Made by a program: the position numbers and the translations under genes
DNA from: a virus
Taxonomy: Duplodnaviria > Caudoviricetes
IMG/VR virus record: IMGVR_UViG_3300009566_000006
Span: 1 to 56,345 of that record
Direction: 5' to 3' (one strand)
Length of the DNA stretch: 56,345 nucleotides
Part shown: piece after piece, positions 1-56,345 of the stretch
Numbering within the stretch: position 1 is the first letter of the stretch
How the letters are laid out: every line of letters starts with the position of its first letter
Notes under the pieces: generated by a model
The model's input: the letters and a program-made list of their open reading frames with translations, nothing else
Database searches by the model: none
Told to the model about the DNA's origin: nothing

Positions 1-99
1 ATACCGGACACCCTGCGAGGTCTACTCCGGTCAACTATTTAACCCTCAACTCGTGCAGGCTCTTTCATGATTGCACCTTAAGCAAGCTCATTATCTGTC

Positions 100-402
100 T
101 TGACAATGGGGAGACCCATAAGGGACTATCCAAGAGAATGGCTGAGAGAGGAATTTGATAAAATAGTTCACGACTGGGTTTCTAAATCAGAAAATAAATC
201 AAAGATGGATAAAGTTGATATTTGGACTGTTTACGATTTAAGAGAACATGGGAATCAATATACTGAAATTGCAACACAATTATTAGGAAAAGGTAAAAAT
301 CCTTCCTATGATGCGGAGGCGGCGAAGAATGAGAAGAAAATAAGACGCGCATACAACAAAGCATCTAAAATAATCAAAATTATTGAAAACAGATCAGAAT
401 AG
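100..402 (+). CDS. Hypothetical protein (true start uncertain; C-terminal helical DNA-binding-like segment)
   Basis: 100-aa ORF; no family recognised. Confidence 0.4.
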   Translation: MTMGRPIRDYPREWLREEFDKIVHDWVSKSENKSKMDKVDIWTVYDLREHGNQYTEIATQLLGKGKNPSYDAEAAKNEKKIRRAYNKASKIIKIIENRSE

Positions 403-521
403 TCAGAAAGTACACTTAAGCCCTTCCCTTTCGCGTCTATATAATTTCCCCTTTACTTCCGATATTGTTTCTCCAGCTCAAATAAATATTTCAATCATTT
501 CAAGGAGGCCCAGAAATAATC

Positions 522-836
522 ATGGATCTTTTGCAAGAAATTGACCTGGACAAAATTGTTGTCCAATCCCCCAGACGGAATTCTGAGACGGACTTAAATT
601 CATTAATAAGATTACGGCAATCAATCGATGAAATTGGGGTAGTTGAACCGATTCTTGTTCAACAAGATGAAAACGGCAACTACCCTCTCATTTCGTGTGA
701 GCGCCGTGTTCAAGCTTGCAGGGATTTAGGATTCAAGACAAAACAAATGGAGAAAAAAAACATCTCTTTTGAAGGGAATGAGCGGGATTTGTGGCTCAGA
801 GAAATCGATGCCCTTCGAACTTTTGCAGTTCCATAG
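522..836 (+). pseudogene. ParB/Srx N-terminal domain protein, probably truncated
   Basis: LRQSIDEIGVVEPILV...LISCERRVQAC matches the ParBc motif, with the usual GERR changed to CERR; AAGGAGG RBS; only 104 aa. Confidence 0.6.
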
Positions 837-999
837 TCTAGGAAAATAGGTAAAGCAGAAAAGACCCGTATATGGCGGCAATAATATGAATTCTCAAAAC
901 GGGATAGAAAATAATATAAAAGTGATTACAGAATTTTCGTACTTTTAGCAATTATCGGATAATGTAATTATTAATAAAATCCTATACTTATGGTCACAA

Positions 1000-1362
1000 A
1001 TGAATCAATTATTTATTGACAGCCCTCGACAATGTGATACGATGACGATCAAGGAGGTCGCTCAATATCTTGGGAAAAGCCTTTGTTGGGTTTACAAACA
1101 CTGGCAAGAATTGGGCGCTACGAAGATCGGGGGTTCTCTTTTTTTCCCAAATAAGGAGAACCTATATGAGCGTCTATTTCTCAAAGAAGCGGAAAGGGTG
1201 GCGTTACGATTTCAAACTGAACGGGATAAGGTATTACGGAAAATGGGAGAAGACAAAAAAGGATGCCCGAAAAGCAGAAGCAAAACGAAAGGAGGAAATA
1301 AGAAATCCGAAGCCAACTGTGATGATGCCAACAGACATGGACTTCTTGGAATTAGCAAATAA
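1000..1362 (+). CDS. Excisionase-like HTH protein overlapping the integrase 5' end
   Basis: MTIKEVAQYLGKSLCWVYK is a MerR/Xis-type HTH; lies directly before the integrase. Confidence 0.7.
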   Translation: MNQLFIDSPRQCDTMTIKEVAQYLGKSLCWVYKHWQELGATKIGGSLFFPNKENLYERLFLKEAERVALRFQTERDKVLRKMGEDKKGCPKSRSKTKGGNKKSEANCDDANRHGLLGISK

Positions 1363-2272
1363 AAGACTAGATTGGTTAATTGAGTATAAAACAGAGATGT
1401 ATTTCAGAGCCAACAAGAATCTTTTTAAAAAATTAGTTGAAAATTGGGGAGATTTGAAATGTTCGGAGATCACAACCCCAATGGTCCAATCCTTTATATT
1501 GGAGAAAGCAAAATACTCTCATGAAGTGGCTAATTACGATCTTAGACTCATGAGGGCTCTTTTCAATTATGGGAAAAAGAGCAAATTGATTTCATGTGAC
1601 CCGACTGAAAATATCCAGTTTCTTCCAAGCGAAAGGAAAGTTAAGTATGTTCCGACTGAACAGGATATTCAAAAAGTTCTTTTCGCTGCTGATGGCGATA
1701 CAAGAGACTATCTTATCGTCATTAAGGAGACATTTGGAAGGGTAAGTGAAATAAATAGGCTTACTTGGGAAGATGTAGATTTTCGGGACAAATCAGTGAT
1801 CCTAAAAACTAGGAAAAAGCGAGGTGGTAACTTGACACCACGAAAAGTACCAATGACTGATCGCCTATATAGGATACTCCAGAGGAGGTACGAAAATAGG
1901 AACAAGTCCCTTCCTTGGGTTTTCTGGCATCGGTATTGGAGTACAAAGAACAGGCAAATGGTTGAAGGATCTTTTCAATATCGAGGCAAGCTTATGGATA
2001 TTCTTTGCGCAAAGGCGGGGGTTAAGGCTTTTGGATTCCATGCCTTGAGACATGCCGGTGCATCTGCGCTGGATAACGCCAAAGTACATATTGGTGCTAT
2101 TCAGAGGATTTTAGGGCATGAGAAAAGGGAAACAACTGAAATTTACCTGCACAGCATTAACGAGTGTGAACGAGAGGCTATGCGAATTTATGAAATTCAC
2201 ACACAAATTCACACACAAATGGAAAACGGGGCTAGCCAGGAATTGGGAAAACAGGCTAACCCCGCGGAATGA
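1166..2272 (+). CDS. int: Tyrosine recombinase/integrase
   Basis: Catalytic motifs GRVSEI, FHALRH, LGH and Y (TEIY); AAGGAG RBS before ATG at 1166. Confidence 0.95.
   Translation: MSVYFSKKRKGWRYDFKLNGIRYYGKWEKTKKDARKAEAKRKEEIRNPKPTVMMPTDMDFLELANKRLDWLIEYKTEMYFRANKNLFKKLVENWGDLKCSEITTPMVQSFILEKAKYSHEVANYDLRLMRALFNYGKKSKLISCDPTENIQFLPSERKVKYVPTEQDIQKVLFAADGDTRDYLIVIKETFGRVSEINRLTWEDVDFRDKSVILKTRKKRGGNLTPRKVPMTDRLYRILQRRYENRNKSLPWVFWHRYWSTKNRQMVEGSFQYRGKLMDILCAKAGVKAFGFHALRHAGASALDNAKVHIGAIQRILGHEKRETTEIYLHSINECEREAMRIYEIHTQIHTQMENGASQELGKQANPAE
2193..2220. repeat. Tandem AAATTCACACAC repeat, probable integrase arm-type sites
   Basis: aaattcacacac-aaattcacacac-aaat about 55 bp from the tRNA 3' end. 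Confidence 0.6.
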
Positions 2273-2273
2273 T

Positions 2274-2349
2274 TGGTGGGCCGCCGGAGACTCGAACTCC
2301 GGACCAATTGATTAAGAGTCAACTGCTCTACCGACTGAGCTAGCGGCCC
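2274..2349 (-). tRNA. tRNA-Lys(CTT)
   Basis: Reverse complement GGGCCGCTAGCTCAGTCGGTAGAGCAGTTGACT-CTT-AATCAA...GTTCGAGTC...CCCACCA; full cloverleaf with CCA. Confidence 0.97.
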
Positions 2350-2374
2350 GAATTTGTTTTTTAAAGAGGTGGCC

Positions 2375-2403
2375 TTTTTATTTAAAGCCGGCCGTTTTGT
2401 CAA
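2375..2403 (-). promoter_or_regulatory. Sigma70-type promoter for tRNA-Lys
   Basis: TTGACA-17 bp-TAAAAA on the minus strand. Confidence 0.6.
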
Positions 2404-2472
2404 GCTTAAAAGGAGAGCGCCCTGCCCTCCCCGTTAAAATTTCTGATATCCTCTCGGAACATCCTCATTTCC

Positions 2473-2500
2473 TGGTGCGCCTGGAAGGACTCGAACCCTC
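2473..2500. repeat. Prophage att core (duplicate of tRNA-Arg(TCG) 3' end)
   Basis: TGGTGCGCCTGGAAGGACTCGAACCCTC is identical to 52272-52299. Confidence 0.97.
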
Positions 2501-2551
2501 CGGGTCAACTCTAAACTTATAAATCAATTACATTTTTAACGCAACATTTAA

Positions 2552-2572
2552 TTTGTAGACAGTTTGTAGACA
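2552..2572. repeat. Integrase arm-type sites (TTTGTAGACA x2)
   Basis: The same TGTAGACA pair occurs at 52212-52230 near the other att core. Confidence 0.75.
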
Positions 2573-2729
2573 ATCCGGAAGCAGCTTGCGGGGATACTGA
2601 CAAAGACCCGACAAAGCAAGTTCAATTTCGGGGATGCAGAAAAAAGACGTTTACGCGCTTTCTGCAACCCCGTCTTCATCCAGGGGGAGCGGTTCAATGC
2701 TCTCCACAACCTCCCCGTTCGCCTCAATA

Positions 2730-3134
2730 TCAGCCAGCGGACGATTCGTTTATTATGAAGATGTTGTTATACGGCCCTCCCGCATATATTTCCGTCGCCG
2801 GGGTTGAACAGATATAACTGACCGTTGCATCTGCCTGACTGATCGCGGGAGAGAACAGGACCAGGACGACCAGAAATACCAGGATATATTTTGCTACTGC
2901 CGGCGCCGCGGGAGCCTGGTTTACGGTTTCGGCCGGTTTGTCCCCTGCGGGTTTGTCAGCTGTGAAATAAGACTTAACCGAACCGCATATAAACGACGCC
3001 AAGAGAAGATAAGGCGCGTAGGGGGCCAATGCCGGGAGCTGGCCCGAATAAGCCGCTACGGACCCGCACAGAGAGCCAAAGGCCCCGATTCCCGAAACAG
3101 TGGTTTTCCAATCTTTGAATATTTTCATTTGCAA
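2730..3134 (-). CDS. Membrane protein, holin-like
   Basis: KDWKTT N-terminus plus 2-3 hydrophobic segments; in the lysis region. Confidence 0.5.
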   Translation of the reverse strand: MQMKIFKDWKTTVSGIGAFGSLCGSVAAYSGQLPALAPYAPYLLLASFICGSVKSYFTADKPAGDKPAETVNQAPAAPAVAKYILVFLVVLVLFSPAISQADATVSYICSTPATEIYAGGPYNNIFIINESSAG

Positions 3135-3156
3135 TTTCCTCCTATGATTATTCGAT

Positions 3157-3603
3157 TTAATTGATTCCAGCCGCGTTCATACCGGCGATAAAGCCATCCA
3201 TCCCGAGCTTGATTTTTGCGAGTGCGGCTGCAACGTCTGTGTTGGCGGTACTGCCGGTTGTGGGCTCAACTTTGACAGCTGTCAGGGCTGCAACTACCGC
3301 GGCAGATATGACCGGGTCCGAAATTTGTTTATTAATCTGCTTGACCGCTGCCGGAAACAGATCGTTTACAAAGGTGGCCGGATCTCCGCTTTTTGCAGCT
3401 TCTGAAAGGGTCTTAATGTAAGGCAGGGCTGTACGGGCCAAGTCCGGGTTTTTCTTTGCGAGTACGTCACCGGCAATTATCGACGCCGTTGTTATGGCCG
3501 TGGTTTCCTGATCGGTACTGAGCTTGAGCCCTAATGTGGAACAGCCGGTTAAGAAAACGAGAAGTAACGCGATAACAGCAAATCTTTTTGTGAATCTTTT
3601 CAT
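3157..3603 (-). CDS. Lipoprotein (possible spanin component)
   Basis: Signal peptide MKRFTKRFAVIALLLVF with lipobox LTGC; GGAGG RBS. Confidence 0.65.
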   Translation of the reverse strand: MKRFTKRFAVIALLLVFLTGCSTLGLKLSTDQETTAITTASIIAGDVLAKKNPDLARTALPYIKTLSEAAKSGDPATFVNDLFPAAVKQINKQISDPVISAAVVAALTAVKVEPTTGSTANTDVAAALAKIKLGMDGFIAGMNAAGIN

Positions 3604-3634
3604 GCATCCTCCATTTGTGTGTGTTTTTGTGTTT

Positions 3635-4048
3635 CTATGGTGCAACTATAATTTTTCTGTCATTTTTCGATTCAGCGGCAGGACCCGCGAACTCCCGGAC
3701 CATAATGAACCAAACTTCTGCACGCTCCGGGAGCATTTCATCTTCAAGACAGATTTCTTTTAAATACTGATCAGCCCTTTCTCGTAATGAAGCTGGTAAA
3801 TGTGCCTCACGGATAAGCTGATAGAGGCCGTCATGGATCAGGGACCCGCGCATTGAAGACGGAGTATCTCTTGTTGGACCACTGGCGCCGTCCCATGCGT
3901 ACCCCTGTTTGATTGTCAGTAGTCCTTCCGGGGTCAGGTCTATAAATTCAGTGTGAATGTCGTAACCGTATATGTCCGTCTGAATTGAGTAGGTCCGGGC
4001 CAGTTGGTACTTGTAGCCTTTACGATAATAAATCTTGTCGCCTTTCAT
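3635..4048 (-). CDS. DUF1353-like phage protein
   Basis: GYAWDGASGP...GSLIHDGLY...RERAD motif. Confidence 0.7.
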   Translation of the reverse strand: MKGDKIYYRKGYKYQLARTYSIQTDIYGYDIHTEFIDLTPEGLLTIKQGYAWDGASGPTRDTPSSMRGSLIHDGLYQLIREAHLPASLRERADQYLKEICLEDEMLPERAEVWFIMVREFAGPAAESKNDRKIIVAP

Positions 4049-4464
4049 TTTTTCTTCCCAAATAAGCGTATGCGGTCAGACACGGGCTTAACGTCGAAGT
4101 GAAGCCAGGAAACACCTGTTTCAAGCCGCATAATTCGTTTCAATAGTTCATGGTTTTGGTTTTTAAGAATGATCTGCCGGGCGCGTTCAGCCGTATAATC
4201 TTCAATGTCACAGTCAATCGCCCTACCCTTCACGTGCTGGCTGTTCGGGGCTCCTAATTCCCGCGCTTTTGCAGGAGTACGGTATCCGCGCCATTGGAAG
4301 GACTTGCCGGAATGCCAGGTATTGACGGTAACTGTGCAGCCGAAATATTCTCTTAGATCATCCAGTGCTATCAGCAATTCCGGGTCAAACAGGGAAAGGC
4401 AGTAATCGCCCAACTTTTCGTATGTCGCCCGGTCCACAAGTTCATAAGGTTTAAAGTGTTTCAT
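4045..4464 (-). CDS. Endolysin, peptidase M15 family
   Basis: Zn ligands SQH..GRAID and WLHFD; preceding GYR. Confidence 0.85.
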   Translation of the reverse strand: MKHFKPYELVDRATYEKLGDYCLSLFDPELLIALDDLREYFGCTVTVNTWHSGKSFQWRGYRTPAKARELGAPNSQHVKGRAIDCDIEDYTAERARQIILKNQNHELLKRIMRLETGVSWLHFDVKPVSDRIRLFGKKK

Positions 4465-4496
4465 TGGCACCCGTGCTTATATGACGATAAATTTTT

Positions 4497-4958
4497 TTAT
4501 CCCTTGGCCGTGATCGCTTTTATCTCCGCTATGGTCGTACAGGCCGCTAACTGCGGGGCCAGGGTTTGCGGAATATCCCTCAAGGTCTGCTTTTGGGCTG
4601 CGATAGAGGCTTGCGTTACCGTGTCCCCGGCTTCCAGGGCCTTCATGTATGCAATATCCAGTTCCGCAAGTTTCGCATTACGTTCAGTCCTGATCCGATC
4701 AAGATGTATATCCGCGGCTTTGGTCAGGTCATGGTCAACAACGCTTGTGCCGCTATTCCATTTCCAGGCATCCCGATAATCGCGGTCTAAAGGCAGTTCG
4801 CTTGCTTCAACATAGGCCAGCAAGGTAGCTCCATCCGGCTTACAGGCCGCGGCTACCCGGTCCAGGTAAATCGTTTCGGATTCCCCCTCAAGTTGCGTTG
4901 CAAGGGGGATTGTAACCGCGATTGACCCATCAGCCATTTGCCAAACTATTTTTTTCAT
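4497..4958 (-). CDS. Tail fibre assembly chaperone
   Basis: RTERNAKLAELD...KQTLRDIPQ motif; follows the fibre gene. Confidence 0.75.
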   Translation of the reverse strand: MKKIVWQMADGSIAVTIPLATQLEGESETIYLDRVAAACKPDGATLLAYVEASELPLDRDYRDAWKWNSGTSVVDHDLTKAADIHLDRIRTERNAKLAELDIAYMKALEAGDTVTQASIAAQKQTLRDIPQTLAPQLAACTTIAEIKAITAKG

Positions 4959-4969
4959 AAATTTTCCTC

Positions 4970-6280
4970 CTATTGATCTCCGTGAAAAGTTAACATTACG
5001 TTAGTGTAGTCATGCATGTTGGTATCATAAGAATATGTTGCAATGTAGAACCTTGAGGCAGTAGGCGCGCTATTGGGGTCAGCATGGACAAGACCAGCGG
5101 CCCCCGAATGATAAGCGCATGCACCTACGGCGTAATAGGCCGATGAAAACGCCGTTGTAAAATCAACGTAGTACCTTCCAGTTGAAACGTCAGTTAGTCC
5201 GCTTATGTTATGTGAGGCGTTTATTGCTACTGTTCCGACACCATTAAAACTAACCCACGCTTTCGCAACGCCGGGATGATGTTTTGCTACTGCCGGGGTT
5301 ACAAATTTGGCCGTTTCGCTGGCCGCTTCCATTTCCGACTGTGAGGCTGCGGAAATCTTCCATTGGTTCAGCTGGAAGTTGGTTCCGTCATACGTGACCA
5401 TGATAACCTGGCCGTTTGCGATATCCCCGGAAGACATGGCCGTTGATACATTTGTTTTGATACTCTTTGCGCCAAGACCGTTCACGTTAAGCGTCGCCGC
5501 GCCGGTATTGGTATGGTTTGCGATAAAGGCAATAGTCATTCCGGTAATGAACTGATCCACTGAGGACGAAAGCGTAACGGAATAGGCGTTGCTTGCCCCG
5601 GTAGCCGAAGCAAAGAAAATCAGGTTGCCGGCGCACATAGGAATCAAGGCCGGAGCTGCGCTGTATCTGGTGATATCGGTTGCCGTAATTGTTGTCTGGC
5701 CATAGGCCACTGTGACAACCCACAAACCATGATTGTCGGTATCGGGCGCGGGTGTTACCTGCGATCCAGTTGTTGCCGCGGTCCCGGCTTTCACGGTTAC
5801 AACGCAATTATCTTCCCTGGTCGTACTCTGTGCGGTCCCGCTGCCAGCCGGTCCCGAATAGCTCACGGAAGGATTAGCCGAATTGTAATAGGGTAATACA
5901 ACGTCGTCGGAATCCTCAGTCTCAAAAGCTGCCTGGACAAGATAGTTAATACTGTACCCCACGGTGCCAGGCGCAGGACAATTAAGCAGGGTTGCATCAA
6001 GGGCTATTCCCTGTTTGAGTATGTAATTTACAGCGTCGGCCGCAATGCTGCTATATGCCGTGCTGTCCAAAAGTTCTAAAGCGAAAATCTGACCGGCACT
6101 TACAGATACCTGCATACTGGCCGGGGTTGTAGGGCCGCAAGTGAGCCCGGAAACCTTTGTGCTGTCTTTGCCGATTATGGCCTCTGCCAGTTTAGCCAGC
6201 CCGAGATAGGAATTTTTCTGTGCTCCTAAAAGATCGGTTTCAAGCGGGATCTGTCCGGGGTAGATTATTTTACGATTCAT
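4970..6280 (-). CDS. Tail fibre protein
   Basis: N-terminus RKIIYPGQIPLETDLL; NTGAATLNVNGLGAK; AKAWVSFNG tip domain. Confidence 0.85.
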   Translation of the reverse strand: MNRKIIYPGQIPLETDLLGAQKNSYLGLAKLAEAIIGKDSTKVSGLTCGPTTPASMQVSVSAGQIFALELLDSTAYSSIAADAVNYILKQGIALDATLLNCPAPGTVGYSINYLVQAAFETEDSDDVVLPYYNSANPSVSYSGPAGSGTAQSTTREDNCVVTVKAGTAATTGSQVTPAPDTDNHGLWVVTVAYGQTTITATDITRYSAAPALIPMCAGNLIFFASATGASNAYSVTLSSSVDQFITGMTIAFIANHTNTGAATLNVNGLGAKSIKTNVSTAMSSGDIANGQVIMVTYDGTNFQLNQWKISAASQSEMEAASETAKFVTPAVAKHHPGVAKAWVSFNGVGTVAINASHNISGLTDVSTGRYYVDFTTAFSSAYYAVGACAYHSGAAGLVHADPNSAPTASRFYIATYSYDTNMHDYTNVMLTFHGDQ

Positions 6281-6566
6281 GTCTTGACTCCTTTAGTATG
6301 GGTTGATCGCACCCTTTAATCCTGTGGGTTTGCTCAATTTTTGTAATTCTTTTATCGTGACTGTTCCTGTCCCTGTAAAGTTCGTTAATATCGTTGTTTC
6401 GTTCGGCAATGTCTTTGTTTATATCGGAAAGGGTCTGGACCATTACCGGGATAACTTTTGCATGCTCGTCAATGGTTGTGGCATATTTTTTAGCCAGTAC
6501 TGCCAGGGCTCCGAGATTTCCAAGTGCGACAATAATTGCAACCAGCATTGAAGGATCAAGCGTCAT
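6270..6566 (-). CDS. Small single-TM coiled-coil protein
   Basis: N-terminal hydrophobic helix followed by a heptad-rich segment. Confidence 0.55.
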   Translation of the reverse strand: MTLDPSMLVAIIVALGNLGALAVLAKKYATTIDEHAKVIPVMVQTLSDINKDIAERNNDINELYRDRNSHDKRITKIEQTHRIKGCDQPILKESRHES

Positions 6567-6577
6567 ACCGAAACTCC

Positions 6578-7240
6578 TTAATCAGAAATTCTTGTCCATA
6601 CTGTTGAACCAACAGGCTTTACATCATTGATTGCTTCATAGATTTGATCGTCAACAACGTTTTCGGTAAGTGTTTCCAGGTCTGCATATTCACTGTATGA
6701 GGCAACGCCGTACCCTGCCATTGAATAACCATACCCGGCAACCAAGGGCGCGCCCTTATCATTTGGCCGGTAAGCGATAACGAAACATTGACACGGTAAA
6801 GACAGGGACCCGTAATAACCGGCTGAACCGTACCCGGAGATATAACCGTATGCGCCGTTGTCTGCCGCCCGGCCAGGTTCAATTACTATCGGGGTCCGGC
6901 CGGTAAGGTCCTCAAGCATGGTTATGAGCGCAGCCCTGGTTGTGCGTTCACGGGTAAGGTTTAAAAGTATCCTGGTCCTGAAGTTGTAATCTGATTCATT
7001 CGGGTTTCGGGTAAGCCAGGCCCCGAAGAAATCCCCGGCGACAAGATCCAAAAAACCCCCTGTTGCCGTGCTGATCCGGGTTTGGAGTTTCGCATCTTCA
7101 ATCAGGGAATAAATTAAGCTGCCGATATAGGCAAATCCGGACAGGATACCGTCTATAACGGGGGATTCATCCCCGAACCATGAAAAGGGAATTGCACTTT
7201 TTAGCCTGGCTAAAATGTCTTCCTGGTCGCCGGTTGCCAT
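6578..7240 (-). CDS. Baseplate protein (gpI/gp48-like)
   Basis: TATGGFLDLVAGDFFG...RNPNESD.NFRTRI; follows baseplate J. Confidence 0.75.
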   Translation of the reverse strand: MATGDQEDILARLKSAIPFSWFGDESPVIDGILSGFAYIGSLIYSLIEDAKLQTRISTATGGFLDLVAGDFFGAWLTRNPNESDYNFRTRILLNLTRERTTRAALITMLEDLTGRTPIVIEPGRAADNGAYGYISGYGSAGYYGSLSLPCQCFVIAYRPNDKGAPLVAGYGYSMAGYGVASYSEYADLETLTENVVDDQIYEAINDVKPVGSTVWTRISD

Positions 7241-8358
7241 TAGTTCACCGTAATTGAGGATGATTTAATTATCTGCTTTGCCCCGGCAACTATGTCCGCC
7301 GTGGCGCCGTCCACTGTGAGGCCGGAAATATTTACAATGCCGTCGCTTGCATCCAGGGCGATTTGTGTTAAGCGGCTAAGGTAAAGGGTTGCCCCAAGCG
7401 CAAGGGAATTTACATATGAATCTATTGCAGCCTGGACTAAAGCCTTTTCCGTAGCGGCCGTATATCCTGTTGCAATTTCGGTAGTAAGGGCAATTGTTAC
7501 ATCGTTGACCACGGGCGCGAATACTCCGAACCGAATAGTCAAGGCCCGGTAGCTGTCAATGGCGTTAGATATCGACGCGAGTAATGTAGCTGAAGGGGTC
7601 CCGGTTCCGTCGTCCACTACTACATAAAAATAGCCGTAATCTGTAACCCCGGCGTATGTTTCGTTTTCGGTTATGGTGTATGTGAGCCCTGATTGAACTG
7701 AGGTAATCGCAAACCCAATAGCGTCCTCAGTTCCACGGGCCAGGGATAAAATGTATTCGACAAACCGGGTCCTCAAATTGTCGTCGGATTCTTCATCAAT
7801 GCCGTTTGTGAAAGCGTAGGCGTTCGTAACTGTGTCAATGGCTGAAATCGCGGAAACCATTGACGTGATTGTATTAGAGAGTACATTACCGTCTGCCCCT
7901 GCTTCATCGGCCTGGACTAAAACGGTAACAGCTGAAGTGCCGGCCGGGACTATGTAGGCTTCAGTTGTGGAATCGTAATAAGCGTTGGACGTGTCGGCGA
8001 TCACGGAAAAAACCTGGTCGCCGTCTTCAGTCTGGACCTGTGTTCCTACCGGGATAGTTGCGGCCAGGGTTGAAGTGAAACGGGAGAACGTTACCGAGCC
8101 CGTGGCCGCAACTGCCGCGGTACGGGTAACGCCGAAATCTTCAACCCAACTGTCAAGATCGTCACCCGAGCTTGTAGAGGCGCGGGTTGTTGCCAGGACT
8201 TGAAGAACCAGGGATTCAAGCCAAACGGCCACTGAAGAATTGCTTTCCACAATGGCGCGCATAACCTTACCGATTGCGAAATCCAGGATCTTGTCACATT
8301 TGGCTTGAATGGCTGTGACCTGGTTCCGGATTAAATCTGTCATGCTCAGAGTATTCAT
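7240..8358 (-). CDS. Baseplate J/gp47 family protein
   Basis: ATGSVTFSR, IPVGT, G.DGN and GIDEESDDNLRTR motifs. Confidence 0.92.
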   Translation of the reverse strand: MNTLSMTDLIRNQVTAIQAKCDKILDFAIGKVMRAIVESNSSVAVWLESLVLQVLATTRASTSSGDDLDSWVEDFGVTRTAAVAATGSVTFSRFTSTLAATIPVGTQVQTEDGDQVFSVIADTSNAYYDSTTEAYIVPAGTSAVTVLVQADEAGADGNVLSNTITSMVSAISAIDTVTNAYAFTNGIDEESDDNLRTRFVEYILSLARGTEDAIGFAITSVQSGLTYTITENETYAGVTDYGYFYVVVDDGTGTPSATLLASISNAIDSYRALTIRFGVFAPVVNDVTIALTTEIATGYTAATEKALVQAAIDSYVNSLALGATLYLSRLTQIALDASDGIVNISGLTVDGATADIVAGAKQIIKSSSITVN

Positions 8359-8727
8359 TTAGTTGCCCACGTCAAAATTAAGGATTGCCCATTTTTGGCT
8401 TTCGGCTTCCTGGTATTTGATCTTGATATTTATTTTTGTATCGTCCGGGGATATGGTCACTTCCGGGACCGGACTACGCAAAATTTCAGGGTAAGCAGCC
8501 AGCCGGAACAAAATTTTTGCCTTTAGCTCTTTCAGTTTGTTCGCGGTTTCGCCAACGTAGGCCCCGGCGCCACAACCATATTCAGGGTGCCAAATGTAAT
8601 CACCGGGATTGGTGCAGATATCCCTGATAATAAGCTGTTGGGATTCCGTCGATCCATCCACAAAGGAAGCGTCCCCGGAGCCGGATACTTCAATATCTGA
8701 ACTCCAAAAATGGTTTAGATCGCCCAT
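8359..8727 (-). CDS. Baseplate wedge protein (gpW/gp25-like)
   Basis: TNPGDYIWHPEYGCG motif; gene position. Confidence 0.8.
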   Translation of the reverse strand: MGDLNHFWSSDIEVSGSGDASFVDGSTESQQLIIRDICTNPGDYIWHPEYGCGAGAYVGETANKLKELKAKILFRLAAYPEILRSPVPEVTISPDDTKINIKIKYQEAESQKWAILNFDVGN

Positions 8728-9272
8728 TAGTTAGCCCTCAGGATCGTTGTTAAATGCGCAGTTGTCATTTTCAGGGTAGGTAGTCCGTCCTGGCCGTGGC
8801 CGTGGTTATTGTAAATGTCCATAAATGCCGATGTGACCAGGGCCAACAGGGTCCCGGCAACGTCCCCGGCGTCGATTTCGGTTGTAGAAACCAGGAGAAG
8901 CTTGCCGTCACTGGTCAATTTGATCGCGCTGCCGGATTGATGGACTATGTAAATTTCACCGGCTCCGGCAGAAACAGGCCGGTCCTCATTGCTGTAAAGG
9001 CGTTTTGTGATTATCCCGGCCTCTATATTCCCTTCCACAAACTCGATTAGAACCATGTCGCCCGGCGTCGGGGGACAGACCAGGCCCCAACCGTTCCCTA
9101 CCCATTCAGCCCCTATGGGAATCCAGCCGGTAAGGTATTCTTCAGGCTCTAAAAGGACTTTCGCGCAATAGTTTACCGGGTCAACGCTGTCAACGAGCCC
9201 AATCTTGGAATTGACTTCACCGGAGCGCCCTAATTCAGAATGCAGCTTTATGATATTTAAAAGCCTGTTCAT
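8727..9272 (-). CDS. Baseplate spike (gpV/gp45-like)
   Basis: OB-fold TGWIP...PPTPGDMV; C-terminal HGH metal motif. Confidence 0.85.
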   Translation of the reverse strand: MNRLLNIIKLHSELGRSGEVNSKIGLVDSVDPVNYCAKVLLEPEEYLTGWIPIGAEWVGNGWGLVCPPTPGDMVLIEFVEGNIEAGIITKRLYSNEDRPVSAGAGEIYIVHQSGSAIKLTSDGKLLLVSTTEIDAGDVAGTLLALVTSAFMDIYNNHGHGQDGLPTLKMTTAHLTTILRAN

Positions 9273-9371
9273 AAGGCTGATATACCATAAATAAGCACGG
9301 GTGCATATATTAAATTCATGAGATCTCCTCTATATAAATTGATATATTATTGAATCTGTACGGGAGTTAAA

Positions 9372-9599
9372 ATGAACAAGTACGAATTAGAACGCCTTCG
9401 AGATCATGTTTTAATGGTATGCGAGGGGTTGGCAGATCCGAATCCGGGAGTTAGAGAGGCTAGTCTTTCAGAGTATGGGGACCTGGTTGACGAGTTCGCG
9501 GCCGCTTTTGAATCGCAGACGGCGCCCCAACAGATCGAGACAGCCAGGCGAGATCCTGAATATTTTATCAGGTTAATTGATCTAGCTCGGGGTATTTAA
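9372..9599 (+). CDS. Hypothetical protein (island)
   Basis: 75-aa ORF with GGGAG RBS, opposite strand to the tail operon. Confidence 0.5.
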   Translation: MNKYELERLRDHVLMVCEGLADPNPGVREASLSEYGDLVDEFAAAFESQTAPQQIETARRDPEYFIRLIDLARGI

Positions 9600-9906
9600 A
9601 AAAAGAAATTACATTGACCCTCCTTACGGCAGGAACACGCTTTCGTGGGCAGTTACTTTATCCGATTAAAGCCTTTTCCACGAGGCCCCTACTCAGCCAC
9701 GTACCTCCGCAGCGGGTTGCTCCCACGTCCTCGGGAGTGACCCGTATGCTTTATTTCTATTTTTTTAATCTCATTCCTTGTCTTTTTTAAGCAGATTAGG
9801 AAATATTGTGTTTGCTTTTACACAACTAATCTGGTTGTATTACTTCATTAAATTCAAGTTTAAGGAAGATTATATGATTCAAGATTAAAAAAAGGAGGCA
9901 AATATT

Positions 9907-10119
9907 ATGACTAAATCTAATCGTAATTCTGGAAAGCCCTGGACCCGCTCCGATATTTCACAGTTGAAAGTACTCGCCAAGAAGAATACCCCTACCAGAG
10001 TGATGGGCCTCAAACTCGGTAGAACTGAGGATGCCATTCGTACTCAAGCATCAAAACAAGGAATTTCTCTTAAACCTACAAATCAATCCCCGTATAACAG
10101 AAGAAAAAAGCGAGGGTAA
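9907..10119 (+). CDS. Small basic HTH/Myb-like protein
   Basis: KPWT...LGRTEDAIR pattern; AAGGAGG RBS. Confidence 0.7.
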   Translation: MTKSNRNSGKPWTRSDISQLKVLAKKNTPTRVMGLKLGRTEDAIRTQASKQGISLKPTNQSPYNRRKKRG

Positions 10120-10123
10120 CATC

Positions 10124-10507
10124 GTGACAAAAAGAAAAAGTCAACCTGACCACGATGGTATGGTTATTGCAGTCATAAAGTATATAAAGGAAAATGGGCA
10201 CTCAAACGTAAATGCAGATATACCGAATTACAACCAGCCCGAAATGCTTCATTGGAAAGGACAAAAGGATGGACATATTCCAGATATAACGTCAGTTCGT
10301 GGCGATGAATCATTCATTTTTGAAATTGAAACTGCCGATTCAATTTCTCACTCTCACACAGAAGATCAATGGAAGTTATTTTCAGCGTCCGCCAGTTTGA
10401 ACTCAAAGAGTTTTGTAATCGTTATTCCCAAAGACTCTAAAAAAGAGGCTGAAAACCGTGCTCAAGAATTGAATCTTGCCTTATATGAAATATGGACAGT
10501 TGGGTAA
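10124..10507 (+). CDS. Small PD-(D/E)XK-fold nuclease-like protein
   Basis: H...HIPDI...IFEIET motif; GTG start just after the previous stop. Confidence 0.6.
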   Translation: MTKRKSQPDHDGMVIAVIKYIKENGHSNVNADIPNYNQPEMLHWKGQKDGHIPDITSVRGDESFIFEIETADSISHSHTEDQWKLFSASASLNSKSFVIVIPKDSKKEAENRAQELNLALYEIWTVG

Positions 10508-10693
10508 CAGCTCCAAAAAGCTTTGTCTTCTGCATTTCCAATGCAAGAAGGACGCGCAAGGATCGCCTAGGACGCGAGATTTAAGGTGTGTTATAAATCC
10601 CCCTTATAGAGTCGAACCCATACCCCCCCCTTGTCCTGTCTGTATTTCCGGCGAGGCTGACCCTGACCTGACCCAATAGAAAGCCTGGAAAGC

Positions 10694-11665
10694 CTAATCG
10701 ATCACATCTGCATTTAAAACTATACCTTTTGTGTATGAGCTTTCCAAGAAATTCCAGTATGAAGTGTTTCTCACAATTTTATCTATTATATCCTCATCGA
10801 TCTCGCCCGATTTTTTGACGGGAAGATTTATTGTCATTTGCATCAGTTTTTCTCGAAAGCATTTCCTGCCAAAGGAGAAACGCCATCTCTCTGAATTAAG
10901 TATAAATTGAAAAAATATTAAGGTACTCGCTCGAAAATTCATATTTGGGATGCATACAGCAACATCATCTTTTGCAGCAAATTTGTATGGATGATATTTC
11001 GTAGTAAGAGGCTGGCCATTATAAGCAATTGTTAAGGCATTTATGTAAATTTTACTTTCAGGAACCTTTACTAATTTCATAACACCATTATTGTTATCTC
11101 CACAAGAAACAAGCGGGATACTACCATCCGGGAGACTACCAGCATTATGATAATCTCCTGATTTCAAGGTGAAAATTGATTTAAGTAGGACATTTCGGAA
11201 ATATTTCACGTGATAGCTCTTACTTGTTAGGCTTCTTTGAGGAATATAATCATTTATTTGAGGAGGCTGAATTTTTTGATAAATATTAGGCAATTCTAAT
11301 TTTGTAATTCGATCCTTTGTAACCATACGCCCATAAGAAAAACGCCATTTGACAAATTTATTAAAATAAGAGGCATAAGAGAATAACTGTTCATCGGCCA
11401 TTTTATCTTTGGGCTCTAATACAACGATCCCACTTCCTCCATTACCTCTCCCCAAGAATGGCGGGATCTGTATAGAGGCTTCGCAAAATGCAGAAATGCA
11501 TATACCTTTGAATCTGAAAATCCTGTCCCCCTGAATTGGTTTGACAAATCCCTGTATTCCATTATCTTTAAACCCGTTTGTTACAAAAGCAGCATCGCCT
11601 TTTTCATATTTATTAAATGCATGCGATTTCGCTATATGAATATTGAAAATATCAGAGACTTTCAT
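10694..11665 (-). CDS. Restriction-modification specificity subunit (BcgI-beta-like, two TRDs)
   Basis: Two internal repeats ending WRFSYGR and WRFSFGR; stop/start overlap with the RM gene. Confidence 0.85.
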   Translation of the reverse strand: MKVSDIFNIHIAKSHAFNKYEKGDAAFVTNGFKDNGIQGFVKPIQGDRIFRFKGICISAFCEASIQIPPFLGRGNGGSGIVVLEPKDKMADEQLFSYASYFNKFVKWRFSYGRMVTKDRITKLELPNIYQKIQPPQINDYIPQRSLTSKSYHVKYFRNVLLKSIFTLKSGDYHNAGSLPDGSIPLVSCGDNNNGVMKLVKVPESKIYINALTIAYNGQPLTTKYHPYKFAAKDDVAVCIPNMNFRASTLIFFQFILNSERWRFSFGRKCFREKLMQMTINLPVKKSGEIDEDIIDKIVRNTSYWNFLESSYTKGIVLNADVID

Positions 11666-13533
11666 ATTGAATTTTTCTCTTTCTTATAACGAATTATAAA
11701 GGCAGCATTTTCACGGACCAAAGCTTCAATCCCATCTCGTAGTTGCTCTTCAGAAATTGGTGCACTATCCAAGTAAGCTTCTGGAACGAGTTCTAATAAC
11801 GGATCTGAAAAATCTATCGGGCTTAGTTTATAAAACTGTGGAATGGGACTGAACGAAAATTTATTATTTTCGATAAATGCCCTTATATTTGGCATAATAA
11901 TATTGAATTCATTAGGCTCTTTTTTATTAGGAAGTCTTTTACCCTTAATTTTAACAAAGCCATCGTGCATTATCCTTGCCCATAACACATTTTGCTTTTT
12001 ACTATGCGGGACGCCTTTCTTAATAAATACTCCTATCGAATGCACGCCTATGGGGTAAAACAGTTCAGGCGGGAAAGTGACAACTGACAATAATGTGTTT
12101 TCTTTTAATAACTTATTATTGCGCCACTGTCGTTCTTCTCCCGCTTCAAACATAACTGAAACGGGTAAAACGCTAAAAAGTAAACCACCATTATCCATCT
12201 GCTCCAAAGCATGTTGAACAAATCTATATTCTTTTTCATCACTGGATTTCAATGCAAAGGGAGGATTCATTAAAACCTTAGTGACTATCCTCTCTCCTGT
12301 TTCTGTAACATATTTTGCGGTTACGGTGTTGGCTCTCGTCGTCTTAACTAGGCTTTTTTGAAAACAATTGCCTTCAATTATATTGTTTTTACCATCACCG
12401 CGAAAAATCATATTTACAATGGCAAGAGCGACAACTTCAGGCTCTTGTTCAATACCAAAGAGATGATAATTTTTGAATTCGTTGATTTGCTTTTCTGTGG
12501 AAGATTTTTTTATATGGTCAAAAGCGGCAACTAAGAATCCTCCTGTACCGCATGTAGGATCGTAAAGAAAATCAGATTTATTTACGCTTAATACTTCAAC
12601 GGCCCATTTTGTAATATGGCGTGGGGTTAATACTATGCCTATCTCTTTTGCACCATTACCATATTTAAGAAAGACTTCATAGAATTTGCCTAAAACATCC
12701 GTACCAGAATTCATAGCAGAACGAATATTAAGGTTATTTAATTCCTGGATAGTTGCAACAAGAGCCTTCTTAAACTTAACATGATTATCTTCTGTGGGAG
12801 GAAGCGATATATTTATAAAGTTATAAAATTCTCCTTTATCTTCTTTTTTTAATACCCTTTTTGCCCTGCTATTAATTTCATCAATCAGTACAGATGGTGG
12901 TGCATCGATATTCGGAGGAACTTCGTCGATCAACGCCAGCAATAAAGCAGCCATCACCCTGGCACGATAATTTTTATTTATTGCCCCGAGATGAAGTATT
13001 TGATTGATTTTTTCGGCTTTGTTTAGAAATAACTTTTCATCGATGGGAACATCTTCAATGGAGGGATTATTTGTTTCTAATAAATGTCTGCTTACTTCTT
13101 TCGATATTAGACTTGAAATCTCTTTGCCATTGATAGTTATGTGTACAAATTTGCCATTTTTTAGAAATCTGCTCTTTATCAAATATCCATCTGTCTGATT
13201 TCCGACAACTCCTGAAATAATAACTGCCTTAATATTATCGCTCTTGTTCACAAGATTTGCATAATCCTTAGCTTCAGAAAGAGCCTGGTCAAGCTGGCCA
13301 TGGCTTCTTTTAGCTTCAATGATCCAGAAAAATTTTTCAGAGAGTTTGACAATATTCTCCGGTTTTAAACTCCCTAATCTTTTCTTAATTTCCGGATGAT
13401 GGAAACATTCGTTTTGTGTATAAACTTCACCGTGTGGATTTCTTGCAGGATTTCTAGTATCCCATCCAAGCGACTTAAGATTTTCTCTAATAAAAATGTA
13501 TGCATCTACTTCTGTGTCCTTGGATTTAGTCAT
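11662..13533 (-). CDS. Type IIB/IIG fused endonuclease-N6-adenine methyltransferase (BcgI-alpha-like)
   Basis: N-terminal PE...IIEAK nuclease motif; DPTCGTGGF (motif I); NPPF (motif IV); 623 aa. Confidence 0.88.
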   Translation of the reverse strand: MTKSKDTEVDAYIFIRENLKSLGWDTRNPARNPHGEVYTQNECFHHPEIKKRLGSLKPENIVKLSEKFFWIIEAKRSHGQLDQALSEAKDYANLVNKSDNIKAVIISGVVGNQTDGYLIKSRFLKNGKFVHITINGKEISSLISKEVSRHLLETNNPSIEDVPIDEKLFLNKAEKINQILHLGAINKNYRARVMAALLLALIDEVPPNIDAPPSVLIDEINSRAKRVLKKEDKGEFYNFINISLPPTEDNHVKFKKALVATIQELNNLNIRSAMNSGTDVLGKFYEVFLKYGNGAKEIGIVLTPRHITKWAVEVLSVNKSDFLYDPTCGTGGFLVAAFDHIKKSSTEKQINEFKNYHLFGIEQEPEVVALAIVNMIFRGDGKNNIIEGNCFQKSLVKTTRANTVTAKYVTETGERIVTKVLMNPPFALKSSDEKEYRFVQHALEQMDNGGLLFSVLPVSVMFEAGEERQWRNNKLLKENTLLSVVTFPPELFYPIGVHSIGVFIKKGVPHSKKQNVLWARIMHDGFVKIKGKRLPNKKEPNEFNIIMPNIRAFIENNKFSFSPIPQFYKLSPIDFSDPLLELVPEAYLDSAPISEEQLRDGIEALVRENAAFIIRYKKEKNSI

Positions 13534-13738
13534 TTTGACCTCTTTTTTTATTCAAGTAATAAAGCTTGGAATTTCCAGCCCTCTTAATCTCAATCTCTCC
13601 ATAATCAACCATTGCATCAAGATAACCAGAGATTTTGGCTTTGTCCCTATTCAATTTTTTAGCAATATCGGAATGGGTAAGGAAAGCCTCTTTTTCCAGA
13701 AGAGATTTGATTGAGGTTTGGAGCATAGTATTTGACAT
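13526..13738 (-). CDS. Winged-HTH regulator leading the RM operon
   Basis: LTHSDIAKKLNRDKAKISGYL...GNSKLY; 70 aa; overlaps the RM start. Confidence 0.75.
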   Translation of the reverse strand: MSNTMLQTSIKSLLEKEAFLTHSDIAKKLNRDKAKISGYLDAMVDYGEIEIKRAGNSKLYYLNKKRGQND

Positions 13739-13806
13739 TTGGAATGCTCCTTTAAAAATTATTAAATAAATCGATCCATCATAAGTGCTTACAATAGACT
13801 TATTAC

Positions 13807-13881
13807 TCGATTAATTAGTCGATGTTATGATCGATTAATTAATCGATTTGCTTTATAAAGTATGAATAATATCAAAGTCAA
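13807..13881 (-). promoter_or_regulatory. RM operon promoter with two palindromic operators
   Basis: TTGACT-18 bp-TATAAA, followed by ATCGATTAATTAATCGAT (13830-13847) and TCGATTAATTAGTCGA (13807-13822). Confidence 0.65.
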
Positions 13882-13987
13882 GGGAAAAACAAAGTATCCA
13901 AGTAAACATTCCTTGTTCTGAATAATATCTTAAAAAAAACGGCAACGGCGAGAATGGGCCGCCTAGGACCTCGTCGGACTTAAATGG

Positions 13988-15094
13988 TTATATAATTACG
14001 CTATCTGTATTGTGGTTTTTGGCCGTGATTTCCATCTTATAGCCCATGCTTGCCGAGAAATATCGGATTATTGAATCGGCGTAATAGTCCTGATCGTACA
14101 GCCCGGTCCCCTCAAGCCTAATTACTGTCCGGGGGGTCAAGATGTTATCGGCCGGCAGGGTTGCAAAGAGCTTCATTTCATGTGCCGAAATCGCACGTAG
14201 CCGGGCGTATGCTTCCTGTTGGGCTTGATCCGGGGTAAGGTTTGGAAGGCAAAAATAATAGGACTGCGGAGAGCCTAAAGGGGTGTTGGCGCGCTTCAGG
14301 ACCGGATCTCGTTTATGGCTGGCCCTGGCAATTTTGGTGAATCCCTTTTTGTGCTTCTGGTTCCAGGAGTGAACGTACACAATGCTGTCTTTGGAAAGGT
14401 TCATATTCCTGGAAAAATGAAAGTGTGAGCCCGTGAAAGTCGGGTAGGCGTTCGATACATCGTCCCATTTCAGGAGATAGTAATCTGCGCCGTCCGATTT
14501 CGGCTCAAAGTGCAGTTCGTCCCCCTTGACATACACGTTGAAGTTTTCCAGGGAAGCCAAGTAGGACAATAGATTCCATTCAGATCGGAACGTGGTTATT
14601 TTCGCGTGCTCAAGCTCATAGTACCGGCCTACCTTTGTGCTGGTCTTGGTCACTACGGGAGTCAGGTCGTGACTGTCAGCTAAGAACGTGGCAATTTGGG
14701 AAGACGTTTGATTCAGCCACTTTTTACTTGTTTTGGTGTCAATCAATAGGGCTGTGTAATCCCGGCCCGAGAGCTTCACTGTGCTGCGGGTAGGGTCAAT
14801 AGTAAGATCATCTATTTCTGCTTTTATCAGCAAATCAAGATCGGACTCGCTGAAGCTGGCCGGATTATTCGGATACCCGGCGTATATTTCGATTATGATG
14901 TATGTAACCTGCGCCCACCATGTAAGATCAATCGGGCCGGACTGCTTCAGGGGCATGGTGCAAAGGAAAGTGTCGGCCTGGTAGAATCCGTTGTTATTGA
15001 TTTCCCATTCAATAAAATCAACCCGTAAATCGTTTATCTTCACAATGCTGCGGGGCTGAGTAACGCAGGATATAGGATCAGTGTTAAGCTGCAA
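13988..15094 (-). CDS. Baseplate hub / late control D-like tail protein
   Basis: SGRDYTALLID...SEWNLLSYLA pattern; size and position. Confidence 0.8.
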   Translation of the reverse strand: MQLNTDPISCVTQPRSIVKINDLRVDFIEWEINNNGFYQADTFLCTMPLKQSGPIDLTWWAQVTYIIIEIYAGYPNNPASFSESDLDLLIKAEIDDLTIDPTRSTVKLSGRDYTALLIDTKTSKKWLNQTSSQIATFLADSHDLTPVVTKTSTKVGRYYELEHAKITTFRSEWNLLSYLASLENFNVYVKGDELHFEPKSDGADYYLLKWDDVSNAYPTFTGSHFHFSRNMNLSKDSIVYVHSWNQKHKKGFTKIARASHKRDPVLKRANTPLGSPQSYYFCLPNLTPDQAQQEAYARLRAISAHEMKLFATLPADNILTPRTVIRLEGTGLYDQDYYADSIIRYFSASMGYKMEITAKNHNTDSVII

Positions 15095-16082
15095 GTACGC
15101 CCCCTGTCGATTCAGACGCGGAAGGTTTAGGCGGAATTATCAAAGTCTTTTGGCCGGTAACTTTCGGATCAGTTAAGCCGTTTGCCTTTGCTATGACGGT
15201 CCAGAGCGTTGCGTCCCCGTATTGCTGCTGGGCTACCTGGTACAGATCGGCGTTTATGACGGTGATCTGCCGGACTGTCGGCGTCGGGGTTGAAATATAG
15301 TTTGTGTTTTTGTTCGTCTTCTCAAGCTGGTAATGAACATTGTTCAGCTGGACGGAGTTGTTAAACCGGGCTACCTGTGCAGACATTTTATTAGCATTCA
15401 CGGATACTGAATTATTCGGGAATATACCGCCCAAAGTGGTAATGTCCTGGATGGTGTTGTTTACAGAAGCAATGGCGGTATTAACAATCTTCTGCGCGTC
15501 CTGGATCTTGTTTTTGATTTCCTTTACCGTCGCCTGGTACTTCCGAACAGCTGCGATAGCGGTTTTAACGTTAGCTATTGCGGTCTGAATAGAACTGGCC
15601 GGCACTTCGGTTGTTTCGGTCAGGCTGTCGGCTGCGTCTGAAGCTGTGTTTACGTCTTCATCCATGACCTGATAAACGTTTTTTGTCGGGACCTCAACAA
15701 CGGGATTGGAAAGGTCGTCCACAACAATCAGGGTTATCGAATACGGGATCTTGTAGAACCGCTGAAACTTAAAATTGAATTCCTGGATTACGACGGTATA
15801 GGAAAACGTCGGGGACCAGGACAGGCTTAAAGGTTTCCCCTGGTTTCTGAGGTATTCAAGATATTTCGCCCTTTGTTCAGCCAGGCTCCCATACAAGAGC
15901 CCGTGCCAGGTTATAGGATGGTCCTTTTTCCCGAGCGTATTGACAATACGTTTTCCGCCGATCAGATCATGCACGGAAAGGTGTTGTTCCCCGCCAACTG
16001 AAATTTCTTCCGGGATTTCATAGTCCTGGAATTCAAAGTCCCCGAGTTTTAAAACCAAGTCAGGATATATTTTATCGCCCAT
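15084..16082 (-). CDS. Tail tube initiator with C-terminal LysM domain
   Basis: LYQVAQQQYGDATLWTVIAKANGL LysM; follows the tape measure gene. Confidence 0.75.
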   Translation of the reverse strand: MGDKIYPDLVLKLGDFEFQDYEIPEEISVGGEQHLSVHDLIGGKRIVNTLGKKDHPITWHGLLYGSLAEQRAKYLEYLRNQGKPLSLSWSPTFSYTVVIQEFNFKFQRFYKIPYSITLIVVDDLSNPVVEVPTKNVYQVMDEDVNTASDAADSLTETTEVPASSIQTAIANVKTAIAAVRKYQATVKEIKNKIQDAQKIVNTAIASVNNTIQDITTLGGIFPNNSVSVNANKMSAQVARFNNSVQLNNVHYQLEKTNKNTNYISTPTPTVRQITVINADLYQVAQQQYGDATLWTVIAKANGLTDPKVTGQKTLIIPPKPSASESTGGVLAA

Positions 16083-16083
16083 G

Positions 16084-17949
16084 TTATTTACCTGAATATC
16101 CTTGCGGTACTGCGTTCATGCTCCAATCGAAATCACTTATGCTGTTTATCGGCCTTGAGCCCTCTTTTGTGATTTCCTTTAATGTAACCTGGCCTAAAGT
16201 CCTTCCGTCCACTTGGAGAATTGCATTGTGAGAATGCTGGGCCGTTTTAGATCCGGGGGCTACTGTGTTGATCCGGTCTTTTTCATACATATCGTCCCAT
16301 ACGTTCGAGCCGCCCGGTTTTTTGGGGTCGTGCATAAAATCATAAAACCAGGCGCCGGGAGAATCGTACTTGCCGTTGCTTACCCATTTGACGAATTCGT
16401 TAATGCTGGAATTGAGTAAGGTTCCTATCAGATAGCCGATTCCACCAGCCGCCATAATACAAGCCCCGTTGAGCCCCTTCCCTAAAAGATTGATAAGGCC
16501 CCCGGTGCCGGTCAAAACGCCTATAACGGTTTTCAGTCCCCCAACAAGCCCGAGCGCGCCCAATCCGGATTTAACGATTAAGAGCATGCCGCCTAAAGTC
16601 GTGAGCCCTAATATAATTCCCCCGATCACAACAAGAGTTTTGGTCAACGTCGGATTTTCTTTGAATACTATAGCCAGCTTGTTTAAAAATTCGGAAGCCT
16701 TGACAATTATCGGAACAAGCAACGGGACTGCGGACATAAAAAGACCAGTCTTTGCATTGTCCCACTGAGCTTTTAGGGCCAGGTGCGCGGTCTGAGGATC
16801 GTTTTTAATAGCTGCTTCGTAAGCTTCAGCGGTTGATTTTGTTTTTCTAATATTTCGCTGATCGCGCTCAAAGTTAATCGGCTTAATTGCAAACTCACCC
16901 GCCAATGCAGACGCAAGTTGATTTCCACGCGTGATCTGATTTATGTGGAATAATAATTGCTCAGGGGTAATGTTTTCCCCGTATTTCTTCTTTATAGCCG
17001 GTACAAGGATTTGCTGGACCCATAGGAAGGGGTTTTGCATTGCCAGTTGCCAGTTTTTCATTGCCCCTACTGTGGTTCCGCTGGTCGTTGTCTTGAGGGC
17101 TGTATTGGCATCAACAAGGCCAAGTGACTGAAGCTCCGGAAGGGCCTTTTTGTTAATATACCCCTGGACAGTCATTCGGTAGAAAGCGGCCAGCATGGGA
17201 CCTACTCCGCGGGAGCCGCCCCCGGCGCTACCCTTCCCTGCCGCGTACTCCTGGATCAAAGTAGGAAGTATCTCGTATTTAAATTCGTCATTCCAGCCAT
17301 ACTTTGCTTGCCGCCCGTACTGGAAAACAGATTGCATTGCCATAGGGGTAACGCGGCCTTGTGTAGCAATGATCGCTTTCGACATTAATTCCGCTTCATG
17401 CTCGAAACGTTGTTTGTTCTGAGCTGCGCCGATGATATCCAGAGCTTTCGCCATTCCATAAGAAAATTCCTGAGAATTTGAAGCTATGGCCTTTGACGTG
17501 GAAGCCTGGAAAACAGCTTGAGCCCGTGATACTACCGGCAAGGCGCCATGTGCCTCATGAATATCCCCGAGAATATTTCGTAAATCGAGAAGCGTTCGCA
17601 GATTTTCGGTTGCCGTTGTCGTAATAATTTTAGAACTTGTTTCCCACGCGGCCCCGGTAGCCTCTGCAATCTCTTTTTGCTTGAGCCCGGCCATGTTCAT
17701 AATGTTCAATTGATGGACGTATTCTTCAGCGGGTTTCAGAGCTTTGGCGAAGATCCCGAGGCCCATAAAACCGATCCCGGCAATAGCAGCGCCGGCAAGC
17801 CCGATAGTTCTAATCCGGTCTATGGTTTTCTGAAGCTGTTTTGCGTCTTTATCGGCCGTGTTGAAGTGCCTGGACAGCAACAACAAGCCGGAACTGACGT
17901 TGTTAATCAGCGATATTTTGACCGCAACGGAATACGCTTCCCACGCCAT
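16084..17949 (-). CDS. Tape measure protein
   Basis: 621 aa, Ala/Gly-rich helical, hydrophobic segments, downstream of the tail chaperone. Confidence 0.8.
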   Translation of the reverse strand: MAWEAYSVAVKISLINNVSSGLLLLSRHFNTADKDAKQLQKTIDRIRTIGLAGAAIAGIGFMGLGIFAKALKPAEEYVHQLNIMNMAGLKQKEIAEATGAAWETSSKIITTTATENLRTLLDLRNILGDIHEAHGALPVVSRAQAVFQASTSKAIASNSQEFSYGMAKALDIIGAAQNKQRFEHEAELMSKAIIATQGRVTPMAMQSVFQYGRQAKYGWNDEFKYEILPTLIQEYAAGKGSAGGGSRGVGPMLAAFYRMTVQGYINKKALPELQSLGLVDANTALKTTTSGTTVGAMKNWQLAMQNPFLWVQQILVPAIKKKYGENITPEQLLFHINQITRGNQLASALAGEFAIKPINFERDQRNIRKTKSTAEAYEAAIKNDPQTAHLALKAQWDNAKTGLFMSAVPLLVPIIVKASEFLNKLAIVFKENPTLTKTLVVIGGIILGLTTLGGMLLIVKSGLGALGLVGGLKTVIGVLTGTGGLINLLGKGLNGACIMAAGGIGYLIGTLLNSSINEFVKWVSNGKYDSPGAWFYDFMHDPKKPGGSNVWDDMYEKDRINTVAPGSKTAQHSHNAILQVDGRTLGQVTLKEITKEGSRPINSISDFDWSMNAVPQGYSGK

Positions 17950-18446
17950 TAATCAAGCTCCGTGTCATAGTTGAATTTCGCGTCAATCTGCTTTCCCCCT
18001 GCAATACCGGAGAGGGTAGCCGCAAGCAGGATCTTTTTAATTTTGGGTTTATTTACCCATAGAGAAGGGCCGAGTACGGCGCGCCGGGGAAGACGGCCCG
18101 GTATGCCTAATTCATGTTCCAGCATAACGGGGTCCTTAGAACCAACTACAGCCTCAAACCCTTCTGTTTTATGCTCGATTGATCCCCTTAGCTTGCCGGT
18201 CCTCAAGAGGGGCTCATTTTCCGGGAATCCGGCGCGCACCCTTATGCCCTTTGTGATCGGGGACAATTCGGCCCAACGTGGAAACGGTCCAGCTGACTTT
18301 GTTCTTAAATAATGGCCGAACCGCTTTACGGCTGTTTTCTCGACAATGACGGCGCACTTTTCCAGACCAACGTGAAGCGCGGCTCCGGTTGTAGCAGCTG
18401 ATTTAGCGAAATGGTCGGCAATTTCGGCAAGAGAATTGAAGTTCAC
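17949..18446 (-). CDS. HK97 gp10-like virion morphogenesis protein
   Basis: PLLRTGKLRGSI...HELG...LPRR motif. Confidence 0.7.
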   Translation of the reverse strand: MNFNSLAEIADHFAKSAATTGAALHVGLEKCAVIVEKTAVKRFGHYLRTKSAGPFPRWAELSPITKGIRVRAGFPENEPLLRTGKLRGSIEHKTEGFEAVVGSKDPVMLEHELGIPGRLPRRAVLGPSLWVNKPKIKKILLAATLSGIAGGKQIDAKFNYDTELD

Positions 18447-19002
18447 TATGAATCCTTTTTAAAACTCATTGTGTGCCAATTAAATTCACTACCTTCCATT
18501 TCACTGAAGATAATGCAGTAAGCAGCGCGCTCATTGTCGGACAAGGAAAAAGCTATATCGAACGGGATTCCATTTCTAACGAGCCACAAACATTCCCGCA
18601 ACGTAGGGGCTCTACCTATTTTTTTATTTCTTTTTTGGTTTTATCGGGACTCGGAGGACTGAAGCTTTTTGTTACTTCCTCCATTACGGCCGATATTCCA
18701 TCTTCATCAAGTAGCTGAATCAAGGCTTCAAGTTCTGCCTTTGTGTTGAAAAATGCGTCTTCGCCGTTAATGGCAACCACGTAGGCAACGGGCATTACCA
18801 TACCCATATAGACATTGTTGCTTGCGGCTTCCCCGCCTACCATTTCGACTATCCTGTACTGAGCCAAAACGCCGGGCTTGCGGAGGCTAATAATACGCCC
18901 CCGCGAGTCCGTTATATCTATGGTTTCAGCTGCCTTCTGCAATACCTGTTCGGTCGGCAACTGCTGATTTACTTTCAATTTCTCTGATACCTTTACTGAC
19001 AT
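18446..19002 (-). CDS. Tail assembly chaperone (18616-19002) with -1 frameshift extension to 18446
   Basis: A-AAA-AAA slippery run (18619-18625) just before the stop; the -1 frame stays open (IGRAPTLRECLWLVRNGIPFDIAF...KKDS*). Confidence 0.8.
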
Positions 19003-19029
19003 ACGTTCCCCTTCCTGTTAGAGTTAAAT

Positions 19030-19461
19030 TTAGCTTACCTTGATCCTGCGGGAAGCAAGAAAATCAAGGGACTGCGAAACGGATTTATCGCCCTTCCAGT
19101 CGCCGGCATCATTGAGCTTGAATATAACTCCCTGATATCGGTACTGGCTGATAGATCCATCAACTTCGGTTATTGTTTCCGTTATGCTGGCTTCCCCCAA
19201 TGACAGTCCGGAGTAGTAATTTTCCTCTATGGTCGCCCAATAATCGTCAAGCGTGTTGTCCTGGCGCTCAAGGTTAAAAGTTCCCTGCCAGCCTTCCGGG
19301 AAAACCAGGTGCCGGGTAATTCCGTCTATGCCTTTTAAGCGCTGATCCGTGGACTGAGGTTTGGACGAAAACCCGGTTATAAGAGAAAACCTTTTTACGC
19401 CCTGATCTGTGTTGATACTCAGGGTTATGTCACGACCTACCGAAAATCCATTTAAGGGCAT
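19030..19461 (-). CDS. Tail tube protein
   Basis: 143 aa, beta-rich, directly after the sheath gene. Confidence 0.8.
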   Translation of the reverse strand: MPLNGFSVGRDITLSINTDQGVKRFSLITGFSSKPQSTDQRLKGIDGITRHLVFPEGWQGTFNLERQDNTLDDYWATIEENYYSGLSLGEASITETITEVDGSISQYRYQGVIFKLNDAGDWKGDKSVSQSLDFLASRRIKVS

Positions 19462-19490
19462 TTTGTATATCCTCCTTTACCGGGTAATGG

Positions 19491-21032
19491 TTAAGCTGAT
19501 TCAGTGGAAGCGCGAGTTATTTCAACGCTGGTTCCACCTTCAACATTAATTATGAATTTTTCAACGATGGACAGATACTTTACTTTCACATCGGCAACCT
19601 GGTAGCCCAATGCTACGCGGCTTGAAGGGTTGTTTGTGCTGTTGAGAGTCACCTGATAAGCAGCCCCGCCGTTCACGTCCCCAATCATTTCCTCTTGCTC
19701 CATATTGGCAAGGAACGTTACGAGCGTATTCTTTGCCTCAAGTCTCTCGCTGACAGTCTGAAGGCGCCCGATGAAAACCCCCATGCCGGCGTTTAGGGTT
19801 GCCGCGATATAGTTCGTCATGCGGGTGTAGTTATCGCCGTTGATTACCGCGCTGGAACTTCCGTTATGGCCTACCCTGCATGAAAAATACTTTCCGCCCG
19901 GAGAAGGGGACGCAATAACATCAATCCCCGCGTTTATCAGCTGTGCAAGTTCGGCATTTGAATAAACCTGGTTAAGATAGGATTTCTGCGTCCCGACAAT
20001 GCCGTAAATCTGCTTGTTAAGACTGGACTGTTCGGGGGACAGGTTTGCAAGTCTCCCGGCTACAAAACCCTGCGGGGACACAAGCCGGACCTGGCCGTTC
20101 GCAGTGTCATTCCAGTAGACCCAATCGCCCATAAGGAACTTAAACGCATAACTGTCATTTGAGCCCTTAGCGGTGATAGCTGCGGAGATCGCCTGTCCTG
20201 CCGTACCTACCAGGATCATGTAAATGCCTTCAGCCAGGCCAAACGTGACCTGTGTTGCATAGGAAGTCGAATCGTCACAATCGGCCAGGAATGCGACGCT
20301 TGCGCCGGTGTTTCTGAGCGCGTACATGCCGGTCCTGGTTGTCGTGTCGGTTCCGATCAGGACAGAGCCGGTTATTGTGGTGTTGCCGTCCGTGCCGCCC
20401 GTGGCCGTGTAAGTTGCTTCCGCAGGTGCCGCCGTTGATGTTCCGATGGTTGCTACCACCAGCTGAGAAGGACCGCGGAGCCCGGACTGACCATAATTGA
20501 TCGCGGTTACAATAGCCGCCCACAAGGTAGCCCCCGAGCCCTCAATATTGTCAAACACTTCAGGGACCTCACCCGGCATGGCTATTGAAACGCGCATGGT
20601 TCCGGATTTCGCGCCGGCCCCTACAACCGCTTGCATCTTGTTCCCATACGAGCCCGTGTATATGCTGGTCAGGGTAACGCCGGTAGCAGGGGTAGTAGCT
20701 CCGTCTTTGATATCCATTGAAGCGGCCACGTCTGTACCGTCCGTAACTCTAACTGCACGGAAATTCTTTGCCCCCTGCTGGATCGCTGTTGCTATTGCGG
20801 TCCCGAGATCGTATTTGCTGGTCTGGATAGGCCCGAAGGTCCGGGAGTATTGCGCCATGTCTGCAATCGTAACCGGGGAATTCTTCGGCCCCCACGTTGC
20901 AATTCCCACGACGCCCAAGATATCGGTTGAAACACCGTTCAGAAGCGTCACTTTGGGGGGAACGATCTGGATGTATAAATCCGGCACTATAAGAGCCGTT
21001 GTATTAAGTGAACCTTCCTGGAAAATTCCCAT
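19491..21032 (-). CDS. Tail sheath protein
   Basis: VPDLYIQ, GIATWGP and GGTDG motifs; 513 aa. Confidence 0.9.
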   Translation of the reverse strand: MGIFQEGSLNTTALIVPDLYIQIVPPKVTLLNGVSTDILGVVGIATWGPKNSPVTIADMAQYSRTFGPIQTSKYDLGTAIATAIQQGAKNFRAVRVTDGTDVAASMDIKDGATTPATGVTLTSIYTGSYGNKMQAVVGAGAKSGTMRVSIAMPGEVPEVFDNIEGSGATLWAAIVTAINYGQSGLRGPSQLVVATIGTSTAAPAEATYTATGGTDGNTTITGSVLIGTDTTTRTGMYALRNTGASVAFLADCDDSTSYATQVTFGLAEGIYMILVGTAGQAISAAITAKGSNDSYAFKFLMGDWVYWNDTANGQVRLVSPQGFVAGRLANLSPEQSSLNKQIYGIVGTQKSYLNQVYSNAELAQLINAGIDVIASPSPGGKYFSCRVGHNGSSSAVINGDNYTRMTNYIAATLNAGMGVFIGRLQTVSERLEAKNTLVTFLANMEQEEMIGDVNGGAAYQVTLNSTNNPSSRVALGYQVADVKVKYLSIVEKFIINVEGGTSVEITRASTESA

Positions 21033-21035
21033 TGC

Positions 21036-21173
21036 TTAACCCTCCTTTGCGACGCGGATAGTATTATGGTCCATGTTGGCTTTGATTATTTCCTCTATTT
21101 CCTTATCGTCCGTGATTCTGGCACCTTTTTGATACTTGCTAAACGGACTGAGTACAACAAGGTCAAAATTCAT
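21036..21173 (-). CDS. Small virion-operon protein (45 aa, not in ORF track)
   Basis: GGAGG RBS; MNFDLVVLSPFSKYQKGARITD...; fills the gap before the sheath gene. Confidence 0.6.
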   Translation of the reverse strand: MNFDLVVLSPFSKYQKGARITDDKEIEEIIKANMDHNTIRVAKEG

Positions 21174-21183
21174 TTTAAGCCTC

Positions 21184-21978
21184 CTATATCGAGCTTAATT
21201 CTGTGGTTATGGTGTTCCGGCCAATAGTGTAATTCGTTTCCGTTACAATGGTCGGGTACTCTACTGAATATATAAAATCCCTGCGATAGATCAGGGCCTT
21301 ATCAAGATCATCTGTCATTGGGGACCCCCTGTAAATCAACCGGCAACTGGAATCATCGGAAAGCGTGAACCGTTGAATAAGCGAAAGGGCCTGATCAATG
21401 GCTTGTGCTACTGTTTTCCTCAATGCCGGCGAGGGTGCCCATATTGTGATTTGGATATCACGCTCCTGCCGCCTGGTTTCCATTACTGAAGTCCCAGCGA
21501 CGATAACAACGGCTTCCAGCTCGTACACGTCCGGGAAAGTGATAACTGCGCCACTGGACGTTGCCCCGGTAAAAAGTGCTGCCAGGGCTGCGGCGATGCC
21601 ACTCAACGTGTCGGTCCCCTGGACCTGGTAAGCCTGAGTTTCACCATTGAAGGTAATCATGCAGGCTTGCGGGACGCTGACCGTGCCACTTACTGTTACC
21701 GTAGAACCTGAAGCGGTCAGGGTTAGAGTAGCGTCGTTTATCGTAGATTCCTGCCACTCTTTCGGAAAACGGGTAACGTTGCGTTCGTCCTGACGCGGGA
21801 AAATAGTAACGTGAACTTTCCCCGCTGCCAGGGCTGTGTTGAGATCCCGCGGAATAGGCCAGCCCGGATATATCTTTATATCGGCAGCTGCGATACTGGC
21901 CGCAGTTGTACCATTCGGATACACGGCGCTTTCAATCTCGTCCGAAAGATAATCAAGTATGTCCTCGATATCCGCCAT
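21184..21978 (-). CDS. Tail completion/terminator protein
   Basis: Position; IYPGWP and IYRRDFIYSVEYPT motifs. Confidence 0.65.
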   Translation of the reverse strand: MADIEDILDYLSDEIESAVYPNGTTAASIAAADIKIYPGWPIPRDLNTALAAGKVHVTIFPRQDERNVTRFPKEWQESTINDATLTLTASGSTVTVSGTVSVPQACMITFNGETQAYQVQGTDTLSGIAAALAALFTGATSSGAVITFPDVYELEAVVIVAGTSVMETRRQERDIQITIWAPSPALRKTVAQAIDQALSLIQRFTLSDDSSCRLIYRGSPMTDDLDKALIYRRDFIYSVEYPTIVTETNYTIGRNTITTELSSI

Positions 21979-22607
21979 TACGCACCTACAAGTCCGGCTG
22001 AAATTCTCCACCCTAGATCAGTCAATTCAGGGGAACTGACAGCATAGCGCCTTCCTAAATCGTCTATAATTATGTCCGTGGTCTGGATCGTTACGCCGGT
22101 AAAGAGGGGAAGTAAAATTGACCACCAGGGCATTTTTACATCGTCCGGCAGGTGTACCGGGTTTGTTTCCCCCTTTGTGCCTTGCAATATCGAACAGGGC
22201 CAGCCTGTCATTATAGCGGTAAGGGCTTTTGCGTCGTTGTAGCTCTGCGCCCCTACGTCGGCAGATCCAGACAACTCATAGACTGAAACAGTCCGATTGC
22301 AGGACACGCACAGGATAGGCAAAATGTGCTGTTGGGCTGCAATAAAAAAGGTTCCGGCGTCGCAAATCAAATAATCCCCTACTTGCGTTTCGCAACCATC
22401 AAAGAGCCCATACCAAATATTTTGACCGTATTTGTTCGGGTTCTCGAATCTGCCGCGCTGGTCGAAAGCGGCCAGGATCGTCCCAATTGCTGTACCTATC
22501 GGGCTCAAGGCATTGGTAGGCCGGTAAATACTTGCCGTTTCACCGATTCGAGTTGCGGCCTGGCCGTACCCTGCATAAATTTTATCCTGTACTGTTGCGC
22601 CGTCCAT
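21978..22607 (-). CDS. Head closure/adaptor protein
   Basis: Position in the neck region. Confidence 0.55.
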   Translation of the reverse strand: MDGATVQDKIYAGYGQAATRIGETASIYRPTNALSPIGTAIGTILAAFDQRGRFENPNKYGQNIWYGLFDGCETQVGDYLICDAGTFFIAAQQHILPILCVSCNRTVSVYELSGSADVGAQSYNDAKALTAIMTGWPCSILQGTKGETNPVHLPDDVKMPWWSILLPLFTGVTIQTTDIIIDDLGRRYAVSSPELTDLGWRISAGLVGA

Positions 22608-22614
22608 TATACGA

Positions 22615-22998
22615 TTATACGATAAAACTGATTCCTTGATTTTGCTGGAGTCCCGGTCCTGCCGGGATTCCCAAAAATTGACACAAACTCATTCTGTACT
22701 GATTATAAAGATTGATCCTGTCCTGCACTTCGTTTCTGTTATGCTCCCACACCGCGGCTTTGTTCGTATCAAGGTTTGCGCTTGCGCTGACTATTGCGGC
22801 TTCAAGAGTCGCACAGTTCACTAAATAAGTTTCACGGACCAGGGTTTCTTCTGCGGTGGCTAAATTATTCATTCGGGATTCAAGTGTTAGATACCAACGT
22901 GTATAAATGTATCCTGTGTTTGAATAGTTTCCGCTTCCATACACGGGATATCCACAATGCCGCCGTATGTTTGTTTTTTCCTGGTCCGTGAAGCTCAT
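22615..22998 (-). CDS. Head-tail connector protein
   Basis: Position after the capsid gene; helical 127 aa. Confidence 0.55.
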   Translation of the reverse strand: MSFTDQEKTNIRRHCGYPVYGSGNYSNTGYIYTRWYLTLESRMNNLATAEETLVRETYLVNCATLEAAIVSASANLDTNKAAVWEHNRNEVQDRINLYNQYRMSLCQFLGIPAGPGLQQNQGISFIV

Positions 22999-23009
22999 TT
23001 CTTCGGCCC

Positions 23010-23282
23010 CTATATTTTGTCGTCCGCGGTTGCTTCCCGGAAATTGGCCCCGCGATTTACAAGTAGTTCAATTTCCGCCTGGTCAGTTACCTTCTGACCC
23101 TGCCGCCAATAGTTCAGAGCCCCGCTGTCGTCATAAAATCCGTGAGGCTGGATCATGACGATAGAAGGAAACTGATCTTTCGGCGGATCGGCAGAGCCGG
23201 AAGAAGGGGTTTCCGGTCCCTGCCCCGCCACGTCCTGTTCGGACGTACCAAGAATCTGACTTTTCTTATTTACCGCTTTCAT
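23010..23282 (-). CDS. Hypothetical head-region protein
   Basis: AAGGAG RBS; directly after the capsid gene. Confidence 0.5.
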   Translation of the reverse strand: MKAVNKKSQILGTSEQDVAGQGPETPSSGSADPPKDQFPSIVMIQPHGFYDDSGALNYWRQGQKVTDQAEIELLVNRGANFREATADDKI

Positions 23283-23304
23283 GGCGCTCCTTTTCCTTGC
23301 TTCT

Positions 23305-24663
23305 TTACTGGTAAAGCGGCTGCGAAGCGGATTCCAATATAACGGCCCTGCGGAGATACGAATTCGTCCCCGTGGGAATTATGGTCGTGTTCGCGGTCAT
23401 ATCGGACGGAAGCGCAAAGCCACCGATCCAGTACCAGGACTGAGCTATAATCTGCTGCAACCTGTCCAGCGGTTCGCGTGTGACCATTGCAATGCCGTTT
23501 ATCATTTCGATAAGGGCATTATTCCCGGCAATATCGGAATGGGCGATATTTTTGTAATCGCCCTCGATGATCGCACCCTGACCGCACACGATAGCGCGCT
23601 TGATCGCCATACTGTCACTTGCTCTGGTTTCCTGCGGCGCCTCAGTCGTGGGAAGAAAGCGGACGCCAAGCAATGCCTCAACCTTGGCATCTTCATATTC
23701 CTTTGTCTTATACTGCCCATGATAAGCGTTCTGGAATTCGGAATCCTGGTAAAGCTGCTGCACATGATCGTTATCCAGATAGCAGTTATAGGCCCCGCTT
23801 TCCCCAACACCGGGAACGTTATTATCCCTGAGATATGCGACGGCGCGGTTAATCCAGCGCATTGTCAAAAGGTCGGAATTGGACACAAGGGCTTCTTTGG
23901 TTGCCCTGCGAACACCCGCCGCACCGGTACGAACAATCAGAGGGGCGACACCTGAACGGACTTCTTTATACACAGTGCCGTTGGCAACAGAAACGTTTGC
24001 CGAAAAAGTAAGGGTCCCGGAGATTCCGCCATGCGCTATCAGCGAAGATACATTAGTCACATCCGCCGTCGCCGCAACCAACGTGTAGGCAGTACCATTT
24101 ACAAGGCATGCCATTGTCTTTGTTGCACTCACGGCGGTAGGAACACCATTGTCTATGATGTACTGAAAACCGACAATGTTATCGACGGCAATGGTCGTTC
24201 CGGGCGCTGCGAGAGTAGCGGTTACGTGAGTATTGCCGCCAAGATACCCGGCATAAAGGGTCTTTCGGGCAAGCCGGTCAAGGGACTGCGCGGCCTGTCG
24301 ACCGTTGACATAAGCGTTCTGGACAAACTGCGACGCGATACCGACGCCCTGAGTAACCATATTCAGGTCAATGGTGTCGCCGTACAGACCAATCCCGAGA
24401 GTGTACTGTTCGACGCTGTAGCCGGACGAAGTAAGACCGTTATCCAGGCCGGTATTGCTGGCCGCGGTAATCGGGGTTTCAATGGGGGCCTTGAGCCCTG
24501 CCCTGGTCTTGGTTACGGTTTCACCGATTTTGTTGGGGAAGTCCTCCCGGTCGCAAATCTGCCTGAATGCAAGGATAGATTCGAGGCCCCTAAGAAACTG
24601 CCTGTTAAGAAAATTCTGCTGAATGATCGGCTGTAATGCCGCGGGAAATGCTTGAATACCCAT
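23305..24663 (-). CDS. Major capsid protein
   Basis: 452 aa after the scaffold gene; C-terminal EPLDRLQQ...WY; AAGGAG RBS. Confidence 0.85.
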   Translation of the reverse strand: MGIQAFPAALQPIIQQNFLNRQFLRGLESILAFRQICDREDFPNKIGETVTKTRAGLKAPIETPITAASNTGLDNGLTSSGYSVEQYTLGIGLYGDTIDLNMVTQGVGIASQFVQNAYVNGRQAAQSLDRLARKTLYAGYLGGNTHVTATLAAPGTTIAVDNIVGFQYIIDNGVPTAVSATKTMACLVNGTAYTLVAATADVTNVSSLIAHGGISGTLTFSANVSVANGTVYKEVRSGVAPLIVRTGAAGVRRATKEALVSNSDLLTMRWINRAVAYLRDNNVPGVGESGAYNCYLDNDHVQQLYQDSEFQNAYHGQYKTKEYEDAKVEALLGVRFLPTTEAPQETRASDSMAIKRAIVCGQGAIIEGDYKNIAHSDIAGNNALIEMINGIAMVTREPLDRLQQIIAQSWYWIGGFALPSDMTANTTIIPTGTNSYLRRAVILESASQPLYQ

Positions 24664-24783
24664 GATGTTCGCTCCTTTGTAAAGTTAATGAGTTTGAGAA
24701 AAATTCTCGATTAACCCTGAAGCGCCCGGCTCATGGGCTGACAGTTCCAGACTGTCGGAGAAATGTTTATTTCAAAAGGGGGA

Positions 24784-25335
24784 TCATCCCCCTGCTTTTT
24801 TAATTGCCTCCGCTAATGCTGCCTTGTAATCTGTTGCCGAAAGTTTCATTGCGTCGTTTTTTTCGTCCTTGTCTTTGCCCGGCGTCTGGTGCTGCCCCGT
24901 TGTGGAATCAACAGGCTTTCCAAACGCATACGGCTTCGATTCCTTTAATGCCTTAAGTAAATCATCGGCACCCTCAAGATTACCTTTATCATCGAATTTC
25001 AATTTCGACAAGTCGGCAAGTTTTAAAATATCGGGGTCAACAAGACCCTGTTTTACCGCAACAGCTTTCAGTTCGGCCAGGATCAGTTTTCCACTGTGAT
25101 CCTTGCTCATGGTTTCGATTGCCGCCTTGTTGTCCGTGTCCATTTTCTTCAGATCATCCGTGAGCTTGATTACCTGCTTGTTGGATTCGTCTTTATCCTT
25201 CACGGCCTGGTCACGCTCCGCTTTCAGATTCGCATTCTCGGTTGCCAGTTCATTGTTTTTGATCCTGGCCTTCGCGTTTTCGTCCCTGAGTTTCGTTATT
25301 TCCTTTTCCGCATCTTCGAGTGTAGCAAAGGACAT
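24784..25335 (-). CDS. Capsid scaffolding protein
   Basis: Coiled coil plus LKESKPYAF motif upstream of the capsid gene. Confidence 0.85.
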   Translation of the reverse strand: MSFATLEDAEKEITKLRDENAKARIKNNELATENANLKAERDQAVKDKDESNKQVIKLTDDLKKMDTDNKAAIETMSKDHSGKLILAELKAVAVKQGLVDPDILKLADLSKLKFDDKGNLEGADDLLKALKESKPYAFGKPVDSTTGQHQTPGKDKDEKNDAMKLSATDYKAALAEAIKKAGG

Positions 25336-25396
25336 CAAGTCCCTCCTTTTCTGTGGAATCTATCCACAATGTAATTATATAAAATAGTGCCAGGTT

Positions 25397-25774
25397 TCAC
25401 ATTCCTGACACGTAGCACGCCACTGAAGGCACAATTTCTGTCACATAGGGGGAAATATAGAACACATTTGCTTTCCCGGCATATATAGGCTCAATCATTG
25501 TGTTTGTTGCATCGGCGTTATAAGTTATAATTCCATTGGTCACGGGGAAAAAGGTTATCGCTGTATAACCCGCTATGTTGTGATCCCCGCCATATCCGAT
25601 TTTGAGAACCTTACCAGCCGTAATATACCCTAAGCATTTGTTGGGGTCCGTCGCATATGCCTGGATGGGTACGTTAACACCGTCGCGGACCAACTGGCCC
25701 CCGATTGCGAAGTTGATAAGCCCGGCCAAGACCAGGACAAAAACGATGATTGAAAAAATTCCGGCTTTACGCAT
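25397..25774 (-). CDS. Hypothetical exported/membrane-anchored protein
   Basis: N-terminal signal or TM segment MRKAGIFSIIVFVLVLAG. Confidence 0.55.
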   Translation of the reverse strand: MRKAGIFSIIVFVLVLAGLINFAIGGQLVRDGVNVPIQAYATDPNKCLGYITAGKVLKIGYGGDHNIAGYTAITFFPVTNGIITYNADATNTMIEPIYAGKANVFYISPYVTEIVPSVACYVSGM

Positions 25775-27263
25775 TTGTATTTTCTCTTTCTTTGGGCTTA
25801 TTTTCAGTTTTGGGCTTAGTCGCTTCGGACAGCTTTTTTTTAAATTCAACGTCCGTCTCTATTTCGCTCATTTCGGTGTCAATGTCCTCAATGTCGTAAT
25901 CAGGGGCAATGCTGCGAACGGCGGTCTTACGGCTAAGGTTTCCTTTATCGGTCAGTTCATTAACAGCTTGCGCTTTGGTTAAAAGATCCTGAGCTGTAGG
26001 AGCATACCAGGCAGGCCATTCAAGAGTAAGTTGCACGTCCTTTTTAATCGGCTGAATCTCTCTCCCTTTGATTTTGAGCTTGTAAATATTGGAAGCCTGG
26101 ACCACCATTTTAAGGAGATTCAGCAAAGCCCCTTCACCATAGGAAACTTTCAGTGTGTCGGCCAGGGAAATAAGGTCTTGGTTCATCATTTCCATTGCCC
26201 GGCCTGATTGAGCTACGCTAATTTTCTCCGCGTTGGATCTGTTGCCGCGGACTGCTTCAAGGGCAAATTCTCTCAGGGTCTTGACGTATTCAATGACTGC
26301 CTTAGATGCCTTCCCGCTGATTTCCAAAAGCTTCGCGTCGCCTTCCTCCTGGACTACAATGGCATTCGCGGCCCCCTTGACCTGCGCGCCGTCCCCAAAC
26401 ATGGGTTTTTTGATAAGTACGGTAGGATCGGACGAATACTTGAGCCCCCGACCATCTTGGGAGAGCATGTATTCAATTTCAATCTGATCGTCTATCGCGC
26501 CGGTTGCTTCGGAAAAGGTACATTCGCCGTCTATATCGTCGCCGCCCGGCAGGTTTTTAATCCATTCAATAGGAACGAAATTCAGATTATGCTCCGTTGT
26601 CCGGTCAGGGTCCTCCACAAAAGATTTGCCGTCCTTCCAATCAGAATACTTAAGGGGTGCATAATAGATTTCCTTTGCATCGGTCCATTCCCGTTTGAAC
26701 CAATATTTTTCTCCGTCCCCGATTTCCTTTGGAATGTCATAACCAGCTGTTCGTAATTGTTTTGCCGTGGTCTTGTACTGTTCATAAACGGATTCAAGCG
26801 TGTCGGGGGCATCCTTGCTCCATACAGGAGTTAGAAAATGAGTTTCCATGACCCTGAAGAAAATCCGGCCTTTGATTACCTGAAAAAGTATAGCGACGCT
26901 GCCAACGGAGCCCTTAAGTCCGGCGTCGAGCATGATCTCGTTAAGCCTGGTTTCTTTAACCAGGTCGGCCATGATCCTGATCGTTTCAGGATCTTTAACA
27001 ACGTTGATCGTCGGAAAGTGACCGGCTGAAAATAAGAGCCCTACAGAATCCGCGGCAACCTTCCGGCACAGGTTGTAACGGACGGAGGGGCGCCGATCCT
27101 TCAAGGGTATATATTCCGCGTTTTCGAGCCGTTCCATCCAGAAAGGATAGTCCAGCACATCGTATAATTTACCTTTCAGGACGCGCTGGTACAGGTCAAT
27201 CGTATAGCGGCGTTCGGGATAATCCGGATCTTTGGCTATTTTGTCTGAAAGCGTTTGAAGCAT
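25767..27263 (-). CDS. Portal protein (SPP1 gp6-like)
   Basis: About 500 aa after TerL; HNLNFVPI and SGRAM motifs. Confidence 0.88.
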   Translation of the reverse strand: MLQTLSDKIAKDPDYPERRYTIDLYQRVLKGKLYDVLDYPFWMERLENAEYIPLKDRRPSVRYNLCRKVAADSVGLLFSAGHFPTINVVKDPETIRIMADLVKETRLNEIMLDAGLKGSVGSVAILFQVIKGRIFFRVMETHFLTPVWSKDAPDTLESVYEQYKTTAKQLRTAGYDIPKEIGDGEKYWFKREWTDAKEIYYAPLKYSDWKDGKSFVEDPDRTTEHNLNFVPIEWIKNLPGGDDIDGECTFSEATGAIDDQIEIEYMLSQDGRGLKYSSDPTVLIKKPMFGDGAQVKGAANAIVVQEEGDAKLLEISGKASKAVIEYVKTLREFALEAVRGNRSNAEKISVAQSGRAMEMMNQDLISLADTLKVSYGEGALLNLLKMVVQASNIYKLKIKGREIQPIKKDVQLTLEWPAWYAPTAQDLLTKAQAVNELTDKGNLSRKTAVRSIAPDYDIEDIDTEMSEIETDVEFKKKLSEATKPKTENKPKERENTNA

Positions 27264-27328
27264 AGGCACCCGTGCTTGTGTTTGATTAAATAAACGCTAA
27301 TTTTACCGATCTGTCAATAGAAAATAGC

Positions 27329-28921
27329 CTACCTTTGGAAAGCGAGCCCGATGTTTACCGAATTGTCCTCTTGTCTGATCGGCTGAAAGCGATACTCTTT
27401 GAACATATCGTAAGCGTAAGCGATCATGTCCAGGATATCGACGTGAAAGAAGGGAAATTTCATCATTTCTTCGATTATGCCGTCTATGTATTTCTTCGGG
27501 ATCGCTCTGGAATAGTGAATCTTGCCGTTATCAAGGGGCCATTGCAGCGCTGATTCAACCCGTTTTTCCTTTGATCGGTTCGCTGGCCGCAACAGGACCA
27601 GGTTTCCGGCTTCCTGTGATAGCCTGCGGCCCCTGGCCCTCAAGGCGTTTGCTATATGGATTTCAGTTGTCGAGAGTCCCACCTTTTCAACTCCCATTTG
27701 CATAATCATACCGTTACGCAAGTACATACGGGTAACGCCGTCTATGCCTTCCCCGTGGCTCATTTTATCGGCTTCCACGTCCAGGAGGTACACGTTCGAC
27801 TGACCGATATCGTCAATCAGGGGCTCTATGGCGATACATGCAAAGGACCACTTATCTATGCTCTGTTTGTCCGTTTCGTCGCCCCCCGCCTGGTCCAGCA
27901 CCATGAACTTGTAAACGTCGCGGGGGATGAACTGCGGCTCTATGGGCTTGAGCATTGTCGGGTCAAGCTTGATATCTGATAAGGGTGTCGGATCGCATAA
28001 TTGCTGACTGTTAAAGTGCTGTGACATTTTCAGTTTATTCAACCTTTCCTGAGATAGTAAAACAGGTTTTCCGTCTTTGGTTCCGTCGTGGGTAGCCGCT
28101 TTGATCCGGGTAACATACATCGGGTTTCCCTGTTCGTCTTTTTTGTCCCGGATCTTCACCAGCGGCCCGAAATGGCTGTAAAAGGTGCCGGTAACTCGCT
28201 CGATTCCACCGTCAACGCCCAAGTTGTCGCTCATTTCAAATTTGCTGTAGCACTTTGTAAGCATATCAGGGGAGTCCCGGATATCGTCCGTTTCTATATC
28301 GTCATAAATCCGGCGCTCAAAGTGCCGGCTGGTCGGCATACCTTCAATGAGGCCCCAGGCTTCAATAGTGGATTCCTTCCGGCTGGCTGACTGTCTTTTG
28401 AATATCAGCCCATCGTCTTCAGACCATTTCGGGGCCTCTGATTCCGGTTTGTTCCATAAGATATCCTGAAACAGCCACTTCAACCATTCGTTTTGTTCGC
28501 ACAGGATTTTATTGGACCTGAGAAACGCCTTTGCCACGGGCCGGACATAGGAGAATATCCCGGTGCAATGTTCAGGAAGCCTCAAATGGTATTGGAGCGT
28601 TTCGGCCTGTGTGATTGTCGTGGATTTAAAATGCTCCCTGGCCCAAATATCCAGGGTCCCGGTCTTCGGTCCAAGCTGTAGGTCCTGCGCTGCCTGGACC
28701 ACAAACGGGTGATTGGCCTTTTCTATTCCCATGACGAACATTACAATGAAAAACAGGTCGTCCAGGACCAAGGACCGGAACATTTCGCGCTCAGGCCGGT
28801 ACTTGTTGGCGATCAGGCTGAAAATCCGCTTGTAGTCGTGCATATAAACGGCCTTGTGAACAGCCGGGTCGAATTCCGCCTTGTTCATGGCTATGTCAGG
28901 GTGTTGCTCAAATCGAATCAT
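27329..28921 (-). CDS. Terminase large subunit
   Basis: AREHFKST Walker A-like, IYDD Walker B, RNase H-type LDQA...DILD. Confidence 0.9.
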   Translation of the reverse strand: MIRFEQHPDIAMNKAEFDPAVHKAVYMHDYKRIFSLIANKYRPEREMFRSLVLDDLFFIVMFVMGIEKANHPFVVQAAQDLQLGPKTGTLDIWAREHFKSTTITQAETLQYHLRLPEHCTGIFSYVRPVAKAFLRSNKILCEQNEWLKWLFQDILWNKPESEAPKWSEDDGLIFKRQSASRKESTIEAWGLIEGMPTSRHFERRIYDDIETDDIRDSPDMLTKCYSKFEMSDNLGVDGGIERVTGTFYSHFGPLVKIRDKKDEQGNPMYVTRIKAATHDGTKDGKPVLLSQERLNKLKMSQHFNSQQLCDPTPLSDIKLDPTMLKPIEPQFIPRDVYKFMVLDQAGGDETDKQSIDKWSFACIAIEPLIDDIGQSNVYLLDVEADKMSHGEGIDGVTRMYLRNGMIMQMGVEKVGLSTTEIHIANALRARGRRLSQEAGNLVLLRPANRSKEKRVESALQWPLDNGKIHYSRAIPKKYIDGIIEEMMKFPFFHVDILDMIAYAYDMFKEYRFQPIRQEDNSVNIGLAFQR

Positions 28922-29205
28922 TGCAGCCTATCCGCCCTTTTAATCGCACGGGCCAGGGATCGCTTATATCCGCCCTGCGTCATTACCAACGCGCTCTTGA
29001 GATACCGGCCAGGAAACGCCAATTTTACGCACGGCGCCTGTGTCGTGGAGTGAAACCGGGCATGCTCGTCAAACCAAATCTTCTTACCACAAGGCATGAC
29101 ACAGAAATACGGGCCGCGGTCATATCCCCTACCCTGCAAATCCTTAATCATCAGAGAAACAAACGGATCTGGACTTTTCCCTATCATTGCTTTACCTTTC
29201 TTCAA
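28918..29205 (-). CDS. Hypothetical protein
   Basis: Overlapping co-oriented ORF. Confidence 0.45.
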   Translation of the reverse strand: MKKGKAMIGKSPDPFVSLMIKDLQGRGYDRGPYFCVMPCGKKIWFDEHARFHSTTQAPCVKLAFPGRYLKSALVMTQGGYKRSLARAIKRADRLQ

Positions 29206-29446
29206 AATCGCCGTTCATAAGCTTATGTAAAAACTGCGATACCATGAAATTTGTCTCGTATTTATCCGCGAAATTGGCCGCGTAATAAGAATTTCCCTCT
29301 TTATCAACGCCGATGATTAAAACCTTCTCGCAAACCTCCTTAGCCGCATCACAAACCCGATCAACCGGAAGATTCAGCGTAGATCGATTATTGAGAACGA
29401 TAATATTTTCTTTCCTTCTGGTTTCAGGGCTCTTTGCTGCCATCAA
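29192..29446 (-). CDS. Hypothetical phage protein
   Basis: GGAGG RBS; VLIIGVDKEG motif. Confidence 0.6.
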   Translation of the reverse strand: MMAAKSPETRRKENIIVLNNRSTLNLPVDRVCDAAKEVCEKVLIIGVDKEGNSYYAANFADKYETNFMVSQFLHKLMNGDFEER

Positions 29447-29636
29447 AATCCTCCCCCATCTTCAGACATTCCGCCGTTGGCTGATTTTCCTCAGATTTGA
29501 AAAACTCACAGGGCTCAAACGGCCCCCCGAGCGCCACATGGAAGCAATTCCGATTCAACGGGCAACCAGGATAGCTAAAACCCGTAACCATACGATTGAT
29601 TTCCACACCTTTAAACTTGTTCGGATCTAGGTTCAT
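29424..29636 (-). CDS. Cys-containing hypothetical protein
   Basis: GAGGGAG RBS before MNLDPNK; four Cys. Confidence 0.45.
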   Translation of the reverse strand: MNLDPNKFKGVEINRMVTGFSYPGCPLNRNCFHVALGGPFEPCEFFKSEENQPTAECLKMGEDFDGSKEP

Positions 29637-29977
29637 TGTTTCTCCCTCGCTTTGTAACGTCTGTAACGGTAAGTTGAACTCTGAAAAAATATCGCGCACC
29701 TGGATAGCGGGTTGAGTGGCCGGTTGAGATGTTGAATTCAATACCATAGGGGGCTGTTTTCTCATTAACCAGGTCTGGATTAATGCTTTGCATGCAAACG
29801 TCCTATAAGCGATAAAGTGTAAACTAAACGCCGGTCAGTGGTCATGCTCTAACACCTTGATTATATTTGCTTTTACTCATTTTACGTGCAGTCTTACCCT
29901 GTAATCTCTTTGAGTAGGCTTTATATCGGCCATTGCCACCCCTGGACCTGTAGGAGAATTGCGTTAAGCAGATATAC

Positions 29978-30583
29978 TCACACATTTCTAAACTCACTCA
30001 GATCAATAGGCGCTAAGTTTACGTTTATATTGACGTTCTTATTAACTACGGGCTCATAACGGTCATACACCATAGAGACAGCTGCCAATATGGTAGTATC
30101 CGAAGGGGCAATTTGTTCTGTATAATCAATCACTTGCCCTGTGTTAGTGACCTTCTGTTTCTTTATGGTTCGCTTTCCCCCTTTTAGTATTCGATTGAAC
30201 TGTTTTCCAGCAAGTTCAACCACTTCGGGGCGCTGCAAGGACCATTTTTTATATCTCTGTTCAAGGTTATAAATCGCCCCTTTTGATACTTCATTTTTAC
30301 AATTAGTTAATCTTAAAGCGTTTTCAGCCGTTTCCCCCATTTCCATCAACTTGAACTGTTTAATAGATTTCTCGGATATTTTTACACCGTCTTGGATATA
30401 TTCTATCCGGTTTTCATTTACTGTGTGAATATTATCCAGTATGTCAACAACTGGATACTTTTTCTCCACCAGCGTGCAACCCCAGCGGATCGGGAGTTTT
30501 TCCCGCCCCCGGCAGCGCTTGAAGTATAAGAGATATGTTCGTTCTATCATAAAGCACCTATGCTTTGTTTTTAGGTCCTGCAT
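29978..30583 (-). CDS. Putative terminase small subunit (start uncertain)
   Basis: First gene of the packaging operon; helical core and a beta-rich NVNINVN tail. Confidence 0.5.
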   Translation of the reverse strand: MQDLKTKHRCFMIERTYLLYFKRCRGREKLPIRWGCTLVEKKYPVVDILDNIHTVNENRIEYIQDGVKISEKSIKQFKLMEMGETAENALRLTNCKNEVSKGAIYNLEQRYKKWSLQRPEVVELAGKQFNRILKGGKRTIKKQKVTNTGQVIDYTEQIAPSDTTILAAVSMVYDRYEPVVNKNVNINVNLAPIDLSEFRNV

Positions 30584-30971
30584 TATTTCTGATACATAGA
30601 TAATATCAGCTGTTTAGGTTATGCGCAATAGGCACCCGTGCGTCAAAAACGTCGAATTGGCTCGACAATTATTGCCGGATTATAAATATTGAGCTAAGTA
30701 GCTGTATTTGATGTTTATTCCCGGATTCTATCCACCAAATTATCAACCTATTGCACACTTTTTAGGCAACAGGTTCGACATTTATTGCCGGATTAGGGAA
30801 ATACAGGCGCACACGTGCAAATATCGCCCGGAATTTATTTGTAATGTGTAGTAATTACGGCATGTTATACAGGAGGATTTTTATAATAAAATAGGCACAC
30901 ATGCTTATGGTGGTATGCAAATTGTATATATAAAAAATAAAAACGAAACACACTGAAAGGGGAAAATCATC

Positions 30972-32075
30972 ATGGCTCACAATATCGCAAACATCAGCGG
31001 ACAAGACGCAGTATTCACAGGCAGGGGAATCCCCGCATGGCATGCTCTCGGAAAAACGATTGAGGGGGTTGCTACCTGGAAAGAAGCTATTGAACTTGCT
31101 GGTCTGAATTGGAGAGTTGAGAAACGCAGCCTTTACAATGACCGGGGGGAAGCGGTCCCCGCTTATGGGATCTTCCGGGACATGGACAATGCTTTTTTAG
31201 GGACTGTTGGGGAGAGATACCAGAGCATACAGAATCAAGACGCTTTTGAATTTGTAGACGCCCTAATCGGCAATGAGGAAGCACACTATGACACCGCGGG
31301 GGCGTTAGGTAATGGTGAAGTGATTTTCTGTTCGGCTTACCTTCCAAGTGCAGGTTTTGAAGTTGTCCCCGGCGACATTCACCAGACCTATTTACTTTTC
31401 AAAACTTCCCATGATGGATCACTCGCGGCAGTCTCCAAATTAACGGATGTAAGAGTAGTTTGCCAGAATACCTTGAACCAGGCACTTAGAAATGGCGGAA
31501 ACGCGGAAATTAAAATCAAGCACACGAAGAACGCCGTTGAAAGGATGGAACTTGCAAAAAAGCTGGTTGCTTCCGGGCGTAAGACTGCCGATCAAATCAG
31601 GAACAAATTCCGGGAACTCTCACAGAAAGTTGTTACACGCCCGGCCCTTGAAGATATCCTTAAAAAGCTTTTCCCCGCTGATGAAAAGGGGAACCTGCAC
31701 ACAAAAACGCAGAACAATATAACCGATATTCTGAACCTGTACGAATCAAACGACAATAACGCTTTTCCGGAAATCCGCGGGACTGCCTACAATCTCATCA
31801 ACGCAATTACTGAGTACACGGATAAGGTCCGGACTGCAAGAGGGGGCGGCATTGAGGGGATGAATCAGGCACGGGCAACGTCGGCACTGTTCGGGTCCGG
31901 GGACACTTTCAAACAGGTTGCCTTTGATACCATTTACCAGGCGGCAAGCGGCATGCCCGACAAATCGAAACAGGTCTTTTATGCTCCCGGTCCGATTGAT
32001 GATAACGACGGCAACAGCACACAGGACAAGGGGAACAATCCTATAGATGCACTTTCACAGATTGTTGATTTCTAA
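30972..32075 (+). CDS. DUF932/DUF945 (TIGR03299-like) phage/plasmid protein
   Basis: PAWHALG, AGLNW, TAGAL, SHDGS, RVVCQNT and NAITEY motifs. Confidence 0.9.
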   Translation: MAHNIANISGQDAVFTGRGIPAWHALGKTIEGVATWKEAIELAGLNWRVEKRSLYNDRGEAVPAYGIFRDMDNAFLGTVGERYQSIQNQDAFEFVDALIGNEEAHYDTAGALGNGEVIFCSAYLPSAGFEVVPGDIHQTYLLFKTSHDGSLAAVSKLTDVRVVCQNTLNQALRNGGNAEIKIKHTKNAVERMELAKKLVASGRKTADQIRNKFRELSQKVVTRPALEDILKKLFPADEKGNLHTKTQNNITDILNLYESNDNNAFPEIRGTAYNLINAITEYTDKVRTARGGGIEGMNQARATSALFGSGDTFKQVAFDTIYQAASGMPDKSKQVFYAPGPIDDNDGNSTQDKGNNPIDALSQIVDF

Positions 32076-32164
32076 TTGCAGAAGGGTCCAGGGGGATCAA
32101 GTTCCCTGGATTAATGCACAAGCCCGGTCCTAAGTCCGGGCGATATGAAAGGGGGACCATAACA

Positions 32165-32377
32165 ATGACAAACGGGCAAATTTCAACCTACCTGGACCGG
32201 ATCACAAAGCACGATAACGACGGCAATCTAACAGGTGAATTAAACATAGAAGGATTCCGGATTCCCGTTTTTGTGCTGGATTACAGAGTAGTTTTTAATC
32301 GGATTGATTTGAACGTCCGCCCGGTTATGGGCTCAGGGGAAAAGTGGGTTTCAGCTGATAGGATGGTTCATAAGTAA
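32165..32377 (+). CDS. Hypothetical protein
   Basis: GGGGG RBS; V.PV.GSGEKWV. Confidence 0.6.
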   Translation: MTNGQISTYLDRITKHDNDGNLTGELNIEGFRIPVFVLDYRVVFNRIDLNVRPVMGSGEKWVSADRMVHK

Positions 32378-32390
32378 AGGAATAATTAAA

Positions 32391-32702
32391 ATGAACGTAA
32401 AATTTAAAACAGACGCACAGCTTGAATTTATTTTTAAGGACTGCCTTGAAGCTATCCAGGCTAATCCTGATAATCCTAAAGTGTACCAATACCTGAAAGA
32501 GAAAACGGAATGTCAAAACGAACTGCTTAGAAGGGAAAGACTCAGGAGTACACGGACGGCCCTTAAATACTATGCTCCAATAGATAGATTACTGTGCAAT
32601 CTGCGAACAAGACATATGGTCTGTAATCCAGATAACAGGATTAAACAGTTTAAGGACGTTTGCTTTAGCTTAGGCTACTACCGGAAATATGGATTTATTT
32701 AA
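32391..32702 (+). CDS. Hypothetical protein
   Basis: AAGGA RBS; co-oriented with neighbours. Confidence 0.55.
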   Translation: MNVKFKTDAQLEFIFKDCLEAIQANPDNPKVYQYLKEKTECQNELLRRERLRSTRTALKYYAPIDRLLCNLRTRHMVCNPDNRIKQFKDVCFSLGYYRKYGFI

Positions 32703-32718
32703 GAGGGGGACCTGAAAA

Positions 32719-32859
32719 TTGAAAACGGCCATAGTGTTACTGATTGCGTCTATTGTGTTGTGTTGTTCTGTACAGCTAAGTGAAACAGCTGATTTGAATA
32801 TACATAATGAGTATATTTCGGCTTTTTGGCTGGATCAAATAGAAGGGGAACAGGAATGA
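32719..32859 (+). CDS. Small signal-peptide protein (46 aa, not in ORF track)
   Basis: GAGGGGG RBS; TTG start; ATGA overlap with the next gene. Confidence 0.45.
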   Translation: MKTAIVLLIASIVLCCSVQLSETADLNIHNEYISAFWLDQIEGEQE

Positions 32860-33386
32860 AAAAGAATAAACTCGAATCCGTTGAAATTAAGCTGGTAGCC
32901 GACGATTCGCCGGATACCTCATTTTTAGGGGAATACACAGACAGTCCGGACCCGTGGGCAATAGTAAGATGTGAAGGGGAATACCTGGAGAACTTAGGGG
33001 ATGATTACGAATTGCCTTCTAAGGGCCGTGTGTGCAGGTTTTTTAAGCCATACGCAGGAGGGGAAAAGCCCGGCAGTAAAGAATATCAGGAATATGGGAA
33101 ACAGGATTTTAAACGGATGGAACAGCTTAACGATGGAGAATTCAGCTTTATAGGAATCCGGGCATGCGCAAACGTTTCATACAGCACGGGCCAGGAGAAT
33201 AGACGGCTTGATATCCTGGAATCAGGCGGACTATGGGGAATTGAGAGCGATTCGGGCCATGATTACCTGGAACAGATAGCACGGGAACAGCTGGATGATT
33301 TAAAACAGCACCTTCAACAATTCAATGTAGCAACTAAGGGATTCGGCAAATTAGCGGAATCAGCAATAGATAATGCGGATATTTAG
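32856..33386 (+). CDS. Acidic hypothetical protein
   Basis: D/E-rich; SGGLWGIESD motif. Confidence 0.6.
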   Translation: MKKNKLESVEIKLVADDSPDTSFLGEYTDSPDPWAIVRCEGEYLENLGDDYELPSKGRVCRFFKPYAGGEKPGSKEYQEYGKQDFKRMEQLNDGEFSFIGIRACANVSYSTGQENRRLDILESGGLWGIESDSGHDYLEQIAREQLDDLKQHLQQFNVATKGFGKLAESAIDNADI

Positions 33387-33462
33387 AATTTGCTAAAGGT
33401 CCATAGCTGGTTAATTCTGGTGGGTCAATTCATTGCAAAAATATATCACAGGAGAAAAACAA

Positions 33463-34011
33463 ATGAATCAAACATATGTAATCGAAAAAGGCGGTAAGTA
33501 TAGCGACAAGACAAAACAGTATGAAACGCTTAGGTGGGTACTCCGGGCGGCCGCTAAAAATGGTGATCCGCATGAAGTTTTAACAATGCTGCATATTGAA
33601 AACGGGATTCATGTTGCTACGGACGGCCATAGGCTGCATATGGCAAGCATGGAGACTGAACTGCCGGACGGTAATTATAAAGCACTGTCTAATACAGTAA
33701 AGTTAATCATCCTGGAAAAACAGCCTGATGAAATAGAATATGTTCCTTTCTGGAATATCCTGAGTTACCAGCCAGTGAACGGAATAAAACCGTTCGACGC
33801 TTCTTATTCAAACAATCACAACTTTAGTTCTTTTGTCCGGCACATTTATCTTAATTCCGAAAAAGCGTTTCACCTGGACTATTTGAAAGACGCCTACTTT
33901 GAAGGTGGATTGAGATTTGAAAGTGCAGGCGCAGACTATTTCAAACCGTTCATATTCGGCAATGAAAATCAGATTGCAGTCATTATGCCTTATGATCCAG
34001 GCCGGTTTTAA
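33463..34011 (+). CDS. Truncated DNA polymerase III beta-clamp-like protein
   Basis: VATDGHRLH, FHLDYLKDA and terminal AVIMP match the DnaN middle and C-terminal domains; only about 182 aa. Confidence 0.65.
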   Translation: MNQTYVIEKGGKYSDKTKQYETLRWVLRAAAKNGDPHEVLTMLHIENGIHVATDGHRLHMASMETELPDGNYKALSNTVKLIILEKQPDEIEYVPFWNILSYQPVNGIKPFDASYSNNHNFSSFVRHIYLNSEKAFHLDYLKDAYFEGGLRFESAGADYFKPFIFGNENQIAVIMPYDPGRF

Positions 34012-34211
34012 TCCCCTTCCCTGCCGGTTAAATTTTAAATCTTAGCTGGTAGGAATAGCGGATTAAATAAAAAGTGAAAGGGATAAACCATAATGAGACA
34101 AATTACAGTGAAGTATGAAGGGGAATGTAAAAGGTGCGGCCTTCCGGGCTGGATCATTGCAAAAACAATCTAAATAAACATATCTACTCTAAACAAGGTA
34201 AAGGGGGAATT

Positions 34212-34385
34212 ATGGCACGTGATCTTACAATACCTATTCGGGTATCAGACGAAGAAAAGGCAATCTTTGAAACTATGGCTGCGCGCAATGGCTTCAGGAC
34301 CGGCAGCACTTACGGGGTAAGCGCCTATGTGCGTTGGAAGGTCCTGAATGAATATCACGACCAGGAGAAAAAGAAAGCAAGCTAA
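34212..34385 (+). CDS. Ribbon-helix-helix DNA-binding protein
   Basis: IPIRVSDEEKAIF...VSAYVR; GGGGG RBS. Confidence 0.75.
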   Translation: MARDLTIPIRVSDEEKAIFETMAARNGFRTGSTYGVSAYVRWKVLNEYHDQEKKKAS

Positions 34386-34833
34386 CTTTTCTTAACAATT
34401 CTTTGCATAACTTTTAATATCAATTCCAGAGGGGACTATGGTAATAATTCGTTCAATTTAACTCCGGGTTACAAGGGGAATATATGGACCAGGCGGAATA
34501 TGAAAACAGGGCGTTGGAAGCAAAAAAACCACTTCAGTTGTTGTATGGTATTTTTGCTACGTCTGTCGGTTTGATAGGTGCAGCGTTCGGAATTCTTATT
34601 ATTCTATTTTTCTTGTATGTTTTATTTTCCTGAAAACCCCTTGCCGGACCAACAGCCGCACGTTTCGGGCCTACGTCGCCGGATTCCCCTTCGGGTCCCC
34701 GACTCCGGCCCTCACGCGGCTATTGACCGGCGCCGGGATCTCCGGGGAAAATTTCAGGGCTGGCTAACCTTGGCGGATTATTCTTTGCAAAAGAAAAACA
34801 TATAACTTATAACCTGCATTACGGAGGTGCATA

Positions 34834-35016
34834 ATGGCTTTTATTGAAATGGAAATTTCAGGAATTAAGGATGAAGACATAGAAGAATTTAGAATATTTC
34901 ATAGTTTCATTTCTGCTATCAGGGACGGACAAACGGCAATAATAAAGCAAGGTGAATATGTAGTTTTAGATCGAAAGACCTTCGATAAATGGACCAATGC
35001 TTTTGAGAAGCCATAA
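34834..35016 (+). CDS. Hypothetical protein
   Basis: GGAGGT RBS. Confidence 0.5.
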   Translation: MAFIEMEISGIKDEDIEEFRIFHSFISAIRDGQTAIIKQGEYVVLDRKTFDKWTNAFEKP

Positions 35017-35397
35017 GCCCCCCATTTTAAAGAAATGAAGAAAATAATTGCAGTCTTCACCTGGCCTATGGGTGTAATGGGGGTTATATTCAGCCTGTCT
35101 ATAATTTACTGGATGCTGAAAACCATCTTTTTCGGTTGATATGTGTTGTCCTAGGGATTTCAGGACTGGTTAATTCTGGCGGGTGATTCATTGCAAAAAT
35201 TCCGAATCCTTCAACGATAAGAATTCTTTTCTGCCGATACTTCATAGCAGCACTTAGGGCAACAAACGGGCGCTCCGCATACAGGACACGGGCTTCTAAG
35301 CTGTTCCCCACATTCACAAAAGCTATTTATCGGCTTTGGTAATAAATCGCTTGGCTTTTCAACCTGCCTTCCTGTTAAGTGGTCATAGTATTTCATT

Positions 35398-35556
35398 TCA
35401 GCTTTCCACATTTATCTCTAATTCATCATAAGTAATTTCAGCGCCGGGACTATCCTTCAGGAAATCCTCCACGGGCTCTTTCAATTCATGCCTTTCTTTC
35501 CGGGCTGCTACAATCCGGTTGCCGTTTATTGCAAAATGTACTTTTTCTTTTCTCAT
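35398..35556 (-). CDS. Small hypothetical protein (52 aa, not in ORF track)
   Basis: MRKEKVHFAING...; ATG directly after a palindrome copy containing AGGTG. Confidence 0.4.
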   Translation of the reverse strand: MRKEKVHFAINGNRIVAARKERHELKEPVEDFLKDSPGAEITYDELEINVES

Positions 35557-35576
35557 ATACGCACCTATGCCTAATT

Positions 35577-37259
35577 TTAATTAAAAAAAATGCCGTCTTT
35601 CCACCAATCCGGGATTATCGTGGGGTTAGTCAACAACGCCTTTTTGAATTGTTCGTCCAGGATATACGTCACGCAGTAATCGTCTTTGGATCTCATTCCG
35701 CGGCCTGACATTTGGACAACGGTTAAAAGCATGTTGGCAGTAAACCATAATTGCCCCGTTTTTCCGCTGTAAACGCGCCGTGACGTGATTTTGTCCCCTA
35801 AGTACAGGAAAGGGGCCTTTGCAACGATTACAAAGCGGCAGAGGTCGTTTTCCAGGCTTAAACCACGTTCCAGGGATGGACTTATGAGTACAAGGGGATC
35901 TTTGGACTGCATGAACTTGTCAACCACGTCCTGCCGGTTGCTGTTGTCGTGGATCAGGAGCCGCTTGTTTTTAACTAATTTCATTATCTTTTGCCCGAGA
36001 GAATACGAAACGCAATGTATGAGCCCCTTTTCATGTTCATGCTGGTCCAAGATATTTCTAATCTCTTTTAACAGCTTCGGGGTTTCTTCCTCCATCGTCT
36101 TAGCTGTCAGGTTCGCAATCGGGTTGATCCGGATCGGCCGGCGCTCAATCGGGAAGGTTGAGGGAATACGGGTAAAGGCAATATCCTCCGTAGGCATGCC
36201 CAAAGTCTTAGCCAGGATCGCCGGGGGAAGGAAGGTTGCAGACATTAAAACTATCTTATCCGCATGCTGCCATAGAAATTCATGCGCAAGGTCCTCATTC
36301 AACCATAATGGCCTGAATATATATTTCCCCTCCTGGCTATCGTCGTAAACCCATGTATGATCTACGTGGTCCAGGAAGATTCCCATTTTGCGCAGGACGC
36401 TTGCAATCCTGTTCCGGGTTTTCAGGGTTTGGACCTGGCTTTCATGCTGGATATGCCGCCAACCGTTGATTGTCCGGTTCATTTCTTCTAACAGGGTCAG
36501 GACTTTGGACTGAGCCAGGCGCACAAATTCTTTCCAGGGCTCAATACCTAACTTGCTGTCTGCGGTCTTCCTGGCCGGTCCCCCTAATCCTAATCTGTCC
36601 ATAGCAAATTGGGTAAAGGTCAGGGATACAAAATTAATGAAAGAGTTTTCCAGGTTGTCAGCTTCATCAATGACCAGAAAAGGGACGCCCGAGAACTGGC
36701 CTACATAGTTTGCTTCTGTGAGGAAATAATCATAGTTTAGAATCCGGTAGTCAGAGGCCAGGCATGCTTTTTTCTCAAGGTTGTAAATGCAACGGCTCCG
36801 GACCAGGCACGGGGATTTCTCTGTATGGGTACATTCAGAGCAAGACCTGTTGCCCGTGGGATCATTTACACATAGGTAATTGGCCCTGCCGAACAGTGAG
36901 CGCGCTTCCGGGAAATCTGCCGTAACCTGATTCTGAAGCACCTTTGAGTGAACCATGTAGGTTAGGTTTTTCTGCATGGCGCCTGATACCATTCCTAATA
37001 AAGTTTTTCCTGAGCCTGTTGGTGCCTCCACTACTACAAATTTTTTATCGCAGTCTGAAATAAAATCTATTGTTTCAAGCTGGTGTTCCCGGAAGGGATA
37101 GGGCTGGAATTTCGCAAACTGATTCTTTGCCTCTACAGCTGTCAACCGATCAGACTTATCTTTTTTTTCCGTTACTTCTGTTACATCTTCAGGGAATGTT
37201 ACATCCGTTACGCCTTCAGGGAAATACAAGGCTGTTATATCTTCAATTTGAACGTTCAT
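35577..37259 (-). CDS. DinG/XPD-family SF2 helicase with Fe-S cluster
   Basis: Q motif (REHQ), EAPTGSGKT, four Cys, DEAD, MSAT, QMSGRGMR. Confidence 0.9.
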   Translation of the reverse strand: MNVQIEDITALYFPEGVTDVTFPEDVTEVTEKKDKSDRLTAVEAKNQFAKFQPYPFREHQLETIDFISDCDKKFVVVEAPTGSGKTLLGMVSGAMQKNLTYMVHSKVLQNQVTADFPEARSLFGRANYLCVNDPTGNRSCSECTHTEKSPCLVRSRCIYNLEKKACLASDYRILNYDYFLTEANYVGQFSGVPFLVIDEADNLENSFINFVSLTFTQFAMDRLGLGGPARKTADSKLGIEPWKEFVRLAQSKVLTLLEEMNRTINGWRHIQHESQVQTLKTRNRIASVLRKMGIFLDHVDHTWVYDDSQEGKYIFRPLWLNEDLAHEFLWQHADKIVLMSATFLPPAILAKTLGMPTEDIAFTRIPSTFPIERRPIRINPIANLTAKTMEEETPKLLKEIRNILDQHEHEKGLIHCVSYSLGQKIMKLVKNKRLLIHDNSNRQDVVDKFMQSKDPLVLISPSLERGLSLENDLCRFVIVAKAPFLYLGDKITSRRVYSGKTGQLWFTANMLLTVVQMSGRGMRSKDDYCVTYILDEQFKKALLTNPTIIPDWWKDGIFFN

Positions 37260-37600
37260 CAGGGCTCTTTCTCTAACTATTAATTATTAACTATTAATTT
37301 CATATAGGGAACTAGTAACGGTCTTACTCATTTTTGTAGTTCCGTTACGTGTTGAGGGACACCCTTAAAAATCGTTACATTCGTTACTACGTGAGGGGTA
37401 ACGCTTGTAACAGGGCTGTTGTAAATTGCTGTTTTCATTAATGTGGTCGTTATGTTATTATGTTGAATTTATCCAATGCTGTTTACGGCTGTAATGTAGG
37501 GGCGTTACATTTCGTTTCATTCTTGTAGGCGGGTAACGCTTAAACTCACCGTTACATTCCTACAAAAACGACACGTTTTGTAACGCTTTTCCGTTACATT
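37170..37600. repeat. Putative phage replication origin with CGTTAC(AT) iterons
   Basis: At least 12 CGTTAC/GTAACG copies in both orientations plus an AT-rich TAACTATTAATT duplication (37274-37299). Confidence 0.7.
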
Positions 37601-37614
37601 TCGGGGTTTTGGGA

Positions 37615-38259
37615 TCAATTTGCCCGGTAATCTTCAATGTTACGAACCTCTCCCGTTATTGCCTCAAGCCTCTTTTTTGCTCGGTATTTTCGGACCCTGA
37701 TTCTGGTTAAAATCTTCTCTCTGGCATCTTTGTTTCCTATTTCCATTTCTACAAGCTGCTCAAGTATGGGAAGAAATTTATCTCCTAACATTGCCCCAAG
37801 ATCGTTTACCTTTTCTTTGCATTCATCGAGCGTCATAAGCCCGGAATGATAGTTTTCGGCGATTTTTTGAACAAAAGTTTTGAGTTTTTCTGCCGTCATT
37901 CCATCATTTAAAACACCTTCCATAGTATCATGTGCGGCGATTGAGGGATTTTTTGACAGGTCTATTTTGTCGGTAAGGAATAACTCGCGCATGATATATA
38001 CGCCCCAATAATGCGCGCAACGATGGACCTGGGCATTTGTTCTGAATTTGGTAGGGTTAGCCTCACGGATCATATTGACAAGCTCTACAACCGATTCCAG
38101 GGCCGAGAATTCAACCCTCTGAGCCCGGCCTTTAACATCGGTCATAAGACCCATGTGCGGGGCCACTTCTTTTAGATTTAACAATTCGTACCATTTAGGG
38201 CCGGTAAGGGATGAAACAAATTTAGACCAATCGGCAGTCTTGCGCCCCTTGACTTTCAT
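37615..38259 (-). CDS. Putative replication initiator/organiser
   Basis: Basic C-terminus RIRVRKYRAKKR immediately followed by the iteron field and the helicase. Confidence 0.45.
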   Translation of the reverse strand: MKVKGRKTADWSKFVSSLTGPKWYELLNLKEVAPHMGLMTDVKGRAQRVEFSALESVVELVNMIREANPTKFRTNAQVHRCAHYWGVYIMRELFLTDKIDLSKNPSIAAHDTMEGVLNDGMTAEKLKTFVQKIAENYHSGLMTLDECKEKVNDLGAMLGDKFLPILEQLVEMEIGNKDAREKILTRIRVRKYRAKKRLEAITGEVRNIEDYRAN

Positions 38260-38324
38260 AAAAAAAATATCCTTTCAAACGTAGCTTTAAGGATTTATGC
38301 TATCATCAATTTTAAAAACCGGCC

Positions 38325-38555
38325 TTACTTTTCAATCCGTTCCCCGATGATCTTATAACCCCTGATTTCCAATATTCGCCGGGCTTCCCTGAAAATCTTG
38401 TCCGGGATCTTAAAGGCCATTTCTGTACTGTGCTTTCCCTTTGTGTACCCCTTCCCTTTCGCTAACCAAATCAGGTAGGGCTCCGGGATATCCTCAAGGC
38501 GCTTTCCCTTGTGGTCGCCCCACGGCATTATAACGGTGTCGGGAGTTATGCGCAT
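38325..38555 (-). CDS. DUF3820-like protein
   Basis: MPWGDHKGKRLEDIPEPYLIWL. Confidence 0.75.
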   Translation of the reverse strand: MRITPDTVIMPWGDHKGKRLEDIPEPYLIWLAKGKGYTKGKHSTEMAFKIPDKIFREARRILEIRGYKIIGERIEK

Positions 38556-39011
38556 TTAAACTGTTCCTATATCTTGGAAGGTCAGCGGCTTTTGAACACC
38601 TTCATCCAGGGCCAGGGGGATAAGCCAGCGCAGGTTAGGCAGCGGCGGAATCGGGCTACCATCAAGGCGCGCATGCAGATTAAGATTTTCAACTAAGATA
38701 AGGTGAGGCTTTTCATCTGTCAGTTGCTTATAATGAAATGCTTTATCGGAAAAACAGCAATAGAAGGAAACGGACCAGCGCGGGGCCTGTGATAAGCTGC
38801 AAAGAAAATGCCAATCCGGATAGTTGGTTTCTATTCCAACTTCTTCTTTAAACTCCCGGATCATGGCGCACAGTGGAGGCTCGCATTGTTCAACCTTGCC
38901 GCCAATCCCGTTAAGTTTTCCCGCTTGCCATGCCGGGCGCGCCTTCTCGATCAAGAGGACCCTGTTACGTTTGGGAGTGAACATAAAGCCAGCAACGTAG
39001 TCAATTCTCAT
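38556..39011 (-). CDS. NUDIX hydrolase
   Basis: GGKVEQCE...AMIREFKEEVGI Nudix box. Confidence 0.92.
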   Translation of the reverse strand: MRIDYVAGFMFTPKRNRVLLIEKARPAWQAGKLNGIGGKVEQCEPPLCAMIREFKEEVGIETNYPDWHFLCSLSQAPRWSVSFYCCFSDKAFHYKQLTDEKPHLILVENLNLHARLDGSPIPPLPNLRWLIPLALDEGVQKPLTFQDIGTV

Positions 39012-39193
39012 TTACGCCCCCTGTCTTCCGTATAGTCGTCTTGGTTCGCAGTCCGGCATTTGACACTTTGCCCCGTTGGTATGCAGCCCATGAATACCTG
39101 ATCGCAGCCCTTGATATCTCTGTGCGGGGTCCCGTGTTCACATTTGGTTTTACAGGTTTTATATTGATTGCAGATTACTTTGGACATTTATAC

Positions 39194-39589
39194 CTACTCC
39201 CATTTTCTAATTATTGTCCGAGCCCACGGTTGCCTTAGCTCTTTATCCTTATAGAAAAAGGAATTCTGTGAGCTGAAATTCAAATCAGGCTCCCATCCTT
39301 CCGGACATAACTTCTGTGCCGTTATTATTGCTACGCCTTTATCGTGGTATTCAGAATCAGGAGGAAGCGGGAATTCAAAAGTTTTGCACATGTGCTTTTT
39401 CCCGATCTTATTCAGGCCCATTAATTCAATTATGCAGTCTGTATGTGACCTGCGGGAAAGGGCCGAGCTTAACTGTTCCGGGGTCAGCGTTACCCTTGCA
39501 AATGTAATCCCGGCCCTCCAATCAATCAGTTCGATGGTTGTATAATCGGCACTGACCAGGATAGTTATTTTTGCGTCTATTAATTCCAT
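39194..39589 (-). CDS. Hypothetical phage protein
   Basis: GGAGG RBS; co-oriented. Confidence 0.6.
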   Translation of the reverse strand: MELIDAKITILVSADYTTIELIDWRAGITFARVTLTPEQLSSALSRRSHTDCIIELMGLNKIGKKHMCKTFEFPLPPDSEYHDKGVAIITAQKLCPEGWEPDLNFSSQNSFFYKDKELRQPWARTIIRKWE

Positions 39590-39712
39590 GCTTCAGTCCT
39601 CCCACTTTTCCCGTTCAAACATTTCCCGGATAAAAAGAAACTGTCTCCATGTAATCTTATCCACGCACAGGCAAGACCAGCGATAATTACAACGTCCGCA
39701 TTTCTTCATTTT

Positions 39713-40213
39713 TCATACCTCACGTTTCACATTATAAAATTTAATAGCCCGATCCAGGACCCACCTGCCTATGCTTTCCCTGGACGAACTGTAATAGATA
39801 TGGACCCCGGACCTGATTTCAAAACTAACCAACGTCTGCCGGATCGCTTCAGGGCTCACCTTGCTGAATTCAAAAGGCTTGAGTAGATCCGATTCCCGAG
39901 CCTCTATAACCAGGCCCACAAAATCGAAATCCTTAAACCGTTCCATCTTCTGAATTGTCCGGGTGCGTTCAGAGGCGCAGTATGAAACCAGGTCCGATAT
40001 ACCTTTGCGTTCGATTGCAAATTTATCCTCAAAGCCCTGAATGCTGTAATCGCCGTCTTTCAGGGCTATTGATTTTATTACCAGGCCGGAAGGCAAGCGG
40101 GTAAAGAGGGGCCGCTGTTCCCGTGTGTCTGAAATCAAAACAAATCCATCCGGGAAATTAAAACCCTTCAGCTTGTACTCCTGTGCTGCGTAATCCCTAC
40201 CCTTTACCCGCAT
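39713..40213 (-). CDS. ERCC4-domain nuclease
   Basis: DTREQ...GDY...IERK motifs. Confidence 0.9.
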   Translation of the reverse strand: MRVKGRDYAAQEYKLKGFNFPDGFVLISDTREQRPLFTRLPSGLVIKSIALKDGDYSIQGFEDKFAIERKGISDLVSYCASERTRTIQKMERFKDFDFVGLVIEARESDLLKPFEFSKVSPEAIRQTLVSFEIRSGVHIYYSSSRESIGRWVLDRAIKFYNVKREV

Positions 40214-40227
40214 GCGTCCCCCTTCCC

Positions 40228-40491
40228 TTACTTTTCTTCCGTGGATTCCAGGTTGTCAGGGTCCAGGACGCCCCCGGCTTTGGCCGTATAGTCTTCGGCG
40301 CTGAGTTTAAACGGCGCATCAAAGCCGATATTGCCCTCTGCATTTTCCACAAGGGTAAGACCTACCGACATTTTGACCTTCCCTTTCTGTTCCGTGTAGC
40401 GCCTGTAAATCCTGGCCTTGTTATTCAGGATTTGGTTTTTGACAACTTCGGCGCTCTTTTCCAGGACCTTTTCAAACTGTTCCTGTTCCAT
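40228..40491 (-). CDS. Hypothetical protein
   Basis: GAGGGG RBS before MEQEQF. Confidence 0.55.
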   Translation of the reverse strand: MEQEQFEKVLEKSAEVVKNQILNNKARIYRRYTEQKGKVKMSVGLTLVENAEGNIGFDAPFKLSAEDYTAKAGGVLDPDNLESTEEK

Positions 40492-40825
40492 ATTATTCCC
40501 CCTCTTTCGTTTCCTGCTCGCGCAGCTGGCAAACGTCGAACGTCTTGATTGTTCCGTCGTCTGCAAAAGTAATGTTAATACCGGTCTGCACAGGGCCGGG
40601 CTTCATTGTTGTTGAAACATTGTCCGGTTTTACCGGGGCCGCGTTCGTTTTCTTTTTACTCGACATAAATTCTATCCTTTCTGTGTATGTGTGTGTGATT
40701 CAGCTTATCCACTAGGCGCGTGACCCCCGTAGGCCGGGCCGGAACGGACCGAGCCAGGGCCGAAGGGGGAAACGGGCGCCTGTGGGTAAGCGGGGTTAAA
40801 TTAAAAAATTATTACCGGGCTGGGT

Positions 40826-41356
40826 TTACCAATCCTGATTTGCCGGCGCCTTCTTTTCCTCTTTTGCAGCGCCCTTGCCGGATTCCTTCGGCTTTTCCTC
40901 CACCTTTGTTTTTACATTGGTGAGGCCGACGATATTTGCAAACTTGCCGTCTTTGCTGGCTTCAATTTTGATCTTGGCGAATTTGCCGGGGACGGATGTA
41001 ACTATTTTGCTCCACGGGGCCGAATCGAAAACGGACACGTCGCCGGGGAAATGCTGTTCAAACTTTTCAAACAGTTCGGTTGCAACCAGGATATCGGCAA
41101 CCTTCTGTTCCCCGAAGTCCGTACCTTCCGCGACGATAACGGAAACTTTTTTTCCATCGTCGTCTGTGCCGTCCTCTTTGATTACTGCCGGGAACGCAAT
41201 GAGCTTTTTGCCCTTTTTGTCCTCAAGCACCTTGCCGTCTTTTTCCAAGTAGGCAATACCCTCCTGGAACTCGATCATGTGCCAGCCGTCTGACGGCGGG
41301 GTGAATCCCCAATCAGCTGAATCTTTGCCCTGTCCTGCATATCCTTTTGACTTCAT
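40826..41356 (-). CDS. Putative single-stranded DNA-binding protein (DUF669-like)
   Basis: FTPPSDGWH N-terminus, flexible C-terminal tail ending DW, in the recombination module. Confidence 0.55.
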   Translation of the reverse strand: MKSKGYAGQGKDSADWGFTPPSDGWHMIEFQEGIAYLEKDGKVLEDKKGKKLIAFPAVIKEDGTDDDGKKVSVIVAEGTDFGEQKVADILVATELFEKFEQHFPGDVSVFDSAPWSKIVTSVPGKFAKIKIEASKDGKFANIVGLTNVKTKVEEKPKESGKGAAKEEKKAPANQDW

Positions 41357-41357
41357 A

Positions 41358-41624
41358 TTACTGTACTGCCTCCTTTGATTGATTGATGATGTTTAAAGTG
41401 TAAATTTGGTTGTTGATTGCCTTCAGGTGTTTGACGTAATCTTGGATACCGACACTGACATTTGCGTAATATGCTGCAACGTCCTTTTCGATATTCCCGG
41501 TCACTTCAAATTTCACCCTCCCCTTTTGCCATGACGCTTGAGGTTTAACTGTATGGCCGCGCATTGCCAGGAATGCTATAAGCTTTACGTCCTCAAACAC
41601 AAAGGCATTGCCGTTTTTCTCCAA
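41358..41624 (-). CDS. DUF5659-like small protein
   Basis: DVKLIAFLAMRGH; AAGGAGGT RBS. Confidence 0.6.
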   Translation of the reverse strand: MEKNGNAFVFEDVKLIAFLAMRGHTVKPQASWQKGRVKFEVTGNIEKDVAAYYANVSVGIQDYVKHLKAINNQIYTLNIINQSKEAVQ

Positions 41625-41682
41625 GCTGTACCTCCTTTCGATTTAATATATGCACCCGTGCTTATTGCAGGGTAAAAAAATA

Positions 41683-41880
41683 TTATCCGATTGATTTATG
41701 CAGGGCCGATATCGCTTTGCACAGATTGAAGTATTCGTCCAGGACAGCACCGGGCCGGTCCTTCAGTTGCCGTGAGTTAATGCTTATGATGATAAACGAT
41801 ACCGCCTTAAATCGCATTTGGATATCTTTCAATTTATCTTCGGCACGTATGGCCCTGTCTTTGTATGAAATCCGGCCCAT
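41683..41880 (-). CDS. Hypothetical protein
   Basis: Co-oriented ORF adjacent to the ATPase stop codon. Confidence 0.4.
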   Translation of the reverse strand: MGRISYKDRAIRAEDKLKDIQMRFKAVSFIIISINSRQLKDRPGAVLDEYFNLCKAISALHKSIG

Positions 41881-41881
41881 G

Positions 41882-43207
41882 TTAATTAACCGCCTTTACC
41901 GTGCCGTCCTCAATGTAGAATCCCACCTTGCCCGAGCTATCCACGCATTCAAGCCATATCTGAAAATCGTGATCCGCCGTGAGTTTTCTGATAACGGCAA
42001 GACTGTCTTCATCCAGTAGGGAAGCGTCTTTGATTCGCAGGACCCGCAATTTCGGATTCATTTTCATGCCAATGGTGAGCCCGATTGTGATTGCTTCAGC
42101 TGCCGAACACTGAGATATGGGGAGATTGTTATATAAAAGCTTTTCTTCCCCGAGAGTAAGGCCAGGCACCGGGATCTCACAGGATTCCAGGGCCGTTGTT
42201 TTTTCCTTCTCTTTGGCCTGGATCTGTAATGTAAAATTGTCATACTCTTTTTGTAGCGTCTGTAAATCGGTCCCGGCTTTGTTGTTGTCGGCATTGTTCC
42301 GGACGGTTTTATTCGTTTCATCTATCTTGCTTATTTCGTCCTGGATCGGCTGGATTTCGATTGCTTCCTTCAGGTCCAGTGCGTCGCGCTTTTTCCGCCA
42401 TTCAGCCCTGATATTGTCAACCTCTGCCTGGATCAACTTGTTCCCTTCCTCAAGGGCCGCGATTTCCGCCCTTTTCTGTTCTATCTCAGCTTCCTTTGTT
42501 TTGATGGATTCCAGCCGGGCCGTACCCGCGGCTTTCAAGGTGTCGAGTGCGGCCTGTGCGTCCGTCATTTCCTGGTTGTGCGCTATGGCCTTTGTGAGCT
42601 TATCGGTCAGTTCGGCCGCGGATACCTCTTTATCAGGCGCGCCCGGTACTATGGCAGGAAGGGAGTTATAATGACCTTCAGCTTTCTTTACATCCCGGCC
42701 CTTGATCTGCCGTTCATCCTTCAGGCGTTTTATTTCTTTGTCAATGCCGTCGATATCTACGCCCATGAGCCCTAAAACGATATCCCGTTGCTCTTTATTA
42801 TCCTTGTTAATGAATGCCAGGGGATCAAAAGACAGCTTGCCTATAATCTGATCCAGAAGCGTTTGGGGGCTTGAGATTTTTTGAGGGCTAGAGTTTTTTC
42901 CGCCGTCAACCGATTCAATAGTAAGGGTGCCTTTCGGGTTTTTTGTGCTGAAGGTTTTGCTTACCAGGTATTCAATCCTGTCCGGCCCTTCCCCGATTGC
43001 CATGTGAAGCTTGCCCTTGCTCTCTCCGATCTTGACCGGCTTTTCGGGCATGGCGCCGCTACCTTCAAACAGGGCGTCAATAGTTTCCAGAATAGAGGAT
43101 TTCCCTTGTTTATTTTTCCCGGTTATCTGGATTACGTCCCCTGTGGGAGTAATGTCTATGGCGGATAACCGTTTAAAGTTTTCAGCTTTCAGATTGATTA
43201 TTTTCAA
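41882..43207 (-). CDS. SMC/Rad50-like coiled-coil ATPase
   Basis: ENFKRL, GKNKQGKSS Walker A, long coiled coil, CSAAE signature, IKDASLLD. Confidence 0.85.
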   Translation of the reverse strand: MKIINLKAENFKRLSAIDITPTGDVIQITGKNKQGKSSILETIDALFEGSGAMPEKPVKIGESKGKLHMAIGEGPDRIEYLVSKTFSTKNPKGTLTIESVDGGKNSSPQKISSPQTLLDQIIGKLSFDPLAFINKDNKEQRDIVLGLMGVDIDGIDKEIKRLKDERQIKGRDVKKAEGHYNSLPAIVPGAPDKEVSAAELTDKLTKAIAHNQEMTDAQAALDTLKAAGTARLESIKTKEAEIEQKRAEIAALEEGNKLIQAEVDNIRAEWRKKRDALDLKEAIEIQPIQDEISKIDETNKTVRNNADNNKAGTDLQTLQKEYDNFTLQIQAKEKEKTTALESCEIPVPGLTLGEEKLLYNNLPISQCSAAEAITIGLTIGMKMNPKLRVLRIKDASLLDEDSLAVIRKLTADHDFQIWLECVDSSGKVGFYIEDGTVKAVN

Positions 43208-43922
43208 CTGCCTTCCCCCCTTCCTGTGTGAAAATTTCGTGTTCATCCACAAAGTCAACGCCGTCCACTACGGTAAGCGGGTCCACGTTGCGCAAGAGGC
43301 CGGAAATAATAACCGCCCTTCCTTTTTCGCTCATATTATCAAAGCCGTTGACGGCGCCGGCCAGTCTTGCTGTAACTCCTGCCAGTGAAGGGGGTTGAAC
43401 GTTGTACCCCTTCTTAACGAACTTGATTACCCGCAGAAATGAGCCCCCGGCGTCCTCTACTCTTTCCGGGAATGTATAAACCAATCGGCGCGCTGCAAGG
43501 TCCTGGTAAAAATCATCGGACACTACGGAATGAAATTTATATAACTCTCCATCATGGTCTATCCATACAGCGGCCTGGCAGATTGTGAAATCGAATGAAT
43601 TGATAAGGGTGAACGGATCGTTAAAGGTCCAGCGGGTAATGAACTGGACCGGGATTCGCGGCGGGGCCAGGACTGTTATAGCATTGTCGGACCTGTGAAC
43701 CTTTCCCCTGCGTTCGGCACACAGATTCAAGGCAACAACATTTACCAAATCTATTGTTGGTCCGAACAGGTCTATATCCGTTACCCTTTCCCCTGCCAAT
43801 GTTGCGCGTATAAATCCCCCTCCAAGTATTAGACTACCAGGACTGTCTTTGAGCGCCTTCCTGATATCTTTTGGTATCCGGCTGCAAATGAAATTCAGGT
43901 CAACCGGGCGTAGCTCTTTCAT
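43182..43922 (-). CDS. Nucleotidyltransferase-fold protein
   Basis: LGGGFIR...DIDLF...FDFTICQ. Confidence 0.7.
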   Translation of the reverse strand: MKELRPVDLNFICSRIPKDIRKALKDSPGSLILGGGFIRATLAGERVTDIDLFGPTIDLVNVVALNLCAERRGKVHRSDNAITVLAPPRIPVQFITRWTFNDPFTLINSFDFTICQAAVWIDHDGELYKFHSVVSDDFYQDLAARRLVYTFPERVEDAGGSFLRVIKFVKKGYNVQPPSLAGVTARLAGAVNGFDNMSEKGRAVIISGLLRNVDPLTVVDGVDFVDEHEIFTQEGGKAVENNQSES

Positions 43923-43957
43923 AATTTTATTCTCCTTTCTCCTTTCAGTTATTAATT

Positions 43958-44746
43958 TTATCTTTCCCCGTGGGCTACCTGCAAAATCTTCTCGATATTC
44001 AATATCCTGTTTGTAACGCCCCCTTCCGGATAGATACCGGTCCACTTCGCTATAAACGAGCCATCTGATTCAAAAGACACAAGCGGCGGGTATATCTTTA
44101 CTCCTTTCTCATAGTGCGGCTTAACCAGACCAATGAAATCAAAGTATCCTGGCATATCTTTTGAGAAATCCTTACCCTTAAGGGACGGTGCAGCTGACAG
44201 TGTCCGGTCCCATTTCGGATTAGATTCCAGCCGGGCAAGGCATATGACGGTTTTTCCGCGCTGTGAGAACCTTGCTATTGAATTTGTAAAACGTGACATT
44301 TGACCGGACAACGCGCCGTAATCTTCGGGGGATGATTTGACCTGCATAGTCAGAGCTTTTGCAATAGCATCATCTTTTTTCTTCGGGTCCTCTAACCGGG
44401 TTTCATAGGCGTCCCCGGTAATTTCGGCCAGGAGTAGAATCATAAGGTGCGTAAAGCTATCCACGATAATAGTAGCGTATTTACTGAAATCGTATGTTTC
44501 CAGGAAATTCATAGCGTCAAGGAAAGCTCCGTAATAGGCAAAATCAACTTTAGTGAAAGCCTCTTGTCGCCGTGCCGCTATAAGGAATTTCTTTGTGTCT
44601 CGCGGCTCAGTCATTATGTACATTGCAGGTAATGGGCAGGTCTGAATTGAGGTAACAGATTTTCCCTCTCCTGCATCCGAGTATAAAAGAATTAGATCGC
44701 CGGTGATTTCACGGTTCATTAATTCCTGTGCGGTCATTATTTTCAT
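43958..44746 (-). CDS. AAA_24/Sak4-like ATPase (recombinase)
   Basis: YSDAGEGKS, IIVDSFT, DYG and YFDFIG motifs. Confidence 0.8.
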   Translation of the reverse strand: MKIMTAQELMNREITGDLILLYSDAGEGKSVTSIQTCPLPAMYIMTEPRDTKKFLIAARRQEAFTKVDFAYYGAFLDAMNFLETYDFSKYATIIVDSFTHLMILLLAEITGDAYETRLEDPKKKDDAIAKALTMQVKSSPEDYGALSGQMSRFTNSIARFSQRGKTVICLARLESNPKWDRTLSAAPSLKGKDFSKDMPGYFDFIGLVKPHYEKGVKIYPPLVSFESDGSFIAKWTGIYPEGGVTNRILNIEKILQVAHGER

Positions 44747-45300
44747 TGTTTATTCTCCTGTCGTGGGATCGGTAAAAGCTCCGGGTGTTCAAGATTGTTC
44801 CGTAAGTGGTTACAGAATTGCCGCCATTGCGGAAGCCGGTGTGTTGTGCGCTGGATCAGCATATTGCGAATCGTTTTGTAATTGACTTTCCACATTCGGC
44901 CCTGTAGGAAGCCTTCAGGGATATCGTTTTTCAGTTGATCTATGGTAATGATTCCTGCTTTGAATTCATCTATTCTCACATTCAGGTATTCCAGGTATGG
45001 TTGATGGATCGGATGTTCAAAATCGCCCTGAACCAACGCCCTCTTGTGTATCGTGTGCATGGTGGATTCAGATTGCTTCGTTGCTCCTACCCTGTACGTG
45101 TCCGCTTCCTGCCACCAGAAGCGCGGAGCCTGGACGTAAAGCCATACGCTTATTGATTCCAGGAATTTATTTTCCCCGCAATCTTTGAAACAGAGCCTTT
45201 CCGCAACTTCGATAGCACGGGAAAATGTTATGCCATAGGAAAGTGACAAACCCCTGACAGCTTCATGGTATCCCGCTTCACGTTCGATTATTACTTTCAA
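44743..45300 (-). CDS. ThyX(Thy1)-like phage protein, divergent
   Basis: KFLE...APRFWWQEADTYR...SESTMH...NYKTIRN...HRLPQW; lacks the canonical RHR motif. Confidence 0.65.
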   Translation of the reverse strand: MKVIIEREAGYHEAVRGLSLSYGITFSRAIEVAERLCFKDCGENKFLESISVWLYVQAPRFWWQEADTYRVGATKQSESTMHTIHKRALVQGDFEHPIHQPYLEYLNVRIDEFKAGIITIDQLKNDIPEGFLQGRMWKVNYKTIRNMLIQRTTHRLPQWRQFCNHLRNNLEHPELLPIPRQENKQ

Positions 45301-45463
45301 TTTTTTATTATCCTCCTTACTGTAAATGCTATGTATCCCTGGATTAGAAACAAGATCAAAACCAGGAACATGATTGACAAGACCTTGTCCGGCGAAACTT
45401 TGTCGATCAGGTCCATGAATCGCATTGTTGTGCTTGAGATTTCTATTTCCCCGCTTCTTACCA

Positions 45464-45760
45464 TTATGATTTCTTTCTCAATTTCTTTAGGGCCTTTTTG
45501 CTGAGTTTCTTATTGGTACGCTTCAGGCTCCCGGTTTCGGTGATTAAGTATTCGGCGCCGTTCCTGCCCGTGACTGTATCCCCGGCAGAGCTGCGATCAC
45601 CGGGCTTGTAGTATTTCGGGCGTGGTCGTTCGATCACCCCGAGCTTTCTGTAATTTGAGATAGCTTCCCCTGTTACTTTTTCCTGCCATTTACTGAGGCT
45701 ATCAACCGCTACTGTCTTATCGTCTATTACGATGATTTCAGGCTCCTGCATTTTTACCAC
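45464..45760 (-). CDS. Hypothetical basic protein
   Basis: Overlapping co-oriented ORF. Confidence 0.5.
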   Translation of the reverse strand: MVKMQEPEIIVIDDKTVAVDSLSKWQEKVTGEAISNYRKLGVIERPRPKYYKPGDRSSAGDTVTGRNGAEYLITETGSLKRTNKKLSKKALKKLRKKS

Positions 45761-46794
45761 TCGTCTCCCTTTCCGTTTTTATCACTCCTGATTTCATACC
45801 TTTCTTCACTCGCATGATTCCCGTGTCTGCATATCGGAAGCATGTCGCAAGGAATTTTCGGTAAGACGTTGCTGCAATTTTTATCATTGCGGTAAAACGA
45901 ATCATTTCCTTTGGCACGTTCGTATTCAGCGTTAAGGATTTCATAAATGATGAACTGATAACGGTCCCGGACTTCATCTAAGTTGAATTCGGACCTGTGG
46001 AACTTTTTACCGAATGTGCGTTTCTCCCGGTCCCATCCGATGAAATATTCTGAGGGCCGGGAAATTATATCTTGGTAGGTCCTTTCCTCATATTCATCAA
46101 CGCTTTCGTTTTTATATGATTTTGTGCTTTTGAGATCCGGGACCTTGACCACTTCCATGATGCAGTATTCAAGGTGCGGGTCGGCCAGGAAATAGGTCGC
46201 GTTCTGCGATTGAATATAATAAAGGTCCGTGTAGTAATTCGGGCTCCCGGACAGTTTTGTTTCGACAAAATGATCTGAATATAGCCGGTCATAGAATCCA
46301 TTAACGTTTAAATTGACCGGCACGTCTAAATACCTACAAACAATAGGCAGGTTAATTTTGACCTCAGCCTGTAACTGTGCGCCGGGCTCCGTTTGAATGT
46401 CTAGGGTTTTAAAGGCACGGTACACAGCCTTGACTTTCGCAACTTCACGCGGAGGAATTTCGTGTTCCTGGATTGTCCCGGCAATGTCCACTTCCCCGCC
46501 GTGATGGTGCTGCATGACAATGTCCCAAAGTTTCCCGCGCTTAAGGGCGTCTGAAAGCATGGGTTTTTTAACCTGGATTCCGCAGAACTTACGCAAATAA
46601 AAAAGACGGTGGCAGGTCAGATAATCTTGAACGCTGGAATGTGAAAGGGTGATTGGTTTAGTGCATACTAAACAGTGGTACATTTCGGGACGGCTGCAAT
46701 AGCCCTTATTGTTGCCGTTGGGAACATAAGAAAGACAGGGCTTATCGTCTTTGAATGTCGGATTGAAGAATTTACAGTTTTCGCCTAATACCAT
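45754..46794 (-). CDS. PD-(D/E)XK (Cas4/RecB-like) exonuclease
   Basis: LSHSS...C, GFYDR...VETK, Q..TY, C-terminal Cys cluster. Confidence 0.85.
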   Translation of the reverse strand: MVLGENCKFFNPTFKDDKPCLSYVPNGNNKGYCSRPEMYHCLVCTKPITLSHSSVQDYLTCHRLFYLRKFCGIQVKKPMLSDALKRGKLWDIVMQHHHGGEVDIAGTIQEHEIPPREVAKVKAVYRAFKTLDIQTEPGAQLQAEVKINLPIVCRYLDVPVNLNVNGFYDRLYSDHFVETKLSGSPNYYTDLYYIQSQNATYFLADPHLEYCIMEVVKVPDLKSTKSYKNESVDEYEERTYQDIISRPSEYFIGWDREKRTFGKKFHRSEFNLDEVRDRYQFIIYEILNAEYERAKGNDSFYRNDKNCSNVLPKIPCDMLPICRHGNHASEERYEIRSDKNGKGDEW

Positions 46795-46797
46795 CCC

Positions 46798-47043
46798 TTA
46801 CCCCCTTCTGATAAAAATGCCGTATGTGTTGCTTGATGGATCAATGCCTGGCCTACCGTTGTACTCGCTTATTATATTGTTGCTGTGGGCTTGTAATGCT
46901 GCCTGGCCCTGCGGAGATTTAAGCCAGTTCTGGAATTCTTCCCTGTTCATACGCATTTCAATTCTCAGTTCCAGAAGAAAACATTTCAGCCACTTTTTAT
47001 AATCAAACCCTTGTCTCAAATATGCACCTGTCCCTTGTCTCAA
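46798..47043 (-). CDS. Hypothetical protein, first gene of the leftward early operon
   Basis: ORF start lies in the 24-bp duplication next to a palindrome copy; start uncertain. Confidence 0.4.
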   Translation of the reverse strand: MRQGTGAYLRQGFDYKKWLKCFLLELRIEMRMNREEFQNWLKSPQGQAALQAHSNNIISEYNGRPGIDPSSNTYGIFIRRG

Positions 47044-47055
47044 ATATGCACCTGT
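47008..47055. repeat. Perfect 24-bp tandem duplication
   Basis: CCCTTGTCTCAAATATGCACCTGT x2. Confidence 0.95.
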
Positions 47056-47273
47056 GCTTATAATTGGGTAAAAAAAATGGAACTTCCTTACTGCTTATGT
47101 CTTTATTGACATAATTGTTAAGCTTTGTATATCTGGTCACGTTTTTATTAGTGTTTGTATATTGCGATAAAGTATATACATAAGATATCAGCATAAATAA
47201 TATGGCACCCGTGCTTATGCGGACCCATAAAAAAACGGACTAATATCTAATCCGTTTTCCTATGGGAGCCGCT

Positions 47274-47678
47274 TTAAGATTTCTTCCAATGCTTTGCGAG
47301 TTTTTTAATGTGATTCAAAAAGTCCGGATCATCTACAATCTGGCCGAACAAATCCAGGTTAGCACGAATCTTTGAATCACGATTAATCGCTTTCTTTTGG
47401 TCTTCTGAAAATTTTTTTCCTGTCCTTTTCTCGAAATCCTGCGGCATTAAACTAAGACCTCCCAACAGATTAATAAAGTAGTAGGCGGAAATGTCTCGCG
47501 TACCGTTATTGAATTCGCTATGCCTTCTATAAGGTGTACTCTGGTTGGGAAATGATTTCTCCATCCATTCTACAACGCCTAGCCCCTGCTTAGATGCTTC
47601 AGCCTTGAGATCGGGCCAAAACTCATTAAAGTTTACCTCTGGTTTTCGTGAGGCCCTTTTAGCTTTAGGCTTTTCCAT
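47274..47678 (-). CDS. Putative phage repressor (divergent XRE-like HTH)
   Basis: HSEFNNGTRDIS resembles an XRE recognition helix; flanked on both sides by palindrome copies. Confidence 0.55.
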   Translation of the reverse strand: MEKPKAKRASRKPEVNFNEFWPDLKAEASKQGLGVVEWMEKSFPNQSTPYRRHSEFNNGTRDISAYYFINLLGGLSLMPQDFEKRTGKKFSEDQKKAINRDSKIRANLDLFGQIVDDPDFLNHIKKLAKHWKKS

Positions 47679-47774
47679 TTCTCTTACCCCGCATGTGTAG
47701 TTTTAGGTTCAAACCATTTACCCCGTTGACGTGATCGGAAGGATATCAAAGCGAAAAATTAAATGCAAGCCAAA

Positions 47775-47864
47775 ATAAGCACCCTTGCCAATAAACTGAT
47801 ATAAAATAAATCGGCACCTGTGCGTATTTTTGGCTTGACTTGTATAGGCACCCCTGCTTATAAT
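47775..47864 (+). promoter_or_regulatory. Sigma70 promoter with three palindromic operators
   Basis: TTGACT(47835)-18 bp-TATAAT(47859); palindromes at 47775, 47810 and 47844, the last between -35 and -10. Confidence 0.8.
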
Positions 47865-47950
47865 CCGTCCCGCGTTTGAGAAATGAGTTTTTAACCATTC
47901 ACCTTTTTCTATAGGAGGCCGCATGAGGTAGAGATTCAATCATTTGTAAC

Positions 47951-48006
47951 ACCCCTGACGAGCCGGTGAGATTCCGGCGAAATCCCCTGGATACGGGGGA
48001 TCGGGT
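47951..48006 (+). ncRNA. Hammerhead ribozyme, type I
   Basis: Stem I ACCC/GGGT; CTGACGA core; stem II GCCGG/CCGGC; GAAA; stem III TCCCCT/GGGGGA; AUC cleavage triplet (cut after 48002). Confidence 0.88.
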
Positions 48007-48054
48007 TAAAAAAGTTTTGTTCTTTCCATTCTCTATACTGAATTGTTTGCTTAG

Positions 48055-48650
48055 TCCAGAAACGGCAGCATTCCTAATTGAAAGGGAAATGGCTCCCGGA
48101 AGTGTAGCGGCGGTAATTCGGTTGTAAAAAGGGAAACCTTCTGAGGCTCTTATAATAGTCAGGGTGCGGCAAGTCCTATATCCCGTTGCTGGCCGTCTTC
48201 GGATCGTTGGCAGGCTTGAAGGGTAAGGAAGCGGGGAAGATTACAGTAAATTTAGCCGGACATTTGGAGTGGTAGAGGTGGGTAGCCGAAAGGCTTTGAT
48301 GTAAATGCCCGGCTCAGTTCGACCGGTCGGGGAACACAGATTAAGGTTATTTGAGCTTTCCTTTTTCTGATAGTACCCGGCCTACTTTAAGCTCTTTTGA
48401 ATATGGCCGGGAAGCTGGTGCAAGCAAACCGCTTTAATACATGCGGTCCAGGTGACGAAAAAGGCCCGGCCCTCAGTAATACGGGATAGCGGCGTGGAAA
48501 GCGGACACGCAAATTTTTACCGTTAGGCTATCGAAAAAGCCGAGTAGGATTAGCAACCTACCTATCCCGTTCTTGCTCATTTAATTTGCCATCTGGATCA
48601 ACCTCTCAGGGAGCTACCGGGGAGCTTCGGCAGGAATGCGGAATCCCCGG
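48055..48650 (+). ncRNA. Candidate structured non-coding RNA(s)
   Basis: No ORF of 60 aa or more; successive closed domains 48055-48203, 48254-48314, 48405-48471, 48481-48570 and 48617-48650 with GAAA/TTCG tetraloops. Confidence 0.6.
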
Positions 48651-48671
48651 AATTAATGAAGGAAACACAGT

Positions 48672-49019
48672 ATGGTTAATCAATGTTGTGAAGTCGTATA
48701 TGTCATTAAGGACGATCTAAAGCTTTGGAAAAAACCCTTTTTGTCTTTATGCGGAAAACAGAAATGTCCTGTATGCCAAAGATTCAGAGAATATGCGGAC
48801 CGTAATTCTTATGATTTTTTGCAGTACACAAAAGGGAGCAAGGTTCAATGGTTAATACCTGTTAACAAAAAAATCGAAGAAACAATTACTTCATTAAACG
48901 AAAAAGACAGGATCAGCTTTGTCCTTAAAATCCCTTCAAGTAAATTAATTCCTAAGTTTGTTTGCGAAAAGGATTCAATTTCCCTGGTCCATAAACGTTA
49001 TACAATTTGGCCGGATTAG
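48672..49019 (+). CDS. Hypothetical Cys-containing protein
   Basis: AAGGA RBS; CxxC. Confidence 0.5.
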   Translation: MVNQCCEVVYVIKDDLKLWKKPFLSLCGKQKCPVCQRFREYADRNSYDFLQYTKGSKVQWLIPVNKKIEETITSLNEKDRISFVLKIPSSKLIPKFVCEKDSISLVHKRYTIWPD

Positions 49020-49780
49020 AAATGAATCCCCGTATTGATTGTTACAAATTTATAACGTCCCATGAAAAATCTTATGGTTGTATGCCTAACATTTTTCGGG
49101 ACGAAAAGCGATTGCCGGACTTAACAAAAAAGAGGTATCCGGTTTATGGCTTTCATCTTGAAATACCTGAACCAGTTGAAACTCCTGAACCTGATTTTTG
49201 TTTTGAGACTGATAAAGAAAATGAAAGAAATTTTAAAATTTCAGCAATACTTGAGTTTTCTAAATCTCTTGCAATAGAAAGGATTAAGCATCTTTCTGAA
49301 CTTCCTAAAAGAGAGAAAAAGAAATTAGAAAAACTACTTCGGCTGGAAGAAGAAATAAAGGCACAAACATACCAAAGAAAACTACAGGCCATGAGCAAGG
49401 AACTTGGGAACGCTGAAATAACAAGATTGTTTCAGGAGTGTCTTAAAGAACTTCGAGAAGAACTTAAAATAGATGATTACGAAATGCAAGCAATGGACTA
49501 TTCGGAATGGGAAGTAATTTTAGATGAAGCAAAAAGAAGGGCCTGGAAAATATGTAAATTAGAACAGGATAAAATAAAAGAAGAAAGCAAAAAAGAAATT
49601 ATAGAACTTTCAAAATTATTATTTAAGAAAAAGAATAAGAATAAGGAACCTTTTATTGCTGATCCTAAAGAATTTAAAAAGCGCTTAAACAGGCTATGTT
49701 CAAAATTTCGCATAGACAGGGATTCTTTCAATGTTCCAGATATTACGATGTATAAAATAATCATTAATCATTATATGTAA
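49007..49780 (+). CDS. Hypothetical K/E-rich coiled-coil protein
   Basis: 257-aa AT-rich ORF. Confidence 0.55.
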   Translation: MAGLEMNPRIDCYKFITSHEKSYGCMPNIFRDEKRLPDLTKKRYPVYGFHLEIPEPVETPEPDFCFETDKENERNFKISAILEFSKSLAIERIKHLSELPKREKKKLEKLLRLEEEIKAQTYQRKLQAMSKELGNAEITRLFQECLKELREELKIDDYEMQAMDYSEWEVILDEAKRRAWKICKLEQDKIKEESKKEIIELSKLLFKKKNKNKEPFIADPKEFKKRLNRLCSKFRIDRDSFNVPDITMYKIIINHYM

Positions 49781-49791
49781 AAGGAGTATCA

Positions 49792-50070
49792 ATGCACCCC
49801 AAAATCAAACAGGCCATAGATAAAGCCAAAGATAAAACAAAACAGGCCATAAATAACACAGTGGACAAATTCTGTGTCCGCATTCTCCAATCAGACGAAT
49901 CCAGGGCCAAGAGGTTAGTTTCAACAGCCTACCCCGGCCGGAACATGTCAAAAAACCCGATCAGGAAAAAGAAAGAGGACCAGGAACAGGCGCCGACTCC
50001 GGAAAAGTTGATGGCAATGTGCGCTATGGCAGCTTCGTCTTATATTTACGTCAAAGCGCTTTTCTTTTAG
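49792..50070 (+). CDS. Hypothetical protein
   Basis: AAGGAG RBS. Confidence 0.55.
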   Translation: MHPKIKQAIDKAKDKTKQAINNTVDKFCVRILQSDESRAKRLVSTAYPGRNMSKNPIRKKKEDQEQAPTPEKLMAMCAMAASSYIYVKALFF

Positions 50071-50081
50071 AGGGGGGATAA

Positions 50082-50366
50082 ATGAAACAGCACAAATGCA
50101 CCATGCGGCAGGTCAGGGCGGCAGAGGATAGGGTTAAAAAGATAATCCGCGACAAGACTGTTCAGTACCGCGAAAAGGACCCCAAAGTACCGTGGGAAGT
50201 AGATGTTGAATGGAAGAAAAAACACCCGTGTCCAGGAGACAGACAAAGAGCCAGGGAGAATAAAGTCATTGGTTCAATCCAGGCTGAGGCCGATGAAATT
50301 CTCCATAACGCACGTATGGGTTTTCTCACAGCTGAAGAATTAGACAAACAAATTTCAAAACTCTGA
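50082..50366 (+). CDS. Hypothetical protein
   Basis: GAGGGGG RBS. Confidence 0.55.
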   Translation: MKQHKCTMRQVRAAEDRVKKIIRDKTVQYREKDPKVPWEVDVEWKKKHPCPGDRQRARENKVIGSIQAEADEILHNARMGFLTAEELDKQISKL

Positions 50367-50639
50367 GGGTTCACATGACAAACGCAGAATTAGACGAAAT
50401 CGAAGAAATGTATTTGAAGCACAGCAACACAGCTGCCGGGAAGCGCATTCTGAAGCTGGTAGAATACTGCCGGGATCTGAAAGAAGAAAACAAAAAGTTG
50501 CTGAACAATGAAGATATTTAAATCCCTGCTTTCAGTCCTGGGGATTCTCCTGACCTTGTTGGGATTAATTGTCATGGCTGTGATTGACGGGGTTATCCAG
50601 CTGGTGAAGTTCAAAAAGAAAGGCGGATACAGAAATTGA

Positions 50640-50962
50640 ATGAGAAATATATCAACGTTCCAATATCCGCAGCAAAGAGGATCGCTGAAGAATTCCAAAA
50701 GGACCAGGTTATTATTGTCTGTTGGGACCAGGTCCACGGCAAAACGCACGTAACCACTTACGGCAAAACAAAGATTGATTGCGCACAAGCAGCACAGGGC
50801 GGGAATTTCGTAAAACGGGCTCTTGGCTGGCCGGAGGAGCTTTGCCACGCTAAACCGGCCCGGATTTCACAAGAGGAAATGGACCAGGCGCAAGGGAATC
50901 CGGGAATTCATAAGCACACTTCCATATATCGTGATCCTAAGCACGTCCCTAAGCCATCGTAA
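50640..50962 (+). CDS. Conserved-looking phage protein (start approximate)
   Basis: VPISAAKRIA...DQVII...HVTTYG pattern. Confidence 0.55.
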
Positions 50963-51042
50963 TCATTAAGATATAAATTACATTGATAAGCACCCCTAAA
51001 TATAATATACCTTCCAGACAAATCCGAGTCGGGGGTTGGTGC

Positions 51043-52227
51043 ATGAAGGGGAAAATCCTTGAATTCCGTGGCAACAAAGAACATCCGATAAGATATGCGA
51101 TACGGATCTCCTGGAACGGAACAGATTATAAATTTTGGCATTACCCCGATGGATCAGGGGACCCTATCTATCACAGGGACATTGCCGAAGCTTTACTAAC
51201 ACAGGTCAGGGGCGCCATTGACCTGCATAATAAGGGGCGCTTCACATTCCGGCCTGAGTTTTATCAAAAGAAATCTCCACTATCCTTAGAGGCATATGCA
51301 AAAGTTTGGCTTGATTCATATCCGGCCAGTAAAAAAATGACAAAGAAGGGCTACCGGGCCGCGATCAAGCATGCAATAGAGTATGAAGGATTCGGGGCAA
51401 AGTTCGATATCAGGGGATTTAGCCTATCCAATCTTCAAACCTTTTATAACAAGCTCACTTATCAAAAAACAGAAACAGGCGAAAACGGGGAAAAGAAAAC
51501 CGTCACCCTGCCTATGTCCGTAAAGGGTAGGTATAACGTCCTGACAGCGATTAAAACAATGCTGCGGTATGCTTTCCGGGACGGCAAGCTTGACAAATTG
51601 CCGGCGTTCCCGGTACTGGAAAATCCCGCCCCCTTGGACACCCCTTATTTGATATTCCAAGAGCAACAGGAAATTCTTTCGCACATTCCCGAACGTCACA
51701 GGCCGATCTATGAAATGGGTATGGAGTACGGCTTTAGAATTGAAGAAGTCCGGGCCTTGAAGTGGGATTGCATTTCTGAAACCCATATTACAATAAGGCG
51801 CTCCATGCCGGAATATGAACTTTTGGAAACCACAAAAGAAGGTGACGCAAGGGTTGAAGAAATCACGACCAGGGCGCGGGATATTCTGAGAAGGGCCAGG
51901 CTAAACCCGAGTTGGAAGGGTTACGTTTTTACAGCCTCAAAACGGGGGGCTCCCTATGATTATAAATTCATGGCGCGGACCTGGAAAGCGGCCTGTGAAA
52001 AAGTAGGAATCGAAATCAAGATGTATAACGGATTCCGGCATTCATACTGCGGCCAGCTGGCAGATTTGGGAATACCGGCCGAAACAATCCAAAGGTGCGT
52101 AGGCCATAAAGACAGGCGTTCAACGGAAAGATATACCAGGCGGCAGAGAGCTTCAGAAAGAAGGGCAATTAACGAAATGCGCGGCCAGGTGATTCCTATC
52201 AACAAAAAGACTGTAGACATTTTGTAG
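51043..52227 (+). CDS. int: Prophage tyrosine integrase
   Basis: GFRIEE, YNGFRH, VGH and TERY motifs; next to the att core. Confidence 0.95.
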   Translation: MKGKILEFRGNKEHPIRYAIRISWNGTDYKFWHYPDGSGDPIYHRDIAEALLTQVRGAIDLHNKGRFTFRPEFYQKKSPLSLEAYAKVWLDSYPASKKMTKKGYRAAIKHAIEYEGFGAKFDIRGFSLSNLQTFYNKLTYQKTETGENGEKKTVTLPMSVKGRYNVLTAIKTMLRYAFRDGKLDKLPAFPVLENPAPLDTPYLIFQEQQEILSHIPERHRPIYEMGMEYGFRIEEVRALKWDCISETHITIRRSMPEYELLETTKEGDARVEEITTRARDILRRARLNPSWKGYVFTASKRGAPYDYKFMARTWKAACEKVGIEIKMYNGFRHSYCGQLADLGIPAETIQRCVGHKDRRSTERYTRRQRASERRAINEMRGQVIPINKKTVDIL

Positions 52228-52242
52228 ACAGTCTTTTTAAAT

Positions 52243-52268
52243 AAAAAACCCCGTGAAATTACGGGGTT
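52243..52268. terminator. Hairpin terminator between the integrase and tRNA-Arg
   Basis: AACCCCGT-GAAATT-ACGGGGTT with a T-run on the minus strand. Confidence 0.7.
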
Positions 52269-52271
52269 AGG

Positions 52272-52348
52272 TGGTGCGCCTGGAAGGACTCGAACCCTCG
52301 ACGCTTAGATCCGAAGTCTAACGCTCTATCCAACTGAGCTACAGGCGC
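52272..52348 (-). tRNA. tRNA-Arg(TCG), prophage integration target
   Basis: GCGCCTGTAGCTCAGTTGGATAGAGCGTTAGACT-TCG-GATCTAA...GCGCACCA. Confidence 0.97.
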
Positions 52349-52381
52349 ATTTGTTTATGCGACGGCAATACCGTTTATTTT

Positions 52382-52458
52382 TGGGGTGAGTGATGGGACT
52401 CGAACCCACAGCCTTCGGGGCCACAACCCGACACTCTAACCATTGAGCTACACCCACC
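52382..52458 (-). tRNA. tRNA-His(GTG)
   Basis: G(-1)GTGGGTGTAGCTCAATGG...GGTT-GTG-GCCCCGA...CACCCCA. Confidence 0.96.
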
Positions 52459-52476
52459 ATATTATAAAGATCTTAT

Positions 52477-52553
52477 TGGCGCGCCTGCAGGGACTCGAAC
52501 CCCGAACCCTCTGCTTAGAAGGCAGATGCTCTATCCTGCTGAGCTACAGGCGC
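52477..52553 (-). tRNA. tRNA-Arg(TCT)
   Basis: GCGCCTGTAGCTCAGCAGGATAGAGCATCTGCCT-TCT-AAGCAGA...GCGCGCCA. Confidence 0.97.
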
Positions 52554-52661
52554 GTTGAAAGAGGGTTTTTTAACGTTTTTTGCCTCGCAAGTCAAGTTCA
52601 AAGGTCTTTTCCGGAGGTAAAACGCCCGGTTTCGTCGACTCTCTTTCATAGCGAAAAGATT

Positions 52662-52794
52662 GTAGGGGCAGGTCTCAGACCCGCCCGCATTATTTTAATG
52701 ACCGACGCAGCCGGGCGGGCTTAAAACCCGCCCCTTGGGCACTCTATTATGTTCCTCATGTGACCTCCCCCTGCACCCCCTCCAGAGGGGGACA
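52662..52794. repeat. GTAG-type REP pair (REPIN-like) plus a C/G-rich palindromic repeat
   Basis: GTAGGGGCAGGTCTCAGACCCGCCC and inverted GGGCGGGCTTAAAACCCGCCCCT, then CCCCCTCCAGAGGGGG. Confidence 0.6.
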
Positions 52795-53069
52795 ATGCTT
52801 TGGGTTCTTCATTTCATCTCATCTTAATAACTTGATTTTTCTTCGGAAAGGATTTTTTGCAAGGTTTTTACTCGGGTTCCAGGATGTCCTGAAGGGTCAT
52901 GAGCTTCTCGACTATGGCCCGGGCCAGCTCCTTTTCGGGGATGTGCGCCAGGTCGACTGAAAGCCCGCCAACCAGGACCCACTTGCGGGCCGGGCCGCCG
53001 GTTTGAAACCGGCCCCTTCAATCCGAGCCGGCGGGCATGACAAATCGGCTGAGATTTGACGATTTCCTA

Positions 53070-54521
53070 TTAACCCTTTATCCCCGCAATTTCCCTGGCC
53101 AGTTTCTTCTTGTACTCGAGGTTGCCCTGGCGAGAGATCATTATCCTCTGGGCCTGGGGCGAGCCCGCGCCGTGCATTGACTCCGTCCGGTAGCCCACTG
53201 CGGCCGTGCCGAGGGTGATGTTCTCAATGAGCCTCAGGACCCGGCACCTGTATTCCGTCGGGACCGACGGCACGCCCCGCAGGTACTTCTCGATGATCTT
53301 CCCAATCTCGGGGTTCTTCAGGTCCTTTTCCGAAGGCATGGTTACCATGAGCCCGCCGGCAATGTCCTCCGCGAGCCTGGCGATTTCATAGGGGTAGCGG
53401 GTCACGTTCTGTTTGCAGACGTTGGCGAGCAGCAGGTCGATCAGGTAATTGCCGGAGGCCGTCTTGCAGCCCTCGGCGGAACAGGCGATCCCGCAGGCAT
53501 ACAGCGTCTCGTTGAGGTGCATCATTTCGATGAGCTTGTCCTTCACGTGAGAGGCCTTGGCCGCGCCGTTGAACTCCGCTGCCAGGGCAGCCGCCCCGAT
53601 GAGCACGTCCCCGACCCCGACTTTGCAGCCGCCGTAGCTCTGGCGGTGGTAGCCGGCAAAACGCTCCACCAGGGCCCCGCTGAATTCGTATTCGCCGCAC
53701 ATGAAGACGTTCTCCCAGGGGACGAACAGGTCGTCGAAGACCATGAGCGCCTCGTGGCCGCCGAACTGGGGATTGCCCACGTCGATCTCGCCGCCTTCGA
53801 GCTTGCGCGTGTCGCAGGACTGGCGGCCGTAGATGTACATTATACCTTCTGCGTCGGCGGGGGCGACAAAGGACACGGCATAGTCGCTGTCCTCTTTCGT
53901 CATGGTGCTCGTGGGCATCACAAGGATCCAGTGCGAGTTGATGGCGCCGGTCTGGTGGGCCTTCGCGCCGCGCACTACGATCCCGTCCTTTCTCTTTTCC
54001 ACCACGCGGGTGTATAGGTCCGGGTCGGCCTGTTTGGCGGGAGAAAGCGCCCGGTCGCCTTTGGGGTCCGTCATGGCGCCGTCCACGGTCAGGTCTTCCT
54101 TCTGCATCATGAGCAGGAATTTCGTGAACCGCTCGTAGTAGTTGGTGCCGAGCTTCTTGTCCATTTCGAACGTGACGCTGTCCACGGCGTTGATGGCGTC
54201 CATGCCAACGCAGCGCTGGAAACAGGCGCCCGTCCTCTGTCCCATGAGCCTCTGCATCTTAACCTTTTTAATCAGGTCTTCGGTGCTGCGATGGATGTGG
54301 CAGAAGCGGTTGATCTTCTCGCCGGTGAGGTGCGACGTGGCGGTCATCAGGTCTTCGTGCAGGGGATCCTGCGCGAGGGCGTACGTCATCTTGACCGAGT
54401 TCATGGACGGGCGGATGATCGGGTTGTCGACGGGGTTCTCGACCCGCTCGCCCATGAGATATACCTTGAACTTCATCCTGCGCAGGCTTTCCTCGTATTG
54501 CTCCGGTGTCATCAGTGCCAT
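53070..54521 (-). CDS. abfD: 4-hydroxybutyryl-CoA dehydratase / vinylacetyl-CoA isomerase
   Basis: Fe-S ligands CFQRC and H..SYGGC; AMTDPKGDR; ESMHGAGSP; 483 aa. Confidence 0.9.
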   Translation of the reverse strand: MALMTPEQYEESLRRMKFKVYLMGERVENPVDNPIIRPSMNSVKMTYALAQDPLHEDLMTATSHLTGEKINRFCHIHRSTEDLIKKVKMQRLMGQRTGACFQRCVGMDAINAVDSVTFEMDKKLGTNYYERFTKFLLMMQKEDLTVDGAMTDPKGDRALSPAKQADPDLYTRVVEKRKDGIVVRGAKAHQTGAINSHWILVMPTSTMTKEDSDYAVSFVAPADAEGIMYIYGRQSCDTRKLEGGEIDVGNPQFGGHEALMVFDDLFVPWENVFMCGEYEFSGALVERFAGYHRQSYGGCKVGVGDVLIGAAALAAEFNGAAKASHVKDKLIEMMHLNETLYACGIACSAEGCKTASGNYLIDLLLANVCKQNVTRYPYEIARLAEDIAGGLMVTMPSEKDLKNPEIGKIIEKYLRGVPSVPTEYRCRVLRLIENITLGTAAVGYRTESMHGAGSPQAQRIMISRQGNLEYKKKLAREIAGIKG

Positions 54522-54619
54522 GATCGATCACTCCTTTTATAATAAATTTGGACGACGTCTAGGCGGCCAAGCCGCATGCGGGCAGGCATCACCTCTTTTT
54601 CCTGACATGGAAAAGGTAG

Positions 54620-55789
54620 TTACTTGCAGAGGTTCAGCACCTCCGTGATGACGTCTTTCGTGTATGCCTTCATTCCCCAGACAGCCGCGGTGTTCGCGGC
54701 ATTGCCGGCTATTTTTTCGATGTCGCCTTCCGGTATCTTTGCCCCTTTCAGGGATACGGGGCTGCCGATCGAGGCGAACCAGGATTTCAGGGCGGCGATC
54801 CCCGCGAGGGCCGTCTCCATCTCGCCGGACTTGTTGATATTGAAAACCTCCCGGGCGAGGCGCGCGAATTTTGCCGGGCCTTTTTTAACGGCGTACTGCA
54901 TCCACCCGGGCAGCACGATGCTCAGGCCCGCTCCGTGGGCGATGTCGTACAGGGCGCTCAGGGAGTGCTCGATCATGTGGGCGGGGTAGCTCACAAAGCC
55001 CATGCCCGCGGTCGTGGTGCCGTTAAAGCCCAGGGTCGCCGACCACATTATATTTGCCCTCGCGTTGTAATTCTGCGGGTCCTTGAGGACGGTTTCCGTG
55101 CTCTCCATGACCGTATTCATCAGGCCTTCCACAAGCCTGTCCTGCAGCGGGCTTTCGGGCTCGCGGTTATTGAAGTACCCTTCGAGCATGTGCGTGATTA
55201 TATCGACGGTGCCGTACGCCGTATAATGGGGCGAGAGCGTGAACAATGCCGTCGGGTCGAGGATCGAGGTCTTCGGCTGAATGAAGGGCGAGTTGATGGC
55301 CAGCTTCTGGGCACCCTCCTCTTTCGTGATCACCGCGCCGTTGTTCATCTCCGAGGCGCTCGCCGACAGGGTGAGGACCGTGAGTACGGGCAGGGCCCCG
55401 GTGATCTTTTTCTTGAAGATGAAGAAATCCCAGATGTCGTCGCCCGGCGCGGCCGTCACGCCCGCCGCGATCGTCTTCGCTTCGTCGATGACGCTTCCGC
55501 CGCCGACGGCAATGACGACGTCCGCCTTTTCCTTGCGGGCCGCCTCTATGCCCTTGAGCGTATGGGAAAGCACGGGGTTCGATCTGACTCCGCCGAATTC
55601 CGCAAAGGGGATTTTGGCATCGTTCAGAGACGCAACAACCTGGTCCCAGGTCCCGTGTTTTTTGACGCTGCCCCGGCCGTAAACCAGCAGCGCCTTCGTC
55701 CCGAACCGCGCGGCCTCGCCGCCGATGCGGGCAATCATGCCTTTGCCGAACAGGATCCTGGTGGGGTTTTCAAACGTGAAATTCTGCAT
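54620..55789 (-). CDS. Iron-containing alcohol dehydrogenase (butanol dehydrogenase-like)
   Basis: NPTRILFG, AVGGGSVID, HMIEH and AHGAGL motifs. Confidence 0.92.
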   Translation of the reverse strand: MQNFTFENPTRILFGKGMIARIGGEAARFGTKALLVYGRGSVKKHGTWDQVVASLNDAKIPFAEFGGVRSNPVLSHTLKGIEAARKEKADVVIAVGGGSVIDEAKTIAAGVTAAPGDDIWDFFIFKKKITGALPVLTVLTLSASASEMNNGAVITKEEGAQKLAINSPFIQPKTSILDPTALFTLSPHYTAYGTVDIITHMLEGYFNNREPESPLQDRLVEGLMNTVMESTETVLKDPQNYNARANIMWSATLGFNGTTTAGMGFVSYPAHMIEHSLSALYDIAHGAGLSIVLPGWMQYAVKKGPAKFARLAREVFNINKSGEMETALAGIAALKSWFASIGSPVSLKGAKIPEGDIEKIAGNAANTAAVWGMKAYTKDVITEVLNLCK

Positions 55790-55984
55790 GCGAAGATTCC
55801 TCCCGATGGTATGATCAAAATATTATCCTGCAATAAACGGTTTAATAACGTAAGAGCGCGAACGGTTTGATAAAAGCTGGATAGCGCCGGGGCGGACTTG
55901 CGCAGCCTGGGGCAGCGGCCCGCGCGACATCAATTCGGATATTCACATTTCCACAGCGCAAATATTATTTCAAGCGCAAATCGG

Positions 55985-56345
55985 CTACTTAACGTAACCC
56001 ACTATGCCCTGGTAGAGGAACTTGGCTTTCGGGAGATTCTCCCCCCTGGGGTCGAGGGTATAGGTATGTATCCCGGTGGACTGGTTGTACCAGTGGTAAA
56101 GCTCGCGCGTCCCGGGCAGGCGCGTCGTGGCGATATTACCGATCGGGCCTTCCAGGACGTATCCGCGCGTGAACTTGTCGCCCTCGCGGCTGGTGGTGTA
56201 ATAATGGTTGGCATTTGACCGGCTGTACCAGCGGCAGAGCGGCCGGGTCCCCGGAGTGTCCTCGCGGAACAGGTTGAACGCCAATGCCCTGCCCGCGTAC
56301 CCGGCCGTCTTCCTGGGGCTCTCAGCCGAAGGGTTGGAGGAATAA
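55985..56345 (-). CDS. C-terminal part of a DUF5648-like repeat protein (start probably outside the window)
   Basis: Repeats PLCRWY...HYYTT and ELYHWY...HTYT, ending YQGIVGY. Confidence 0.6.
   Translation of the reverse strand, partial: YSSNPSAESPRKTAGYAGRALAFNLFREDTPGTRPLCRWYSRSNANHYYTTSREGDKFTRGYVLEGPIGNIATTRLPGTRELYHWYNQSTGIHTYTLDPRGENLPKAKFLYQGIVGYVK

Follow-up and report, generated by a model that had tools for sequence, protein, structure and literature searches.

GOLLD and ROOL, both represented by Rfam families, are large noncoding RNAs (ncRNAs) of prophages. P4 CI RNA and P1 c4 are immunity RNAs that are cut from the leader of a repressor-controlled phage transcript. Hammerhead ribozymes cleave by a standard mechanism that yields a product with a 5'-hydroxyl end. 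Hundreds of hammerheads are known from bacteria, and in the sections of Perreault et al. 2011 (PMC3088659) available to us, many of them flank genes and lie near integrase genes in prophages, with the processing of long phage transcripts suggested as a role. A 2019 review (PMC6765202), in the portion available, describes the purpose of bacterial hammerheads as still undefined.

Here we analyzed a stretch of 56,345 nt (hereafter the window) that was found to carry a ribozyme of this type. Like the prophage hammerheads in the available sections of PMC3088659, it has a consensus core, lies a few kb from an integrase gene and would be carried on a long phage transcript. It differs from them, as far as those sections describe them, in that it follows a promoter and a two-codon minigene and not a full gene, in that about 660 nt without an ORF lie behind it, and in that it is a single copy and not part of an array. 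The locus resembles GOLLD and ROOL in having a large ORF-free stretch in a prophage, but it has no model match, folding signal or relatives. The likeness to P4 CI RNA and P1 c4 is limited to the idea of a small RNA derived from a leader. The locus shares at most 13 nt of complementarity with the remainder of the phage, and a trans-acting antisense RNA was rejected on this ground.

Results

The prophage and its control region

The window is the whole of an IMG/VR virus record with a completeness rating of 100%, and was found to be an integrated prophage (about 2501-52271) with host flanks. The prophage ends are marked by a 28-bp direct repeat (2473-2500 and 52272-52299), the right copy of which is the 3' end of a tRNA-Arg(TCG). 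A tRNA search of the window identified four tRNAs, all ordinary. The right flank contains genes for HpaB-family and Fe-ADH enzymes, and the nearest relatives of the flank enzymes (95% and 84-90% identity) belong to Syntrophales/Smithella-like genomes. The host is probably Syntrophales-like, judging from these genes.

On the minus strand, structural, recombination and replication genes run leftward up to a gene of 134 aa (47678-47274), and on the plus strand a row of small genes runs from 48672 to the integrase. The locus under study is the divergent control region of the prophage, about 3.6-4.4 kb from its right end. Cumulative GC skew and gene strand both switch at the ORF-free stretch of this region. 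The features of the locus are listed in Table 1.

Table 1 Features of the divergent control region and neighboring genes, in window coordinates.
Feature	Position	Strand	Description
Hairpin and U-run (I2)	47266-47224	-	After the 134-aa gene
134-aa orphan gene	47274-47678	-	Divergent; candidate HTH/XRE-like regulator, a lead only
Operator motif, three copies	47779-92, 47814-27, 47848-61	+	35- and 34-nt spacing
Sigma-70-type promoter	47835-47864	+	TTGACT-18-TATAAT; 11/12 consensus match
Two-codon minigene	47913-47949	+	AGGAGG 47913-18, CCGC (4 nt), ATG 47923, AGG, TAG 47929-31; from sequence reading
Type-I hammerhead	47951-48006	+	All core positions present; predicted cleavage between 48002 and 48003
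Stem I	47951-54/48003-06	+	ACCC/GGGU, 4 bp
Core	47955-61	+	CUGACGA
Stem II	47962-66/47974-78	+	GCCGG/CCGGC, 5 bp; loop UGAGAUU
Core, 3' part	47979-81, 47982, 48001, 48002	+	GAA (47979-81); A15.1 (47982) paired with U16.1 (48001); C17 (48002)
Stem III	47983-89/47994-48000	+	7 bp; loop GAUA
ORF-free stretch after the ribozyme	48007-48671	+	About 665 nt; GC about 0.50; plus strand G-rich
D1	48055-48203	+	z +0.98 (worse than shuffles)
D2	48254-48314	+	z -1.89
D3	48405-48471	+	z -1.23
D4	48481-48570	+	z -3.57; 0/200 shuffles fold as well
D5	48617-48650	+	z -3.49; 0/200 shuffles fold as well
115-aa ORF	48672-49019	+	First after the leader; AGGA 8 nt upstream; heads the plus-strand row ending in the integrase
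Tyrosine integrase	50983-52227	+	Adjoins tRNA-Arg(TCG)

A promoter overlapped by a repeated palindrome

A first-pass annotation of the sequence had described a near-consensus promoter carrying a palindromic operator, and both elements were recovered. Across both strands of the 56-kb window, no other match reaches 11/12. In block-shuffled windows, matches of this quality numbered 1.3 on average, so the score by itself is not rare and the position of the promoter counts more than its score. The transcript would start near 47871. Searching the window for the operator motif GCACCNNTGYNTAT with at most one mismatch yielded 18 matches at 12 sites, against 1.48 expected, and none of 100 shuffles reached 18. 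Several of the sites are full 18-bp palindromes of the form ATAWGCAC-SS-GTGCWTAT, and comparison with the ORF list placed most of them between genes or in short gaps. One copy (47848-61) lies inside the promoter spacer and overlaps the -10 element.

The motif has the appearance of a site bound by a phage-wide regulator. The -35 and -10 elements together with the overlapping repeated palindrome give the layout of a repressor-controlled promoter, with a putative binding protein, and from this layout transcription on induction is plausible. In IMG/VR the palindrome was found only as three single sites, which we took as chance.

An obvious candidate for the operator-binding regulator is encoded by the divergent 134-aa gene. 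A language-model and structure look-alike search (Atlas) pointed to an HTH protein with scores of 0.92-0.93 and TM values of 0.42-0.49, which are under the bar. Neither Pfam, including a relaxed search, nor a PDB sequence search identified an HTH domain in this protein, and its AlphaFold2 model (pLDDT 52.8) was too poor for a fold search. For the 134-aa protein and a 257-aa protein, both encoded in the flanks of the region, no relative was found among 5.8 billion clusters.

The minigene and the ORF-free stretch

The minigene reported by the first-pass annotation is present, with its AGGAGG and ATG-AGG-TAG. AGGAGG occurs 27 times in the window, and the Shine-Dalgarno sequence (SD) of the minigene is one of these occurrences. 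Past the TAG, the minigene frame continues as far as a TAA (47947-49), which abuts stem I of the hammerhead.

Positions 47940-48671 (732 nt) form the longest stretch of the whole window without an ORF of at least 60 aa in any of the six frames, the next longest being 331 nt. The largest plus-strand ORF at the locus has 53 aa and overlaps the ribozyme, in agreement with the earlier statement that about 800 nt lack a plus-strand ORF of 60 aa or more. The GC content of the stretch is 0.50, compared with 0.33 in the genes after it and a phage average of 0.466. CCGG occurs 11 times; the average per 732 nt is 5.4, and the count lies inside the spread of the bins.

We searched the stretch for hidden coding capacity. 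No small ORF with a convincing SD was found in it, and reading TAG, TGA or TAA as sense under alternative genetic codes opened no convincing frame. Coding remnants were likewise rejected, as the ten longest stop-to-stop frames gave only noise against Pfam and PHROGs at E up to 1. A tblastn search of 23 frames against 163 fetched loci revealed no similarity beyond the ribozyme.

Other types of element were also sought. There is no terminator-like site on the plus strand within 47000-49500, no tandem repeat within 47600-48800, and no iteron or AT-rich unwinding block within 47940-48671. No tRNA, tmRNA or tRNA-like unit was identified in the region, so the processing by RNase P or RNase Z that had been suggested has no tRNA-like element to act on. 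A type III toxin-antitoxin RNA was rejected on the lack of tandem repeats (47600-48800) and on a PADLOC search that returned no match for eight neighboring proteins.

A type-I hammerhead ribozyme

The hammerhead noted earlier at this locus was found to have a full core. All of its conserved positions (C3 U4 G5 A6 N7 G8 A9, G12 A13 A14, A15.1:U16.1 and H17) are present, stems II and III are capped by loops, and stem I is open. When 69 nt were folded in isolation, the minimum free energy and centroid structures were both the hammerhead fold (z -2.57), and 3 of 200 shuffles folded as well. A covariance model built from 16 relatives with the window copy left out (model R1, see below) matched the window hammerhead with 63.3 bits (E 2e-18). 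Model R1 found no second copy in the window, which places the ribozyme as a single copy and not an array.

Rfam did not report the ribozyme at gathering scores. Its core and helices align with Hammerhead_3 (RF00008; 15.2 bits, gathering score 48.5) and RAGATH-1-hammerhead (RF03152; 16.8 bits, gathering score 56.3), and because these scores are far below gathering, hammerhead membership was tested independently through relatives and model R1. The loci of eight relatives also had no match at the gathering score. This indicates that the silence of Rfam reflects a gap in its models and is not evidence against the ribozyme.

Taking core, helices and model score together, 47951-48006 is a genuine type-I hammerhead, with self-cleavage predicted. 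On the same basis it is a further prophage hammerhead of a type-I group beyond the reach of the Rfam models, a group that might already be included in the supplementary alignments of PMC3088659. By eye, AAUC (47937-40) could pair with GAUU of loop II, a candidate for the tertiary contact between stem I and loop II that serves fast cleavage; this possible pairing is shared with one relative (L006) and is inconsistent across relatives.

A 151-nt contig of one sequencing run (X1) ends exactly at 48002. Because this contig starts inside the promoter and is of read length, and the run is probably of DNA, we treat its end as an unexplained coincidence and not as evidence.

Ribozyme relatives and their gene context

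Searching IMG/VR with a pattern of the core and stem II identified 32 matches in 30 loci. The same type-I architecture, with stems of at least 3 bp and a UC or UA cleavage dinucleotide, was completed by 22 of these, while 10 were incomplete. After removal of four duplicates and two rows with long stem III insertions, 16 non-redundant rows remained in the alignment (A2). In these, 98.7% of cells pair (slid controls, 30-45%), a percentage inflated by the pre-selection of rows by script for stems of at least 3 bp; stem II was in addition fixed by the search pattern. Both sides change in 8 of 15 pairs, comprising all five pairs of stem I and three of the five pairs of stem III. The covariation score of the 16-row alignment was reached by none of 500 shuffles.

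Relatives with the stem II sequence of the window copy (L006, L023, L028 and L030 among them) are identical to it in the core as well. They also share with it a loop II of 7 nt (that of the window being the same as in L006), a short stem I of 3-6 bp, the UC cleavage dinucleotide and a stop codon directly next to stem I. The type-I relatives are intercistronic, unlike the window copy, and their flanks have no similarity to the window. In 10 of 18 relatives, the core is preceded at a distance of 4-21 nt by the end of a long ORF (74-194 codons). For 20 informative cases, the distance from the ribozyme to the next ORF of at least 50 aa is 17-501 nt, with a median of 39. The window copy is followed by the next ORF after 663 nt, more than in any of these 20 relatives. 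Its TAA sits where the relatives have the stop of the upstream gene, and closes the mini-frame only. In L009, the hammerhead lies directly 5' of the first tRNA in an array of six, so the same hammerhead type can precede RNA genes.

In 151 Syntrophales genomes, model R1 gave only two weak matches with broken cores, and a metagenome scan with a pattern of the hammerhead and stem I gave none.

Folding of the proposed domains

Behind the hammerhead, the first-pass annotation had placed at least five separately closed RNA domains (D1-D5). All five of the helix pairs it quoted are present in the sequence, but the stability of the domains does not exceed chance. It had named folding no better than dinucleotide-shuffled controls as grounds for giving up its reading, and this is what we observed for the region as a whole. 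For the whole 801 nt, the plus strand had a z of -0.61, with 7 of 20 shuffles as stable, and the minus strand a z of -0.94. Across 21 sliding windows of 120 nt on the plus strand, the mean z was -0.02 and two windows fell below -2; in 479 background windows (plus strand, 1-19 kb), the mean was -0.06 and 7.1% fell below -2.

Among the five domains, only D4 and D5 stand out locally. The boundaries of D1-D5 had been chosen post hoc at complementary ends, and for a matched control we therefore took those segments of 30-150 nt in the window whose ends pair in a perfect stem of at least 7 bp. Of 426 such segments, 409 lie outside the region and the tRNAs. These 409 segments had a mean z of -1.46, and 8.6% of them were at -3.5 or lower. 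The eight stem-closed segments of the region had a mean z of -2.2, and two of the eight reached -3.5, a difference that is not significant (rough binomial about 0.15). Kb 48 contains 16 perfect stems of at least 7 bp, where the mean for the window is 8.9 per kb; this density is raised yet inside the spread of the bins. The ORF-free stretch is thus not more stable than its dinucleotide shuffles, and the chain of folded domains is no better than chance.

Homology and expression searches

With Rfam, a scan of the whole window at the gathering threshold matched the region to no family, and over 47600-48800 only weak hammerhead rows appeared at E up to 10. The earlier remark that the locus is not assignable to GOLLD or ROOL is borne out at both levels. 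We rejected these two families, other large RNAs of Rfam, group I and II introns, RNase P and tmRNA, none of which gave a covariance-model match.

The DNA of the region had no homologue in INPHARED phages or PLSDB plasmids. In 339 Syntrophales genomes it had only chance matches of about 30 nt, with none in the five closest host genomes, and in the 30 hammerhead loci only the ribozyme matched. Phages sharing a PD-(D/E)XK nuclease with the prophage, the nearest of them about 50% identical, have short AT-rich gaps instead, of 405-730 nt with a GC content of 0.25-0.41; in 45 of their loci we found no similarity and no GC-rich gap. Using the 134-aa protein, the 115-aa protein or the integrase as neighbor-gene routes led to no loci. 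A 20-nt seed from D3 retrieved three metagenome contigs sharing only 22 nt, a chance match, and a single-sequence structure model of D4 (R2) had no match in 151 Syntrophales genomes or 75 phage loci. Homologues, which the first-pass annotation had suggested seeking in related prophages, were thus absent from the collections searched, and the neighboring genes are orphans as well.

Two wastewater sequencing runs contain small parts of the window. In the RNA run, the only part covered is 47269-47457, by a contig within the 134-aa gene, and a run whose type is guessed to be DNA supplied two low-depth contigs. No contig covers 48003-48671, and contigs of this kind cannot show absence.

Discussion

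We put at about even chances the reading that the locus is a long untranslated leader, processed by the hammerhead, of the rightward operon whose last gene is the integrase. Within the divergent control region of the prophage, the locus would be the rightward arm, with its promoter probably held off in the lysogen by a protein binding the phage-wide palindrome. Once open, the promoter would give one long transcript through the 115-aa gene towards the integrase; a single read-through transcript is proposed because there is no plus-strand terminator before the 115-aa gene. The hammerhead would lie about 80 nt into this transcript. Cleavage after C48002 would remove a 5' piece of roughly 132 nt, carrying the 5' triphosphate, the strong SD and the two-codon minigene, and would leave a 5'-hydroxyl mRNA whose 5' UTR is about 670 nt long. 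The ribozyme would in this way reset the 5' end of the downstream message, and hence its stability or translation, just upstream of the next functional unit, a role we propose because its family relatives appear to act so in other phages. The 670 nt would serve as an untranslated leader or spacer and may be the remnant of a cistron that formerly stood behind the ribozyme, while D4 and D5 would form one or two local hairpins that might be regulatory.

Several observations speak against a leader. The next gene follows after 663 nt where about 40 nt is usual in the relatives, so that a plain leader accounts for only a minor part of the sequence. The stretch also has a GC content of 0.50 versus 0.33 and a G-rich transcribed strand, as in many RNA genes; D4 and D5 beat all 200 shuffles; and in L009 a hammerhead precedes a tRNA gene. 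An unlikely alternative takes the roughly 665 nt freed by the hammerhead as one or several functional structured ncRNAs, an orphan large phage RNA made on derepression and possibly processed further. The hammerhead would give it a defined 5' end, and a hammerhead of this type stands before a tRNA in L009. The raised GC content and G-skew of the plus strand, the length of the ORF-free stretch (the longest in the window), its lack of a small ORF with a convincing SD, the 16 perfect stems in kb 48 against 8.9 per kb, and the stability of D4 (z -3.57) and D5 (z -3.49) are all in its favor. It is opposed by the folding of the whole region (z -0.61), of the sliding windows (mean z -0.02) and of D1 (z +0.98), and the post-hoc control (2 of 8 versus 8.6%) was not significant. 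Rfam returned nothing except the hammerhead at E up to 10, no plus-strand terminator and no tRNA-like unit for RNase P or RNase Z were found, and no homologue appeared in phages, plasmids, 339 Syntrophales genomes, 75 phage loci or metagenome seeds. The polycistronic precursor of structured ncRNAs that the first-pass annotation had envisaged is accordingly unsupported by folding, by a terminator or by an Rfam family; it is unproven and not refuted. A specific form of this idea, which we consider quite improbable, makes the roughly 665-nt, 5'-hydroxyl, G-rich RNA itself the product, an orphan large phage ncRNA made only when the phage-wide repressor is lifted, in which the GC-rich pairings and the multi-branch element of D4 would act as a switch or scaffold. 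The pairings concerned, among GGUCGGG (48325), CCCGGCC (48377), GGCCGGG (48405) and CCCGGCC (48465), are mutually exclusive.

Two further readings need no structured RNA. The stretch may be a relic, in which the gene behind a cassette of gene stop, ribozyme and RBS-led gene has decayed and left filler or unrecognized small proteins. The ribozyme abuts the stop of a long ORF in 10 of 18 relatives, with a gene mostly within about 40 nt after it, and the TAA of the window stands at the equivalent position, closing only the mini-frame; the random-like folding and a GC content close to the phage average of 0.466 would also fit. We nevertheless regard decay as rather unlikely, given that the ten longest stop-to-stop frames had no Pfam or PHROG match at E up to 1, noise aside, that tblastn against 163 loci found no similarity beyond the ribozyme, that no SD-led small ORF is present, and that the remaining prophage looks intact in a record rated 100% complete. 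A role at the DNA level, for example as a replication origin that transcription from the operator-controlled promoter would activate or prime, seems very unlikely to us. The stretch does lie at the switch of gene strands and cumulative GC skew, adjoins the row of recombination and replication genes and has a G-rich transcribed strand, and RNA-based prophage origins have been reported in mycobacteriophages, according to the available part of PMC7157519. However, the divergent gene orientation explains the skew switch, and 47940-48671 contains no iterons, tandem repeats or AT-rich unwinding block. No replication initiator was recognized among the leftward genes scanned, but many leftward proteins are unannotated and its absence means little.

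If borne out, a new multi-domain phage RNA would be of consequence, though its helices are no commoner or stabler here than elsewhere in the genome. If the orphan ncRNA were real, the target of its switch or scaffold would be the host or the excision genes downstream, and it would give the first example of a large ncRNA of a bacterial virus whose 5' end is matured by a self-cleaving ribozyme. What is unusual about this hammerhead is its place directly behind a minigene of start-stop type and a promoter that is putatively under repressor control. The phage that carries it infects uncultured syntrophic bacteria, and the genes next to the locus have no relatives. The locus would thus offer a clean setting for asking what purpose phage hammerheads serve, namely whether, on induction, cleavage alters the stability of the excision operon's transcript or its translation.

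Putative repressor sites and transcription signals

The palindromic operator motif (consensus ATAWGCAC-SS-GTGCWTAT) was matched 18 times in the window (1.48 matches expected), at 12 sites distributed over the prophage. When compared by eye with the ORF list, the sites were found to be chiefly intergenic or at the starts of operons. Together, the 12 sites look like the targets of one repressor that acts genome-wide, and they resemble the 'stoperators' of mycobacteriophages. IMG/VR matches to the full palindrome numbered only three, each a single site.

Near the divergent 134-aa orphan gene (47274..47678, minus strand), we found a second promoter-like site, whose spacer holds the same operator as the leader promoter at 47835-47864. 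This site is embedded in a perfect 24-nt tandem duplication (47008-31 / 47032-55) and is directed antisense into the 134-aa gene. The neighboring hairpin looks, from its sequence, like the terminator of that gene.

Features identified in the prophage, its left flank, and a related phage contig
Feature	Position	Strand	Details
Second integrase	1070-2272		Left of the 28-bp repeat
Palindromic motif, 12 sites	4467, 9291, 27262, 30628, 30895, 35561, 41648, 47044, 47205, 47779, 47814, 47848		
Strong SD and start-stop, AGGAGG-GTCA-ATG-TAA	within 9595-9760	-	Followed by T-run
Type-P5 twister ribozyme	32077-32139	+	51.5 bits; gathering score 37.6
Promoter-like site, TTGTCT-18-TATAAT	within 47008-47064	+	10/12
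Hairpin	47224-66		19-nt arms; U-run on minus strand
Hammerhead and tRNA array	L009:1340-2808	-	144,840-nt IMG/VR phage contig

Elements of the proposed leaders, downstream genes and prophage ends

Within the proposed leader, the ORF-free stretch behind the operator-bearing promoter, four GC-rich 7-mers occur at 48325-48471 in the order GGUCGGG, CCCGGCC, GGCCGGG, and CCCGGCC. The first could pair with the second and the third with the fourth, or alternatively the second with the third, an attenuator-like arrangement. No U-run follows the four 7-mers, and CCGG-rich words are frequent throughout this genome.

The start-stop within 9595-9760, the second with a strong SD, forms the end of a GC-rich, ORF-free piece, and the gap holding this piece also has an operator at 9291-9308. 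The piece had no Rfam match and a folding z of -1.14. This start-stop and the minigene at 47913-31 (AGGAGG with ATG-AGG-TAG) may be leader devices of one kind.

The first genes after the leader, encoding 115 and 257 aa, are orphans, and their GC content (48650-49850) is 0.28-0.36, compared with 0.466 for the window. Both look like recently acquired cargo.

The prophage ends were marked by a 28-bp direct repeat (2473-2500 and 52272-52299) identical to the 3' end of tRNA-Arg(TCG). To the left of this repeat, a tRNA-Lys and a ParB_N gene accompany the second integrase (1070-2349 region), which suggests another integrated element there.

Self-cleaving ribozymes

The twister ribozyme, directly preceded by a DUF932 gene (30972-32075), lies in the same genome as the hammerhead; this phage therefore has two different self-cleaving ribozymes. 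A 151-nt contig from public sequencing run X1, of a type guessed to be DNA, spans 47855-48002, and its end falls precisely where the hammerhead is predicted to cleave. This end is probably a coincidence, because the start of the contig falls inside the promoter.

Among other IMG/VR phages, locus L009 has a hammerhead of the same type directly 5' of tRNA-Leu. This tRNA gene opens an array of six, one of which is an amber-reading tRNA with the anticodon CUA. Loci L010 and L007/L024 contain ribozyme arrays, with 7-8 matches resembling the hammerhead at intervals of roughly 0.3-1.8 kb.

Follow-up and report, generated by a model that had tools for sequence, protein, structure and literature searches.

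Introduction

Hundreds of bacterial hammerhead ribozymes near prophage integrase genes, some of them in multi-ribozyme arrangements, were reported by Perreault et al. (2011, PMC3088659), and the phage hammerheads tested in that study cleave in vitro as well as in E. coli. Prophage hammerheads have been known since 2011. The examples from Agrobacterium tumefaciens, Azorhizobium caulinodans and Clostridium scindens described there (PMC3088659) have the same canonical core as the ribozyme reported here and lie likewise in a phage or prophage setting near an integrase. A long polycistronic transcript is a further shared feature of the examples of Perreault et al. (2011), for which a role in RNA processing was proposed. 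However, these examples flank single genes or short blocks in groups, whereas the ribozyme of this study is a single copy at the predicted head of a transcript and distant from any ORF.

The hammerhead of the haloviruses HF1 and HF2 (HHphage) is a precedent for the removal of a 5′ leader, since it heads an early polycistronic transcript, and the 5′ end mapped for this transcript is no more than 3 nt away from the cleavage site (PMC3088659). HHphage belongs to an archaeal virus, has an unusual insertion in the core and is located 13 nt before the start codon of a helicase gene (PMC3088659), whereas the ribozyme of this study has a canonical core and would be followed by 669 nt of RNA free of ORFs. 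In the VIPR systems phage hammerheads cut noncoding vrRNAs from a longer transcript (bioRxiv 10.64898/2026.04.26.720920). On both strands of the window, which is the whole stretch of 56,345 bp analysed here, we looked for a VIPR array and found no run of at least four GGYNN units (GGY/NN, YNNGG). Engineered insulators of the RiboJ type carry a hammerhead after the promoter, which removes the 5′ leader and makes expression independent of the transcription start. RiboJ is an engineered device, and it is by analogy that the same insulation logic may apply to a natural phage.

Here we describe a sequence of a prophage, 47951-48006 of the window, which is probably a type I hammerhead capable of self-cleavage. 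It would lie in the 5′ leader of a prophage transcript under operator control, remove that leader and leave an RNA with a 5′-OH end.

The prophage and its host

The window is an IMG/VR virus record and contains a prophage of roughly 50 kb, which is bounded by a 28-bp exact direct repeat (att, 2473-2500 identical to 52272-52299). The repeat at 52272-52299 overlaps the 3′ end of a tRNA gene, and the host genes on its flanks show 84-95% identity to genomes of Syntrophales, Syntrophaceae and Smithella. Judged by these sequences, the best explanation appears to be a Syntrophales bacterium as host and one of its tRNA genes as the integration site. To the left of attL a second tyrosine recombinase is encoded (1070-2272), as is a further tRNA (2277-2349), which suggests a neighbouring integrative element or a remnant thereof.

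A type-P5 twister ribozyme is encoded at 32077-32139 on the plus strand (51.5 bits, gathering cut-off 37.6). Upstream, a DUF932 gene (30972-32075) stops two bases before the ribozyme starts; downstream come a Shine-Dalgarno-like GGGGG and an ATG, so that this ribozyme occupies the classic position between cistrons. The hammerhead is found on the plus strand as well, and the prophage therefore appears to carry two classes of self-cleaving ribozyme.

A canonical type I hammerhead

The plus strand of 47951-48006 reads, part by part, ACCC / CUGACGA / GCCGG-UGAGAUU-CCGGC / GAA / A-UCCCCUG-GAUA-CGGGGGA-U / C / GGGU. The parts listed here were read from the sequence.

47951..48006, plus strand: type I hammerhead ribozyme (sequence, MFE fold, sole descriptor match, model R1)
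47951-47954, plus strand: 5′ strand of stem I, ACCC
47955-47961, plus strand: core C3-A9, CUGACGA
47962-47978, plus strand: stem II, GCCGG, loop UGAGAUU, CCGGC
47979-47981, plus strand: G12 A13 A14 (GAA)
47982, plus strand: A15.1, paired with U16.1 (48001)
47983-48000, plus strand: stem III, UCCCCU(G)...(C)GGGGGA
47982-48001, plus strand: stem-loop III including the A15.1-U16.1 pair
48002, plus strand: H17, a C
48002..48003, plus strand: predicted self-cleavage site C48002/G48003, from the position of H17 in the core
48003-48006, plus strand: 3′ strand of stem I, GGGU

All positions that define a hammerhead are canonical (C3-A9, G12-A14, the A15.1-U16.1 pair and C as H17) without any substitution in the core. 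The core criteria, G12 A13 A14, the A15.1-U16.1 pair and an H17 other than G, are those given in the methods of PMC3088659, and H17 is C, i.e. not G, as expected for a hammerhead; N7 is also C. An earlier note on this DNA, made from the sequence alone, had described the catalytic core elements as being all in register, and each of them could indeed be read out at its expected coordinates. The pairs adjacent to the core are standard in all three stems (G47962-C47978 at 10.1-11.1, C47954-G48003 at 1.1/2.1 and A47982-U48001).

The MFE fold of 47940-48015 is exactly the three-way junction, with 4 bp in stem I, 5 bp in stem II and 8 bp in stem III, the latter closed by the loop GAUA. The length of stem I agrees with the earlier note, C47950 and U48007 being unpaired. 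For stem III the same note had given 6 bp and a 6-nt loop; these pairs are a subset of the folded helix, which is longer by the two further pairs. Both in the MFE structure and in the descriptor match (stems of 4/5/8 bp), loops close stems II and III while stem I is open, which is the topology of type I. The hammerhead is retained as MFE structure in the 200-nt leader 47871-48070, where no structure competes with the core. The folding energy of 47940-48015 is unremarkable (z -1.76; 13 of 200 shuffles fold equally well), and an extension that could bind a ligand is not present on the ribozyme.

With a type I descriptor, which fixes the core and demands at least 4 bp in every stem, both strands of the 56-kb window were searched. 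The only match is 47951-48006, and any match at all was obtained in just 1 of 1000 dinucleotide shuffles of the window. By its sequence 47951-48006 is a genuine-looking, canonical type I hammerhead, for which self-cleavage is predicted.

Rfam models and the annotation of phage hammerheads

A check with the Rfam hammerhead models, which had been proposed along with the hammerhead, came out negative. At the gathering cut-offs Rfam 15 reports four tRNAs and Twister-P5 in the window and no hammerhead. The best rows of a permissive search of 47600-48700 are RAGATH-1-hammerhead (RF03152) with 16.8 bits (E 8.3, cut-off 56.3) and Hammerhead_3 with 15.2 bits, both at chance level, and Hammerhead_1 (RF00163) gave no match to the window at E<=10. 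The seed of RF00163 consists mainly of animal satellite sequences. RF00163 and RF03152 have the topology with an open stem I and the catalytic core in common with our ribozyme, which nevertheless reaches neither model; for RF03152, a family with a 5′ hairpin, 16.8 bits stand against 56.3.

This negative result is a blind spot of the models and not evidence against the hammerhead. It reflects their scope, because none of the 40 descriptor-defined type I hammerheads in ten related loci was detected by Rfam either, while one type II hammerhead was reported there. As the current Rfam hammerhead models miss the phage class, routine annotation under-counts such ribozymes.

A populous class of phage hammerheads

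Viral contigs were searched with the core and the GCCGG stem II of the window, leaving stems I and III free, which yielded 67 loci. The 63 unique pattern matches comprise 41 complete type I and 17 complete type III hammerheads as well as five which are neither, three of them being cut by the end of the locus. Complete type I or III hammerheads make up 54 of the 56 unique uncut matches, compared to 7.2 expected when the flanks are shuffled. The type I descriptor gave 89 matches in the 67 loci, 74 of them unique, and many of these have other stem II sequences. On four IMG/VR contigs (L059, L068, L023 and L011) 6 to 10 type I hammerheads are arrayed over about 5-7 kb, nearly one hammerhead per gene junction, and none of the hammerheads in these arrays is recognised by Rfam 15 at gathering.

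Of the 74 unique sequences 65 were aligned (A1); those longer than 72 nt with flanks or located at a locus edge were excluded. A covariance model, R1, was built from these 65 type I hammerheads of other viral contigs, with the structure given by hand and the window left out. R1, for whose training set the stem II sequence of the window had served as seed, matches 47948-48009 over its full length (model positions 1-60) with 64.9 bits and an E-value of 1.2e-20. This match, the core read-out and the descriptor control support the earlier proposal of a type I hammerhead which cuts after C48002 (triplet AUC). A second R1 match in the window (14430-14444, 8.4 bits) is a stem II-like hairpin lacking the core and was discarded. 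In A1, 94% of the paired cells are indeed paired and compensatory changes occur at 15 of 17 pairs, but this covariation is circular and no independent evidence, because the sequences were selected by a descriptor that requires pairing.

Loop II and the flanking A residues fit the class although the descriptor requires neither. Loop II has 7 nt in 57 of the 74 class members, and UGAGAUU, the loop of our ribozyme, is the commonest form (11 of the 57). An A at position -6, unpaired and beyond stem I, is found in 65 of 74 sequences, and an A at +6 and +7 in 47 and 41 of 74, respectively; the window shares all three. It also shares the 5-bp stem II and the C at N7 (37 of 74). With regard to a possible tertiary contact of loop II with stem I or the flanks of that stem, the class retains the 7-nt loop and the unpaired A at -6, both of which the window has. 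Such a contact and the loop II class may already figure in the alignments of PMC3088659 (Dataset S1).

Stem I most often comprises 5 bp (41 of the 74 class members); 4 bp and 3 bp occur 12 times each, and 6 bp 9 times. The short stem I, to which the earlier note had drawn attention, is therefore normal for the class, with 4 bp or less in 24 of 74. In contrast to the majority of the class, the cleavage triplet of the window is AUC, which is rare (2 of 74, versus 60 of 74 with GUC), and the fifth position of stem I, usually paired in the class, is a C/U mismatch. The triplet or the mismatch could slow the ribozyme of the window. On the basis of these sequence features it belongs to a populous phage class of type I hammerheads that is common in tailed-phage genomes.

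Relatives of the host were scanned with R1 as well. No match was obtained in three and ten genomes of host relatives, and two weak matches in 151 Syntrophales genomes, both at other hammerhead-like sites; only 36-150 candidates were scored per genome, which limits the sensitivity of these scans.

L150, 1501-1565, plus strand: weak R1 match, 24.4 bits
L151, 1501-1542, minus strand: weak R1 match, 23.8 bits

By sequence both look like hammerheads of another architecture, which would mean that the host order has hammerheads besides the one in this phage. The exact pattern of the window (core, stem II and first base of stem III) had no match in metagenome contigs, and among named phages only haloarchaeal viruses share core and stem II with a short query. 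Three metatranscriptome runs gave no coverage.

The putative control region upstream of the ribozyme

The ribozyme is located about 80 nt downstream of a sigma70-like promoter, in a region which has the following features.

47274..47678, minus strand: divergent gene of 134 aa, candidate Cro/CI-type regulator (ORF list)
47779..47857, plus strand: three operator-like palindromic copies with GCACCNNTGC cores at 47779, 47814 and 47848 (repeat families D1/D3)
47835..47864, plus strand: sigma70-like promoter TTGACT-18-TATAAT (consensus scan, 11/12)

The 11/12 match to the sigma70 consensus is unique in the window, but shuffles yield 0.9 such matches per window, and the promoter at 47835-47864 is a putative one, to be taken as a lead. 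With a transcript start near 47871, about 132 nt of RNA would precede the cut. This fits the distance of about 130 nt given in the earlier note; the start itself depends on the consensus promoter with its chance rate of 0.9.

The operator-like copies belong to a palindromic 18-bp motif with the core GCACCNNTGC and the fuller form ATAnGCACnnGTGCnTAT. The window contains 12 sites (4467, 9295, 27266, 30554, 30632, 35561, 41652, 47048, 47205, 47779, 47814 and 47848) compared to 1.36 expected, and none of 100 shuffles reaches 12. They are mostly intergenic and spread across the whole prophage, and the copy at 47848 sits between the -35 and -10 hexamers of the promoter. The motif looks like the putative binding site of a phage-wide regulator. 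In 11 of the 12 sites the central CC/CT points toward the plus strand, irrespective of the direction of the genes. Four single-site matches to the operator pattern in viral contigs, whose sequences neither resemble the window nor match R1, were judged to be chance.

The divergent 134-aa gene is followed by a hairpin with a T-run at 47266-47224 (inverted repeat I1). Its product has no Pfam or PHROG match and no homologue in the viral contigs, and among 5.8 billion clusters only the protein itself was found. The look-alikes in the Atlas are HTH_3/XRE clusters with a language-model likeness of 0.91-0.93 and a weak fold similarity (TM 0.40-0.49). A Cro/CI-type HTH regulator is possible on these model-based grounds, as a lead only. 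The designation as an immunity region, which the earlier note had used, is plausible: the three operator-like copies cover the putative promoter, and the divergent gene is HTH-like, if only by language-model likeness and weak fold.

A 24-bp exact tandem repeat (47008-47031 and 47032-47055) leads into a second promoter-like copy, TTGTCT-18-TATAAT at 47034-47064 (family D2), which closely resembles the promoter in front of the hammerhead. About 190 nt beyond it a hairpin with T-runs on both strands is found (47224-47266). The stretch 47008-47266 could give rise to a short plus-strand RNA convergent with the 134-aa gene, or could merely hold operator copies of the leftward operon.

The leader between promoter and ribozyme contains, at 47913-47931 on the plus strand, an AGGAGG followed after 4 nt by AUG AGG UAG, i.e. 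a frame of two codons, 20 nt upstream of the ribozyme. At 47931-47937 of the same strand the 7 nt GAGAUUC duplicate loop II together with the base that closes it. Both are single observations and may be due to chance.

Position of the ribozyme and the integrase operon

Downstream of the ribozyme an ORF-free stretch leads to a rightward operon.

48007..48671, plus strand: ORF-free stretch of 665 nt from the ribozyme to the first gene (ORF list, GC/skew, folding, searches)
48672..52227, plus strand: rightward operon of eight tightly packed, co-oriented ORFs, in order 115, 257, 92, 94, 48, 43 and 108 aa and the 414-aa integrase (ORF list)
50983-52227, plus strand: tyrosine integrase, 414 aa, last gene of the operon, adjoining attR (Phage_integrase, 4.5e-16)

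The 115-aa ORF has, apart from itself, only one weak match of 599 aa, and for the 346-aa PD-(D/E)XK gene and the integrase no relatives were found.

The majority of the class members are closely linked to the preceding gene: 44 of 73 start no more than 10 nt from where an ORF on the same strand stops. From the cut, the next ORF is reached after a median of 39 nt (n = 69), with at least 300 nt in 12 of the 69, and 11 class members lie inside a same-strand ORF call. The ribozyme of the window is 948 nt away from the preceding same-strand ORF stop and 669 nt from the first ORF of the eight-ORF operon. Because of these distances the logic of a ribozyme between cistrons does not carry over. Its position is atypical, promoter-proximal at the head of an operator-controlled operon which ends in the integrase gene, and at this position a cut can only detach the 5′ leader.

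Proposed role and alternatives

The most likely role which we infer for the ribozyme is the co-transcriptional removal of a 5′ leader of roughly 132 nt. What the analysis shows is the motif with its statistics, its class and its genomic surroundings; the promoter, the start of the transcript, the catalytic activity and the consequence of the cut are predictions. Once RNA polymerase has passed 48006 the three-way junction would fold, and the 2′-OH of C48002 would attack its own 3′ phosphate. Hammerhead products have 2′,3′-cyclic phosphate and 5′-OH ends (PMC8782182). The released 5′ piece of about 132 nt would accordingly consist of the promoter-proximal leader and nearly the whole ribozyme and end in a 2′,3′-cyclic phosphate, and the remaining transcript would begin at G48003 with a 5′-OH. 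Since stem I has only four pairs, the products should separate at once and the cut should be effectively irreversible. The downstream RNA, 665 nt without an ORF and then the eight ORFs ending in the integrase, would gain a defined, unphosphorylated 5′ end which is independent of the position of the transcription start and would alter the stability and/or translation of that RNA.

Directly past the cut lie 665 nt without a credible ORF on either strand, the small ORFs present being unconvincing, and this raises the question whether the ribozyme instead generates the start of a noncoding RNA (48003-48671, about 670 nt) that would function in the control of lysogeny or immunity, the protein genes being secondary. 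There are phages in which regulatory RNAs are processed from the leader of a transcript. The base composition of 48007-48671 would also be in keeping with such an RNA, as the GC content is about 0.50 and the plus strand shows a G excess of +0.28 to +0.36 at 48100-48399, compared to a GC content of 0.33-0.37 in the next genes. The same can be said of the operator-rich divergent control region and of the adjacent genes, in which no repressor domain was recognised by Pfam or PHROGs. However, the neighbouring 134-aa gene may itself encode an HTH repressor, and the stretch has no match in Rfam at E<=10 beyond rows at chance level. Its folding does not exceed that of shuffles (z -0.66 over its full length; the best 150-nt window of the plus strand has -1.65), and the idea of a structured RNA at 48007-48671 finds no support from folding energy or Rfam. 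A plus-strand terminator is not predicted in 47200-49100, nor does a second ribozyme mark the 3′ end of the ORF-free stretch. For 47700-48700 no DNA likeness exists in 50,697 phage records or in the 67 viral loci, and a 31-nt match in 339 Syntrophales genomes, which R1 does not recognise, was taken as chance. We therefore regard a functional noncoding RNA as unlikely. A related and bolder proposal is to be read as speculative and improbable: the hammerhead would serve to process the 5′ end of a novel regulatory RNA of the phage, about 670 nt long and transcribed from an operator-controlled promoter of the immunity region, which would take part in deciding between lysis and lysogeny or in controlling the integrase operon. 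If true, it would be a natural example of a long phage noncoding RNA whose mature end is set by a ribozyme.

It is also conceivable that cleavage is conditional, depending on Mg2+, a factor or ribosome traffic, and that the ribozyme acts as a switch on the integrase operon. The weak stem I with its C/U mismatch and the AUC triplet (position 16.2) deviate from the class consensus in a way that would suit regulated cutting, which was raised for slower phage variants (PMC3088659), and the mini-frame at 47913-47931 as well as the loop II copy at 47931-47937 could compete within the leader. On the other hand the hammerhead is already the MFE structure of the 200-nt leader, with no competing structure at the core, it carries no ligand-binding extension, and the mini-frame and the 7-nt copy are single observations, so that a switch seems very unlikely. 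That the motif is a relic without activity, or resembles a hammerhead by chance, and plays no part in the phage, as might be thought from its single copy, its atypical placement, the negative Rfam result and the lack of relatives of the phage which could show conservation, is hardly credible in view of a descriptor match in only 1 of 1000 shuffles, an R1 E-value of about 1e-20 that includes the loop II and flanking A residues not asked for by the descriptor, and a core free of substitutions.

Compared to the hammerheads known so far, the sequence described here is new as a clean canonical member of a known phage class which occurs in a Syntrophales prophage and at a rarely seen position. With leader removal as the sole possible effect of a cut, the locus would be a simple test bed for the question whether a 5′-OH made by a ribozyme alters the stability or the translation of a transcript.
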